A stretch of DNA of 64,000 bases, from positions 170,810,001 through 170,874,000 of the forward strand of contig NC_042998.1 in NCBI RefSeq assembly GCF_006345805.1, in the 5' to 3' direction. This document shows positions 1 to 64,000 of this stretch, one piece after another (position 1 is the stretch's first letter; the number at the start of each line of letters is the position of its first letter). The position numbers and the translations under genes were made by a program. This DNA is from Octopus sinensis (Eukaryota). The notes below the pieces were generated by a model. That model searched no databases. It had not been told where the DNA came from and was given only the letters and a program-made list of their open reading frames with translations.

Positions 1-164
1 ATAAATTAAAACTGACCCCATAAAGACAAAAAATCAGTGGTAGGCAGAGTCTTCTTCATAATTTTATGTATCTGTGAGAGTATGTATGTGGGTGATTTGT
101 ATGTATATATATGTGTATGTTTAATTGGGGGGAAACTTTTTTATTTCAATTAAGTGTATAATAA

Positions 165-214
<50 letters not shown>

Positions 215-575
215 GCACAGGTGTGGCTGTGTGGTAAGTAGCTTGCTTACCAATCACATGGTTTCGGGTGCAGTCTCACTGCGTGGTACCTTGGACAAGT
301 GTCTTCTATAGCCTCAGGCTTGTGTGATAGACGGAAACTGAAAGAAGCCTGTTATATATGTATATATATATATGTGTTTGCTTGTCCCCTCACCATTGTT
401 TGATAGCTGATGTTGGTGTGTTTCTGTCCCCATAACTTAGCGGTTTGGCAAAAGAGACCGATAGAATAAGTACAAAGCTTACACAGAATAAGTCCTGGGG
501 TTGATTTGTTCAACCAAAGGTGGTGCTCCAACATGGCTGCAGTCGAATGACTGAAACAAGTAAAAGAATAAAAGA
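215..575 (+). mobile_element. tRNA-derived SINE (family A) with internal (TA)n/(TG)n spacer
   Basis: A-box-like TGGCTGTGTGG, B-box-like GGGTGCAGTCTC and tail GACTGAAACAAGTAAAAGA. Near-identical copies recur at 16443, 25652, 27514 and 34858. Confidence 0.85.
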
Positions 576-703
576 TTGATATATACACATACGCATACAT
601 ACACACATATACATCATATACACAAACATACATATATGTATATACATACATACACATATATATACATACATATACATATATATATATATATACATACATA
701 TAC

Positions 704-744
<41 letters not shown>

Positions 745-747
745 CAC
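576..747. repeat. Compound (TA)n/(CA)n/(TACA)n microsatellite
   Basis: Seen directly; it explains the YI/HT-repeat ORFs in the track. Confidence 0.95.
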
Positions 748-814
748 TTGGTGCAAGCTGAGTGGGAACCTGGGGCCAACCAAAATTATGCCCAGTTGGG
801 CCCCGCACCTCCCA

Positions 815-1090
815 AGACCTCGGTGGAATTTGAACTCAGAAGGTAACGGCAGATGAAATACCTATTTCTTTACTACCCACAAGGGGCTAAACAGAGGGGA
901 TAAACAAGGACAGACAAAGGGATGAAGTCGATTACATTGATCCCAGTGCGTAACTGGTACTTAATTTATTGATCCTGAAAGGATGAAAGGCAAAGTCGAC
1001 CTCGGGGGAATTTGAACTCAGAACGTAATGGCAGATGAAATACCAGTAAGCATTTTGCCCGGCGTGCTTGCGTTTCTGCCAGCTCACCAC
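815..1090 (-). mobile_element. tRNA-derived SINE (family B), with a partial duplicated head
   Basis: Minus strand reads GAGCTGGCAGAAACG...GAGTTCAAATTCC (A/B boxes), then GTCGACTTTGCCTTTCATCCTTTC. A second copy is at ~50093-50322. Confidence 0.8.
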
Positions 1091-1200
1091 CAATAACAGA
1101 TGTTATTGTTTTTGCCGGTGTTAAAGGTATGTCGTGCTAGAAACTCAGTTTGACACACGATCCTTTCGGTTTCACAGCAGCCTCCTACCAGGCAATGAGC

Positions 1201-1557
1201 ATCCTAGTTAGCGCCCCTAGGACACAGGAAGATGCGGGTTGTTCATGCAGGATCTGAAGCAGTTGCCCAGAAAGGAGATATGTGACATTACTGGCCAGCC
1301 ATATCTGGCAATTACGAGATGAAGAGATTCCATACTTGATCGCATGGAAAATATTTGAGAATCCAGGCACCTACATCAACGGGATGAAATGGTGCAAATA
1401 ATGCATTGCTGAATGTACGAGGATCCTTAAAGACGCATTCATGCCAGAGGGCATCCTGAACTCCAGGACAGAGATATTCAGGCCATGCTTGCATTTTAGA
1501 AAAAAATTTCTGGCTTTTTGGAATCTGCATGGTGACACCGCAGCTGGAAACCAATAG
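1201..1557 (+). pseudogene. Penelope-like element C-terminal endonuclease-region remnant, internally deleted
   Basis: Frame 1 reads GCSCRI*SSCP-ERRYVTLLASHIWQLRDEEIPYLIAWKIFENPGTYINGMKWCK*CIAECTRILKDAFMPEGILNSRTEIFRPCLHFRKKFL, ending TAG at 1557. It matches from memory the PLE pattern CxCR..CP / TxLSxHIWxLK...IxWxI...Y...CxLCxxE...LNxRxE...CxH. In-frame stops are at 1255 and 1399. Confidence 0.75.
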
Positions 1558-1750
1558 CCAAGGCCAAAGGAAGACAATCATTTACCTTCATGGCATTTTG
1601 GTGACTGCAAGATGGTAGCGTGGCTGAGGATTAATGGACAATGGCAAAGGGAGATAATCACCTAGGGTTTTACCCTTAAAAACGAGGCTGTTCCCCCTCC
1701 ATATTTTAAAGAGGTCTCAGGCCAGTAGGGTTTGGATTTTTTTAGAGAAA

Positions 1751-2092
1751 CAATACAAATAAATTATAAATTGTAAAGCTCTAAAAGAAATGGCAGATGC
1801 TAAAAACCTACATATATGTTTTTGTTCATGTCCCCTGGTGATATGTAATTCTAAGCATTTGGGTAGAGTAATATGCTAAGAATTGGTATTATTTTCAACT
1901 ATATGGGGCAGAATCTCGTAAGCTCATAAAGCCCTGATGAGATTCTGTCCTATATACCAATTCTTAGCATATGACCCTACTCAATTGCTTAGAATTACAT
2001 GTCACCTAGGGTCATGAATCGAAACATATATGTAGGTTTTTGGCATCTGCCATTTCTTTTAGAGCTTTACAATTTATAATTTATTTGTATTG
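1751..2092. repeat. Long imperfect fold-back (arms ~1751-1922 and ~1934-2092), PLE pseudo-LTR-like; sense arm extends to (TA)n at ~2168
   Basis: CAATACAAATAAATTATAAATTGTAAAGCTCTAAAAGAAATGGCAGATGC has its exact reverse complement at 2043-2092. Confidence 0.9.
1928..2040 (+). ncRNA. Minimal type-I hammerhead ribozyme (C3-G8 core) with enlarged stem II domain
   Basis: Stem I AAAGCC(1928-33)/GGUUUU(2035-40); CUGAUGA 1934-40; stem II GAUUC/GAAUC plus AUGACCCUA/UAGGGUCAU; GAAA 2021-24; palindromic stem III ACAUAUAUGU; GUA cleavage triplet ending at 2034. Confidence 0.8.
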
Positions 2093-2189
2093 CTTTTATA
2101 AAAAATTTCATCTTTATATCATACAAATAAATTATTTATACATCAATAATTCTCCATTTTCTTTCTTTATATATATATATATATATATA

Positions 2190-2790
2190 GGTAAACAGTA
2201 AAAATAATTACAGACATGGACAAGAACATGAAACAACACAGAAACGACACAAGAACCACAGGACGGGACATTCGAAGCCCTCAGTCATCAGTCAAGAACC
2301 AGATCATCTTAGCAATTTCGGCTGATTAATCTTGAGATTGCTCCAATATGGCCAGCCCGCCAAGGGAAATCTAAGCCAAGCGCATTAGATACCCTGGAAG
2401 AAAGCTTCGAATGTATACAACACGAGGACGGAAAACGAACGAAGTACACGAACAAAAATACAGAATACGTGACACCAATAAGAATACAAAAACGTAAAAA
2501 CAATAACGGTAAAAATAAAAAATAAACAACAAAACAAAACCAGGACGTAGGACAAGGGTCTTTCGACAGGACGAGTTGAGTATGGGGCTGGCTTGTGAAG
2601 TTGTGCCTAATGGCCGCGGGGAGACGAACAAATACGTGTTGCTTCTGCGACTGCTGAAACGAAAAGAGCGCTCAACAGCAGCTAGCGGTCACGTGAGAAC
2701 AAAAGACAGGAGTAAGGGACAGATGAAAAGAGAGAGAAGGTGGACGAGGGAGGAGAAGAAAGAGACAGATCGAGGGGGCTGGAGGTGAGA
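2190..2790 (-). mobile_element. Unclassified (TA)n-flanked repeat (family C), diverged copy
   Basis: Shares the core GCAATTTCGGCTGATTAATCTTGAGATTGCTCCAAT and GTCTTTCGAC with the copies at 9421 and 10223. Both ends abut TA tracts. Confidence 0.7.
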
Positions 2791-2809
2791 GATATATATA
2801 TATATAGGC

Positions 2810-3170
2810 AAGGTTGCTGATGCTGGTGGCACATGAAAAGCACCTTTTGAGTGTTGGGCCTCATGGAGGCAATCATGAATGACTGACACCTTTGGCATTA
2901 TGCCATGCTTGAGAAGAAGACCCATCAAGCCAAGTAAAATTGTAGTTGTGGCAAATGCTGGTATCACACAAATGGCACCAGTGCTGGTGGCACATAAAAG
3001 CATGCATTACATTCTCAGAGTAGTTGGCATTAGGAAGGGCACCCAGCCGTAGAAACCATGCCAAATCAGACTGGAGTCTGACGCAGCCTTCCAGCTTTCC
3101 AGCCCTGGTCAAACCGTGTCAGCATTGACAACAGATGTTAAGTGATGCTGATGATAATGATAATGATGAT
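2810..3170 (+). mobile_element. SINE/non-autonomous element with (GAT)n tail (family R, RTE-like 3' end)
   Basis: GGCATTAGGAAGGGCACCCAGCCGTAGAAA ... GATGTTAA-(GAT)n. Related copies are at 5225, 18001, 60220 and 61935. Confidence 0.75.
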
Positions 3171-3214
3171 TTCATATATATATATATGTATGTATCGCCA
3201 ATATGACCAAGGTC

Positions 3215-3245
<31 letters not shown>

Positions 3246-3646
3246 TACACACACACACATATATATAAATATATATAGATAGATAGGTAGATAGATATAC
3301 AATTTTTATAATTTAAAAGCTTTTTACTTATAAAAATAAATAAAAACATATATAGATGGATAAATAAAATAAAATAGAATAAAAGGATATAAATATATAA
3401 AAGATATATAAATATATAAAAAGATATATAAAAATAAAAAATTTATATATATACACAAACATACACATGCACGCATACACATATGCACATGTACACACAC
3501 ACACACACACACACACACCAATGTATGCATAATGCTGGATGACTGTTGACTACACAGGAGTTCTTCTGCCCTTTGACAGGTCTTATTTTTCGTCCTGCAG
3601 AGTGTCCAACAATCACCCTCCTCACCAAGAAAACTTAGTGGGGTTG

Positions 3647-3723
3647 CCAGTTTAGCGTTGACAACCCGACCATGCAACGGGTTGTACTGGGTTACATGTT
3701 ATCAGTAGCGCTCAAGAGCAACC
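3647..3723 (-). ncRNA. Candidate degenerate HDV-like ribozyme at the 5' end of a ~200-bp repeat fragment
   Basis: Minus strand: GGUUGC (P1) ... CCAGU (P2) ACA-ACCCGU-UGC (P3/L3) AUGGUC (P1') GG, GUU-GUC-AAC (P4), GCUAA (J4/2), ACUGG (P2'). Several mismatches must be assumed to be decay. Confidence 0.4.
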
Positions 3724-3749
3724 TGACATAATATATATACATACATACA

Positions 3750-3797
<48 letters not shown>

Positions 3798-3829
3798 TAT
3801 ATATATATTATATATATATATATAAGAAA

Positions 3830-4275
3830 TTAAAAAAAGGAAAATATGCACACTTACATAGTTTTAATGTAATTTTTAATATATCGACCGGTTTCGCTAT
3901 CGCTATTCATGATATTATGTTTTACTTATTTGAATATGTTTTTTTTCTTAAGAAGAAATTTTGTCTATGTTGTGTGTGATGAAATTCACGAGTGAATGAC
4001 TTCACAAGTAAATAAATAAAGGGAGGTAATTGGTTATTATTGTTGTTATTGTTGTGGGTAAGGGAGGATAATCAATTACCTCCCTTTATTTATCTACTTG
4101 TGAACTCATTCACTTGTGAATTTCATCACACACAACATGGACAAAATTTCTTCTTAACAAAAAATACATATTTAAATAAGTAAAACATAATATCATGAAT
4201 AGTGATAACAAAACTGGTCGATATATTGAAAATTATATTAAAACTATGTAAGTGTGCGTATTTCCCTTTTTTTAA
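3830..4275. repeat. Long fold-back (arms ~3830-4038 and ~4067-4275) adjoining (TA)n
   Basis: The arms are reverse complements over ~208 bp, with mostly transition differences. Confidence 0.92.
3881..3915 (-). ncRNA. Minimal type-I hammerhead ribozyme, A3-U8 core variant
   Basis: Minus strand AUAUC-AUGAAUA-GC(GAUA)GC-GAAA-CCGG-UC-GAUAU: 5-bp stem I, 2-bp stem II, palindromic ACCGGU stem III and GUC site. The mirror copy at 4190-4224 (+) has lost G12. Confidence 0.7.
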
Positions 4276-4544
4276 AGGCTACCTCAAGCCGTAATCCCAT
4301 CTCTTCCCATCTTGCCCGCAGCAAGTTCTTAAAAAAATTTATCTTACTATTTTTATTCGTTGTTACTACGTTTATTCATACATTGTTACGAAAAAATTTA
4401 ACCTTTTAGGCTACTTTCAAGCCTTCGCCATAAATTGATTTATCTTTCCTATCTCTCTCTCTACAAAATTTAACCTTAGGCTACCTCAAGCCGTAATCCC
4501 ATCTCTTCCCATCTTTCCGCCATTGGCGGTGCGCCCGCCCCCCA

Positions 4545-4695
4545 CCCCCACACCACCACCAATACCGATGAACACTGTTCTCACCCCCACCACCAATACC
4601 GGTGAACTCTGTTCTCACCACCACCACCACCAATACCGGTGAACACTGTTTCTCACCCCCCCACCACCAATACCAGTATACCCTGTTCTCACCAT
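4545..4695 (+). repeat. C-rich minisatellite, ~4 units of CCACCACCAATACCGGTGAACACTGTTCTCA
   Basis: Seen directly; unit length varies with the CCA run. Confidence 0.85.
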
Positions 4696-5150
4696 CTACA
4701 CCGGATACGCCTTACTCATCTACACCGGGTACGCCCTACTCCCTCCCCCTCCCCCCACTACCCCTTCTCCTCATATGCTTTCACTGTGAAAAGACAAGCT
4801 GCTAGCGCCATAGCTCATCAACTGCCCACCGATCTTACGCTTCCTCCTGACACTGCCTCATTCCGACCATCCCCTTTAGTACCCTCCCGCCTCGTAATAT
4901 CCTACGTTTTTATTTCTTAAGAACCTACACCAACCCTTCCTGCCATCGTTCCTCTTTACCCCAACCTTCCCCACTGGTTGCTCCCCTATATTACCCGCCT
5001 CAACTGGACCCCCCCCTCCCCAACTCAACTCTAGAATATCTGTATTTCTTTCCTCTACCTAATTACGTTACTCAGTGACGATAAATGCTGTGTGACTACA
5101 AAGACCCGGGCTGCTTTCTGCAGCAATTCCACATACCCCCTACCCATTCT

Positions 5151-5215
5151 AAGTACCCCGGATCCCCAAAGTACCCTGGATCCCCAAAGTACCCCGATCC
5201 CCAAAGTACCCCGGA
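5151..5215 (+). repeat. 18-bp tandem repeat AAGTACCCCGGATCCCCA, ~3.6 units
   Basis: Seen directly. Confidence 0.9.
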
Positions 5216-5224
5216 CCTCGTTGC

Positions 5225-5487
5225 CCCCGTGCCGCTGACACGTTAAAATGCTCGAACCGATCGTGACGATGCCGGACCCTCCGGCCCCTGTGCAGGTGGC
5301 ACGTAAAAAGCACCCAATCCACTCACGGAGTGGTTGGCGTTAGGAAGGGCATCCAGCCGTAGAAACTCTGCCAGATTCAGACTGGAGCCTGGTGCGGCCC
5401 CTGGCTTCCCAGACCCGGTCAAACCGTCCAACCCGTGCTAGCGCGGAAAGCGGACGTTAAACGATGATGATGATGATGATGATGATT
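5225..5487 (+). mobile_element. Family R element, young CpG-rich copy with (GAT)n tail
   Basis: GGCGTTAGGAAGGGCATCCAGCCGTAGAAA...GGACGTTAAACGATGATGAT. Confidence 0.8.
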
Positions 5488-5537
5488 ACAACTCACCATG
5501 TGGAGATAATGAAAAAATTCCTCTTTTCTGTTGCCAC

Positions 5538-5582
<45 letters not shown>

Positions 5583-6147
5583 CAGGCTTCTTTCAGTTTC
5601 TGTTTACCAAATTCACTCATAAGCTTTGGTCAGCCCAAGGCTATAGTTGAAGCCACTTTTTAAAGTATAGAGTTGAATTTCATGTAGCCACCTTTTGGCA
5701 ACTTTTCTCCCTCACCCATTTTGTAGGGGGTATTACCCAATTTTCTGGGCTCTTTTCACAGCTATACCCCATTCAAAATTTGCATTAGTTTTTGTATGAT
5801 AAAAAAAAATAGGAAGGTAGGGAGGCTTGCTTGTAGTTCATAGAGAAAACATTAAACATACCAACGAAAAGACATGAAGAACTATGAAAGAAGGCGAATA
5901 AGTACTGGGAGTGGGGGAAAGAAGAGAAAACTAACACTCGATCGTTCTAGAACTCCCAGAATAAAAACGTAATCACCTTAAAGACTTTCACTCTATTCAT
6001 TACTAAATGTCTTTCCTTCTTCAAAAGTAAAGAAGCTAGAAAAGATCAATTGTATTTCAGTCCAATTGTCATTGTAAATGACTGATGCTTTCCTTTCTCT
6101 GTCCTCTAACGCTTCACTTCTTTTCTCTACAGTTAAGAGAGTGAAGC

Positions 6148-6470
6148 TGCATGGCTCAGTAATTAGGGGTATTCGGCCCATGATCATAAAATCATGAGTA
6201 TGATTTCCCGTGGTGTACTGTATTCTTGAGCAAGGTACTCTACTTCCCCTTGCTGTAATCCACTCAGCTAGCAAAAATGATTGTAGCTGTAATTCAAAGG
6301 GACCAGCCTTGTCACATTCTGTGTGAGGCTGAATCTCCATAGACATGTATACCTTATGGTATACATGTCTGTAGAGTACTCAACCACTTACATATCAATT
6401 TTATGAGCAGACTGTTCTATTAATCAGATAAACAGGAACCTCATCATCGTAACCGATGCAGTGCCATTTT
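6148..6470 (+). mobile_element. tRNA-derived SINE (family V), decayed
   Basis: GCATGGCTCAGTAATTAG head and TTCTTGAGCAAG...CCACTCAGCT body. Related pieces are at 6790-6940, 15965-16280, 16775-16945 (-) and 39325-39520 (-). Confidence 0.65.
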
Positions 6471-7634
6471 AAAAAAAGAGTGAAAGAAAAGGAAATGTTC
6501 CATATTGTAAGGCAAAAATGTCATGTGTTTAGTATAAGCAGTGAAAGCTAAAACAAAATAATTGCCATTCCATCATGTATTTGCCCTTGACTCATGCTCA
6601 GTTTGATGACAACAGCCTGTGCATCAGTGTTTATCTGGGGGCTTGACCTCCAGATCTGTGAGACCCACAAATGCTGCTGTTAGGACTGGATTAACATCCA
6701 CAGTGACCTTAATGTTTAAAAATATCTTCCTGCCTCTATATAGGATCTTTTTTCATTTTCTTCCAACCACATGAGGGTTTGTCTTCCTCCAGTCCACTCA
6801 TCTAGCCAAAATGAGTTGTAGCTGTAATTCAAAGGGGCTAGCTTTGTCATATTCTGTGTGAGGCTGAATCCCTCTGAGAACGTTAATGATATGCAAGTCT
6901 GCGAAGTACTTAACCACTTGCAATTTAATTTTATCCTCATGTGGTAATGAAAAGTGAAAGTGACATCCAATATTTACTGGGTCTATGTATCTATGTATCA
7001 ACTTTTCTTTCAATCTACGTATCTACTGTCTCTCTCACTTCCTCTGTGTCCCTCCTCTCTCCCGTTTTTAATTTAACAATGTGTGTATGTATCTATGTAT
7101 CAACTTTTCTTTCAATTTATGTATCTACTTTTCTTGCTAAACAGTCACCGCTCACTGTCTCTTTCACACACTCTCTCTCTCTCTTTTCTCTCACTCTCTC
7201 TCTCTTACTTCTTTGCTGAAACATTTAAAAGCAAAATGAATGCTGTAATCACTCACCTTCTCTTTCATTCACTCTGTTTCTCATTCTCTCTTTCTCTCTT
7301 ACTTCCTCTCTGTCCCCTCTGTGTCTCTCACTTTGCCACTCACTTCTTTAAATTAAGTGGGACACACAGGTATGTACAAAAATAAACAAGTTGGCATATT
7401 AATATCATTGATGATAATTATTAATTGAATATATATATATATATATGTAGAGTATTAAATATCCATTGTGGCTGATGTTATCAATCAGTTTCGCATAAAG
7501 AATACAATGGAATGTTAGGTAACAATCCGGGATATTTAATACTATACATTTCGGATAATATACCCACTCTACTGACAAATATACAAGTGCATATTTTCCC
7601 TGACTTGTGGTCTCTTAGATGACTTACATACATA

Positions 7635-8329
7635 TCTGTATACTACTAAAAGTGAAATTCAATCTTGATTGCTTGCTTGCAATGTTACGCAGCCAAACTG
7701 GCACATAATGGGAAAATACTTTGACAGTAAAGTTCCCCTGAAATGTGAATATGAACAGAATAAAACAAGTTTCACATAAATCGGACCAGTAGTTATTGAG
7801 ATATTCGGGGTTGTGGGGTATAAATACCAAAAATGGTGCATAATGGGAAAATACTCTGAAAATAACTTCACCCTGAAAGAGAAGAAACTCTAATCTATCC
7901 ACTAGACACATTATGATAGGCAAAATATTTTAAAGTGAAAATGACTTTAAAAATACAGTAAATATTTTGTAAATAACACATTCATAACCTCGGTGTGAAA
8001 TAATTTTTTTCCATAGGTTTCTTTGAAGTGCATTCAACATATCTTATCTCCAAAGAATTGGCTGCTATTTGTAGCATGCTCTCCTACCATGTAACAGCTA
8101 TTTGTGATAAAGGAACTGAAATACCTGTTACGTGGTAGCAAGGTATGCAAGAAATAGCAGCCAAATCTCTCCTTTTCTGGGGAAAGGAGCCGTTTACGCT
8201 TGATTTCAATGTCACATTCATTGAAAGCATGCAAAATAACATGGAATAGAAAAAAAAACCCCATGAAACAAAACACCATTGTTGGAAAAATCAGACTCCC
8301 CCGGCAACCCAAAAGATCACTATGTCTAG
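7635..8329 (+). mobile_element. Probable non-autonomous Helitron
   Basis: A|TC start (TCTGTATACTACTAAAAGTG), CTAG|T end and internal duplication of CATAATGGGAAAATACT. The 3' hairpin is degenerate. Confidence 0.45.
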
Positions 8330-8348
8330 TATGTGTGTGTGTGTGTTA

Positions 8349-8379
<31 letters not shown>

Positions 8380-9186
8380 TATATATATTGACACACACAC
8401 GTATTTAATGATTAGTGACAAAATTTGAATAGTCAATACTTTGTAATAAGCATTGGATACTTATTTTTGTTATCAATATGCAATGGTTGCTGCCTTGACT
8501 ATTGAACAAAAGCTATTGTATGTAAGTGTTATACACAATAGTCTATTGTACTTTTAGCATGTTGGGATTGTGAACAATTAACTATCTTTTATACAGATAT
8601 GGTACAATTTATTATCAATTGTTTTGTTGAGTTATGCATCTCAACACAGTAATATCTATATCCTCTATAAAGCAGGATTGTCACCTCATATAATTATTCC
8701 TTCAATTATGAGACAATAAAGGTGCCACTAAACAGACTCTTGACCTGCTTGAAATAGCAGTCAAATCTCCATTTATCAATACCATGACAAATTATAAAAA
8801 AAAAAGCAGATAAAGATATATTCAGTCTTAGTGAATTATGTTTGAAAAGAAGGATGGTCATGCATCACCTTCTTTGATCATAAGGTTTTTTGATCAGAGA
8901 TGACCAGGGGCTAAGCAACAGCATCCACTACAACAACATCTGTTGTTAAATAAAGCATCTCAACTTGACACTAATAATATCCTCATTAAATTGGGATTGT
9001 CCTATAGACTACTGAATAGTTTACATACCTTATATAGTTGAGTTCTGTGTACAAGGATTGGCAGCTACTGAATACAAGTCTATATAGATATTTCATGCTT
9101 ATTATGCCAAGGGACGCTTCACTAAAGAGAAAGATTGAAATTTAAAAATACACACATACACAAGCTCACTTGAAGTACTTGTGTTA

Positions 9187-9420
<234 letters not shown>

Positions 9421-9422
<2 letters not shown>

Positions 9423-10210
9423 AAATACGAAATGGGACAAAAACACAAAACATCCAGACAACTAGGTGGTACAAAAAAGGACAACAAAACATCCAGATAG
9501 ATGATACAAAAAACAAGGATGGGTCATTCAAAACTTTCTATCCTCAAACATGAACCGGATCATCCTCGCAATTTCGGCTGATTAATCTTGAGATTGCTCC
9601 AATCTGGCCAGCCCCAAGGAAAAGCTAAGCTAAGAGCAAGGAAGAAAGCATCGAATGTATATGAAAACAAGGACAGAAAAACAGATGATGTTACACAAAT
9701 ATAAATGCAAAATACAAAAAATACAATAAAAATAATAATAAAAGGACATAACAACAGGTGTCTTTCGACTGGGGATGAATTGAATTCAGCTGGTATGTGT
9801 GGAAATGAAGCCTTACAGCAGAGATACAAAACTTTCACAAACACAGGGAAGAATATCGATGTTGCACTGACTGTGGTCAGATACAAAAAGAGGGCTAACA
9901 GTCTGGCCTATTGGTCAAGTGAGAAGAGAAGAGAGAGAAAAAGAGGAACAAAAGAATTAAGGAGGGAGAAGAGAAGAGAGAGAGTTGTAGAAGCAGATGG
10001 ACAGAAGAATTAAGGGGTGGTGAGAAAAAATGACAGGGACATAGTGAAGTGAAAAGCAAGTAAAAAAAGAAGGCAAAATAATGTGAAAGAGGGGGAAAGA
10101 AAGAACAAAGAGTGGAATGAACGAATAAGTGTGAAGAGGTTGATAGAATCGTACAGAATTTAGTAGAATGTGTACTTACATATAAGATAACAAAGTGTAT
10201 GTATGCCACT
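9421..10210 (-). mobile_element. Family C repeat, long copy
   Basis: Starts AAAATACGAAATGGGACAA at the edge of (TA)n; near-identical to 10223-10550 over the shared part. Confidence 0.75.
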
Positions 10211-10222
10211 ATATATATATAT

Positions 10223-10550
10223 AAAATACAAAATGGGACAAGAACGCAAAACATCCGGACAACTAGGTGATACAAAAAGGGACAACAAAATATCCAGATC
10301 ATTTGAAGCTTTCTATCCTTAGTCAAGAACCGGATCATCCTCGCAATTTCGGCTGATTAATCTTGAGATTGCTCCAATCTGGCCAGCCCCAAGGAAAAAC
10401 TAAGCTAAGAGCATTAGATTCCTTGAAAGAAAGCATCGAATGTATACAAAAACAAGGATGGTAAAACAGACGATGTTACACAAATATAAATACAATAAAA
10501 ATAATAATAACAGGTGTCTTTCGACTGGGGACGAATTGAATTCAGCTGGC
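10223..10550 (-). mobile_element. Family C repeat, short tandem copy sharing the same TA-adjacent end
   Basis: Same terminus as 9421 and truncated at the other end, consistent with 5'-truncated retrotransposition on the minus strand. Confidence 0.75.
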
Positions 10551-10562
10551 GTATACATACAT

Positions 10563-10727
10563 ATAAGAGGGATGACCACTGAGTGGACATCCATTATGCT
10601 AGAAGTAGATCCGCTATGGTCTTACCACTAAGAAAGGAATGTTTTCAAGAAAATTTTGTTTCTTTTCATTTGTCTTGCTCGCTTATGCTCTGGCGTTTGC
10701 TGAATTTTCTTGAGAACATACCTTTCT
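10563..10727 (-). mobile_element. Short fold-back element (family D); arms 10631-10655 and 10703-10727
   Basis: Homologous to 25194-25312; terminal hairpin GGATG-A-CCAC-TGA-GTGG-A-CATCC lies next to the TA tract. Confidence 0.65.
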
Positions 10728-10739
10728 ATTCACTACTTC

Positions 10740-11215
10740 TATGGAGCCTCTTGAGCATTTCAGAACATCTATTTCCCATGTGCTGTTATTATTTATTGCT
10801 CCTGCACATCTGCCACAAGCAAATTCTATTTTCTCTCTTAACCTTCTTTGGTTCCACTGCACCTCTCATGTGTCTATAGTTTGCACTGAGCACACCATAT
10901 GGAAATTCTACCTACACCTTGTCAACATATGGAACAGGGATTTTTTTCTAAAGGGATTGGAGTTCTATCTGTTTTTCTGTTATTAGAACTTTAGTCTTCA
11001 CTAGGTTAACCTGAAAACCTTTTGATTCCAGGTTTTGCTTCCATACTTGGAATTTTAATTCTAATTCTTCAACGCTTTCTGCTGTAATAACAAGATCACC
11101 AGCATAGAGGAGTTCCTATGAGAAACTGGTATGGCCAGAAGGACTATGATAGATTAGAGGGAACTGATAACTGAACCCTGATGAACTCCTACCTGAACTC
11201 TAAATTCACTGCTGT
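10740..11215 (-). pseudogene. RTE-clade LINE reverse transcriptase remnant
   Basis: Minus strand translates EFRVQVGVHQGSVISS... and ELLYAGDLVITAESVEELELKFQVWKQNLESKGFQVNLVKTKVL (GVHQG and YADD-region motifs). Confidence 0.85.
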
Positions 11216-11293
11216 ACTCTCCCTTCTAAATGTGAGTAACAAGAACCTGCTCTACCCCTCATATCTTAACCTCTACATCTAACATACAGATGC

Positions 11294-11445
11294 ATGATGA
11301 TGAGGATGTTGATGGTGATGGTGATGGTGGTGATGGTGATGGTGATGGTGGAGGTGATGATGATGATGATGATGATGATTGGTTGTGGTGGTGGTGGTGG
11401 TGTTGTTGTTGTTGGTGATGGTGGTGGTGGTGGTGGTGGTGGTGG

Positions 11446-11484
<39 letters not shown>
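11294..11484. repeat. (GAT)n/(GGT)n trinucleotide microsatellite
   Basis: Seen directly; source of the poly-S/P/D/G ORFs. Confidence 0.95.
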
Positions 11485-11487
<3 letters not shown>

Positions 11488-12463
11488 AGAGTTTTCTGTC
11501 AGCTTCATTTATTCATTTTAGTTCTTAAAGCAGAACAAGTTTTAATAGTAGAATCAGTTAAGCAACTGAAAATATTCCAAACCAGGAAGAATTGCCTGGA
11601 GTCCAAAGGCATAATATTCTAATTTGTAACTGAGAACAGTGCTATCATGGGAATTAACCTCATATGATATATATAGAATATGTAGAAACAGGGTAGGTAG
11701 GAATTTTGTACTATGTTTTCAATGCAGACATTGGATACATACTGGATACAGTGAAATATCTGTTAGACTGACATAGAACAAGCATTTCAAATGTTTTTAA
11801 TTTATTTTAAATTTATTTAATATATTACTAAATCAAAGGAGAAAAGACAATGCCCTAGACCTTTCTTAGAGCTTTTGAGACTGATGAGTGGCAGGCTGGA
11901 AATTATCCTCAGACAGAAAACCTAGCCTGAATGCTTTCAATTAGAATGTAGTTTGCCCAAGGCACTCAAAGCTCGGATTAATTCTACCATAAAAAAAATC
12001 AAAACAAACAAACATGGAAGTATAGTAACTAGTGTGAGAATGAGGTAGTGGAAGATCATGGAACTGTTCTGTTAGCATTAAAGAGTTTTCTACTCTGCAT
12101 AAGAGTCAATGTGTATGAAGACTATGTAAGGAGTGCGAGCTATATAATATTAAGATGGACATTAGCTGTGGAAAATCAATGGAGCTAGAAAGAAATAATC
12201 AGGTATAATTCATTGAGTGATATATTAGCTTGCATGAAAAGAAGAGCTCAAGGAAGCAAGGAAGTGGCTGGTATTTCCAGCATATTGGGAATTTTAGAGC
12301 TGGTACTCTGTCAAATTACCCATATTATAGGAATGGGAAAACACCTGGTCAATTCAAAAATAAATCAACTTATCAGAATAAAGATTGGTCATAACTATGG
12401 TATTAGTTTGTTTATAAATGACTACTTGGAGATAAGGTTTTCTTTAGAATTATTTTCCTGGCT

Positions 12464-12498
<35 letters not shown>

Positions 12499-13133
12499 GT
12501 TTTGACTATAAAGTAAAGCTCATTGCAGCCACGCATGCCGGGACAAAGAAGTCAAAAGCATAAAATATTCACAATTACAAAAGTACTACAAGAATTAGAA
12601 TATTTTGATGAGGGGGGATAGAAATCCACTCAAATGAATCCTGAAAACAGTTTATAATCAGTTAACAAAAAGAAAGTTCTGAAATTGAAGACAAAATAAG
12701 AGGTAATGTCCAGATTTTGCAAACTGAACAGGAAAATAATGTTCTACAATAAAAGGCAAACTGGAACACCAAAGTGCAATACTGGAATTAAACAAAAGAT
12801 TTATGAATCTTAAGGAAGAACTTTTTGTGAAGAAGCTTTTGTGTTTCAGGTGATTTCAGTAAATCTCTTTCTGTTTATAGTATGTGCGTTGTAAAGAGTG
12901 CTGGTTGTGGAACTCAGGTTTAGAAGTGGATTATATCCCCTTGGGTAAGGCAGACAACGTGACAGATCATTAGCCAATGTGTTCAAAGGAGATGGCTGCA
13001 CTAGCTGGACATGGGAAGTGAAGGGCAGAAGTGTTATATGTGCTGACAGCAGAATATGCTCAAGGACAGAGAAAGACAGAAAAAAAAATGGAAAGAAATG
13101 GTGAGATCAAATCTCATAATAATGGATCTTATA

Positions 13134-13700
13134 TTGGGTTGTCCAGAAAGTTTGTGCCGATTTTTAAAGGAAAGAATAAAGTCAATAAATACTTGCCATT
13201 ACATTTTTAATCAACCAAAATATGAACCATTTTGTTTCACAATGCATCTCCATCTTTCCTTTAACTTGAAAATACCCTCTTCCTAGAATTGAGGTGGTTT
13301 CATGGCAAAGAATTCATCAAGGCATCTTTTTATGTCATCCAAGAAATTGAAAGTTTTACCATTAAGACTATTCTGCAGAGACCTGAATAAGTGGAAATCT
13401 GAAGGAGCAATATCTGGTGAATATGGAGAGTGGGGTAACACATCCCAGCCGAGCTGCAGGAATTTTTGTCCGGTTCCCAAAACATCAAGTGCCAAAAATG
13501 AACTTTCTTATCTTCCATTTTAAAGGCTTACAGAATTAACACAGGTTATAGGAACATAAACCTTCTTCCATGAAAAGATAGCTTAAACTGTGCTTTAAAT
13601 GGAGGTGTAGTCAAATCCTATTTCATGGACTCAACCATGTTCTAAAATAAGTCGAAAGGTAAGCAACTATAAATTGGCATAAACTTTCTGGACAACCCAA
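13134..13700 (-). mobile_element. Mariner transposon, internally deleted derivative
   Basis: 30-bp TIRs TTGGGTTGTCCAGAAAGTTT(G/A)TGCC(G/A)ATTT with TA on both sides. Transposase N-terminus MEDKKVHF is joined to C-terminal LGWDVLPHSPYSPDIAPSDFHLFRSLQNSL. Confidence 0.95.
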
Positions 13701-14879
13701 TACAACAGAAATAAATAGGGATTATCACACATCAAATCCACTAAGCTCATAGCATAGATGAGGGGGTGGCCATGGAAGAAGTCTGTCTTACTCTAGCTAC
13801 ATCACTGATTCATACATGACACAGTAGATTTTAAATTAGTAAGGATGTCTCTACATTCTGAGAGCAAATCCTGTCAGTAATGTTCTTATTCTTTGCCTTT
13901 CATCCTTTCGGGGTCAATAAATTGGGTACCAGTTGTGTACTGGGTCAATCTAATCAACTGGCCCCCTCCCCCAAAATTTCGGGCCTTGTGCCAAGAGTAG
14001 AAAACTAAGGTTTATTCAATTAATTATAATATCTCACCTATTAAAACTGACTTTGTGTCTAGTCCAAAGAAATCAATATCAGCTGAGAATTTTATGGCTC
14101 ACAAGGCATTTGGACACCTGTGACAGGATATATATCCCACAGAGTAATAGTTGTCCTATCTTAAGTTTTAAAGTAATTGTGTATGGAATATCATTTATCT
14201 TTTACTTATTTCAGTCATTAGACTGTGGCCATGCTGGGGCATTGCCTTGGTTGAGAAATATTCAAAAGGCTCTGCTGGTGAAAAAAGGTTGCTAGCTTCT
14301 GGTGTTTACTATATCATCTGATGTAAGATGATATTTTGAGAATAATTAGATATATGTAAATCTTCAAATAAAAAAAAAAAACTAGAAAAGTATGTTTTCA
14401 AAGAATTACTCTTATATTTCTGAGAGACCTGACAGTGGACACTGATTAGCACATATTACTGGGAAAATATTAGATATTTTGTAGTAAAAGTAATCTCTGT
14501 TGAGATTTATCCTTGAATCAGTTTTGACTTTGCTTTTATGTTGCTAAATCTCTTGGAAAAGGGAAGAAAGTCAAATAGCAAGGACAATGTTTTTGTTTGT
14601 TTAGCCAGTAAGACATCCTGGAGAAAACCAGGATGTGTGTATAGTTGTGGATGAAAAAAAAAAAACTACAAGCAATTGATTCTAATTCTGCTCCACAAGA
14701 TCTATAAAATATTTCTGACTGAGATAAGGCTCCTGCCTTCCCAACATAAACAATATATGTACATGATGGCTATCAACTCATGATTGAGGAGGAAGATCAT
14801 CACTAACCAGTAAGAACATTGTACACTCAGACAAAATTATACTTTACACTTGAGACTTCCTCAATGACTAATAAGCCCA

Positions 14880-15235
14880 GCTCTTGATAAGCATACATGT
14901 CTGCATATATTGCAGACCAAGCTTCTCCCATTTACTATACTGGCAGTGTGTTTTGAACAACTCACTTAAATTTGGCATGAAAAATGCATATAGTTTCAAA
15001 AATACCCATGTCCTCTTTTACTGCTTACCTCCATTGGTGGTGATGACAAGCATTGTTTTTCATAATGACCTATATTTCATATGCCTTCAAAGGGGACTTT
15101 ACACAATCCTTAAATTGTAGTCTTGATTTTTACTGGTGGCACTTTCCATAAACAAGTCCACCATAATCCTCTGATCATTAATCCAAACACGGTATCCAGT
15201 CCAATGTAAATGAAGCTTCCTTTACCATTGCCTCA
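14880..15235 (-). pseudogene. RTE/BovB-like LINE C-terminal remnant
   Basis: Minus strand has degenerate LHWTG..V, YG.....K and QFKDCVK..LK motifs typical of RTE ORF ends. Confidence 0.55.
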
Positions 15236-16442
15236 GTGCTTAGAACATCAGCTCTATATATACATGCATGTATGCATACATACATACACACACACACACA
15301 CATCCACCCTAAGCATTCCAGTTAAAGTAATATCTCTTCAAATAAAAGAAAAATCAATGAACACTTACGTAGCTCTACTTTTAAGTTTGACAATAATGAT
15401 GATAGCTTATAATATAGTTTTTAAAAAAATAATGATTGTGCTTACTGGAAAGATATTTGATGAAAAAAAAGATTGTTTACAGTTCCTTGTTTGCTGTTAG
15501 AGTAGTTAATCAATAACATAGATTGTAATTGTATATGAGAAACACATGTTGCAGATATTCAGGGTTTGAATGCAGCTGGATTTAAAATGGGAACATATTG
15601 GTTTAAAACTGAGTGAGATATTTATTAATCAATGCTGAAAAGCTACAAGTCAAGCTGCTATTCTTATAATGAAGTGAATAGAATTATATTTAACTGTATG
15701 TTTAAAGTTTCAGCTGGATAAGTTGTAATTGTGTTGAATTGCTGACCAAAGGGATCCATAGCTTCTGTCTAACATTACTTTGTATCATATTTTGAAATAT
15801 GTAATTCTTAAAACCGTTTATGCCCTGAACAATTCAGTGAAATAAGTCTTTGTCATCGAAAGTTTTAATGAGTCCAGATCACATTACTCGACAAAAGATA
15901 CCATGGGAATTTCAAGCTATAATGGACAAGTGTTTTTTTTTAACTTGCAGTGCTACCTGGGGAAGGAGCATGACTCAGTGGTTAGTGTGTTGGGCTCACA
16001 AACATAAGGTAGTGAGTTTGATTCTCGGACCAGTTAATGTGTTGTATTCTTGAGCAAGACACTTCATTTCACATTACTCCAGTTCATTCAGCTGTAGAAA
16101 TGAGTCACTGGTGCCAAACTGTATTGGCCTTTGCCTTTCCCTGGAATAATATTGGTGGTGTGGAAAAGGGAGGCTGATATGCATGGGTGACTACTAGTCT
16201 TCCATAAACAACCTTGCCTGAACTTGTGCCTTGGAGGTGAAATCCCATGGTCATTCATGACCAAAGGGGATCTTTATCTTTTTACTTGGGGAAGGAAGAG
16301 TTCTATTTAGTTAAATTGTCATAGATGCACTACAAAAAGACAATACTCTTAAATGGTGTTTCTATAGTAAATAGTAATTAGTAAATTACTATCTTGAGTC
16401 CTAGAACTGGTTTTCTGGTTTTCATGGCATATAAGTGACTGA

Positions 16443-16768
16443 GGCATGGCTGTGTGGTAAGAAGCTTGCTTCTCAACCACATGGTTCCAAATCAGTCTCA
16501 TTGCATGGCATCTTGGGCAAGTATCTTCTACTATAGCCTTGGGCTGACCAAAGCCTTGTGAGTGGATTTGGTGGACAGAAACTGAAAGAAGCCCATTGTA
16601 CATGTGTGTGTGTGTTTGTGTCCCCATAACTTCGCAGTTAGGCAAAAGAGACCGATAGAATAAGTACTAAGCTTACAAAGAATAAGTCCTGGAGTCAATT
16701 TGCTTGACTAAGGCGGTGTTCCAGCATGGCTGCAGTCAAATGACTGAAACAAGTAAAAGAACAAAAGA
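16443..16768 (+). mobile_element. SINE family A
   Basis: Full head, body and tail homologous to 215-575. Confidence 0.85.
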
Positions 16769-18000
16769 ATTTCCCCTAATCGGATGCCAGTCCATTGCAT
16801 AGTTACTAATTACAGTTGAGCAGACAGGAGCAATTTGAAATGAAATGTTTTGCTCAACACCATGCACCACCTGGTCTAGGAATCAGAACTGTGATCTTGC
16901 AACTATGAGTGCAACACTCTAACCACTAGGTTACACACCTTCATGGTGTTTCTATAACCCAGTGAAACTTACTTTTAAATGTACACACTCAAAATATGGA
17001 AGCCAGTTGGAGATTTCAATGTTGAGATTAAAAAAATCACATTATATACTCCCTGGTTAAAGGTTTTGAAGCACTAAAAAGCTAATGGATCCATGACTGG
17101 AAATGATAGTTTAGTTCTTCAATATTTTTTTCATTTTTATTTTTTCAGTTTGAAATTGGAGCTAACTGATTCTAGTTTATATTTTTTACCTAATTTTATT
17201 GACTTTTAATTTAAGTTCAAATTTCACCCTTACTGCCTTCTTGAATATCACTTTATTTTTTAAAAAAAACCCAAATATTTTTCCATTTTACCTTAATTTT
17301 TCTATGAGTGCATAGGTAAGATTGTTTATGTATTAGACCAGTTGTTTATCCAGCTTGATATCTTTTTGATTGCTAGCTACTGAATTATGAAGTAGGTGTT
17401 GAACTTGTTGCTTTTGTTCTGTCAGCTAAATTAGAGGAAGCACAGTTGAAGACAATATATTGAAAAGGAAACTACGAACAGAATAATTCTAAAAATAAAC
17501 TGCTTCTCAGAAAATATTAAAAAATGATAAGATTACAAAACAGAGATTTTAATCTGTTCAAAAGTGTGAATGAAATTCCACAAATGCCAGTATCTCAGGA
17601 ATTTGTGGAATTTCTTGAGAAGGCATTATGCAACTCAACTGAAAGCAAACCCATATTTTTCAGAAACTCATTATCATTTGCTGTAGTCAATAAAATAAAG
17701 ATGAAGAAACACTTTGAACTATCATAAAATATGGAAAATACTCAACTCCTTCAAACCAAAACATAACATTTGGCTCTTTTCAAACAATTACTATTTCCCC
17801 ACTTTTTTAAATATAAGGTGACCTCTAAAGAAGGTTAATAATACTAAATTTATTACAAAAGCAGTGTTTGAGGCCAGAGCAGAACAGGTTTCTTGCTGTA
17901 GAAGAGCAGTGTGGTTACCAAACTGTTTTGACACACAAAGAGAGAGAGAGAGAGCTTTCAGAACTTAGTTTTGCTAATTTACTTGGGTCTTCTCGAGAAA

Positions 18001-18330
18001 TCATCATCATCATCATCATCATCGTTTAACGTCCGTTTTCCGTGCTAGCACGGGTTTGACGGTTTGACCGGGGTCTGGGAAGCCAGGAGGCTGCACCAGG
18101 CTCCAGTCTGATCTGGCAGTGTTTCTACAGCTGGATGCCCTTCCTAATGCCAACCACTCCGTGAGTGTAGTGGGTGCTTTTTACATGCCACCGGCACAGG
18201 TGCCAGGGGAGTCTGGCAGCGGCCACGATCGGTTGGTGCTTTTTATGTGTCACCGGCACAGAAGCCAGTCAAGGCGGCACTGGCATCAGCCACGTTCGGA
18301 TGGTGCTTTTTACGTGCCACCGGCACAGGT
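18001..18330 (-). mobile_element. Family R element
   Basis: (ATC)n tail followed by the reverse complement of the 5225-5487 sequence. Confidence 0.8.
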
Positions 18331-18389
18331 ATCACAACTACTATTTCCATTGATATTTATTTCGATGTTCATGTACTTGACTCAATAGG

Positions 18390-18625
18390 TCTCCTCAAGC
18401 ACAGCGGGTTGTTCTGAAATCCAAGGTACTTTGAATGGGCTGGGGATATGCGGAACTGGTGCAGGAAGCAGCCAGGGTCTTTGCAGTAAATGCATATTGC
18501 AAGTCAGCCTGGTCCCCTGTAATCTCCATGAAGTTCAAGATCCTGAGATCAGCCTTCATCACTTCATTCCATGTCTTTCTGGATCTCCCTCTTCTGCAAA
18601 CTCCGTCCACATTGAGTGGCACTTC
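18390..18625 (-). pseudogene. RTE LINE 3'-end remnant
   Basis: NVDGVCRRGRSRKTWNEVMKADL matches the RTE G.R.RGRP.KTW...V..DL motif. Confidence 0.75.
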
Positions 18626-19141
18626 TGATTATGAATCACATGATCAAATTATGGAATAGGAATTCCTATGAAAAGTGTTATAGAGTTGTAATCAAGAACA
18701 AAAGTATGTAGAACAGTAAGAGAAAAGGTACCATATAGAAGTGTAATTAAGAAGTTGAAATGATTAATGGAAATTTTTAATACTAATAATTACAAATAAA
18801 AGGTATTTTTTATTCTAGTGACAGTCTCTGTTGCATGTGACCATAATTTGCTGAAATTAAATACTAACATTGCTCAAGATTTAGGTGGTTTGTTTGGTTA
18901 TGGTTAGAATGTCTTCATTTATAGGTCTGTCCAATCAAGTCTGACCTAAAGCTAAATAAATAAAACCATTGAAGCTCCAACAAGCTTCTTTTATTATTGA
19001 AGATTTCAACTACAGAAAACTAGTTTTGATTCACTGTGAGGTAACAATTTGTCTTTGTCTTTTCTTTCCCTCTCACAGACTTCATGATGCTACTTTCTAC
19101 AGACATATCAGTAAAAATATTTCTCCAAATTATAAGTTTAA

Positions 19142-19358
19142 CCCTTTAGCATTCAGATTTCTTAGTCAAATGTAATGCTTATTTATTCACATTGTTTTGA
19201 ATTAATTATGCATTATCTCATACCTTCCATATTTTGATGATGTGATTGTTTATTTTCAGAATGACATAAGGTAGGTGTAAGAGTCTGGATTTGACTGGTT
19301 TGAACACATGACAGGTAGAATATTTGGGCCAGATGTGGTTGATTTAAATGCTTAAGGG
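19142..19358. mobile_element. piggyBac-type MITE
   Basis: TTAA|CCCTTTAGCATT ... AATGCTTAAGGG|TTAA. Related copies are at 46100, ~29820-30028 and ~35471-35640. Confidence 0.8.
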
Positions 19359-20654
19359 TTAATAGACAATGAAATAAAGAATAAACATACACTTGATGTA
19401 ACTTAACTCAATAAAGTGATATGAGAATATACAGTAAAATATACGTATACCCTAATGACTTCGTTTCCTTCTTTCCATTTCTATTTTCCTCATTTTAATT
19501 GTAATGGACAGAAGATTGACTTGTACAGAAACATGCATGTGAAAGATGAAGTAGTGTCAATCAAATTATGTTGATACCAATATCCTTTCATATTTATTAG
19601 GTATTTTTGAAGAAAGCAAGTGGTTTCTTACATCAATTGTATCCAATATAAACTTATGTCTAACAATAAATTCAAGACTGCAATGACCTTGAAAACATAA
19701 AATACTCTCAAATTTGACTCACACTAACTCAATGGACATCATATTTGTGTGGAATATTGAAAGTGCTTAACCTCCAAATTGTGGGAGCATTTTGTGACTG
19801 GATGCCCTTCCCATTGCTAACCCCAACCTGTTTTTTCAAGTAATTGATATTTTCTATTCAACTGGTCTTTGAAAGAGCAGAATGACCAGTTAAGATGTAA
19901 AAATTATATCATCATTTTACTTTAACAATGACAAATGAGGTCAGGAAATGTCAGTGTTTATGGACATATGCACAGATACAAACACACTCATGCATGCACA
20001 CATACATATACACATACACACACATTTGATGGGCTTCCATAAAGTTTCTATCAACCAATTCTGCTCACAAGGTATAGTTTACCTTGGGACTGTAGTTGAA
20101 AACACTTGCCCAAGGTGCTACATAGTGGGACTGAACCTTAAACCATATGGTTGTGATGTGAACTTCTTAACCATACAGTCATGCCTATATTCAAATATAA
20201 TCATCCATATTTTCATTTTAGCTTAAATGAACCTCCAAATGAAACATCATTCTGTGTAATCTAATCCTGTCATCATCTGAACTGTGAGACTTAAATGTTC
20301 TCATGCCTGACTTCTATTAAGACTACCTTATAACATCAGTGCATCAGCTCGCAGTACTTTTTCCATCACACATTTCCAAGACTGCATAGTTGTTTTGTTA
20401 AAGAATAAGTCAATATATTTACAAATGTTATATTGTAGGCCTCCACTGAGAGAGAGAGGGAGAGAGAGGGGGGGAGAAGAGAGAGAGAGAGAGAAAGAGA
20501 GAGAGTTTGTGATATGTACAGGATAAATATCTTACAAGGTATTTTATTGACCTTCAAAAAGATTAAAAAAAAGAATATTTGCATTAGGTAGTGAAAGATC
20601 ATCGTAGGCAATGACAGGAACGATTTATTTGTAATCATTTTACTTTAGTATAGT

Positions 20655-20793
20655 CACTAGTGTAGCTAGAGTGTGTGCCACCCAGGGCAGTCCTTCTATT
20701 TGCCACTCCCAGACCCCACAAAAAATCACATATTGCCTACAGCAAACCCAAAAGTGCTGCCTGGAGTGGACCCCACTCCCAGCTACACTAGTG
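20655..20793. mobile_element. hAT-type MITE
   Basis: 13-bp TIR CACTAGTGTAGCT/AGCTACACTAGTG; 8-bp TSD AGTATAGT/AATATAGT. Confidence 0.7.
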
Positions 20794-21799
20794 AATATAG
20801 TGGTGGTGAAATTGAAACTAGATAATTGTAAGAGTTTATCTAATCAAAGTACATTCATCACTACCAAGGCTAAAAACAAACTTGTTAATTATATGAGGCA
20901 CTTGTTGATTACAATAGTAAGCTATATCCATTTATTGTACCTTGATAGAATATGAACCTTCAGGATAATAGCCTGACTCATTATCAACTCAAATGACATC
21001 AACTCCGTAATAAGAGAATTACTTTAAAATATGTTTAATAAGGTAGATTTTAAACAATGAATGAAGAAGAAATGCAACATTCACTGGAGTTTTTTTTTAT
21101 TTTTCAGGGATTCCAAGATATTTTGGAGAAAGGGAAGAAGTTATTTTTAGGTGGGGGACCGAAACTGAATGCTTACAAGTGACTGAACCTGGCTAAAGGT
21201 ATCCAAAGGCCTGATGACAGTGTTAAACCAGGCTACAGATTAAAATGTACAACTCAAGAACAGGAAGGAGTCCCTCTGTTGGGCTTCTATACAGTTTTAT
21301 CTACTAAATTTCAGTCACAAAACTTTGGTTGACCCAAGGCCATAGCAGAAAATACTTGCCCAAGATGCCAATGCAATGGGTTCACACTTGAAATAGAGTG
21401 GTTCTGAAATGAAATTCTTAAGTACACAATCATACCTGCTAAGAACATCCTTATTTTTAACTTTGTAACAATCCTTCTAGTTACCACTCCTTGACTAAAG
21501 TGACTGCACAGATAAGATAAAGTGACCACATTTGTTACCTATTTTACTTCTAATTCCATACAACACATACAGATTAATCTTTAGTGCAGTTTCTGTAGTT
21601 AGAAATTTACTAGCATAAGGTTATATACTAGAAATTTTTCACACTTTATTGGAGAAAGCAATGTTGTTGCTTTTCACATCTGCAAAGACCGACATGAACA
21701 AATCTAATGGGTTGTACATGTCATTCATCTCTTAGCTTAATAGTATCCTCTCAAAACTTTCTAGAGTAACTTGTATTTTATATCAACTCTCATAGGTTG

Positions 21800-23170
21800 G
21801 TCATATCTCATACAATCTGCCTTCAGTACATTAATAACATTCTCACCATTACTTCTAACAACTGACTCACACACTACTCTCATGGAGATAATACTATCCC
21901 TTACTTCCCCTTCAACCTTTCATACACAGGTGACATCAGCACACAACCTGTACATATGTACCAAAATAGCATCCTAGATTCTTAGCCAATATCTGAAATC
22001 AAACCTAGAGTTTTGTATCAGTTTCTTTCCTATTGTCCTTGAATTTGGCACTTAGAAATTTATAAGAGTCAACTGTCTCAGTTAAGATCTATTAAGTGAA
22101 CATTCTTGTGTTAAATACAGCTTAAGAGATAAACCCGTTACTTTCCACTATTTTCTGACTTACATCCAACTCTCCAACAAATATAAATACTATAAGCAAA
22201 TTCAGTTCTACTTCTTTTACTTAGCCCTCACTAGAAAAGCCCATTTCCCTGTTTCTAACTTCAAGTATGGATAGTCAGCACATGGCTACACAACTTCCAG
22301 CCTCTCGTCAACACAGAGGCAGATTCTGTTACTTTTTTTCTCTCCCATTTTTCCACCTGTCTTCTAGCAGTCAACAAAAGATGAAGTTAACTACCTACAA
22401 AATGGATAACAGAACTGCTAATTATTATTGTTTGACAACCCAAAGAAGTTGTATCTTACTTTATAATGAACAAATAAAGGCCTTATCAATTAATTATTGT
22501 TCTTCCTCTCATTTCTTTGCAACATAGCATCGTTATGCATATCACCACCAGATCTTACTTTCAAAAACATCCTGATCCTCAAATGAGATATGACATCTTC
22601 TTCAATAGCTTATGACACAATTGATATACATATCAAAGAAACCATCTTGCAATGTAACGTCATTCCTATCCATGAACAGTATATGGCTAAAACCCTTAAA
22701 CTCATTATGAATGAAACTAAGGGTTCATCTAAAAGTACATTCTAAAGACTATGCTTACTTCTCAGAGTCAGAAAAGACTTCAGCACTGATTTGTCATTGA
22801 TTCCCTACAAAGCACAACTGCTACTCACATTAACCCTAACTACTTATGTCTATGATAGAGCTGTTATACAAACATGTTAGACAGGAAAGAAAAAAAATCA
22901 AAAACAAGGAAAAGAAAAAAAAAACAGTAGCTTATTGACACACACACACACACACACAAAAAGCAATTATAGCCATTATCCTGTAGACGTGTTGTTTCCT
23001 GTATCTGCATTTTTTTTACAACGACCTACTCTCCTTTTAGCATCCTCCTAATGCTCTTGAACCCAATTTGTGTCTTACCCCATACTAATTCGTAAATAGA
23101 CACTTCGCCGAATTCCTCACCACCATTCCAGAATTGCAACCTTCTGGAATTCTCTCACCACTTCATTGTT
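21800..23170 (+). pseudogene. Heavily decayed CR1/L2/Jockey-like LINE remnant
   Basis: RIATFWNSL at ~23130-23157 resembles the R...WNSLP C-terminal motif; the upstream part is barely alignable by eye. Confidence 0.35.
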
Positions 23171-23636
23171 GTTACTGTTTAGTTTCTGGTCACCTCTGAT
23201 TGCCCAGACTTATGAATTAAAGATGCTTCAGTTAACATTCTGTCATATATATATAGTAGACAGTGTTTAATATCTCCTAACTTTATTTTAAACGATGAGA
23301 TATAAGTTGAAGGAATTTAGCAGTTGTTTCTAGCAGGTCGAAGAGCTAAGGTTGTCCCATTAGGTCATTGCTCTAGTGTTACCATCAGGCATCAGTCTTC
23401 AGAAGATAAAAGTAGAACATCAACTACAGTGATCTCCACATGTCTGGTAAAACCTGCAAAGGTCATGGATACTGGCTTCGCTACCCTTCTTCGCTTCGAT
23501 TAAAAGAAAAGAAAAAAAAGAAACTTTGTCCAAAAGAATTTATCAGAATAATGACTTAACTAATCAAATGCAACGTAACAATAGTTGGAAGGCTGTGGAA
23601 GTGGCTGGATGAATACGTAATTTGTTATAATATCAA

Positions 23637-23700
23637 CCAATCACATGTTGCCTTTAATATGTCAGCCCACATGACAAAATAATAATGGCTGACAACTACA
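23637..23700 (+). promoter_or_regulatory. Probable proximal promoter/5' leader of the CLEC16A-like gene
   Basis: CCAAT at 23637, E-boxes TCACATG (23641) and CACATGAC (23668), and locally retained CpGs directly upstream of the first coding exon. Confidence 0.4.
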
Positions 23701-23855
23701 ATGTCGGCTGGCGATCACAAACAATTGACAGAAACAGATCCTTGGTTTTATTCTGACACAGATTTCGATTCGATCAGGATGCTTAGGAGGTCTAAAAATT
23801 GGTTACCCGGAGCTCTGTGGAAGCCCAAAAACCCCCATTCCTTGGAACACCTCAA
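23701..23855 (+). CDS. CLEC16A: CLEC16A (Ema/GOP-1 family) orthologue, first coding exon; conserved start probably ATG 23779
   Basis: MLRRSKNWLPGALWKPKNPHSLEHL-K followed by AA|GTAAGT (phase-2 donor at 23856). It matches from memory the family N-terminus (human MFGRSRSW...RNIHSLDHLK; invertebrate LWKPKNPHSLEHLK). The exon is too short to appear in the ORF track. Confidence 0.88.
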
Positions 23856-24893
23856 GTAAGTAAATGTTATCTGTAAGTTGTTGATTAGCAGACTGGTTAA
23901 TGTTATACGTTGTAAATCACCAGACAGAAAAAGGAAAAAAAAAAACCTACACACACGCATAAATATATGTATATTTTATACACACCTACATTGTCATAAT
24001 TACTGTTTAACCCATCAATTTAATTATATATATTATTTAAAAAAATGCATGTGTTTATATATATATAGATAAATACACAAACACAAATATATATATATAC
24101 ACGCTGAATCAAAGTTAAAAAGATAGGGAAAAATAAACATACATGTTTGAAAGAAAGGAAAAAAACAAACAAAAAAACCAAAAACGTTTGAATTTAATAT
24201 TGAAGAAGGATTAAAGACAAATAACTGTAGTAGTTAATTATTTCTCAGCAGAAACTTAATATATCATTAAATATAGGAGTATACAGATTGGTGGTAAATG
24301 GATAAAATTAAAAAGAAAAAGAAAAAGAAAAAAAAAATTGGTTTCTTCTGAAGACTCCGTATTTCAGATTAAGTATTATTACAAAATGAGAGGTTGTGAT
24401 GCATATGCCTTTCTTAATGGTTATTAGCAACATGAGTGTAATGAATTGGTCTTGGCATAGTTCTTAATGATAATATATATATATATATATATAATTTATT
24501 TCTTTGAGAAGCTGTGATACTGAATTTTTTTTATTTTATTCCATCAGCCAGCGTTCTTCGTATTAAATAATATATTTTTTGGATATTTCCTGTTGTTCAG
24601 CTGTTATCATCCGAAATACTTCAAAACATATTTTTTTGTTTTAAAACCCCCACCACACCGAACAACCATTCGCATTAAAGTGTTGTTGTTAAAATCTGTA
24701 CTATTGAACCATTTTGAGAATTTTCTATCGAATTTTATTTTGACGCTGACTCTCTCATTCCATATAATTATATTCTCATTACTTTCCATTCAGCCACATG
24801 TTTTTCGGTTACCCCCACGCAAATTTAGTGCTGTTGAATGAAACTAGGCTTATTTGTGTATGTGTTGGATAAAATGCATATATATTTGTGTGC

Positions 24894-24967
<74 letters not shown>

Positions 24968-25059
24968 ACAGCATAATCGTAAAAGTACTTTTGTGTGTGT
25001 CTGTGTGTAAGTGTATTATATATATAATATGCTTACACACTCAGTTATGGTTATGCTGT

Positions 25060-25093
<34 letters not shown>

Positions 25094-25193
25094 AAATGAG
25101 GGGGGGGAATTGGATATTTGATTAACATCAATTTAAAAGAAGTGGTCTAGCATATCAAAATTTGAAGGTTCAGAAAATTGTATTACATATGAG

Positions 25194-25312
25194 AGTAGAT
25201 CCGCTATGGTCTTACCATTAAGATATGTTCTCAAGAGAACATTTCTTAGTGGACCATAGCGGATCTCTACTTCTAGCATAAGGGTTGTCCACATAGTGGT
25301 CATCCCTCTCAT
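25194..25312 (+). mobile_element. Short fold-back element (family D); arms 25194-25232 and 25235-25271
   Basis: AGATCCGCTATGGTC...TGTTCTC-AA-GAGAACA...GACCATAGCGGATCT; ends in a hairpin beside a microsatellite. Confidence 0.7.
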
Positions 25313-25337
25313 ATGTATATATGTGTGTGTATGTATG

Positions 25338-25371
<34 letters not shown>

Positions 25372-25651
25372 ATATATACACACATACACACACATACACG
25401 CGCGCAGTTATACACTTACACCATCATATAAGTGTTTGTGTATATGTATACATACGTGTTAGCCTATATATAATTGTGGCATTCTTTCGATATAGATAGA
25501 TAAGATATCTATATCAAAAGAATGCCATATATATATATATATATAATGTCCGCTTTTCCTTTCTTGTATAGTACAAACGGAATTTGTTGAGGTAGATTTT
25601 CTATGGCTGGATGCTCTCTCTCTGTTATCTAAAGTGTTATATATATATAGT

Positions 25652-25986
25652 ACCACTGCATGACACCTTGGGAAAGTGTCTTCTACTATAGCCTCGGGCT
25701 AACCAAATACTTATGAGTGAATTTGGTAGATGGAAACTGAAAGATTATCAGTTATATGTATGTATATATATATATATATATATATATAATGTGCGTTTGT
25801 TTGGCCAACACCACCATTTGACAATCAGTGTTGGTGTGTTTACGTCCCCATGACTTAGAGGTTCGGTCAAAAAGACCGATAGAATAAGTACAAGTCTTGG
25901 GGTCGATTTGTTCGACTAAAACCTTTCAAGGCAATGTACCCCTTCACGACCGCAGTCAAATAACTGAAACAAGTAAAAGATAAAAA
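25652..25986 (+). mobile_element. SINE family A, 5'-truncated
   Basis: Body and tail homologous to 215-575. Confidence 0.8.
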
Positions 25987-26102
25987 GTGTGTGTGTATAT
26001 ATATATATATATCAATAATAATAAAGGGTAAAATTAATTAATTAATAATTTTACCAAGTAGTTTGGTATTTTAAAAGAACTGTTATTGGTAAACTTATAC
26101 AA

Positions 26103-26330
26103 AAATTCTATAATTATGAGTATAATTGTATAATTATATTTAGGGTTCAGCAAAATTTGCTTCACCACATACCGAAATTTAGAAATAGCAGTTAAACTAC
26201 CATAAGATATCTCCCAGACAGCAATTGGGAGATATCTTATAGTAGTTTAACTGCTATTTCTAAATTTCGGTATGTGGTGAAGCAAATTTTGCTGAACCCT
26301 AATTATAATTATACTCATAATTATAGAATT

Positions 26331-26331
<1 letters not shown>
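26103..26331. repeat. Fold-back (arms 26103-26216 and 26226-26331) within a TA-flanked element starting at ~26013
   Basis: Arms are nearly perfect reverse complements with a 9-nt spacer and one short indel. Confidence 0.92.
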
Positions 26332-26395
<64 letters not shown>

Positions 26396-26490
26396 TTAGA
26401 GACAAAACCACTATTTTGCAAATCAAACAAAGAAAGACTTAATCCAATACATAAAACAATTTTAATATAAATTAAATAAAATTATATTAG

Positions 26491-26536
26491 CCACTACAAT
26501 TGTTTCATGTCTCTTCTCAGGACATTCATCAGGTGG
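26491..26536 (-). ncRNA. Mirror copy of the minimal hammerhead ribozyme
   Basis: Exact reverse complement of 26596-26641. Confidence 0.85.
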
Positions 26537-26595
26537 ATTTCAGGTCTTCTATTCTATTTTAAGTTTAACTTAAAATAGAATAGAAGACCTGAAAT

Positions 26596-26641
26596 CCACC
26601 TGATGAATGTCCTGAGAAGAGACATGAAACAATTGTAGTGG
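26596..26641 (+). ncRNA. Minimal type-I hammerhead ribozyme (C3-G8 core)
   Basis: CCAC-CUGAUGA-AUGUC(CUGAGAAGA)GACAU-GAAA-CAAUUG-UA-GUGG: all core bases present, palindromic stem III ACAAUUGU, cleavage predicted after A26637. Confidence 0.88.
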
Positions 26642-26821
26642 CTAATATAATTTTATTTAATTTATATTAAAATTGTTTTATGTATTGGATTAAGTCTTTC
26701 TTTGTTTGATTTGCAAAATAGTGGTTTTGTCTCTAATTAATATTATATAATATTTTACTATAAAATTGGATTCAATCCTAAATCTGATTTTCCCTGTAAA
26801 TTTGGATTTATTCCCTAATAT

Positions 26822-26852
<31 letters not shown>

Positions 26853-26862
26853 TAAACATATA

Positions 26863-27075
26863 CGAAAGGGTGCTGACAAGTTCCTGGCTTCAAAGGTGTT
26901 GTGAAAGACCTAGCTGGAGGCCCAAAATTCAGGTTCTTTTACAGGGCTTAGAAAAACTGAAGGACTGCTGCAATAAGTGTGTGAATCTGAGAGGAGAATG
27001 TGTTGAATAAAATCATTAACTGATCCTCCTGTGTTTTCTTTTATCCAAAGTCAGGAACTTTTCAGCACCTCCCCA
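26863..27075 (+). mobile_element. Mariner-derived MITE
   Basis: TA-flanked imperfect TIRs GGTGCTGACAAGTTCCTGGCTT/AAGTCAGGAACTTTTCAGCACC; retains the transposase tail FFTGLEKLKDCCNKCVNLRGECVE*. Confidence 0.8.
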
Positions 27076-27297
27076 TAAACACACACACATTTATAAATAT
27101 ATATAACTAGATACTGTCAATAATATGTGACTTAGCAATGAATACAATGAATTTAGTGTGGACGTAGGGGTTTGCCAGGTTCTGTCCCATCCTATTTATC
27201 ATAGTCCTTCAGCCCATAACAGAAGAGTTTAAGACGAGTTGCTTGTGTGAACTCCCCTATGCTGATGGTCATGTTCTTACAGATGTATATGCAGTAG

Positions 27298-27469
27298 GTG
27301 CAGGCATAGCTGTGTGGTAAGAAGCTTGCCTCCCAACCACGTGATTCCATGTTCAGTCCCACTGCATGGCACTTTGGGCAAGTGTCTTCTACTATATCCT
27401 CAGGCTGACCAAAGCCTTGTAGGTAGATTTGATAGATGGGAACTGAAAGAAGCCTGTTTATATATATTG

Positions 27470-27516
<47 letters not shown>

Positions 27517-27910
27517 AGGAGTGGCTGTGTGCTAAGTAGCTTGCTTACCAACCACACGGTTCCGGGTTCAGTCCCACTGCATGGCACCTTGGGAAAGTGT
27601 CTTCTACTATAGCCTCGTGCTGACCAAAGCCTTGTGAGTGGATTTGGTAGACGGAAACTGTAAGAAGCCTGTCATATATATATATATGTGTGTGTGTGTG
27701 TGTATCTGTGTTTGTCCCCCCAACATCACTTGACAACCGATGCTGGTACGTTTATGTCCCCGTTACTTAGCGGTTTGGCAAAAGAGACCGATAGAATAAG
27801 TACTAGGCTTACAACGAATAAGTCCTGGGGACAATTTGTTTGATTAAAATCCTTCAAGGTAATGCCCCAGCATGGCCAAAGTCAAATGACTGAAACATTA
27901 GGTAAGAGAT
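27298..27910 (+). mobile_element. SINE family A: a head-only copy followed by a full copy (from 27514)
   Basis: Two A/B-box heads separated by (TA)n, with one tail. Confidence 0.85.
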
Positions 27911-27934
27911 AAAATAATTAAAAAAGAAATTCCC

Positions 27935-28765
27935 AGTGTGAAATCAAAGGGCCTTAAAGTTTACAAAGACCAATGTTCTAGTAAGCAGGAAAACAGAAAA
28001 GATGCTAATCCCTTCAGGAAAATGACCTTATGTAGGGAAGTGTAGGTAGAAATTCCATGCAGTCTACCCTGTGCAAACTGAGGACACATAAGAGGTGCAG
28101 TGGAATCATAGGAAAGTTAATGGAGAAAGTATAGTTTGTAGCAAATGTGCAGTAAACACTAAGAATGTACGGGAAATAGATTTTCTTGAATACCTAGGAG
28201 GATCCTTACAGATAGTAAATAGTTTCTGTTATATAGGTGAACTAAGTATCAGTGACGGAGGATGTTCTGAAAGTATGACTGCTAGAACTGGCTGGAAAAT
28301 GTTCAGAGAGCTATTACCTCAGTTGGTTACAAAAAGCTTCTCTTTCAGAGTGACATCAGACTTGTGTATAAACAGTAATGCCTGTTGATAGTGAAATGAG
28401 AACTGTGAATGCAGAAGATGTATGAAGGCTAGAAAGAAATAAAGCTTGTATGTTCCATTGGATTTGCAATATAAGTGTGCATGTACGACAAGGTGCTAAC
28501 ATGTTGAGAGAAAAATTGAGCCTAAGAGGCATTGAATGTAGTATGCAAGGGAGAAGACTGCAGTAGTGTGGTCATGTGATGCATATGAGTGGCAACAATT
28601 ACATAAAGAAGTGCTGATTGCAAATGTGGATGGAACCTGTTGCAGAGGTAGACCCAACAAAACAGTGATGTAGCAAAAACCAACCTCAAGTTGTTGAGCC
28701 TCATGGAGGAGATGACAAAGGATCAAAATGATTGGCAATCTACAGTGCTTGAGAAGACTTTGAAG
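27935..28765 (+). pseudogene. RTE LINE 3' half remnant (post-RT, Cys-rich insert, C-terminus); further piece at ~29035-29290
   Basis: SKGLKV, KRCSGI, VNSFCYIG...GGCSES..ARTGWKMFRELLP, RRL.W.GHV and RGRP motifs with frameshifts. Confidence 0.8.
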
Positions 28766-30052
28766 TCCTAAAAGCACATCATTTATATCTCTACTCCTGC
28801 ACTCAGTTTGTCCCTGTTAAGCCTCCACCGCAATTTCCTAACAGCCATTCCTCCATCACTCTTTTAAGTAGGACACCATTTACTCAGCTGTTGTATTTGT
28901 ATAAGAGCAGAACTGTACATATTTCATAACCTTGTGTGCTACTGGTTCTCCCATTCCTTGGCATCATTTCCTTTGTCACCTATCCCACATTCTCAGTATC
29001 ATCCCTTACTGCTTTATTTTCCATATAGTTCCTTCTGAAAAATTGGGCCTAAAAGGAATCAGATGTAGTGTGCATGAGAGAAGACTGCACTGGTATGGTC
29101 ATGTTTGGATAGGAATAGCTGTGTAAAGAAGCACTGATTGCTAAATGTGAAAGGGGGAGACCCAGGAAGACATTGGATGAAGTAGTGAAGGTTGACCTTA
29201 AGATTTTAAGCCTCATGGAGATGTCAAAGAACCAAGATGATTAGCAATATGATCTGCTCAAGAAGACCCTTCTGTCTTAATGAAAGTGAGATCCTGACCA
29301 CACCCCCATCCATGTCCCATTCATTACATTCATTTTTACACTCATTTCTAATCATCTGTCACCCTCCTCTCACACTGTAAATAATTTAATTACCTACCTT
29401 TCCTAATTCTTTGTCCATATTCTCTTATATTCATCTTCTTGTATCTTGAAAGTATGCTCTGCCATTTTGTCGCCACCATTGTTGTTTTCTTTTCAGCTAC
29501 TTCTATTCTTATACAATGTTGGGTGGCTATGTGTCTTCTCTGTAGTGAGATACTTATGTCTGTCTCTGTACTATACTTTACCCCCTCAACACCTAGCATA
29601 AAGCGAACTCCTATTCTACTATAACCCTACACAGTCAAGGGGTCTTTTTCATGGTCTTGTGAATTACTTGGTCACCTCACTAGTACTGGTTCCATGCAAA
29701 AAGCAGCCTTTACATTCTGTAAAGTGGTTAGCATTAAGAAGGACATTCAGCTGTAGAAACTATGGCAAAACAAACATTGGAAATCAACACAGCCCTCTAG
29801 CTTGTTGGATATATATACACCCTTTATCATTTAAAACGGCTGTATCCAGCACAAATATTCTGTTTTATATTTAAACTGGCAAGATCCAAACTCTCACCCC
29901 TACCCTACAATGTCATTCTAAAAATAAATGATCACTTTCATCAAAATCTTGAAGATAATTGTGGTTCATTCAAAGTAATGTAAATGAATAACCATTATAT
30001 TTAGCAAAATAATCTGAATGCGAAAGGGATGTATATATTTATTTATTTGTGG

Positions 30053-30822
30053 TGTCTCATAATGATGGGACACATTTTAAATGCAAGTAGCTAGGACTGA
30101 AAGAAGTACATATAATATAATAAATGCAAAAACTAATTTGTGTGTCAGTGTGTCACACTTTGAACCCCCTCTCTCACCATTCATTGACACTCCTACAATT
30201 GCTCATGTTGGGCTAAGAGTAATAGTAGGCATAGAGATGGTAGTAGATTGACAATTGTGATGGTAATTGGGTGATAGTAATAGCTGTAGTTGTGATTAGG
30301 AGGTGATGGTGGTGGTGGTAGCTGAAGCAGTCAGGAACAATGGTGATAGTAAGTGATGATGATGGTGGTGGAGGGGAAGGCGGCAAAGTCAAAGGTGGTG
30401 GCATCAGAAGTCTGAATGCTGTGTGTATGGCAGTTGTGGTAGTGATGGTGGTGGTACTGGTGATGGTGATGGTTGAAAATAATCAACAGAAAGAGAGTGA
30501 GAAAGAAAGAGGTTAGACAGAAAAAAAAAATTGTACTAACCCCTGAATGGGAAGTTAAAATATGTTTATCATGCAGTTTTGCAGTAAGTTCCAAGTCGAC
30601 AAATTATATCATTGTTTTGATGAAAATTGTGCATTGCTTGAAGAATATTGGTCAAGTTTAATAAAATTTAATATGTATTTAATGCATGAAGTGTCATTGT
30701 TGGGCCCAAGGCCCAATGAAGAGCCCTATACAGGAGCTAGCTTAAAAGCAGCCCAATAGGGTGACTTTTAAGCTAGTTTATTAATATATAGCCACATTTG
30801 TGTGTCCCATCATTATGAGACA
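30053..30822. mobile_element. Putative non-autonomous DNA transposon bounded by 22-bp perfect inverted repeats
   Basis: TGTCTCATAATGATGGGACACA (30053-74) and its exact reverse complement (30801-22); TSD not resolved. Confidence 0.6.
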
Positions 30823-30899
30823 AGCTACATTGTGTATGAGTGTATGTGTATATAAATTGTATGTATCTGTACAACAAAACTTCCAGAAACCCTTAAATT

Positions 30900-33400
30900 A
30901 GTATTACCCTAGGGTGACATAACCATATATGGCTTTAAATACATAGCCAGTGAGTGGTTGACAAAGGTCTTGCTGACAGATGCTGAGATATCTTTGACTT
31001 TTTTGACAATTTTAGAAATGTGATTCAGCCATTGCAGGTCATTGTTGACAATATTGCCTTAGTCACATTCACCAGCAGACTTCTTAAGATTGGTGTTGTG
31101 GTGGGAGAAGGTAAATTCCAAGTCTTTCCTTCCAAAATGTACAGTGGTTCAATTATCTGCAGACAGCTTCTGTTGTCAGCCTACAGTTTATTGCTGCATT
31201 GTCTCCTGCTCAGATTACAGAACAGATCTGTAACATATAAATTTTGATTTTTTTTTTTTTCATCTCAAGGTAGAGCTTAATGTCTTTTATGTATTTTAAT
31301 ACATTAACATGCTTCAAGTTGGCATCTATTTTATTAATATATGCAATAAACAACAAGAGAGCAAAAATATATTACTGTAAGTCAACAGATGTTATCACAT
31401 AGGATGCAGAATGTTGTCCTAGTACTGTGACTCTCACCTTTTGGCCAGGAATGAAGGACTTCAACAAGTTACAAAGATTAACCATCATGCCTATTGCAGA
31501 GATCTTCACAATAAGTCATTTTTGTGGTTCAGAATTAAAGGTTTTGGAGTTTTGGATGATGTCTTCAAGGAATTTGATGAGTTAGCTACAGCAGCTGAAG
31601 TTAGGGATAAAGGCAAATTGTGAGAGTTGAATAAGGTTATGAGAGTCCCAAAAGTTTCAGAAGTCTCATTATTGCAGGATTCCATCAATTTGGTGATATA
31701 GCTAGTGTAACCTGGACCATAATTGACATGTGATGCGTGGTTGCCCTTTCTGAACAAAGGAATAATGCTGAGTTTTCCACTGTTCTGGAGTAACAAAATT
31801 GAAAGCAGGGCAAAAGTTAATGCAATAAAAAGAGCCTGTCATGTCTAAGAAACAGTTAAGTAACATCTTCAAGACCAGGGGAAGCATAGTTGTTTATATA
31901 CTTGAAGTGACATCACAACATTGTAGGATTTATTTCAACAGGTATTATGAAATTTGGTGTCAGTAGCAGTGAAGAGGGTACATTTGGATTTTCCACAGTA
32001 AAAATGCCAGCATAGCATTCAGCAATAAGTTTTGTGTACTCTTTGTGATGATTAGTAATCTGACCTGTATGGAGATTGTGAAGAGGGCTGACTGGTGAAT
32101 GAGGCCTGTTTCAAATGCTCATATTTCCAAAACACTTTACTATCTGGGTTGATGATTGTTATGCATTGTTCAAATTTAATTACTGCTTTTTAGTCACCTC
32201 CTTGATATGGCTACACACTCTGTTTTGCCTTCTATTATCCTTTGTTCTAAGTAATCTGTATTTACATTCAGTGTCCTTTTGTTCTTTCTTTGCAAAGCAG
32301 ATTGCTGCAGTCTTCCAATTACACTTTTAAGGTTTCTAACATGTATATATGGTACTGATGCTCAGCAAATAGCCCAAATTGAACTAAAGTTACACTGAAG
32401 GCTAGTATTAACAGTTCTGGAATCCTAAAATGTAAGCCAGTTTTGGTACTGTAACTCAGTACGATAGGAGTCCAGTCAGCTTTGTTCCAGTCGTACTTAA
32501 TGTATTTACATTAAATACGATACATAGATGGTTGTTTTAATCAAATACAACTTCTGTTACATATAACACATTCTTATTTAGTTGGGTGTCTATTCACAAC
32601 ACCAGTGAATGCTTATACAGTGTTTTCCTATATATGAATAGAGATAAATTTCATCTAAGCATCTGCTTATTGACAACATCCAACAAAGCAGAAATGCTTT
32701 TGGCAGTCTCAGGCCACTGCTGGGATGATTTTTATCTCCTGCTGACATGCTGTGTTTTTAAATGCAGAGATATCTCCATACAAATATCACAGTGGTGTAT
32801 TCACATTATGTATGATACATAGATAGTTATTTTAATCTAATGTCCTCTTCTGATGTGGCTAGCTCCGAAGAAAGTTATTTAGGAAGCATAACTATCAGTT
32901 CTGCAAGAAATGTCTTGGAAGTAAGAGAAAGAATCTGTCTTAGGTTACTGGTGAATCAACAAAGACTGGTTGAGTAACTTTTTTTTATTGGAACTCCACA
33001 TTGCAAGCATCTCTTGCTTTCATTTCTTGGTCACAAATTCTGGACACGATGCCAATTGAAATAATTTTTTCAGAATCTTAGTCATATCCAGATCAAAATT
33101 GAAGGCACTTCTTTTTTCACTCGTCATTTGAAAGATCAAATCATTCTTTGTCTTGCTCTTTGAGCTTTTTGTCAAGCCTGGTGCATTTATGACTTTCATG
33201 TTGTCTCTTTGACAATATCCAGTTGAAAGTGAGCTTGCCATTTATCAGTTATCTATTCACTGCCTGTCTGACTGTTGGATAGCATTCTATTCACAATGAG
33301 CCTCGTGTTCATTGTTTATCTTGAATCTTCTGTGAGCTGCATTCCTGGCAGCATCAACTTGCAGTAGTGGAAATCAATTTTTCAGATGTTAATATTAAAG
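30900..33400 (-). pseudogene. Decayed CR1/L2-like LINE (RT domain and probably upstream endonuclease region)
   Basis: IIPLFRKG....NY.P...S...KLME, KTFNSEP..LIVKI...G...L..LLKSF....KVRV and NDLQWLNHISKIVKK motifs; the upper boundary is uncertain. Confidence 0.75.
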
Positions 33401-33467
33401 ATAAGTAGAAAACAAAACATTTATTCCTCCAAAATAACAAGAAATCCTACAGATACTCCATCTAGAC

Positions 33468-33797
33468 TAGGAGTTTTCAACTGGGGTCCATATGGATCCT
33501 GTGGGTTCTTATACAATTTTTGGTTGTCCATGTATGCAATATAGTAAACTGGTGGGGGGAGGTCTACAATAATTTTTCAGGAGTCATGAAAAAATTGTGC
33601 TCAGACCAGTAAAGTTTGTGTGCAGATTATCCCTTCACAATACACAAAATAATTTAGCAAATTTTATACAATTCCCAGTAATATTTATTTATAAAAATAC
33701 AATAAAATTTTCTAAACATTGAATGACTATGGGGGTCCACTTAAGTAAAAATGGGATCAAAGGGGTCCACAGGTAAAAAAATGGTTGAGAACCCCTG
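33468..33797. mobile_element. hAT (Charlie-like) MITE
   Basis: Perfect 8-bp TSD ATCTAGAC (33460-67 and 33798-805); TIR TAGGAGTTTTCAAC / GTTGAGAACCCCTG. Confidence 0.9.
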
Positions 33798-34059
33798 ATC
33801 TAGACTATAGCTTTAGATTTATATCTTTAATTATTGGGTTACTTTACTAACTGCCTTAGTACTAGTCTTGAAGCTGGGTTTCACAAAATCAGAAATGATA
33901 TATGATTAGGAAATTACATTTACAAGCCAATTACAAGTCTGTGAATATATGTAAAGCATTTCAAAAGTTTGGTCTGTATTGGTACATATGCACATATGTT
34001 GACACCTAAACATATGTACACAAATGTTAAATCAAAAGATGCAGATCCATAATGCAGTG

Positions 34060-34327
34060 TGTTGTGATGAGAGTTACGATGCCCCCTTGTGAAAGATAGC
34101 CTGGTCTGAGTAAAGTATAAATAGTAACGATCCGAGTGAGTTCATAAGTTCAGAGTTTGGAGTCGAGTGAAGTACATGTTAGTTTGCAGTGAAGTAGAAA
34201 GGTGTCGGTTGCTTAGTTCACAAGGAATATTGATTGTTGGTTCAGAAAGAGATTTGATAATTCGTTACATTGTTTTTACTGCTGTCTGGTTATCTTATTT
34301 ATTGTATGTAACAAATACGTTACAGCA
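34060..34327. mobile_element. Probable solo LTR
   Basis: TG...CA termini with imperfect inverted ends TGTTGTGATG/CGTTACAGCA and 5-bp flanks CAGTG/CAATG. Confidence 0.5.
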
Positions 34328-34857
34328 CAATGACAAGCATTCTTGCATGCATGTGTGCAGATGCATACAGTACATGGCTATCTAGTTGATGTTGTCTAAG
34401 TTCCAACGAAAGAGCTTTGGATTAGAAACCAGCTCTTTTTCTATTTGTGAGAAATTTAGCAGAACTAGGAGGACATGCATACATAGCTAGGCTTTTTTGC
34501 TAGTCTAAACATATTGATGTAGCATAAATTGGTATAATGGATTGTTTTGCAATAGAGGTGTGCTATCTCACCAAAATATATTTAACTTTTATTAAAATTA
34601 TTGACACTTTATCAATACTCTTCATTTTCAAATAAATTTTTTTTGTCACTTCTGATGGAGCAATATAATTTAATTCAGAACATTCCTTCTTTTTCATATA
34701 ATGTTATCAAGGATTGTTATAAGATTTAACCATAAAAGTTTATTATTGTTTTTGACACTCTTGAGAAGGGTATAAATATTTTATCTTCTCTCTTCTATAA
34801 ATTGGTTGACTAAGAAAATGTATGAGAAATCAATTATTGTATAAATCCTCTTATTAC

Positions 34858-35241
34858 TCACTTTTACTCTTTTACTTGTTTCAGTCATTTGACTGCAGCT
34901 TTTAGTCGAGCAAATCGACCCCAGGACTTATTCTTTGTAAGCCTATTACTTATTCTATCAGTCACTCTTGCTGAACAGCTAAGTTATGAGAACGTAAACA
35001 CACCAGCATTGGTTGTCAAGCGATGTTGGAGGAACGAACATAGACACACAAACATATACACGCACATACATATATATATATATATACGATGGGCTTCTTT
35101 CAGTTTCTATCAACCAAATCCACTCACAAGGCTTTGGTCGGCCCGAGGCTATAGTAGAAGACACTTGTCCAAGGTGCCACACAGTGGGACTGAACCCAGA
35201 ACCATGTGGTTGGTAAGCAAGCTACTTACCACACAGCCACT
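34858..35241 (-). mobile_element. SINE family A
   Basis: Reverse complement of the family A sequence. Confidence 0.85.
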
Positions 35242-37361
35242 TGAGGCAGGGGCTCTGTCTATGGTATTTTCAGGTCCTTCATGACCATTGACATTAATGT
35301 GATTCATGTTCCATTTTAGCCTTTTGTTACCATATTTATTATAAAATCTGGCAATGAAATTGACTGTATCTCAATTAATTTTTTTAAAAATGAAGAATTT
35401 AGAGAAATTTATAACATAACTTGTTCATTATTAATTTGGTGTTTGGAACAGAACTGAAAAAAAGATTTAACCCTTTTGCATGTATGTTTTATGTTCAAAT
35501 CAGACATATCCTGCCTCTCACACCTATCCTATGACCACATTATCAAAGTCTCAAGGCTATGAGACAATGCATGATTAATTCAAAACAATGTGAATAAATA
35601 AGCATTACATTTGACAGAATAATTTGAATGCTAAAGAGTTACATACAAACATTTTAAAACAAATGGTTTTGTATCATGGGATTGAAGGCTGTCTTGAGTG
35701 GATTGATATAGAAAGGATTAAATTTTTGCAGGTTGATACCTGCAGGAAAAACTGTGCAAGAAGGGAATTTTGTTTCTGTGCCCCAGTTAGGTCCTCATTC
35801 AAATCTAGCCAGATTTGTATTGCAGTAGATTCAATTGACATTATCCTCCTCCCTTTTAAATTAGCTTATTCCAGTATGAAAAATTATTATAATTATTAAT
35901 GGCAGAATCAATATTGAGCTGGACACCATTCTTTGTGGTACTTAGTTCTGTTTCAGTCTCATTCTGCTTGGTCAATTTTTTCCTTTCATTATTCCAGAAT
36001 TGATACAATAAATTACCATTCAAGTAGTGTGGTTGATTTAATTGAATAACCCCTCTATCAAAATATATAACATATGTGGCCTTGTGTGCCTACATTATAA
36101 ATATAAATGTAAATACTATTATAGGTCATGAAGGAGCCTCTACTATGTTGCTCAGAATAGCAGCCAAATCTGTCTCAGATCACACTACTATCTTAAGGAA
36201 AGTGCACAGTGAATAATGTATTATGTACAATACCTGAAAATAAGATGCAATGGTCATAGACAGAAGGCCTTTCATCATATGTATTTGATTGGAGCTGACA
36301 TGTGGTTAAAAAACATTATTACAGAAATTTAAGATGAGTTCCCAGTTTCTCCTTTTACTTTTATTTCACTTGAGATAGGGAACTGAGTATTTTACAATCT
36401 TTCACCACAGAAGGGAAAGGAACTATATTTTCATGTTGCTTTTAGTATATAACACTTACACTGTATGTACAAGTATTAACAGTAATAAATTATATATTTC
36501 TAAAGGATTATGTGACTGGCCTGGACATAAGTTCTCAAACTAGAGTCTCCTCACCATTAGAGAAATAGAATAAGTACCAATAATATAATGCTATTGGTTT
36601 GCTCTACTCTACCTTGATAATTTGTAATTGTAATGCAGCAAAATTTTTATCATTGAATGAATGAAATCATTTTACCATTTGAAAATTGTTAGCTGTTCAT
36701 GTCATGTCTGACAACCTTTACAGTGTTCACAGAGCATTGAGCAGCAGCCATGATGTTGAGATTTTGATATCTGATGCAAATCATCATGATACAGGCGACT
36801 CTTTTCCAATATTTAGCTTCTAGTCCTCCCAACTCAGCTAACTTTTTCTCAGCTACTACTTCAATCTTTATTCTCTTTATTGCCATTGACTGTTACTGTT
36901 CATACATCAAAATGTTCCTGAAAAAAAGGAGACAAAAAACTTGTCCAATTACACCAGAATACTGTGTGTGTGTACACACACACACACTAACATGGTCCTC
37001 CAACTCAACAAGAATGGCAGTACCTCTGAATAAGAACCAACGTGGACTGAGGCAATGCATTCAGCCTGTGTTAGCTTTGAAGGCAAATAAAAATTATGTT
37101 GATAGTGATAATATACATATTTTTTATTACTCAAAGAGGCAGTACCTATCCACTTTAGACTGTCCCAGACTGGTGAGGTTGATGTAGTGGAGTTTCAGCT
37201 TCACTTTCTGTAGATTGACATCTTGTAGTAAAACATCTGTTTGAACAAGCCACAAAAGGAGTCCTTAGGTGGTTGCTTAACCTACAAGAAATAATCAAAT
37301 TTCCTTAAATAATAGTACAATAATGTACAAAAATAGTACATTAGATAATGTAATCTTAGAC

Positions 37362-39269
37362 ATATAGAGTCAAGGTGACCAATCAGATGTGGTATTACTA
37401 GCTCCTGTATCACAAGCTTGTATTTCACAATGGGTGTAGTTTCTCTGAGGAAAATCAACTACTTGCTTCATTTATTCTATCACAAATAACCATACTGACT
37501 GGTACCAAACAACAGAAAAAGAAAAGCTGGAATAATCAAAGCTAGAATTTAACCTGGGATTAAACAAGTCTTTCTATTAAGTGAAAGGCTTGGGTAGGAT
37601 CATGACAACAAGGAGAGGGGAATGCATCAAGTTCAGAGAAGCATACATCATAGTAGTAGTTATTAAAAGATAAGAGAAAAAAAAATGTGTCAATGAGTTA
37701 GTGGTTATGTGTACAAGTCTGTCAATCTTTTTTTCAGATGCAGAAGATGTTTGTGTTTGTCCTGGTAGGTAGATCGCACTTTAGTTTTGTAGTGGGTCAG
37801 CAGCTTATCAGCTCTGAGGAATGTTTTGGCTTTAAGAGATAGGAGGGTATTGATATATAAGAAATTGCAGATAGTTAGGCTCAAGTATTTGTAATGTTTT
37901 TGAAAGTGGAGTGTTGCTCGCATTTAGGGAGAATACAGAGGAAGACTTTATTTGAAATGTATAGGGATTATACTTTTGTTTCATTGGAGACTAGGTTATC
38001 ATGACTATTAGATGGCATTTTGAGGTTTTTGACATATAAGAATATTTAAAAGTTGTTCAGTTAGTTTAATGACATACTCAGTGAATTAACAAGCAAAGTG
38101 GTTGAGTATTACACAGATCTATGAATTTCTTTAATTCATGTAGAATCAGCATGATGCAATGTTGCAAAGCCAAACCTTTGAATTACAGATACAGTCTACT
38201 TTGCCAGTTTCTACTCAGTTTCTGTTTACTTAATTTCACTTGCTAGGTTTGGTTTGACATGAGACTGTGGTAAAGAAATTTTTTTGATGTCATACTGTGA
38301 GATAGAATGACTGCAAAGTGAACTTCTCAGATAAACAGACAGATAATGTAATCCTACATACCCATAAACAGATTGGATGGTCATGGTTGGAATGCTTTTG
38401 ATCAAAAGTCTCTTCAGCCAGGATTGAGCTGGAGCTAAACCTGTAAATGAGGACTGTCTTAATTATCTCCATGAATTTTCTCTTGAGTTGTTTGAAGAGA
38501 TTAGTAGTATAGATTTTCTTCATATTGATCATTTTCTAGGCAAGGCTCCTATGCATCTTTCCTTACTATGCTTTATTGAAAAAAGGAATGCATTTTAAAC
38601 CAAATTAACATAATTTAAGCATAGCAGGCAAAGTGAACAAGATTTTGGGTTAAAAAAAAAAAAAGTTGACTGGTTACTTTCATGCAAAAAGGTTTGCTGA
38701 AATCACACTGACTGGTACCAAACAACAACAGTTTCAGGACAACCGTGAAGTAGCTGTAAATAAAGTAATTTTTTTTATCACCAGTTCTTTTTCAATAAAA
38801 AGAATTTTGTCTGCTAAAATGTGCCATTTAAAACATGTATTACAATTAAAAATTATTGTATTGTTTATTGCTACTTTTATATTTTTATGTTTATTGAAAA
38901 TTCTTTTTAATATTGCTTGTTTTCCATGTATTTATATTTTTATTGAAGCTGTTTGAACACCATTTGTAAAATAAAGCAATATATTTGGTTATTTTCTTTG
39001 AAATAATTAGCTGTTGGGTTTAGGTTTGAGTTCTTACAGGGATGTCATTCCTTTCAGCAGTCATAATAGTTAATTAAAACCAGTCCATGAGACTGGCTTT
39101 TGAAATGTTATATTGATGTAATAATACCTTTCCAGGAAAAGATATTTGTGATAGAATAAATGAAACAAGTAGTTGATTTTCCTCAGAGAAACTACACCCA
39201 TTGTGAAATACAAGCTTGTGATACAGGAGCTAGTAATACCACATCTGATTGGTCACCTTGACTCTATAT
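37362..39269. mobile_element. Segment bounded by 127-bp near-perfect inverted repeats (37362-37488 and 39143-39269)
   Basis: One mismatch found in 127 bp; the ends lie in ATAT/TA context. Confidence 0.75.
37560..37990 (-). pseudogene. Decayed LINE RT C-terminal fragment inside the inverted repeats
   Basis: YLSLTI and KLLTHYKTKVRS resemble LGLTI and QLLTLYK..IRP of L2/Jockey-group RTs. Confidence 0.45.
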
Positions 39270-40479
39270 AATTTAGGTTAGGTCTGCCTATATGTGACTG
39301 AGATTACAACACTCCCCTCCCTCTCCACTGAATGGGACGCTGGTCTGTCACAAGGTTACCTTCTCAACTATTGCTGGGACTCATTTACAGCTGAGTGGAC
39401 AGGAGTATTGTGAAATGAAGTGTTTTACTCTAGAACACAATGTAATACTGCCTGGTCCAGGAATCAAAATTATGATCATGAGTGCAACCTCCTAGCCACT
39501 AAGGTCATGCACTTTCACTTCTGGTAATTACTTTCATATAAAACCACATATTAGTAACAAAGCAAAACTAAATTTCAGGAATAATGTCATTAACCATTGT
39601 TTGCATACAAGAAAATTGTGTTGTGTAATCAGTTACATTTATGAAACAATTTTTACATGGTATCCAGTGGTGCATAGCAGTAAGTATAATAATTCTGTGT
39701 AAAAAAAAATTGTGTGTGATGAGAAAAAATATATTGATATCAGACACCTTGAGTTAAAAGAAGTGTGAGAAAACACCATAAAACTTTGATGTTAATGAAA
39801 AAAATTGAGGAAGGAAAAAGGTATAAAGAAGCAAGTTGAAATTTTGATCCTGTCAGAATTTTTCCACTGACAAAATAGAGTAGTAATATGAAAACAGGCA
39901 TCTAATATTTTGTTGAACTATCAGGAATTACATTTTTCAATAAGGTTTTTCAGAAACATCTGCATATTTGAGGAGTGTGGGCTGTTACTACAGTAAGTTC
40001 TGACAGACAATCCCCATTACTTGTTCAAGCATCCAGACACTACTGCAGCTCCCGCTTAGTCTATACAAATATAAATTACATTCACTCATGAATGGTAACA
40101 ACATCTATAACCTCATCAACTCCGGACATAGTGCTGGAATGTGTTAAGTTTAGAGAAACAGAAACTATCATGCACCTACCAAATCCACTTTGCTCTGGCC
40201 AACACCAGAATCTAAAGGCATACATGAACAGACAGGGCAGTGAAGAAAATACAACAGATTTAGATTATCATATTGCATTCTTTGAATCATTCATCCATGG
40301 CAGTGGGTGAATATATTAAGGTCAACTTTTAGTTACTTGTAAGCACTTCTAGGCTTCATCACTTAGTCCTCAACCAAATTGGATGTGTGTGTTTTTTTTA
40401 GCATTGATGGTCCTCTACCAAGATACATTTTGAGATAAAATAGTTGAAATTTAGTTCATTAAAAAAAAAAGTTAGGTCA

Positions 40480-41190
40480 AAATATGTGAGGTCAAAAATA
40501 GGAGAGTAAGGCAAAAAATTAACTTTGAATCAAATATCTGTTATTTTAGAAGAAAAGTATAGATTAATTGGGTTTAAAAGAATGTGCTCAATGAGAAGAA
40601 TCTTTTGGTGATGCTCTTGTTAAAAAGTATTAGTAATGAAAAATGTTGTGTCGCTTTAAGTGATGAAAAAAATGGTAAGTAACTCCCAAAATTGACTTTG
40701 AATCAAAATATCTCAGTTATTCTAAAAGAAAACTATACAATAGTTATAGTGCTATAGGATGAATCTTATGGTGAAAACTTAGTCAAAATATACTTGCTAC
40801 AAAGAGAGGTGTGGCCTTTAAGTGATGAAAAAACGATAATTTTAAATTAAAATATTTTTTGTCATTTTAAGATATTTAGTGCTATAAAAGATGGTATCTA
40901 ATGTCATGGGTCTCTTAGCTTAATGGTACAGAATGCTTAACCAGAGTTTGAGAGGTACAGAGTTTGATACTCTATAGCAGCTTGCTAGCTACTTTTTTCT
41001 GTTTTTAAGGCAGCTATACTGCATTTGATATCTACCTCGGAAGAAAGAGCTTTATGAGGAGAATCTTATGGTGAAAACATTGTCAAAAACTATTTGCTAC
41101 AAAAAGGGTTGTGTGGCTTTAAATGATGAAAAAAGGTGATAATTTTAAGAAATCAAAATATTTTTGTCTTTTTAAGAGAAAAATAATATT
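40480..41190 (+). repeat. Degenerate internal direct repeats (GAATCTTATGGTGAAAAC...TTTAAGTGATGAAAAAA, 3 copies)
   Basis: The motif recurs at ~40598, ~40761 and ~41061. Confidence 0.65.
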
Positions 41191-41654
41191 TGAACTCAAA
41201 TTTTGGAGAAAACTTCATCTAAAAATATGAAGCATGAAAGAAGCTACAATTTTTTTTGCAGTTTCATATTTTTATGATTCTGCTTGTGTATTAAAATATG
41301 TACATATTAAAAATCTCACTCTAATCCTCTGTTAATCAAATACTTACAAAGCTTAATTTAGTTCAATACGTAAGCAATACTATAATTTGCGAAAAAATTT
41401 TACTGCACACAGCTCCCTCCAATGTCTTTTTTTCATTTAACTTTTTTTTCTTCTTGTTCTGTACATTTTCAGGCTTAATTACTGCTTGTTCTGTACTTTT
41501 CAAGGTTCAATTCTTAGGAATATTCTAGGATTCTGCACTCACATTTTTCATTCTAGTATTGTATTGTTCTTGACTAGGCTGACACATGTATATCTGCTCT
41601 ACTAGATCTGTGGAATGCCTACATTCATAGCTTTGTCCATAACAACTTTTTCCT

Positions 41655-41755
41655 TTATTTAAAACGATCAATTTAATGGTCTTATTTAAAACGATCAATT
41701 TAATGGTCTCATTTAAAATCATCAATTTAATGATCTCATTTAAAATGATCAATAA
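41655..41755. repeat. 27-bp tandem repeat, ~3.7 units
   Basis: ATTTAAAACGATCAATTTAATGGTCTT; produces the 9-aa repeat in ORF 41525..41905. Confidence 0.9.
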
Positions 41756-44700
41756 CTCCATAAGTGATTTGATATTTTGCATTTGAAATTTCTGAAGTAA
41801 AATTTTAAAACACCTGCAGAGAAAGAATGGTGCAGTACAACTGGAAATTATTTGGGCAGTTTGATTTGCAATCATAGTTTTGGGTTCTCTCCTATTGTAC
41901 AGCACCTTGGACAGGTGTCTTCTATTGCAATTTTGAGTTGCTGAAATTTTTTTTGTGGGTGGGAGGTGGGGGGGGTGATTAAAATTTAGGAAACAGAAAC
42001 TGTGCAGAAGATTGTCAAGTGCGTGTTCGTGTGTGTATCAGTAAGAGATTATCAGTAATTAGGTGCATTGGTAAGAAAAAAAAAAAGCCTTCCTATTACC
42101 AACCAGTTTTCAGCATTTTATCCTGCATTGACATTAAAAGTTGTTGGCCACGTCTAAAAAGTTTTCTCTATCTTATATCAATTTATAAATGGTGTTGTTA
42201 CTACTCTGGATGGTTTACCTTCACTGTGGCTTTCAGAGTCTATGACTCCTCTTTCTTATGTTCTGGAAAATCTTTTGATTAGAGAAATATTTAATTTATA
42301 GTCTTTTTATACAAGTTAAAAATCTTGTCATGGCGTCTGAAATTGTGAATTTACTCTCTCTTTTACTCTTTTACTTGTTTCAGTCATTTGACTGCGGCCA
42401 TGCTGGAGCACCGCCTTTAGTCAAGCAAATTAATGAGCTTTCTTTTAATCTTTTAAATTTATGAACTTATAATAAGCATGTAGATGAAATACAGATGCAA
42501 ACTTGAATTAGATCTAAAACCTATCTAAATTTTGGCAAAATGGGCTGTCTTATTTTTGGCAAACATTTCTTGCTTTTAATTATAATTGATAAAATCTTTT
42601 ACTTTCATTATAAATTTGGATTTGGCAGAGTGAGCCTGATTAACAAATCTTTGCTATTTGTGTCACGCACTCACTCACTCACTCTCTCTCTCTCTCTCTC
42701 TAAATGCACATGACCCTAGAAAGTATACTTTTAGTTTATCTAAACAATATATTTAATCACTGAAAATGTACAGTAACTCAACAGTTAGTCAAATGGGAAG
42801 AATGGCCCTCAATTTGGCAGATAATTTTAGTCTTGGTAAAACACCTATCTCTGCTCTAAGTTCAAATCCCATGGAGGTCAGCATTGCTGTTCACTCTCTT
42901 GGGGGTCAGTAAATAAACTACTCATCCAGATTGGTGGAATTTATAAGTGCATTGGATGAGATGCTTTGTGATATACGTTTCAGCTCTTTACATTCTGATA
43001 GCAACATTAGTGGGATGGAGAAGGAATACTTGCTGCATGGGCAGTTGCTAGTCTTACATAAATCTTGTCCAGGCATTCATTTTGAAGACCTTTCCAAGTA
43101 CACATTACATGAAGCTTGACTGACAGAAGACTTCATATATGTATATCTGTCCTTGAACCCACAATTTCTGATGGAATTGTTAGAGGCAGCATTGCTACAT
43201 ATAGAGAAGCCTGTTATTTTCCTGATCTCACCAGAACTGATGTTTTCCAGAGAGAGGAAGACAAAGAGTTGACTCAAGTACCGAAACTGGTATTTTATTA
43301 ACATAGAAAGGGTGGAAGGCAAAGCTTGTCTTGGTAGTATTTGCAATTAGAGTGCAGAATGTATACTGCGAGCTATTTTATCTGACTCTTTAAAGACTAT
43401 GCCAATTCAGTGCCTTGTATGGTAGTGAATATGGCTATATTAGAGAATGTACTTCCTTTTGCACAAAAACGACAGACAGTTATGGCCAGAAAGCTTTCAC
43501 CATTGGGCTGCACAATCATGGCTGATCTGGGGCTGAATAACAACTGTAAATGCTTCCAGCTGAAGGTTGTCATGGTCTGAATCCTTATTTGGGATTATTG
43601 CTCTTTTAGGAATATTTGGGAGACGTTGTCCTGCTTTTCCTAATGCCAGTCACTTTGCAGAGTGTAATGGGTATACCAACGTTAGTGATGTTACCTTGTA
43701 CCTTGAAAGACAGAAGGGGTCTTCACTGCTCTGCATCATCTCCATCTGTTCAGGACCCAAGTGACTAACAGATTAGGTAGGAGAGAGAGTGATTAGTGAA
43801 AATGAACTAAATAGAGGAGGGGGATAGAGTAATTAGGTGTTAGTGTGGAAGAAGAGTGAGAAATGAGGGAGTCAGTGGTGGAGGAATAATGAGGTAATAA
43901 AGGCTATGTAATAAAAAAAAAAGACAATAATGGTATAGGGGAATGAAGGAGAGAGAGATTGACAGACAGAAAGAATAAACTAGCATTACAATTCTCTCTA
44001 ATAAACATATATGTACACATGTGAGTTTGTTTGTTTATATAATTAGTTTCATGATTTAATCACATTTGCAAATGTTCTGGTTTTCTTAGACATCCTCAAG
44101 ATCAGTTTCATAATATTAATATTCCTGGAAGTTATATGATGATGATGATAAAATATATCTATTACATAAGCTTGAAGATAAATAGATGTCTTGAGAGTAA
44201 TATGGAAACATGCTTTAAAGGAAATAATACTTGCAAGTTGAATATTAGATATACTTAACTGAAAAGGAGTAGAGTCAGCTATTGGCCAAAGTTTTATGCT
44301 CAGTTGCATGAATTATTCAGTGCATACAGATGAAAGGTTATTTCTTCAGTAAGAAATATATTATTTTAAATATCACAAGTTCACCTGTATAAAATGATAT
44401 TGGAAACAAAGAATCTTAACACTCTCTGTTAGGATCTGTTAAAACTTATGAGTGGAAGAAGGAGCATCCACTGTTTGGATTCAATAGGAGAGTAATTGTA
44501 GAGTATGGATTTAGTGATTCAGGACAAGAAGTCTGCTAGTCCCTTATAGATAGATGAAATGCTGAAAGCATTGGTCTTAGTTTAATCAGTTTATGCAGAA
44601 AAATGTTAACTCTAGTGAATGACATAATGGAATCTTCTGTAGTCAGCTCCTTCCAAGTTAAGCTGAAGTGCTTTAAAGAACTCAAATTATAAGGGCTTTG

Positions 44701-46099
44701 AGTTAATAGATTTGATAGCTATGATGTTAGTGTAGGATACGTATAGTTGGTTTTGTAGTATGAGTTTGTATTGAGACACAACCATATTTGTTAGAATTCA
44801 AATTGTAGCAGGACATGATAAATATTCTAGTTTCCATTTGTTGGTTAAGCGAACTTATTTCAGGTTTCATGCATTTTGGTTCTGAGAACAATGAGTAGGC
44901 TAGGTGTAGAGAAATGACTTAAGAAAGGAAAGTACTATAAAGGCCAAGTTCAGCAATGAACTTGGTGAGAAATTTAGCCACAAGAACTTTGTCAGCTCTC
45001 TCTCTCTAGAAACCTTAAAGCAATCTAACTGGAAATAAACCTTTGAGTATGGTTTTGTTCTAATGACCTAGTTCTCATTATTAAATATTTTGAAGGTGTG
45101 TATCAACAATTTGAAAATAAATGTAATAGAAACAAATTTGCTAATTTGGACATGTAATGCAAATCATGTGTTTAGTGAAAAGTTAACCTTACTTAATAGT
45201 GGTGGTGAGAAACGGGAGTAAAATAATGAGTTACAGTGCTTTAAATAGGTGAAGTGAGAAATGAATTTTTATATTGTTCTACTTGTTGCTTTGAATGTCA
45301 GTGATGTAAGTAAAATGGTTTCAGGTGGAAACCAAAGATTAGTTTGTCAAGAATTTATGGCAACATCTTGTCACATACAGTAGCAAAAATAATAATAAGT
45401 TAAAGTTTTGACACAAGGCTAGCAATTTCAGAGAGGTAGGTAAGTTGATTACACTAACCTCAGTGTTCAACTGGTACTTTCTAGCATATTCACAAATCTC
45501 AAGTTTTATGAAAAGGAACAGTTGATTATATTAATTCCTGTGCATGCTTAGTATTTGTCATCTTTGACAGGATTTGAACCCAGAACATAAAGGTATGTAG
45601 CCAAATACTGTAAGGCATTTTGTTGCTCTGATTCTGTCAATCCAATACATTAATATTTTCTAATTTAGGCATCAGGCCACATTATTTGGAGTGGACTGAA
45701 ATCTATTAAATCTAGTATTTGACTTGTACTGTTATCAAATTCTAGAAAGGCAAAACAAGCATGGGACCACTTTTGTAGGGAATTGAATAAATTTTTATTC
45801 CCTACAAGTAACTGGGACTTATTTTACCAAATCATGTTAGTTAAAAACTTTTGGTTCTGAAAAGATTTGATTTTAGAACTATGTAAACCAGAGACAGTGT
45901 AGCATCTGTGACGTCTACTGATTGGGCAAACTGCATTGCTCATATTATGGTAATAAGGAATATTAATTTTGTGTTTTAGAGATTAGATGAAATTTGATAA
46001 AATGAAAATATTTCATTCAAAAGCTTTTGAATATCTAAACATATGCAAACATTGTTTTATGTTTTGATCTTCCTTTTTTTTAATGCAGCTACTTTTTAA

Positions 46100-46308
46100 C
46101 CCTTTAGCATTCAGATTACTCTGTCAAATGTAATGCTTAATTATTCACATTGTCTTGAATTAACCAAGCATTATCTTGTGGCTTCAAAATTTCAATAACA
46201 TAATTGTTTATTTTTACTATGACATTGGAGAGTAGGTGTGAGATGTTGGATCTGGCCAGTTTGAACATAAAACAGGTAGAATATAAAACCAGTTTAAATA
46301 CTAAAGGG
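46100..46308. mobile_element. piggyBac-type MITE, same family as 19142
   Basis: TTAA|CCCTTTAGCATT ... AATACTAAAGGG|TTAA. Confidence 0.82.
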
Positions 46309-49300
46309 TTAAGGTAGGAATGTATTTCTAATTTAAGAAATTTTACTTCTTGCTTATACTTTAAAATCTGAAAATATATTCTACATTAAAGTATATAATT
46401 GAGTTAACCATGTATCTCCTTGACCAAAGAAAAGGCTCTTATTTGAAGAGTATGTTCCACTTAATAATTTTGTGCAGTCATTTACTCTCTGTAAAACTGT
46501 ATTTCCCTGTTTCTCTGCCTGTTTTTATAACCTCTACTCAACTAAATTAGCCAGATCTATTACTTAACTTAGACGCAGCTCTGAGCTGAAACTAGAGAAA
46601 AGAAAAATTCTGACTTTGCTGATTTATCCTTAGTAAAGACCACAAAGAAGGCCATTGATGGGGGGAAAAAATTAATTGCTGAGGTTAATTACTTGGTTTT
46701 TTTTTGTTTTGTTTTCTAAATATGCTAATTTTTCATGCTTACCTATGTACAGTATTGTACATCTACTTACTGATTTTGTTGTCACTATTCTGCTGAGTGA
46801 GATGAAGTCTAATGCTATAATGTTGTCTCATAAGACCAAAATATATTCAAAGTTGTCTCACATATTAAATGAAACGATTTAAATATGTTTTGATGTTTAT
46901 TAAATATGACTTAACTGCTGTTAAATAAGAACAAAAGACTAACCAAAGCCCATGATATAATGAAATGATATGGAAAGATTTGAGTGTATGACAAACATTA
47001 ACTATATTCTTACACAATTTCTTGAGCAGTTCTTTTTCTCCTCAGTAACATTTATTGCTCTTGTGATACTTGTCCTTTTTTGCTTAAGCTTTAACCATTA
47101 GACTTAGAGACTCAATAATGCATGACAAAAGAAAAAAAGAAAAACTTTTCTTTAATTATACTCACTTATATCTTTCTCTCCTTGCCATGTATTTCAACTT
47201 GAAGGAGAAAGGGAGGGTATTGCGAAAATTTGGGGCCTCTATGATGATGAAAATGTAGGTCCATGTACTTGGATAGTAGCTGTTATCAGTAATATTCAGA
47301 CCACTCTCAAATTTTTAGTTATGTTCATTATCTTTGTGTTGATTCGGCAGCTTATTTATTTTGATTTTCTTGAAGTTTTCTGTTTTTTTTCTTTTCTTTT
47401 GCACTTTGAGGAAAAAAGAATTTGAAACCAATAATAATTTCTCCATACATTTTACTTCATTTTCATTTGTAGATCAAAATAAGAGTTCTTGAAGTCTCTG
47501 GTACCTAAAGAAGACATAAGTACTCTTAATTGTTGTATTGCATTTTACTTTGCAAGTGAAACCACTCCACAAAAATATTTGTAGTTTACCAAGCATTATG
47601 TTTAATTTTTATCTTCTACTTTTATGTTAATAAGAGTGGGATAGATTTTCAATATTCAGTATTTCTGTATGATTTATAGAAGAATGCCTTGTAGCAGAAC
47701 ATCATTTTCTACAACTAATCACTTGAAATGCACCTTACATAGAGACCTGATACGTAAACTGTAAACAAGATTTTAACATTACTTCACAAATGTAGTGTAA
47801 TATCTTAATTCTTATCTACTGTATCTTGATCATTTGTAATGAGAAATTTGCTATAGATGTTTAATATGTACAGGAGCCAGATGTAGAAGTGATACAACTA
47901 TTTAGATATGGTATTGGGCTATCAGTCTATTGATCATATAGTTCTTATCAACTGATGAAGCTTCTTGTGACCCTAGGCAAAACACTTAAACTTTCATGCT
48001 TCAAGAGAATGTTACTCATGACAGATTGGTGCCCTATCCATAAACAAAATGCATTTCTTATCTGCTTAATGCTATTAAAATCAGAGCTGCATATGAGTTT
48101 TATGAGATCATGTGGCTCATTGAAACACTTTTTCTTTTCCAATGATTAACAATTTGAATATTTGTCATTCAACTAATATTATGGTATAATGAGTGTTTTG
48201 AATTGATATTGTATTTTGGATATTTAGATTATAAAATTTTGTATTTTTTTTTTATATCAGAGTTTGTTGTGTCATCTCTGCATTAAATTGAATATACTGA
48301 CTAATAATCATATAGACACAAAATAGCTCTGATAATTAAAAATAGATTGAGGTGACAAATTAATGTATGGAGCCTAGGAGGCATTGACCTCACTTAACCA
48401 AGATCACTCAGCCATACACGAGACAGTATCTCTGAATGCCTTCACTATATTATTTACTGGTTCAATAGCCCATTGTTTCCAGGCAGTTTTTATAATATAA
48501 TGTCATATATAAATTTTTGTTTACTCCATGTCAGACCATGCTTTCCCTGACAGATAGCCCTCTTGATCAGAACAGATTTGTAAAATTTTTCAGAAAAAAA
48601 CTTTGTTGAGGATTTTCTTCCTTTTTAAATTATTTACATGTCTGTTCGACCATTTCACATGGCTTTATTCATTAAAACTTATGAAAACTTCAGAAGTTCT
48701 TACAACTTTGGTTGTTGTAATGCTTTACTTTCGTTTGTTTAATAAAAAATCCTCCTCATAATGACTTTGCTTTCATTTTGTGATAGACAGCTATCATGCA
48801 GAAAATGCCAGCTTCCAAATCCTGTTTTCTGATTAGATAAAATTGATTAAACTTTAAACCTCAGTAACATTTTTCTGCAATTTTCTGGAACAAATAAATA
48901 ACAAAATCAGATTTAATGTAGAAAATTATTTCAATATACCAAATTTGAAAATTTTGATGTAATTTTAAAATTTCACCGTGTGATAGCAACAGAGAAGACC
49001 CTACAAAAGTAGAGAGACAGACAGTTATAGGACATCACACACACACACACAACACACACACACACACACACACAAATGTACACACAAGTAATCACAAATT
49101 TAAAATGGTGTATAGTAGACATGTATGTATGTACATATGTGTGTGTGTTTCTTTGCGATGGACAGCAGAAAAGCCACCTACCCCCTCTCTCCTTAAAGCT
49201 ACATATTCCTCACACCCACCTTTCTTTCCCTTCCTCAGCATTTTAAAAGTTATTTATGACAGCTGTATTAACATTATCATCCACTGCAACTCCATATTTG

Positions 49301-50092
49301 TTGCTTACATAACAGTGTTCTCCCCTTCCCTGATATCAGCCACACTCACTATGCCACCATATTTCCCTCACACTAACGTTCTTTGCACCCTTATTTTATC
49401 AAATAATAGCCCAACCCCCTAGGTAGGGGACATTATAGATTTTTAGTGAAATCCAGTCAACTTATAATTCAACTGGATGTTAGTTTAACATGTATGCAAA
49501 GTTTCATCAAGATTAGTTCACTGGTGTAGGCAGCAAGATGGTAACAGACAGAAATTGCCATTCATGTATATGATTGTAGCTTAACCTTAGAAGACCAGTA
49601 TATCTTGAATAAAATGATTAGAGAGAATGTCTTGTGCACTTTTTATTTAAAAAATGTTTTGTTGCTGGTTTTGGTAATTGAACTGTCATTGACCATATTT
49701 GAATATTGTTTCCAAGGGTTTTTTGTCAATCTATTAACCCCTTAAGTTATTTTCAGTCTGATACCAAAATAAGTGAAGTAAACTTTTGACATAAAAGAAT
49801 GCCACTTGATATAGCATTTTGCATCATTTATGCTCACTCTGTCTCTCTCTCTCCACACATACATGCACACATACACACTTTCTCTTTCACTTACAAATAT
49901 TACAACAATCTTCCTCAGTTTCCATCTACCAAATTTCATTCACAATAAGTTGGTTAACCTGAGTGTACAGCAGAAAACACCTACCAAAGATGCTGCTCAA
50001 GGGAATTGAGCCTGAGGTTATATGGTGGCTAAAAATACTTATCTTCACACAACCATTCCTTCTTTTTATCAATTAATACTTGACAGTCAACA

Positions 50093-50322
50093 CCTATTTC
50101 TTTACTACCCACAAGGGGCTAAACACAGAGGGGACAAATAAGGACAGACAAACGGATTAAGTCAATTATGTTGACCCCAGTGCGTAACTGGTACTTAATT
50201 TATCGACCCTGAAAGGATTGAAAGGCAAAGTCGACCTTGGCGGAATTTGAACTTAGAACGTAGCGGCAGACGAAATACGGCTACGCATTTCACCCGACAT
50301 GCTAACCTTTCTGCCAGCTTGT
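50093..50322 (-). mobile_element. SINE family B
   Basis: Closely matches 860-1090. Confidence 0.82.
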
Positions 50323-51131
50323 TGCATTTGGTATCATTGTATTTTAACTTGAACTTCAACCATGATCTGCATTCATGGATGTGTTCTTAGAATTTCTCTT
50401 TCTATGATATTCAAGATTTTTTTTTCTTTTATGTAGAATAGTCATTAATAATGCAGTAATTGATACTTATTACAGATAAGACATGATTAATAAAGTGTCG
50501 ATACTATGGCTGTTCATAGTTTTATATTTTTGTTTCTGGAAACGCAGGCTGCCAAACTAGGAGATAAATTGAATTCTTATTGTTAAATCTTATTCAGCTG
50601 ATTTATATCTAAAGGAGTTCTAGCAATGACCATCCCTTATTTCTTCGGGTGTTAAACTTCCAACATTACATTGTTCAATGTTTTCCCTTTTTAAAAACAG
50701 TGTGTGATTTGAGGGAGTTTTGATTGATAAATTTAGCAGGTTGAGAGTCAATGTAGAGGCTCCTTCATTAACGTGTAATAAGTTTTGCTTCTGAATGTTT
50801 TTAAACTTTGTAGTTTTCCTGAGACTGGTAGTGTGCAATCTCATATGACATAGAACATAATTTTAATTGAAAGGATATAATTTTTGGTTGCTGTTTACTC
50901 CGAAGTGTGTAAGTAACATGCTACAACATTGTTGTGAGATGTAGGATGTGGTGCCTGAACAGTTGCAGGTGCTGGATTGGATGAGTTTTAATATGCCTGT
51001 TAAGTATATAGGGTTAATTTGAATGAACAAGTGATTTGAGGAAATATTTGGCCATCAAAGGCTGTGTTCAAAGTTCATGAGAGGCAGCTGCAGTATATGA
51101 CATGTCATGAGAATGGAAGATACATAATGGA

Positions 51132-51494
51132 CTAGCACTATGACCTGGCGTTGCCGGGTCATAGTGCTAGTGCATGTATATACAGCTGCGTGCGTGCGCA
51201 TATTAACGCGAGTACTGTCCATATCTCTGACCAATCACATACAGCTAGCTGGTATTCAATTGGCGTATCAAGTTTCGGGCATTTTGATTGGGTTTTGGAT
51301 AGAAAATTCTCAAAAAAGTCACTTCTATTGATTTTTTTAAATGGCTTTGCAGGATGACTGGGGCAATGTAAAGATGTGCACGGCCACCCTTGGACGGTTT
51401 TGAATGACCATAGAAAGTGCGAGCCCTCTAACTGAAAAATTGTGGATTTGTATAAAGGACACACACACAGTCATTTTGGCATTTTTATATATAT
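51132..51494 (-). mobile_element. Non-autonomous Helitron-like element
   Basis: Minus-strand CTAG|T end embedded in the hairpin CTAGCACTATGACCTGGC-GTT-GCCGGGTCATAGTGCTAG. Confidence 0.6.
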
Positions 51495-51495
51495 A

Positions 51496-51890
51496 CTAGC
51501 AGTATCGCCCGGCGTTGCTTGGGTTTGTAAGGGAAATAATTATATAAGCATTTTTAGAGATGTAAAGTATAATAGCCATCTCAATATGGCTAACCACAAA
51601 GGGGGAGGGGTGTTACTGTAGCTTTTTACGTTCTGAGATTTAATAATAAATTTTAGAGAGTTACTTCCCTTATATATGTCAAAAATGGATTTAAAATGGG
51701 AAAAATTGATGGCAAATTTTTTTTTAAATCGTAGACTCATCGTAGACGCGCGCTAATACCCAGACGGTCTCGATATGAATCACGACTATAAGATACCCGG
51801 TTTTGGTTAAACTGCACCGCAAAATGTGGGAGTAGTTAGGAATCTAAATCGTAGGAGACAGACACACAATCTCACTTTTATATATAAAGA
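51496..51890 (-). mobile_element. Non-autonomous Helitron
   Basis: Minus strand A|TC start at 51890, 3' GC-rich hairpin CCCAAGCAACGCCGGG and CTAG|T end at 51496. Confidence 0.8.
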
Positions 51891-52052
51891 TTTCCTCTAT
51901 TTACATAATATTGAGGTCTCTTTCTTTCTTTTGTTATCTTACTGTTTTTACCAATATATATATATATATATATATAAATATATATATAGTTACAGAGATG
52001 TACTTGCATAGCAAGTGACTTGATCTGAGATCGTGTGCTGGAACGAAAACAG

Positions 52053-52311
52053 TTGCAGCGTTGAAGGTGTTTATAAGCCATTTAAGAAACACACAAAAAC
52101 CGTTACATTCACTTCAACATTTAAATTTAATTTGCCAAAATATTTTCGTCGCTTTGAGACCGCGACCTGTTAGCACGATATTTTTGTCAGTGAACAGGTC
52201 ACGGTCTCAAAGCGAGGAAAATATTTTGGCAAATTAAATTTAAATGTTGAAGTGAATGTAACGGTTTTTGTGTGTTTCTTAAATGGCTTACAAACACCTT
52301 CCACGCTGCAA
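52053..52311. repeat. Fold-back (119-bp arms 52053-52171 and 52193-52311, 21-nt spacer) between TA tracts
   Basis: Arms are reverse complements with about four mismatches. Confidence 0.93.
52183..52233 (+). ncRNA. Minimal type-I hammerhead ribozyme, G3-C8 core variant with an extra G after A9
   Basis: UUUGUCA-GUGAACA-G-GUC(A)C(GGUCUCAAA)GCGA(G)-GAAA-AUAU-UU-UGGCAAA. The opposite arm supplies the intact stem II GUCGC/GCGAC. Stem I is 7 bp and stem III is the palindrome AAUAUU. Confidence 0.6.
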
Positions 52312-52384
52312 TATATATATACACACACATATATATATATGTATGTATGTATGTATGTGTGTATATGTGTCTGCATGTATGTGT

Positions 52385-52610
52385 GTGTGTGCGTGTCTGT
52401 GCTTGTGATTGTCCTCCACCACTGCTTGACAACGAATGTTGGTTTGTTTACATCCCTGTCACCTAGTGGTTTGACAAAAGAAACAGATAGAATAAGTACA
52501 ATGCTTACAAAAATAAAACTGGAGTTGATTCATTAAACTACAATTCTTCAAGGCATTGCCCCAGCATGGCCGCAGACCAATGGCTGGAAAAAGCAGAAGA
52601 ATAAAAGAAT
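52385..52610 (+). mobile_element. SINE family A tail half
   Basis: GATAGAATAAGTACA...CCAGCATGGCCGCAG...AGAATAAAAGAATA. Confidence 0.75.
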
Positions 52611-52722
52611 ACATTCTCTGCTTTGGTCTTATGTATTCGTCGTAAAAACTTTCCTGTCACACACACACGCACACACACACACACACGCACCCTCACGCAC
52701 GCACACGCACGCACACGCACAC

Positions 52723-52771
<49 letters not shown>

Positions 52772-53129
52772 AGCTTACAATTTTATTTATATATTTGCGT
52801 GTCTATGTGTTGAAAGAGGAAGTGGGAGGCAGAGTGAAAGAATCACTCACTACAGTAAGTGAATTACTATCATTTTATTCGTTGCCCACTGTGTGTGTGC
52901 GTTTGCGTGTGGTGTAAACCAGACTAAGAAAAGCATTTGACACACACACCAGAATGTGAGTTTTCTGTAAATTTTGCTTAACTGGAGTTTAAATTTTAAA
53001 AACTGGACCTGGCATGACGCGATGCATTGTACTCTTAAAATTGCTAGGTAAATTGTAATTGAAGAAATCCTATATTGTAGATTTGTATAACTCCCAAAGG
53101 GAGGCAGATAAAATCTGCCTTTTATAATA

Positions 53130-53191
<62 letters not shown>

Positions 53192-54399
53192 ATTAAAAAA
53201 GTAAGGCAATGGCAGGCTAAGGAAGGCACAATAAAAAGAAATGAGTTTAAAAGTTGTTGATGTTAATTACTTTCATATGTTTGAAAATTATATAAAAGAT
53301 GCCTATTTTATTGTAACTAATTCAGAAAACCATTTTAGTAACTGGTGCTACCTAGTAAATTGTTTAAGGCATTATTTATTCAGTGTTTTTCTTTTATCTT
53401 TTATAACTTAGCTAGAGAAGCAAGGACCCTTATTTTTTTTCTCAAGGCTTCTGAGACTGGTGTGATGAAGGAAGTTTCTCAACTCAAATACTAGTCCAAA
53501 TACTCATAAGTGGCTCTACTAGCAATAGCTATGGGCTAGGTGGTAGTGTAAACTTGAGTGACAGATAGTCTACAATCCCCACATAAAAGCTGTCTCTTCA
53601 GTAGGCTCCCACATAGTTTCTGTCTATCAAATTTCACTCATAGGGCTTTGTTTAACATGATTCCATGATAGAAGATACTTGGCAAATTTGTTAGAAAATG
53701 ATATTAAACAAGAAATTAAAGTTGTGAAGCAATTGTTCTAAAATTCATGCCTGTTTATAACAATAGGATCTTTTACTAAAATGCTGTTCTAGCTTAATGA
53801 TCTTCATTCTCGAGAATTTTGTCTACAAAATGCAGTATCATATACTATTACCAAAATGGAGATCCGGAAAAATATTCTGTAGAGCTGGGGGAAGATTATT
53901 AATGTCATATAGTAATAGGTTAAATGCTTAAAATTATTTTGTTCTTCTGCTTCTGAGTTCAAATGTTGATTTTGCACTTTATGTCTGATATTGATTCATT
54001 TGCCTACACTTTCTGCTTCTAAATATGTGATCCAGTACTAATGAGATTGTATGACATTGTCTTGCATATATATTTTCCCCTTTAAGTGATGTAATTCATG
54101 GAAAATTTTTAGAGCATTTTCCTTTTTTTTTTCTTTCTGTTTTTATACATACATGTACATATGCATGCATCCATTCACATACACATACAAATATAAAACG
54201 CATTTTCAATTTTTATACATATATTCACACACTCACGCACACACATCTGTTAGCAACTGGACAGAATCTGTCACAAGGTATGTACACTCCCAGCAGCTGA
54301 ATTTTATGTAGTGGTATACATTTTAAAAAGCAAACTGAAATTGTAAAACAGTTTACACTCATGATTGAAGCTATTTCACTTATATACAGCTTATTACCT

Positions 54400-55150
54400 T
54401 TCTAAAAAAGGCATGAACACCACTAAATCTCCCTTCTAAATGATTGTTAAAGACTGTCTTTGCAGCTTTTGTGCTACATTCCTAATAGTGACACCTATTC
54501 TCTTGTCTCCTTAACTGCAGCTAGTTTCTTTCTGTACAGTAAAATTTGATAATTTTTTTCTGACCGAATATTAAAAAATTACTAGTGGTTTCCTCTATCT
54601 CAGAGACAGCTAAGTGGACTACTGATATTATTCTTCTATGTATGTCTCTCTACGCCTCTAAAAAGAAAACACACAATCCTTTAAATGGTTCAGTCATAGC
54701 TGCAATGAAAGCCCATTTTATCAACTCTTGTGTCCTTTTATTTTGGTTTTTGCTTTCTTTATTCTTTCTTTTATGTCTAAATGACCTCCCCCAGTTGCTT
54801 CTAATGACACAATCCTATGTGAATGATGATACCCTTAACCTTCTATATACATAGAAATCTTACTTAAGATGTGAACTGCTTTCATGATTAAAGTTCTTTA
54901 AAATATTCTTTAATAAGGACATGACAACCTAATCTCCTTTAACAGTACAAAGCACAATCACTCTACACATCTGTATCTTCTCTATGCTGAACAAAAACTA
55001 AAATCTTAAAGATCCTAGTATTATGATGGCAACCTCAAAATACAATATTACTAAAACTGCATCCTAAAGATTAGGTTTCCTTTTCAGACCTGATCAGTTG
55101 GTGACCCTCTATAAACTTTAGTGCACTTTGCACAGGGGTACTGCTCACAC
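54400..55150 (+). pseudogene. Decayed LINE RT remnant
   Basis: LFFLLCLNDLP...SYVNDDTL resembles LFLLFINDL...YADDTTL. Confidence 0.6.
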
Positions 55151-57949
55151 ACATTTAAAATAGTTTTGCTGATATGCATTTCGTCAACAATATTTAAAAA
55201 AAATTTGCTTTCATCATTCTAGGTTCTGTACCAGTAGAATCCTAGAGTTAATTTAATCGACTAAAGCCTAACCCCACAATTTTATCAGCTTTTGTCAATG
55301 TAAGAAATACTATTGTTGTATGAAATTAGAATATCAGACCAGATGCTACTTTAGAGTTCAGAGTTCAATTTTTTGAATTGATAAAATAAATTCTAACTTT
55401 GATTCAATTATTTGTACATCCACCCTTTCAAAAGTTGACCTTGTTCCTAGTCAAATGAAATATTTATTTACATACCTATATTTTTAGCACTCATTATTTA
55501 TGATTATATCCTTTTCTCTAATTTTACTCTGCTTTTTTTTTAAACAAAACAAAATTTTTTATAACTGAACTCAGTGTTTATACTGAGTTTCTTGTAATCT
55601 TATACAACCTCAGTTTAGTTTATTTTAGTATTTTAAAAGCTAGTTTTCAAATATAATTATTTTTTAGTATAAATAACTGAATCAAAGAAGCTAATTAAAC
55701 TGAACTATTTTAAATAACAACAGTACAAATTTGGTTGTTGGCAGAATACATTTTGATACTAGTTTCATTTCAGTGGTTTTTATCCTAGCAGAATACAATA
55801 ACTCTAACAAAAATATCTCCTTCTCAGTGGCTCAATCCACCTAGTTTGTAAATAGGTTCTACAGAGTACTGTCTGTTATAGTTAGGTGTATTGGGCCATT
55901 GAGAAATAACTTAATTTTTAATTAGATACTTATAGGAGCATTGTATAATTTGACAAATGTTTTGTTGGAGCTTGAAGTACCAATTATAATTTCTATTCAT
56001 ATAGCTTGATGAGGGATAGATTCTATCGAGCTTAACTTGTGCTGGATAGACTACATGACAGTGAAGTCTTCAGTGAACAGTTTTGTGGTTTTAATGGGGT
56101 TGCGATAGCTGTTGCCACTACCACCACCACCTTATTTAACTACTCATTTAAGTGGCTATATCTTGCTCAGCTATAGTGTGGATAAATTGACTCCTTGTTT
56201 CTGAATGATAGCTCAGCCTGTCAATATTTCTCTTGATTTTAAGATGATTGTTTTATTTTAATTTTCATCATTTATGGTATAATAATGGTATATTTTTTCA
56301 AAGCTCTTATTCACTTAAACAATATGTCTATGAAGAGGCAGACTTATAAACTTTAAAAAATTTCAATTCACGAAAATATTGGTTATATTTCATTTATTTA
56401 TTTTCTAATTTTAATCACCTGAATTGAAAAATAATGCTTTTCCAAACTTCAGTTTTTTCTGTTTTCCTTATAGAATGAGCAGAGATACAATGACAGAAAA
56501 ATTTGGGGAGTATCTTTGACGTCATTGCAGCAACATGAAGGGTATAAAGTAAGGCCCTTTTCCTCCTGACCTCATCGTCTGTGATTTGCACTTCATTATC
56601 ACAACCTATAATAAATAATTTCCTCTTCTTAGCCCTTATCCTGGAAACTATACTAGGATATATTTGCTTTTTAACAGATAAAATTCTTCTCTTCAATTAA
56701 TTCTTTCAAACTGAGCTGCAACTTCTCTCTTTAACTTCTTCCTAGATTTCTAAATCATCTGTTATTAATTAATTCATGAATTGGTCATGATCAAGTGAAT
56801 ATCTTTGATTTAGTTATATATACATGCATGTGTGATTTTCTTTTAAAGATTTAGTCTACTTTAGAAGAAAGATGCATTTTCATTGTCATCACTTCATGTC
56901 CAAATGAAATTTACTTAAATTCTTAAATTCTGCAAAAAAGAATAAAAAAAAGAAAGAGAAATATAGGAAAAATGCAATTATGCACGATTTTAGTTAAGTG
57001 CATTGTAAGTAATAATATTAATGAAGATGGTAATGGAAATGTAATTTTTGAAAATAATAATTTTGAATGTAAAAACAAAAAGTAAATATTGACTAAGATT
57101 AAAATCATTTGATGGATATTGATAAAAGTATTGTTTAACTAAAAAGATAGAGGAGTGCAGCTTCAGTTTCTCAATATAGAATAGTATTGAGATGTTCCAC
57201 TACATGTGGCAAGGGAGATTAAATGATTACTTCTGCAAATGAGGATAATCAGTTACTGCCATTCTACTAATCTCATAGACCTTAAATCATCTAACTAATA
57301 TGTTTAACTATCAATTCTTATTGTTCTTAAATACTTATTTCAATCTGGTTTTCTAATATCTTCTGAGAAAGGCTATTCGCTTAGTTTCTCTAATCAAAAG
57401 CTTTATAGACATTTCTTTCGATGGATTCTCCTCATTCAAGATGTTTTAATCTTTTTCCCCCTTAATTTTAAAGGCTTCTAAAATGTTTTGCTTTTTTAAA
57501 ATCTTTTTATAAAATCTTTTTTAATAATCCATAGATGTGTAGTTGTTGTTGTTTTTCTTCAGCCTGCTGCTAATTATGGCTTGGGCTTTATTTTATTTTA
57601 ATTATAGAGAATTGTTTGTTTTATTTTATTGGATTTTTTCCTCTGCATTTAATAAATATTTTTACTCACTGTAGATTTAGCTTGGATATTTATTACTGTT
57701 GTGAGCTTACAGTAATGTATTATTCTTTTAAAGTTTTAGTGATTTGATTTTTGTAAATTTACAAAAGATTCTTTCAAAATATCACTTTAGACACATTAGA
57801 ACAACTTCTACTTTTGATGAGGATGAAATTTGCTTTAAGAGTTATTAATGATTTTGTTTTGAAATAGATTTGATTCCAGAACTATTGACATCTATTCAAT
57901 TAAATACTTAATTATACACATGTATTAAATGGCACACTGATCAGATGTT

Positions 57950-58750
57950 AAACATATAATCAGTGTTTGATTAAAAATCCACATCAATAATTCAAACACT
58001 GTTATATTGCCTCAGTCTCTATCTGACTGACATCTAGCTGTAAAGCCTGCTGCAGCAATTTATGCAGGCATTGAAAAATGAATGAAAAAGATAGGAAGAA
58101 AACATATCTTGTCAGGCTCTGTTGATGCTGGAAACACCAGTTTGTCCAATGTTCATTCAAGATAAATTAAGGTAATATTGTGTTAAACTTTGTTCAGGTG
58201 TGATTTACAAAGCATAACTGAATAGCCTTAACTGCTTTCAGTAAAATATCAAAGCAGCAAATAATGTCTGGCATTAAAATTGTTTGAAGTAGAAAAGAAT
58301 TCATACAGAAAATTAAACAAAAGTAACCTTAAACAATATGGTATCTCATTTCAATGTAGCATTAGTCTTGAGGTCAACAATTCATGTCCCACAAGCAGTG
58401 CTGTATTGTCAATGTCTGATTCTTGAAACTCTTTCAAATAGATGCCATAGTTTGGTACAAGTTAAGCTGTTAACAGCATGTTTTTTGTGTTAGCTTACAA
58501 AAATGAAGATACGTCCTTTCATAAAGTATAGCTTGAAGTGAAATGGGTTCACTAGATAACTTACTATAGCAATATAAATATACCTTATGAAGATAGTTCT
58601 GCAAAAATTAATCATATGACTTGATGCATTATGGAACTCACAAAACATTTTATTGTAAGCTGCATACAATCCAGCTTTTTATTATTTTTTAAATTTCATT
58701 TCTTTTTTCTGCTCATGCTATTTAAGTAGACTTTTAGTTTGTGCTTTTTC
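57950..58750 (-). pseudogene. Possible heavily decayed LINE RT remnant
   Basis: Only weak KAFDSV-like and GVRQG-like traces on the minus strand. Confidence 0.3.
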
Positions 58751-59894
58751 ATTGAATTCTGAAATGTATGAAAACTGTGTTTATTTTGGGATATTTGAAA
58801 CTTATAGATATTTGTCAACAAAAAAAAAAAAGAGAGAAAAAAGCCATTAGTTTTACAGAAACATAAACTTTATCTTAATTCAACAAAGCCCATGATAATT
58901 CTCAGTTAAGTATTTTAACGCTATTTCATTCAATTGTTTCTTGTCATAGATTTCTGCTACAGTCTATGTTAAACTCTATAATGTTTAAGAATTGGAAAAA
59001 TCTTAATGTTATCACTATCATTTCTTTAAACCTTTTTTTCCCCATCTATTTGCATGTTTGCTACCCTATAATAATAATAATTGTTTGAGTAGTCATAACA
59101 ACTCTAACTTCCTCTAACTTTTTGCTAGATGGCCTACATTATAACCATCACTTTTATTATTAAATGCCAATTACCAACATTTTCAAATATTTGCATGTTG
59201 ATAATTTTTTTATGTATCACTTGTATAATTCATAGGTTTTCATTTTCTTTATAGAAAGTTTTTTTTTGTATATTAACTTGATCTTTCCAATTAGTATTAT
59301 TTGTACCTTAAATGTAAGCATGTGCATACACATATACATGCGCACACACACACACACACACACATATATACATGCATACACACACACACACAGGTAGATA
59401 CAGACATAGCTGTTCTTAAGGAGTTTGCTTACCAAACACTAGGTTTCAGATTCAAACCTATAGCACAGCATCTTGGGCATGTATCTTTTACTATACCTTG
59501 AGAGTGAATGTGGTAAACAGAAACTGAAAGAATGTGTGTGTGTGTTTCTATTTGCATGTCTCTGAATATCACAAGCTACAAGTGGTGATTGTATAATTTC
59601 TCTTCTCAACAAGTTATCTGCTAGCTTTGTCCCACCACCAAAGACATGTAAGGTAAAACATCGCTTACTTGAAAAATAGCTATGGGTTAGTGACAGGAAG
59701 GGTATCCAGTTGTAAAACAATGCCTCTGCAGCATGTTCATGTAACTCGTGCTTGCATGGAAAGATAGTCATAAAACAAGAGTGAATACATACACACACAC
59801 ACCATTTTTAAAACAGTTGAGCAGATTTATTTTTTTCTTTATTGTTTCTGTTGACAGTTTCTTAATATGTCAATGCCTAGTTGTTGATGATATA

Positions 59895-59932
<38 letters not shown>

Positions 59933-60219
59933 TGTTAACTTTTACTGGATATACATTTCGTATTATATAAAACTATAAACAAAGTTAGTACATTCTAGAA
60001 TGAGTTATATTATTTCTAATTTTCAAAGTTCAACTGATTTAATCATCTCTTGATAAAAATTTAAGCAACTAAGTTAAACAGAATTTAACTATTTGAAAAA
60101 TTGTGTCCCCGCTGGCAGTTTGCTGTGTTTGAAAAGATCCATCATGCTAAGTGATTGTCCTTGTATACAGGCTCAACCCCTGCAATCCTCTATAGCTCGG
60201 CATCCCTAATCTTGCAGAC

Positions 60220-60447
60220 TTGTAGGTGCTGGTGCAACATAAAAAGCACCCATACTGGTGCTGCATAAAAGCACCCATACTGGTGCTGCATAAAAGCACC
60301 CAGTACACTCCGTAAAGTGGTTGGCATAAGGAAGGGAATCTAACCATAGAAACCATGCCAAAACAGACGGAGCCCAAACAGCCCTTCAGTTGGTCAGCTC
60401 CTGTTAAACCACCCAACCCATGAAAAACAGATGTTAAATGATGATAA
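60220..60447 (+). mobile_element. Family R element with tandem 24-bp head repeats
   Basis: CTGGTGCTGCATAAAAGCACCCA repeated, then GGTTGGCATAAGGAAGGG and the GATGTTAAATGATGAT tail. Confidence 0.7.
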
Positions 60448-61934
60448 TGTATAGTGTAGAAATAAAGTATTTTCTAGATTAGTATCTTAAATATTTTATT
60501 TTGCCATTATTTGTTGCAGAAAATTTTATCTTTTATGATGACTGCTTAATAGGGAAGGCATCAGTTTTCAGGATTTAAAATTGGAATAGTCTTGCAATTG
60601 TCTGAAATACTGACATTTGAACATTTATAACAAATAAAATGAGGATTGTTTTGTAGACAACCTAGAGTGAAGATCAGTGGAGAAAATTCATCAATGGCCT
60701 ATGCTCAATTGGAAGCAAAGGGCCTAAGTAAGTAGATAAGAATTTGGGAGCATGTAGTAAAATAGCTCTTTCATTAAGAAGCTGAGGTTTGGAATATATG
60801 TTTTCTTGCGTAAAATTATGATGGACTGTTTTGATTTAAATAGGAACACTATTTCATATGTAACCAGAGGCACTCAGGTGGGTTGGTATTGAAATGGTTA
60901 AATGTCTTATATTTGTATGGCTTAATAAACTCCACAATTACTTTATGCCATTTCATCAGTACATCTTTGGTTTTATGCTTATTCTTGATTTTTAAATTTA
61001 ATTATGCTTTAAATATGCTTGAACTTATTCTCTTCATATTAACTATGCATTTCCTATTATCTCTGTATTCTCTTTTACAAATTCACTCTAACTCAATTTG
61101 CTTTCATTTAATATTTTTGTTGCTCAGTTTTGCTGCAACTAAATACAAAATTGTTTCAAAGCTGTTAAACTATATAGATATAAAAAGAGTAAAACATGTT
61201 TGTGAGATTGAATCTAAAAAGTCATAACTCAGAGTAGATGATTCCTTGTGGTTTTCCCTGTAGCTTAAAAATGAATCGGCCCCCAAATATTTGGATTTTA
61301 AGCAAGTCACTCTAGCGATGGTTAATGTCAAGCATGTTGTATGTCAGACAATATGACATAAATAGAAGGCTATATCATTTTCTCATATAATTAAAAAAAA
61401 ATGAGAGAAAGAGAGGTTATGTACACATCCTTTGTAAGTCTTCTAAGGCTGTTCAGATTTATGCAAATGATCAATTTGAGATGTTGAAAGTTGATGTCTG
61501 CAGGAAAAATATGGATAGGAAAGGAATTCTAGAGGATTGATGTTTTAATAAGAAAGGATTGGCAATAGGGGTTAGTGTGGGGCTTGAATAGTAAACCACA
61601 ATACAAGTGATGCACAATAGACAGATGGGTGGGCTTATGTGGAGGCAGTGAGATACCTCTGAAGAGCAGAGATTATTAAAGTTGTTACAAATAGTAGGAA
61701 GATATCTGTGGGCTTGATGTTGAAATGTGTTGGTGAATAAGTCTTTGTCATTAAGCTAAATAGCTTTACATTGAATGCAGTTGAAGATCTGTGTGTGTGT
61801 ATAGAAATAGAGGTTGAGAACAACATTCCATTGTAGATTTCATTTGAATTTTAAGAGTCACCAGCTGTTTTGGGATTGAAATATTTTCTGACTCTGGAGA
61901 GTAAGTCAGTATTTAGAACATAATTTTTGCTATA

Positions 61935-62096
61935 TTCTTCTTCTTCTTTCTTCTCTTTATGTTTCCATGCTAGCATGGGTTGGACATATGACTGAGGGCT
62001 GGCGAACCAGATGGCTGCACCTGGCTTCAATCTTGATCTGGCAGAGTTTCTACAGCTGGATGCCCTTCCTAACGCCAACCACTCTGAGAGTGTAGT
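61935..62096 (-). mobile_element. Family R element fragment
   Basis: TTTCTACAGCTGGATGCCCTTCCTAACGCCAACCACTC. Confidence 0.75.
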
Positions 62097-62363
62097 GTGT
62101 GTGTATATATATACACATATACATATATATACATATATACACATGCATGCACATATACACACATATACATATATATACATATACACACATATACATACAT
62201 ATACACATACACATACATACACATATACATATATATACATACATACATACACATACATACACACATACACATACATATATACATATACACACATACATAC
62301 ATACATACATACATATATACATACATACACACATACATACATACATACACATATATATATATA
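62097..62363. repeat. Compound TA/CA/TACA microsatellite
   Basis: Seen directly; source of six spurious ORFs. Confidence 0.95.
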
Positions 62364-63830
62364 TTTGTAGAAGTGTTTGGGTTTGCAATGGAAAGTTTTT
62401 CAGAGCCCTGACAATATACATAAACTGGGATGGGTGGAGATATTCAGAGCTGCCAACAACAAAAGTTTACTTCTAAGATCACTTGGTGGGAATAAAAGAA
62501 ATTCTCTTTGTAAGTCACTACTGGATTGAAATTGAAGAAAATATATAACAAAATCAGCCATTATATACGGACATATAATATTGCTGTTAAGTACACTGGT
62601 TATTGTAGTATTGCTGATGTACTTATTAAATAAAATAGATATTTTGTTTTTTTTCAGTAACACACCAAAAAGACTACATATTGCTTTCAAGATGATATAT
62701 TTTTAAAGATGTATTATGAACAAATCCTACGGAACAGATGAAAATAGTAAAATCGGGTGGTGGGGGGAAAACCATTCTGCATTCAGTCAGCGTAAAAAAA
62801 CGAGCCTGTAGATGTCTTCATACACAGTGAATAACATGCACAGAGACATGTGTACTGACGCAGGGTCTGGCCAGGCAATGGATATTTTCTTCAATTAAAA
62901 TCTAAGGCAACAATTAAGTTTTAACACTTTTGTAGACTGGCAGCACCAAACATCTTTGGAGATACTAAGCTGGTACTGACTGTTAAGACTTTCTCCTTCC
63001 TTTCACCAACGCCTATTTTTTCACCCATTCACGCACGCACGCATGCACACGCACACTCGGACACCACATCTTTTAACTGCTAAATCACATTTTGTTGACA
63101 TTACAAAGATCCCAAGAAATATTACATAATCTATAGATTGACAGAAGTAAAAAATATATTTCTGAACTTGTTTGACAAATTTCAGGCAGTGTCAGGATTG
63201 GTTGGACGATAAGGTATAAAGTGGGAACGTCTCTCCAGAAGAAGCTACTAAACTGACTGGATAGGACGAAGCCCCTGTGGTGGCACAAGTAGAAATACTT
63301 TCCATTGGGGTCAACTCTATGCCTGATTCACATTTACTGGGTGTCATATAAGTTCTGGTCATATAATTTACTGGGTGTCATATTATGGATGTAAAATCAT
63401 CAGTTTTTGTGATGCTAAGCAATCTATAGCAGTTTTGAAGACCTGCACGAAACTGTCACAAGGGAGGACATTTAGGAGGGTACAATGGTACAGCTTTCAT
63501 ATTATGATTAATTTCTCTCATCAGCTATAAATCGACATTGTAAAAATAATGCAATGTTCCGTTTTATTGGACTGTTTTACTTTCCTTTAAGGTGTCATAT
63601 TAAAGATTAAAAGAGTGATCTGTTGGATTTTCATGCTATAGTTGGTGGGTTTCTATTTTGTTTTTTTATTAACCATTGCTAGGCTGTTATTTATGTTATC
63701 ACCTATATTTTTCTTCTACATAAATTGATTTATCAATGTAGCACAATCAAGTTATTGGAAAAAGTAATGTATAAATAGATATGTATATTTGTGTATAAGA
63801 ATGTATAAATATTTGTATGTATATATATAA

Positions 63831-64000
63831 TATCTATCTATCCGCTCAGTCGGAGTTGACTCTCGGTTACTCGTTGGATCAGTGTCCTCCAGTCAGTTCT
63901 ATCCTGGGCTGCTTCTTTCAAATTGGCTTTGTCCATTCCGGTATCACTCTTGATGGTGTCAAGCCAGCAGGTTCTTGGTCGGCCTCTTCCTCTCTTGCCA
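63831..64000 (-). pseudogene. RTE/BovB-like LINE 3' end, running off the window edge
   Basis: GKRGRGRPRTCWLDTIKSDTGMDKANLKEAAQDRTDWRTLIQRVTESQLRLSG* followed by a (GATA)n tail. Confidence 0.85.

What the first reader, a model, noticed from the sequence alone, without database searches (positions are those of the whole stretch)
3881..3915. 35-nt hammerhead with an A3-U8 compensatory core
Seen: AUAUC-AUGAAUA-GCGAUAGC-GAAA-CCGG-UC-GAUAU has exact hammerhead spacing, with the double change C3A/G8U preserving the tertiary pair. The mirror arm (4190-4224) keeps AUGAAUA, which shows the variant predates arm divergence. Its stem II changed to GU/AC (still paired) but G12 is lost. Inference: a natural rare-core ribozyme needing dimerisation through ACCGGU.
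Basis: partly seen in the sequence, partly recalled or inferred. Interest (0 to 1): 0.7.

Follow-up and report, generated by a model that had tools for sequence, protein, structure and literature searches.

The report
Flipped-core hammerhead in Penelope retrotransposons
This 35-base stretch is a hammerhead-ribozyme motif at the end of a truncated Penelope-like jumping gene; about a thousand related copies in this genome carry an A-U pair where textbooks show C-G, so it is likely a selected natural core variant, predicted (not yet shown) to cut RNA as a pair of molecules.

Summary
The A3-U8 core is not a local mutation. The 35-mer occurs exactly 201 times in the genome (control 0). It sits in the 3' terminal repeat (pLTR) of a Neptune-type Penelope-like retrotransposon (RT, zinc-finger linker, GIY-YIG upstream in longer copies). 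Six subfamilies (at least 1,000 copies) keep A3-U8 while stem I changes compensatorily. Related families carry U3-A8, U3-G8 or C3-G8; 15 of 15 hand-picked, non-independent representatives pair at 3-8. The RT+endonuclease tree needs at least two switches between A3-U8 and U3-A8 (AU test p=0.02), or a pLTR swap. Unconstrained co-folding gives the double-hammerhead dimer through ACCGGU. This window copy is probably dead: two 5'-truncated copies sit head to head on opposite strands, and a read-through RNA would fold into a long hairpin. The mirror arm is CpG decay and not a dimer partner. Cleavage is untested, and one mutational scan found only the G-C swap rescued. Natural U3-A8 is published; I found no report of natural A3-U8, but two key papers were unavailable. 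Verdict: new variant of a known kind.

The parts
3881..3915 (-). Minimal type I hammerhead motif with A3-U8 core; predicted cleavage after C17, between 3886 and 3885
   Evidence: sequence; 201 exact genomic copies; dimer fold
3911..3915 (-). Stem I 5' strand AUAUC (pairs with 3881-3885)
   Evidence: compensatory changes across subfamilies at pairs 2.3-1.3, 2.4-1.4, 2.5-1.5
3904..3910 (-). Core A3 U4 G5 A6 A7 U8 A9 (A3 = 3910, U8 = 3905)
   Evidence: 859 A3 against 36 non-A3 matches; 98 of the first 100 A3 matches listed have U8
3896..3903 (-). Stem II: two base pairs (G10.1-C11.1, C10.2-G11.2) closing a GAUA loop; no extra nucleotide after A9
   Evidence: loop varies (GAUA, GAUU, GAAA, GAA, AUAA/ACAA) while GC...GC is the commonest closure in every subfamily
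3886..3895 (-). G12 A13 A14, self-complementary A15.1-CCGG-U16.1 (3892-3887), and C17
   Evidence: sequence; intermolecular pair probabilities 0.65-0.88 in the dimer ensemble
3881..3885 (-). Stem I 3' strand GAUAU
3816..4071 (-). 5'-truncated 3' end (3' UTR/pLTR) of a Neptune-type Penelope-like element, family A1
   Evidence: 93% identity to longer copies that carry RT and GIY-YIG upstream; no ORF remnant in the window
4067..4275 (+). Inverted 5'-truncated second copy, head to head with the first
   Evidence: 16 differences in 208 nt between the arms
4190..4224 (+). Decayed mirror hammerhead: C10.2U, G11.2A, G12A, and palindrome C>U
   Evidence: three of the four changes are at CpG
3730..3825 (.). 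(TA)n microsatellite at the 3' end of the minus-strand copy; likely insertion target
   Evidence: sequence; most of the 30 family copies shown also end in TA repeats; microsatellite bias of PLEs in PMC8557442 passages

Best explanation
The motif is the pLTR hammerhead of a Penelope-like retrotransposon family whose core carries A3-U8 in about a thousand genomic copies, and it likely still self-cleaves weakly, as a predicted dimer, in the RNA of full-length elements, while this truncated window copy is probably inactive. Shown: the sequence, the copy numbers, the link to an RT + GIY-YIG ORF in the same orientation, compensatory stem I changes, and pairing at 3-8 across related families. Inferred: in a tandem full-length unit the 5' and 3' pLTR motifs (or two transcripts) pair through ACCGGU to build stem III for both. 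A3-U8 would hold the ribose of nucleotide 8 in place as C3-G8 does, its 2'-OH would act as general acid and G12 as general base, and the RNA would be cut after GUC. The element's protein may be needed as a chaperone. A3-U8 likely arose by a flip from U3-A8, at least twice or once followed by a pLTR exchange.
For: 201 exact copies, control 0. 859 of 895 matches to a pattern free at 3, 7 and 8 have A3; 34 of the 36 non-A3 keep U8 and none forms another Watson-Crick 3-8 pair, as expected of single mutations after insertion. Subfamilies A1, A2, B, C, D have stem I ATATC/GATAT, GTATC/GATAC, TGTC/GACA, GAGTC/GACTC, TAGTC/GACTA with unrelated-looking flanks; endonuclease identity of C and D copies to family A is about 45-55% in the longer matches. 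Family J was found through protein similarity and not by motif; it has 224 matches (control 1), 95 of the first 100 listed A3-U8, with a different stem I (AAACG/CGTTT). Sister families E, H, I, K have U3-A8, with U3-G8 in part of E; family G has both a C3-G8 and a U3-A8 subfamily in the same flanks. 15 of 15 representatives pair at 3-8 (6 A-U, 6 U-A, 2 U-G, 1 C-G; shuffle mean 7.4), and N7 is free. The unconstrained dimer minimum-energy fold of the window motif is the double hammerhead (-13.3 kcal/mol), also for the B and C representatives. A full-length family E copy has two same-strand hammerheads 3,975 nt apart around a 923-codon open frame. No variant letter reached the 10% threshold at 3910 or 3905 in contigs of four public runs with four species labels. 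PLE minimal hammerheads cleave weakly as dimers (PMC4209133), and the acid is the 2'-OH of nucleotide 8 (PMC6155905).
Against: No cleavage data. In a full double-mutant scan of a type III hammerhead only the C3G/G8C swap rescued and all other double mutants in that region had low activity (PMC9901934), which includes the A3-U8 equivalent. Stem II has only two pairs, and I saw no loop I-loop II contact. The monomer folds no better than shuffles. Dimer co-folding gave the hammerhead fold for only 4 of 12 representatives (A1, B, C, G_UA); A2, D and J preferred other folds. In the window dimer ensemble, stem I pair probabilities are only 0.29-0.44. The 15 representatives are hand-picked and related, and G_CG was found by a canonical pattern, so the shuffle figure is not a probability. 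No full-length family A copy with two same-strand hammerheads was found. In an anole PLE the hammerhead needed the protein to cleave and was dispensable for insertion in vitro (PMC11167929).
Confidence: 0.7

Rival explanations
1. The hammerhead fold is conserved in these elements but the A3-U8 form is catalytically negligible. It is kept as a protein-binding or reverse-transcription signal, or as a deliberately slow switch.
For: The double-mutant scan found low activity for non-GC swaps (PMC9901934). The anole PLE hammerhead was not needed for insertion in vitro. Some PLE clades lack canonical hammerheads yet spread widely (PMC8557442). Families H, J and part of E also carry insertions or register shifts near the core.
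Against: G12, G5, A6, A9, the AA after G12 and an H at position 17 (C, U or A, never G) are kept in the protein-selected families with a readable motif. The 3-8 pair forms in the catalytically primed core, so its covariation points to selection on that conformation (established hammerhead structure; inference).
Confidence: 0.22
2. A3-U8 is a dead, drifted core that was amplified passively because it sat in successful master elements.
For: All copies within a family share ancestry, so copy number is not independent evidence. The family A copies seen are truncated or broken.
Against: Stem I changed compensatorily several times after the A3-U8 families diverged. A3-U8 occurs in two protein clades that the AU test does not allow together (p = 0.02). 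No subfamily with an unpaired 3-8 was seen among the A3 families.
Confidence: 0.06
3. The inverted repeat is a non-autonomous DNA transposon (MITE) or a hairpin RNA gene, and the hammerhead likeness is incidental.
For: 208-nt arms next to a TA repeat; a read-through RNA folds into one long hairpin at -271.8 kcal/mol.
Against: Most related copies are single arms that extend upstream for variable lengths into an RT + GIY-YIG ORF. Inverted 5'-truncated copies are a known feature of PLE insertions (PMC8557442).
Confidence: 0.02

Closest known systems
[quoted passage not shown]
   Same: Located in the pLTR, sense to the ORF; short stem I; G10.1-C11.1; palindromic 15.1-16.1 segment in place of stem III; many solo truncated copies and close opposite-strand pairs; predicted dimer.
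   Different: Core is A3-U8 (published: C3-G8, and U3-A8 in Schistosoma Cercyon). Stem II is 2 bp, against a larger than usual stem II (7-8 bp in the Schistosoma families). There is no extra nucleotide between A9 and 10.1.
Natural U3-A8 hammerhead core variants (Perreault et al. 2011, PMC3088659, section 8 read; supplements searched)
   Same: Natural covariation of the 3-8 tertiary pair; two-pair stems II are also reported there.
   Different: Purine at 3 and pyrimidine at 8; that section names only U3-A8 as natural covariation, and its 11 supplement files hold no AUGAAUA or AUGAUUA.
Neptune-clade Penelope-like elements (Craig et al. 2021, PMC8557442, passages read)
   Same: C-terminal GIY-YIG endonuclease after the RT, CX2-5CxxC linker, 5' truncation, inverted copy at the 5' end, optional tail, microsatellite targets.
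   Different: Clade placement rests on domain features only; no named reference elements were in my tree.
Engineered 3-8 swaps (Roberts et al. 2023, PMC9901934, passages read; Przybilski and Hammann 2007, title seen, content recalled)
   Same: The same base pair is exchanged. From memory, the 2007 paper found that any Watson-Crick pair retains cleavage in two type III ribozymes, with context-dependent preference for pyrimidine 3 / purine 8.
   Different: Those are laboratory mutants of tertiary-stabilised type III ribozymes; the 2023 scan saw rescue only for G3-C8.

Membership tests
Hammerhead ribozyme | Core U4 G5 A6 N7 N8 A9 ... G12 A13 A14 with A15.1-U16.1 and H17 | tested here: met
   sequence; kept in protein-selected relatives
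Hammerhead ribozyme | Canonical C3-G8 identity | tested here: not met
   A3-U8 in the window and family
Hammerhead ribozyme | Base pair between positions 3 and 8 | tested here: met
   15 of 15 related representatives pair, four pair types; selection and relatedness caveats apply
Hammerhead ribozyme | Stems I and II supported by covariation | tested here: met
   stem I: 13-15 of 15 paired at each of five positions, several pair types; stem II: invariant G10.1-C11.1 in 13 of 15 with variable loop, which is conservation rather than covariation
Hammerhead ribozyme | Self-cleavage after N17 | not testable with these tools
   needs an in vitro assay; only contigs were available from sequencing runs
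Hammerhead ribozyme (Rfam models) | Score above a family's gathering threshold | tested here: not met
   0 Rfam matches in the window, also none for the canonical minimal motif at 26600
PLE minimal (dimeric) hammerhead | Palindromic segment replacing stem III, giving a double-hammerhead dimer | tested here: met
   ACCGGU; dimer minimum-energy fold is the double hammerhead; true for 4 of 12 representatives
PLE minimal (dimeric) hammerhead | Extra nucleotide after A9 and long stem II | tested here: not met
   2-bp stem II directly after A9
PLE minimal (dimeric) hammerhead | Two same-strand copies in the pLTRs of a full-length unit | tested here: inconclusive
   seen for sister family E (L266) and a direct 5' repeat in family I (L261); not seen for family A, whose long copies were 5'-truncated
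Penelope-like element, C-terminal endonuclease | RT followed by GIY-YIG in one ORF upstream of the pLTR | tested here: met
   L008: RVT_1 E 3.7e-5 (24 bits, below the 29.6 cut-off, fragment) and GIY-YIG 27.4 bits (cut-off 22.6); L217 has a 635-codon open frame
Neptune clade | CX2-5CxxC linker before GIY-YIG and CCHH motif | tested here: met
   C-x4-C-x2-C, then the CxxC and two His inside the endonuclease, read from translations
Neptune clade | RT phylogeny with named Neptune elements | not tested
   no named reference sequences were fetched

The most novel reading that the evidence does not exclude
A3-U8 is a fully working natural hammerhead core that has arisen repeatedly by base-pair flips from U3-A8 in one retrotransposon clade. 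It combines a purine-3/pyrimidine-8 pair with a two-pair stem II in one of the smallest natural hammerheads, so descriptor searches limited to C3-G8 and U3-A8 miss a whole class of ribozymes and some 'hammerhead-less' Penelope-like elements have one.
Probability: 0.45. Interest if true: 0.68.

Novelty: new variant of a known kind. Interest (0 to 1): 0.52.

Why it matters
The 3-8 pair positions the general acid of the hammerhead. Nature was known (in the papers I could read) to use C3-G8 and U3-A8, and a laboratory scan suggested that A3-U8 is poor. One genome here holds related retrotransposon families with C-G, U-G, U-A and A-U at this pair, with covarying stems. That is a ready natural series for testing what the core tolerates and whether Penelope-like elements need cleavage at all, which is still open. 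It also says that ribozyme search descriptors should allow any pair at 3-8. The window locus itself is an ordinary dead insertion.

Tried and rejected
Rfam scan of the window: nothing. Monomer folding: not better than shuffles. Sequencing runs: no RNA holder listed; the four runs laid were contigs, which cannot show ends, strand or expression. (1,834 matches, control 30) is not used as a family count because 13 of its 30 loci are another repeat without a stem I. The lower substitution rate in the motif than in its flanks among 30 A1 copies (non-CpG 12/810 against 167/5225) is not used: the flanks include subfamily differences and the copies were chosen by similarity to the query. An alternative register (C3 plus an inserted A) was rejected because stem I then fails and covariation fixes C2.1-G1.1. 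The endonuclease-only trees did not resolve families C and D (AU p = 0.12), so they are left out of the count of switches; B was not in the RT+EN tree either. A3-U8 hammerheads outside this animal group: 0 of 23 viral and 0 of 19 metagenome matches have a stem I of 4 bp or more; these collections hold few animal sequences, so this says little about other animals. Literature: searches for 'A3-U8', C3A + G8U, and related terms gave no report of a natural A3-U8 core; 'octopus' + hammerhead + Penelope gave nothing on it. Lunse et al. 2017, Przybilski and Hammann 2007, Hammann et al. 2012, Nelson and Uhlenbeck 2008 and Lee and York 2008 were not held, and one supplement file of PMC4209133 could not be searched; any of these may already mention the variant. 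The supplements of PMC9901934 were listed but not read, so I have no number for its A-U double mutant. Earlier findings of the scan: none. The regions upstream of 20 further long copies were not read, so a full-length family A unit remains unseen.

Full report
Observation. The minus strand of 3881-3915 reads AUAUC-AUGAAUA-GCGAUAGC-GAAA-CCGG-UC-GAUAU. In hammerhead numbering this is a 5-bp stem I, a core A3 U4 G5 A6 A7 U8 A9, a 2-bp stem II with a GAUA loop, G12 A13 A14, a self-complementary A15.1-CCGG-U16.1, and C17. It lies in one arm of a 208-nt inverted repeat (3830-4037 and 4068-4275, 92%). The other arm holds the motif at 4190-4224 with four changes: C10.2U, G11.2A, G12A and a C>U that breaks the palindrome. 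Three of the four are at CpG sites. Rfam finds nothing in the window, and the monomer folds no better than shuffles.

What it belongs to. A DNA search of the own genome with the arm gave 1,541 candidates, of which 40 were scored, at 94-98% identity for the best. The 30 loci fetched carry A3 in 30 of 30 and U8 in 29 of 30. They share a 3' end near TA repeats and extend upstream for variable lengths. Longer copies run into an ORF with an RT (YLDD motif; Pfam RVT_1 fragment below cut-off), a C-x4-C-x2-C linker and a GIY-YIG domain above cut-off. By the features given in PMC8557442 (passages) this is a Neptune-type Penelope-like element. The motif lies about 290-320 nt after the ORF end in the sense direction in unbroken family A copies. 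The window holds only two 5'-truncated 3' ends, 4071 to 3816 on the minus strand and 4067 to about 4275 on the plus strand, with no ORF remnant. A protein named from Octopus bimaculoides matches part of the endonuclease at 86%, so the host is probably an octopus (inference).

A3-U8 is a family trait. The 35-mer occurs 201 times exactly, against 0 for the control. With positions 3, 7 and 8 free, 859 matches have A3 and 36 do not. Of the first 100 A3 matches listed, 98 have U8. Of the 36 others, 34 keep U8 and none forms another Watson-Crick pair, which is the pattern of single mutations after insertion. Five subfamilies were sorted among 99 distinct copies (34 A1, 6 A2, 36 B, 11 C, 12 D; these samples were enriched on purpose for non-A1 and non-A3 copies). 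Stem I pair 2.3-1.3 is A-U in A1 and A2 and G-C in B, C, D. Pair 2.4-1.4 is U-A in A1, A2, B and A-U in C, D. Pair 2.5-1.5 is A-U, G-C, mismatch, G-C and U-A. N7 and the stem II loop vary freely. Endonuclease fragments of C and D copies are about 45-55% identical to family A in the longer matches.

Relatives chosen without the motif. Because those patterns fix most of the core, I also chose elements by protein similarity (89 matches; 50 examined) and read what lay downstream. My scan found a motif in 32 of the 50; several others were truncated or mutated, or were read by eye. Family H has U3-A8 with a 5-bp stem II, families I and K have U3-A8 with longer stems II, family E has U3-A8 or U3-G8 with a 2-bp stem II, and family J has A3-U8 with a different stem I, an extra base after G12 and a longer stem III segment. 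Genome-wide, J gives 224 matches (control 1), 95 of the first 100 listed being A3-U8. A pattern for 'not A3, not U8' gives 1,297 matches (control 8); of the first 100, 90 are U3-A8 and 6 U3-G8. Family G has a C3-G8 and a U3-A8 subfamily in the same flanks. Canonical C3-G8 minimal motifs are also common (2,170 matches, control 459). Over 15 hand-picked representatives, 15 pair at 3-8 and 13-15 pair at each stem I position. These rows are related and partly chosen by pattern, so the shuffle fractions are not probabilities.

History. On a 476-column RT + endonuclease tree of 32 rows, family A (A3-U8) is sister to H (U3-A8) at 100/99, and J (A3-U8) is a separate clade. Two changes are the minimum, and the AU test rejects A and J together at p = 0.02 (the grouping was tested after the tree was seen; B, C and D were not in this tree). 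So the pair flipped between U-A and A-U at least twice, or pLTRs were exchanged between families. The direction is not fixed by the tree, whose base is unresolved; U3-A8 is the commoner state among the neighbours. Contigs of four public runs under four species labels cover the motif with no listed variant at 3910 or 3905 (85% likeness, 10% reporting threshold), so the core is probably shared by related species.

Mechanism. Unconstrained co-folding of two copies of the window motif gives the double hammerhead as the minimum-energy fold (-13.3 kcal/mol), with the palindrome paired at 0.65-0.88 and stem I at 0.29-0.44. The same held for 4 of 12 representatives and failed for A2, D and J among the A3-U8 families. 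A full-length family E copy has two same-strand motifs 3,975 nt apart around a 923-codon open frame, the arrangement that would supply a partner in one transcript; I saw no such copy for family A. G12 is the general base and the 2'-OH of nucleotide 8 the general acid (PMC6155905, passages), so a Watson-Crick pair of another kind at 3-8 could keep the chemistry (inference). PLE minimal hammerheads cleave weakly as dimers (PMC4209133), and an anole one needed the element's protein and was dispensable for insertion in vitro (PMC11167929, passages). Against activity, a complete double-mutant scan found rescue only for G3-C8 (PMC9901934, passages). I put the PLE identity near 0.97, selection on the hammerhead fold near 0.9, and measurable cleavage near 0.7; these are my estimates. 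At this locus the two motifs are on opposite strands, the second has lost G12, and a read-through RNA folds into one long hairpin (-271.8 kcal/mol) that would bury the motif, so this copy is probably inactive.

Novelty. Hammerheads in PLE pLTRs and natural U3-A8 cores are published (PMC4209133, PMC3088659). My searches and supplement searches found no natural A3-U8, but Lunse et al. 2017 and Przybilski and Hammann 2007 were not available. From memory, the latter showed that engineered A3-U8 can cleave. The bare core pattern in viral and metagenome collections gave 42 matches, none with a stem I of 4 bp or more. Verdict: a real, selected, new core variant of a known ribozyme in a known kind of element; interest 0.52.

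Noticed in passing
window 26383-26749: A perfect 183-nt inverted repeat holds two identical canonical C3-G8 minimal hammerheads head to head (core starts at 26600 + and 26532 -; palindrome ACAAUUGU, cleavage triplet GUA): probably a young insertion of another Penelope-like family.
   Followed up: partly
window 26128-26314: A second inverted repeat, 89-nt arms, 98% complementary, next to the first.
   Followed up: no
window 4276-4400: A different repeat abuts the right arm; it has very high summed contig depth in the four runs, including the two guessed to be RNA, and a 41-nt internal direct repeat at 4276 and 4478.
   Followed up: no
window 3852-3857 (-): GTAAGT, a splice-donor-like motif, lies about 25 nt after the hammerhead in family A copies; PLE pLTRs can hold introns (recalled and in PMC4209133).
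   Followed up: no
L245, L247, L250, L251 (family J): A3-U8 hammerheads with an extra base after G12 and stem III segments ACCATGGT, ACCATTGGT, ACCACTGGT or ACCAATTGGT, some of which could fold as monomers.
   Followed up: partly
L220-L242 (family H): Young elements with open frames up to about 800 codons; 13 of the 14 with a motif found have an extra A after G12 (GAAAACCGGUU) and all cleave-site triplets are GUU.
   Followed up: partly
L162, L266, L197: U3-G8 wobble cores in part of family E and in another family: a possible step between C3-G8 and U3-A8. L266 is a full-length tandem unit.
   Followed up: partly
L253, about 210 nt after the ORF end: A single copy, sister to family J on the tree, appears to have A3 with A8 and a 6-bp stem I; it may be decay or a trace of the intermediate of a flip.
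   Followed up: no
L032, L034, L038 and others: An abundant repeat with CUGAUUA...GAAACCGGUC but no stem I in the hammerhead register and no match to the RT or endonuclease probes; nature unknown.
   Followed up: partly
L160-L179 (family E): Many copies lack the A at 1.1 after GUC, which shifts stem I by one base and leaves an extra U before the core.
   Followed up: no
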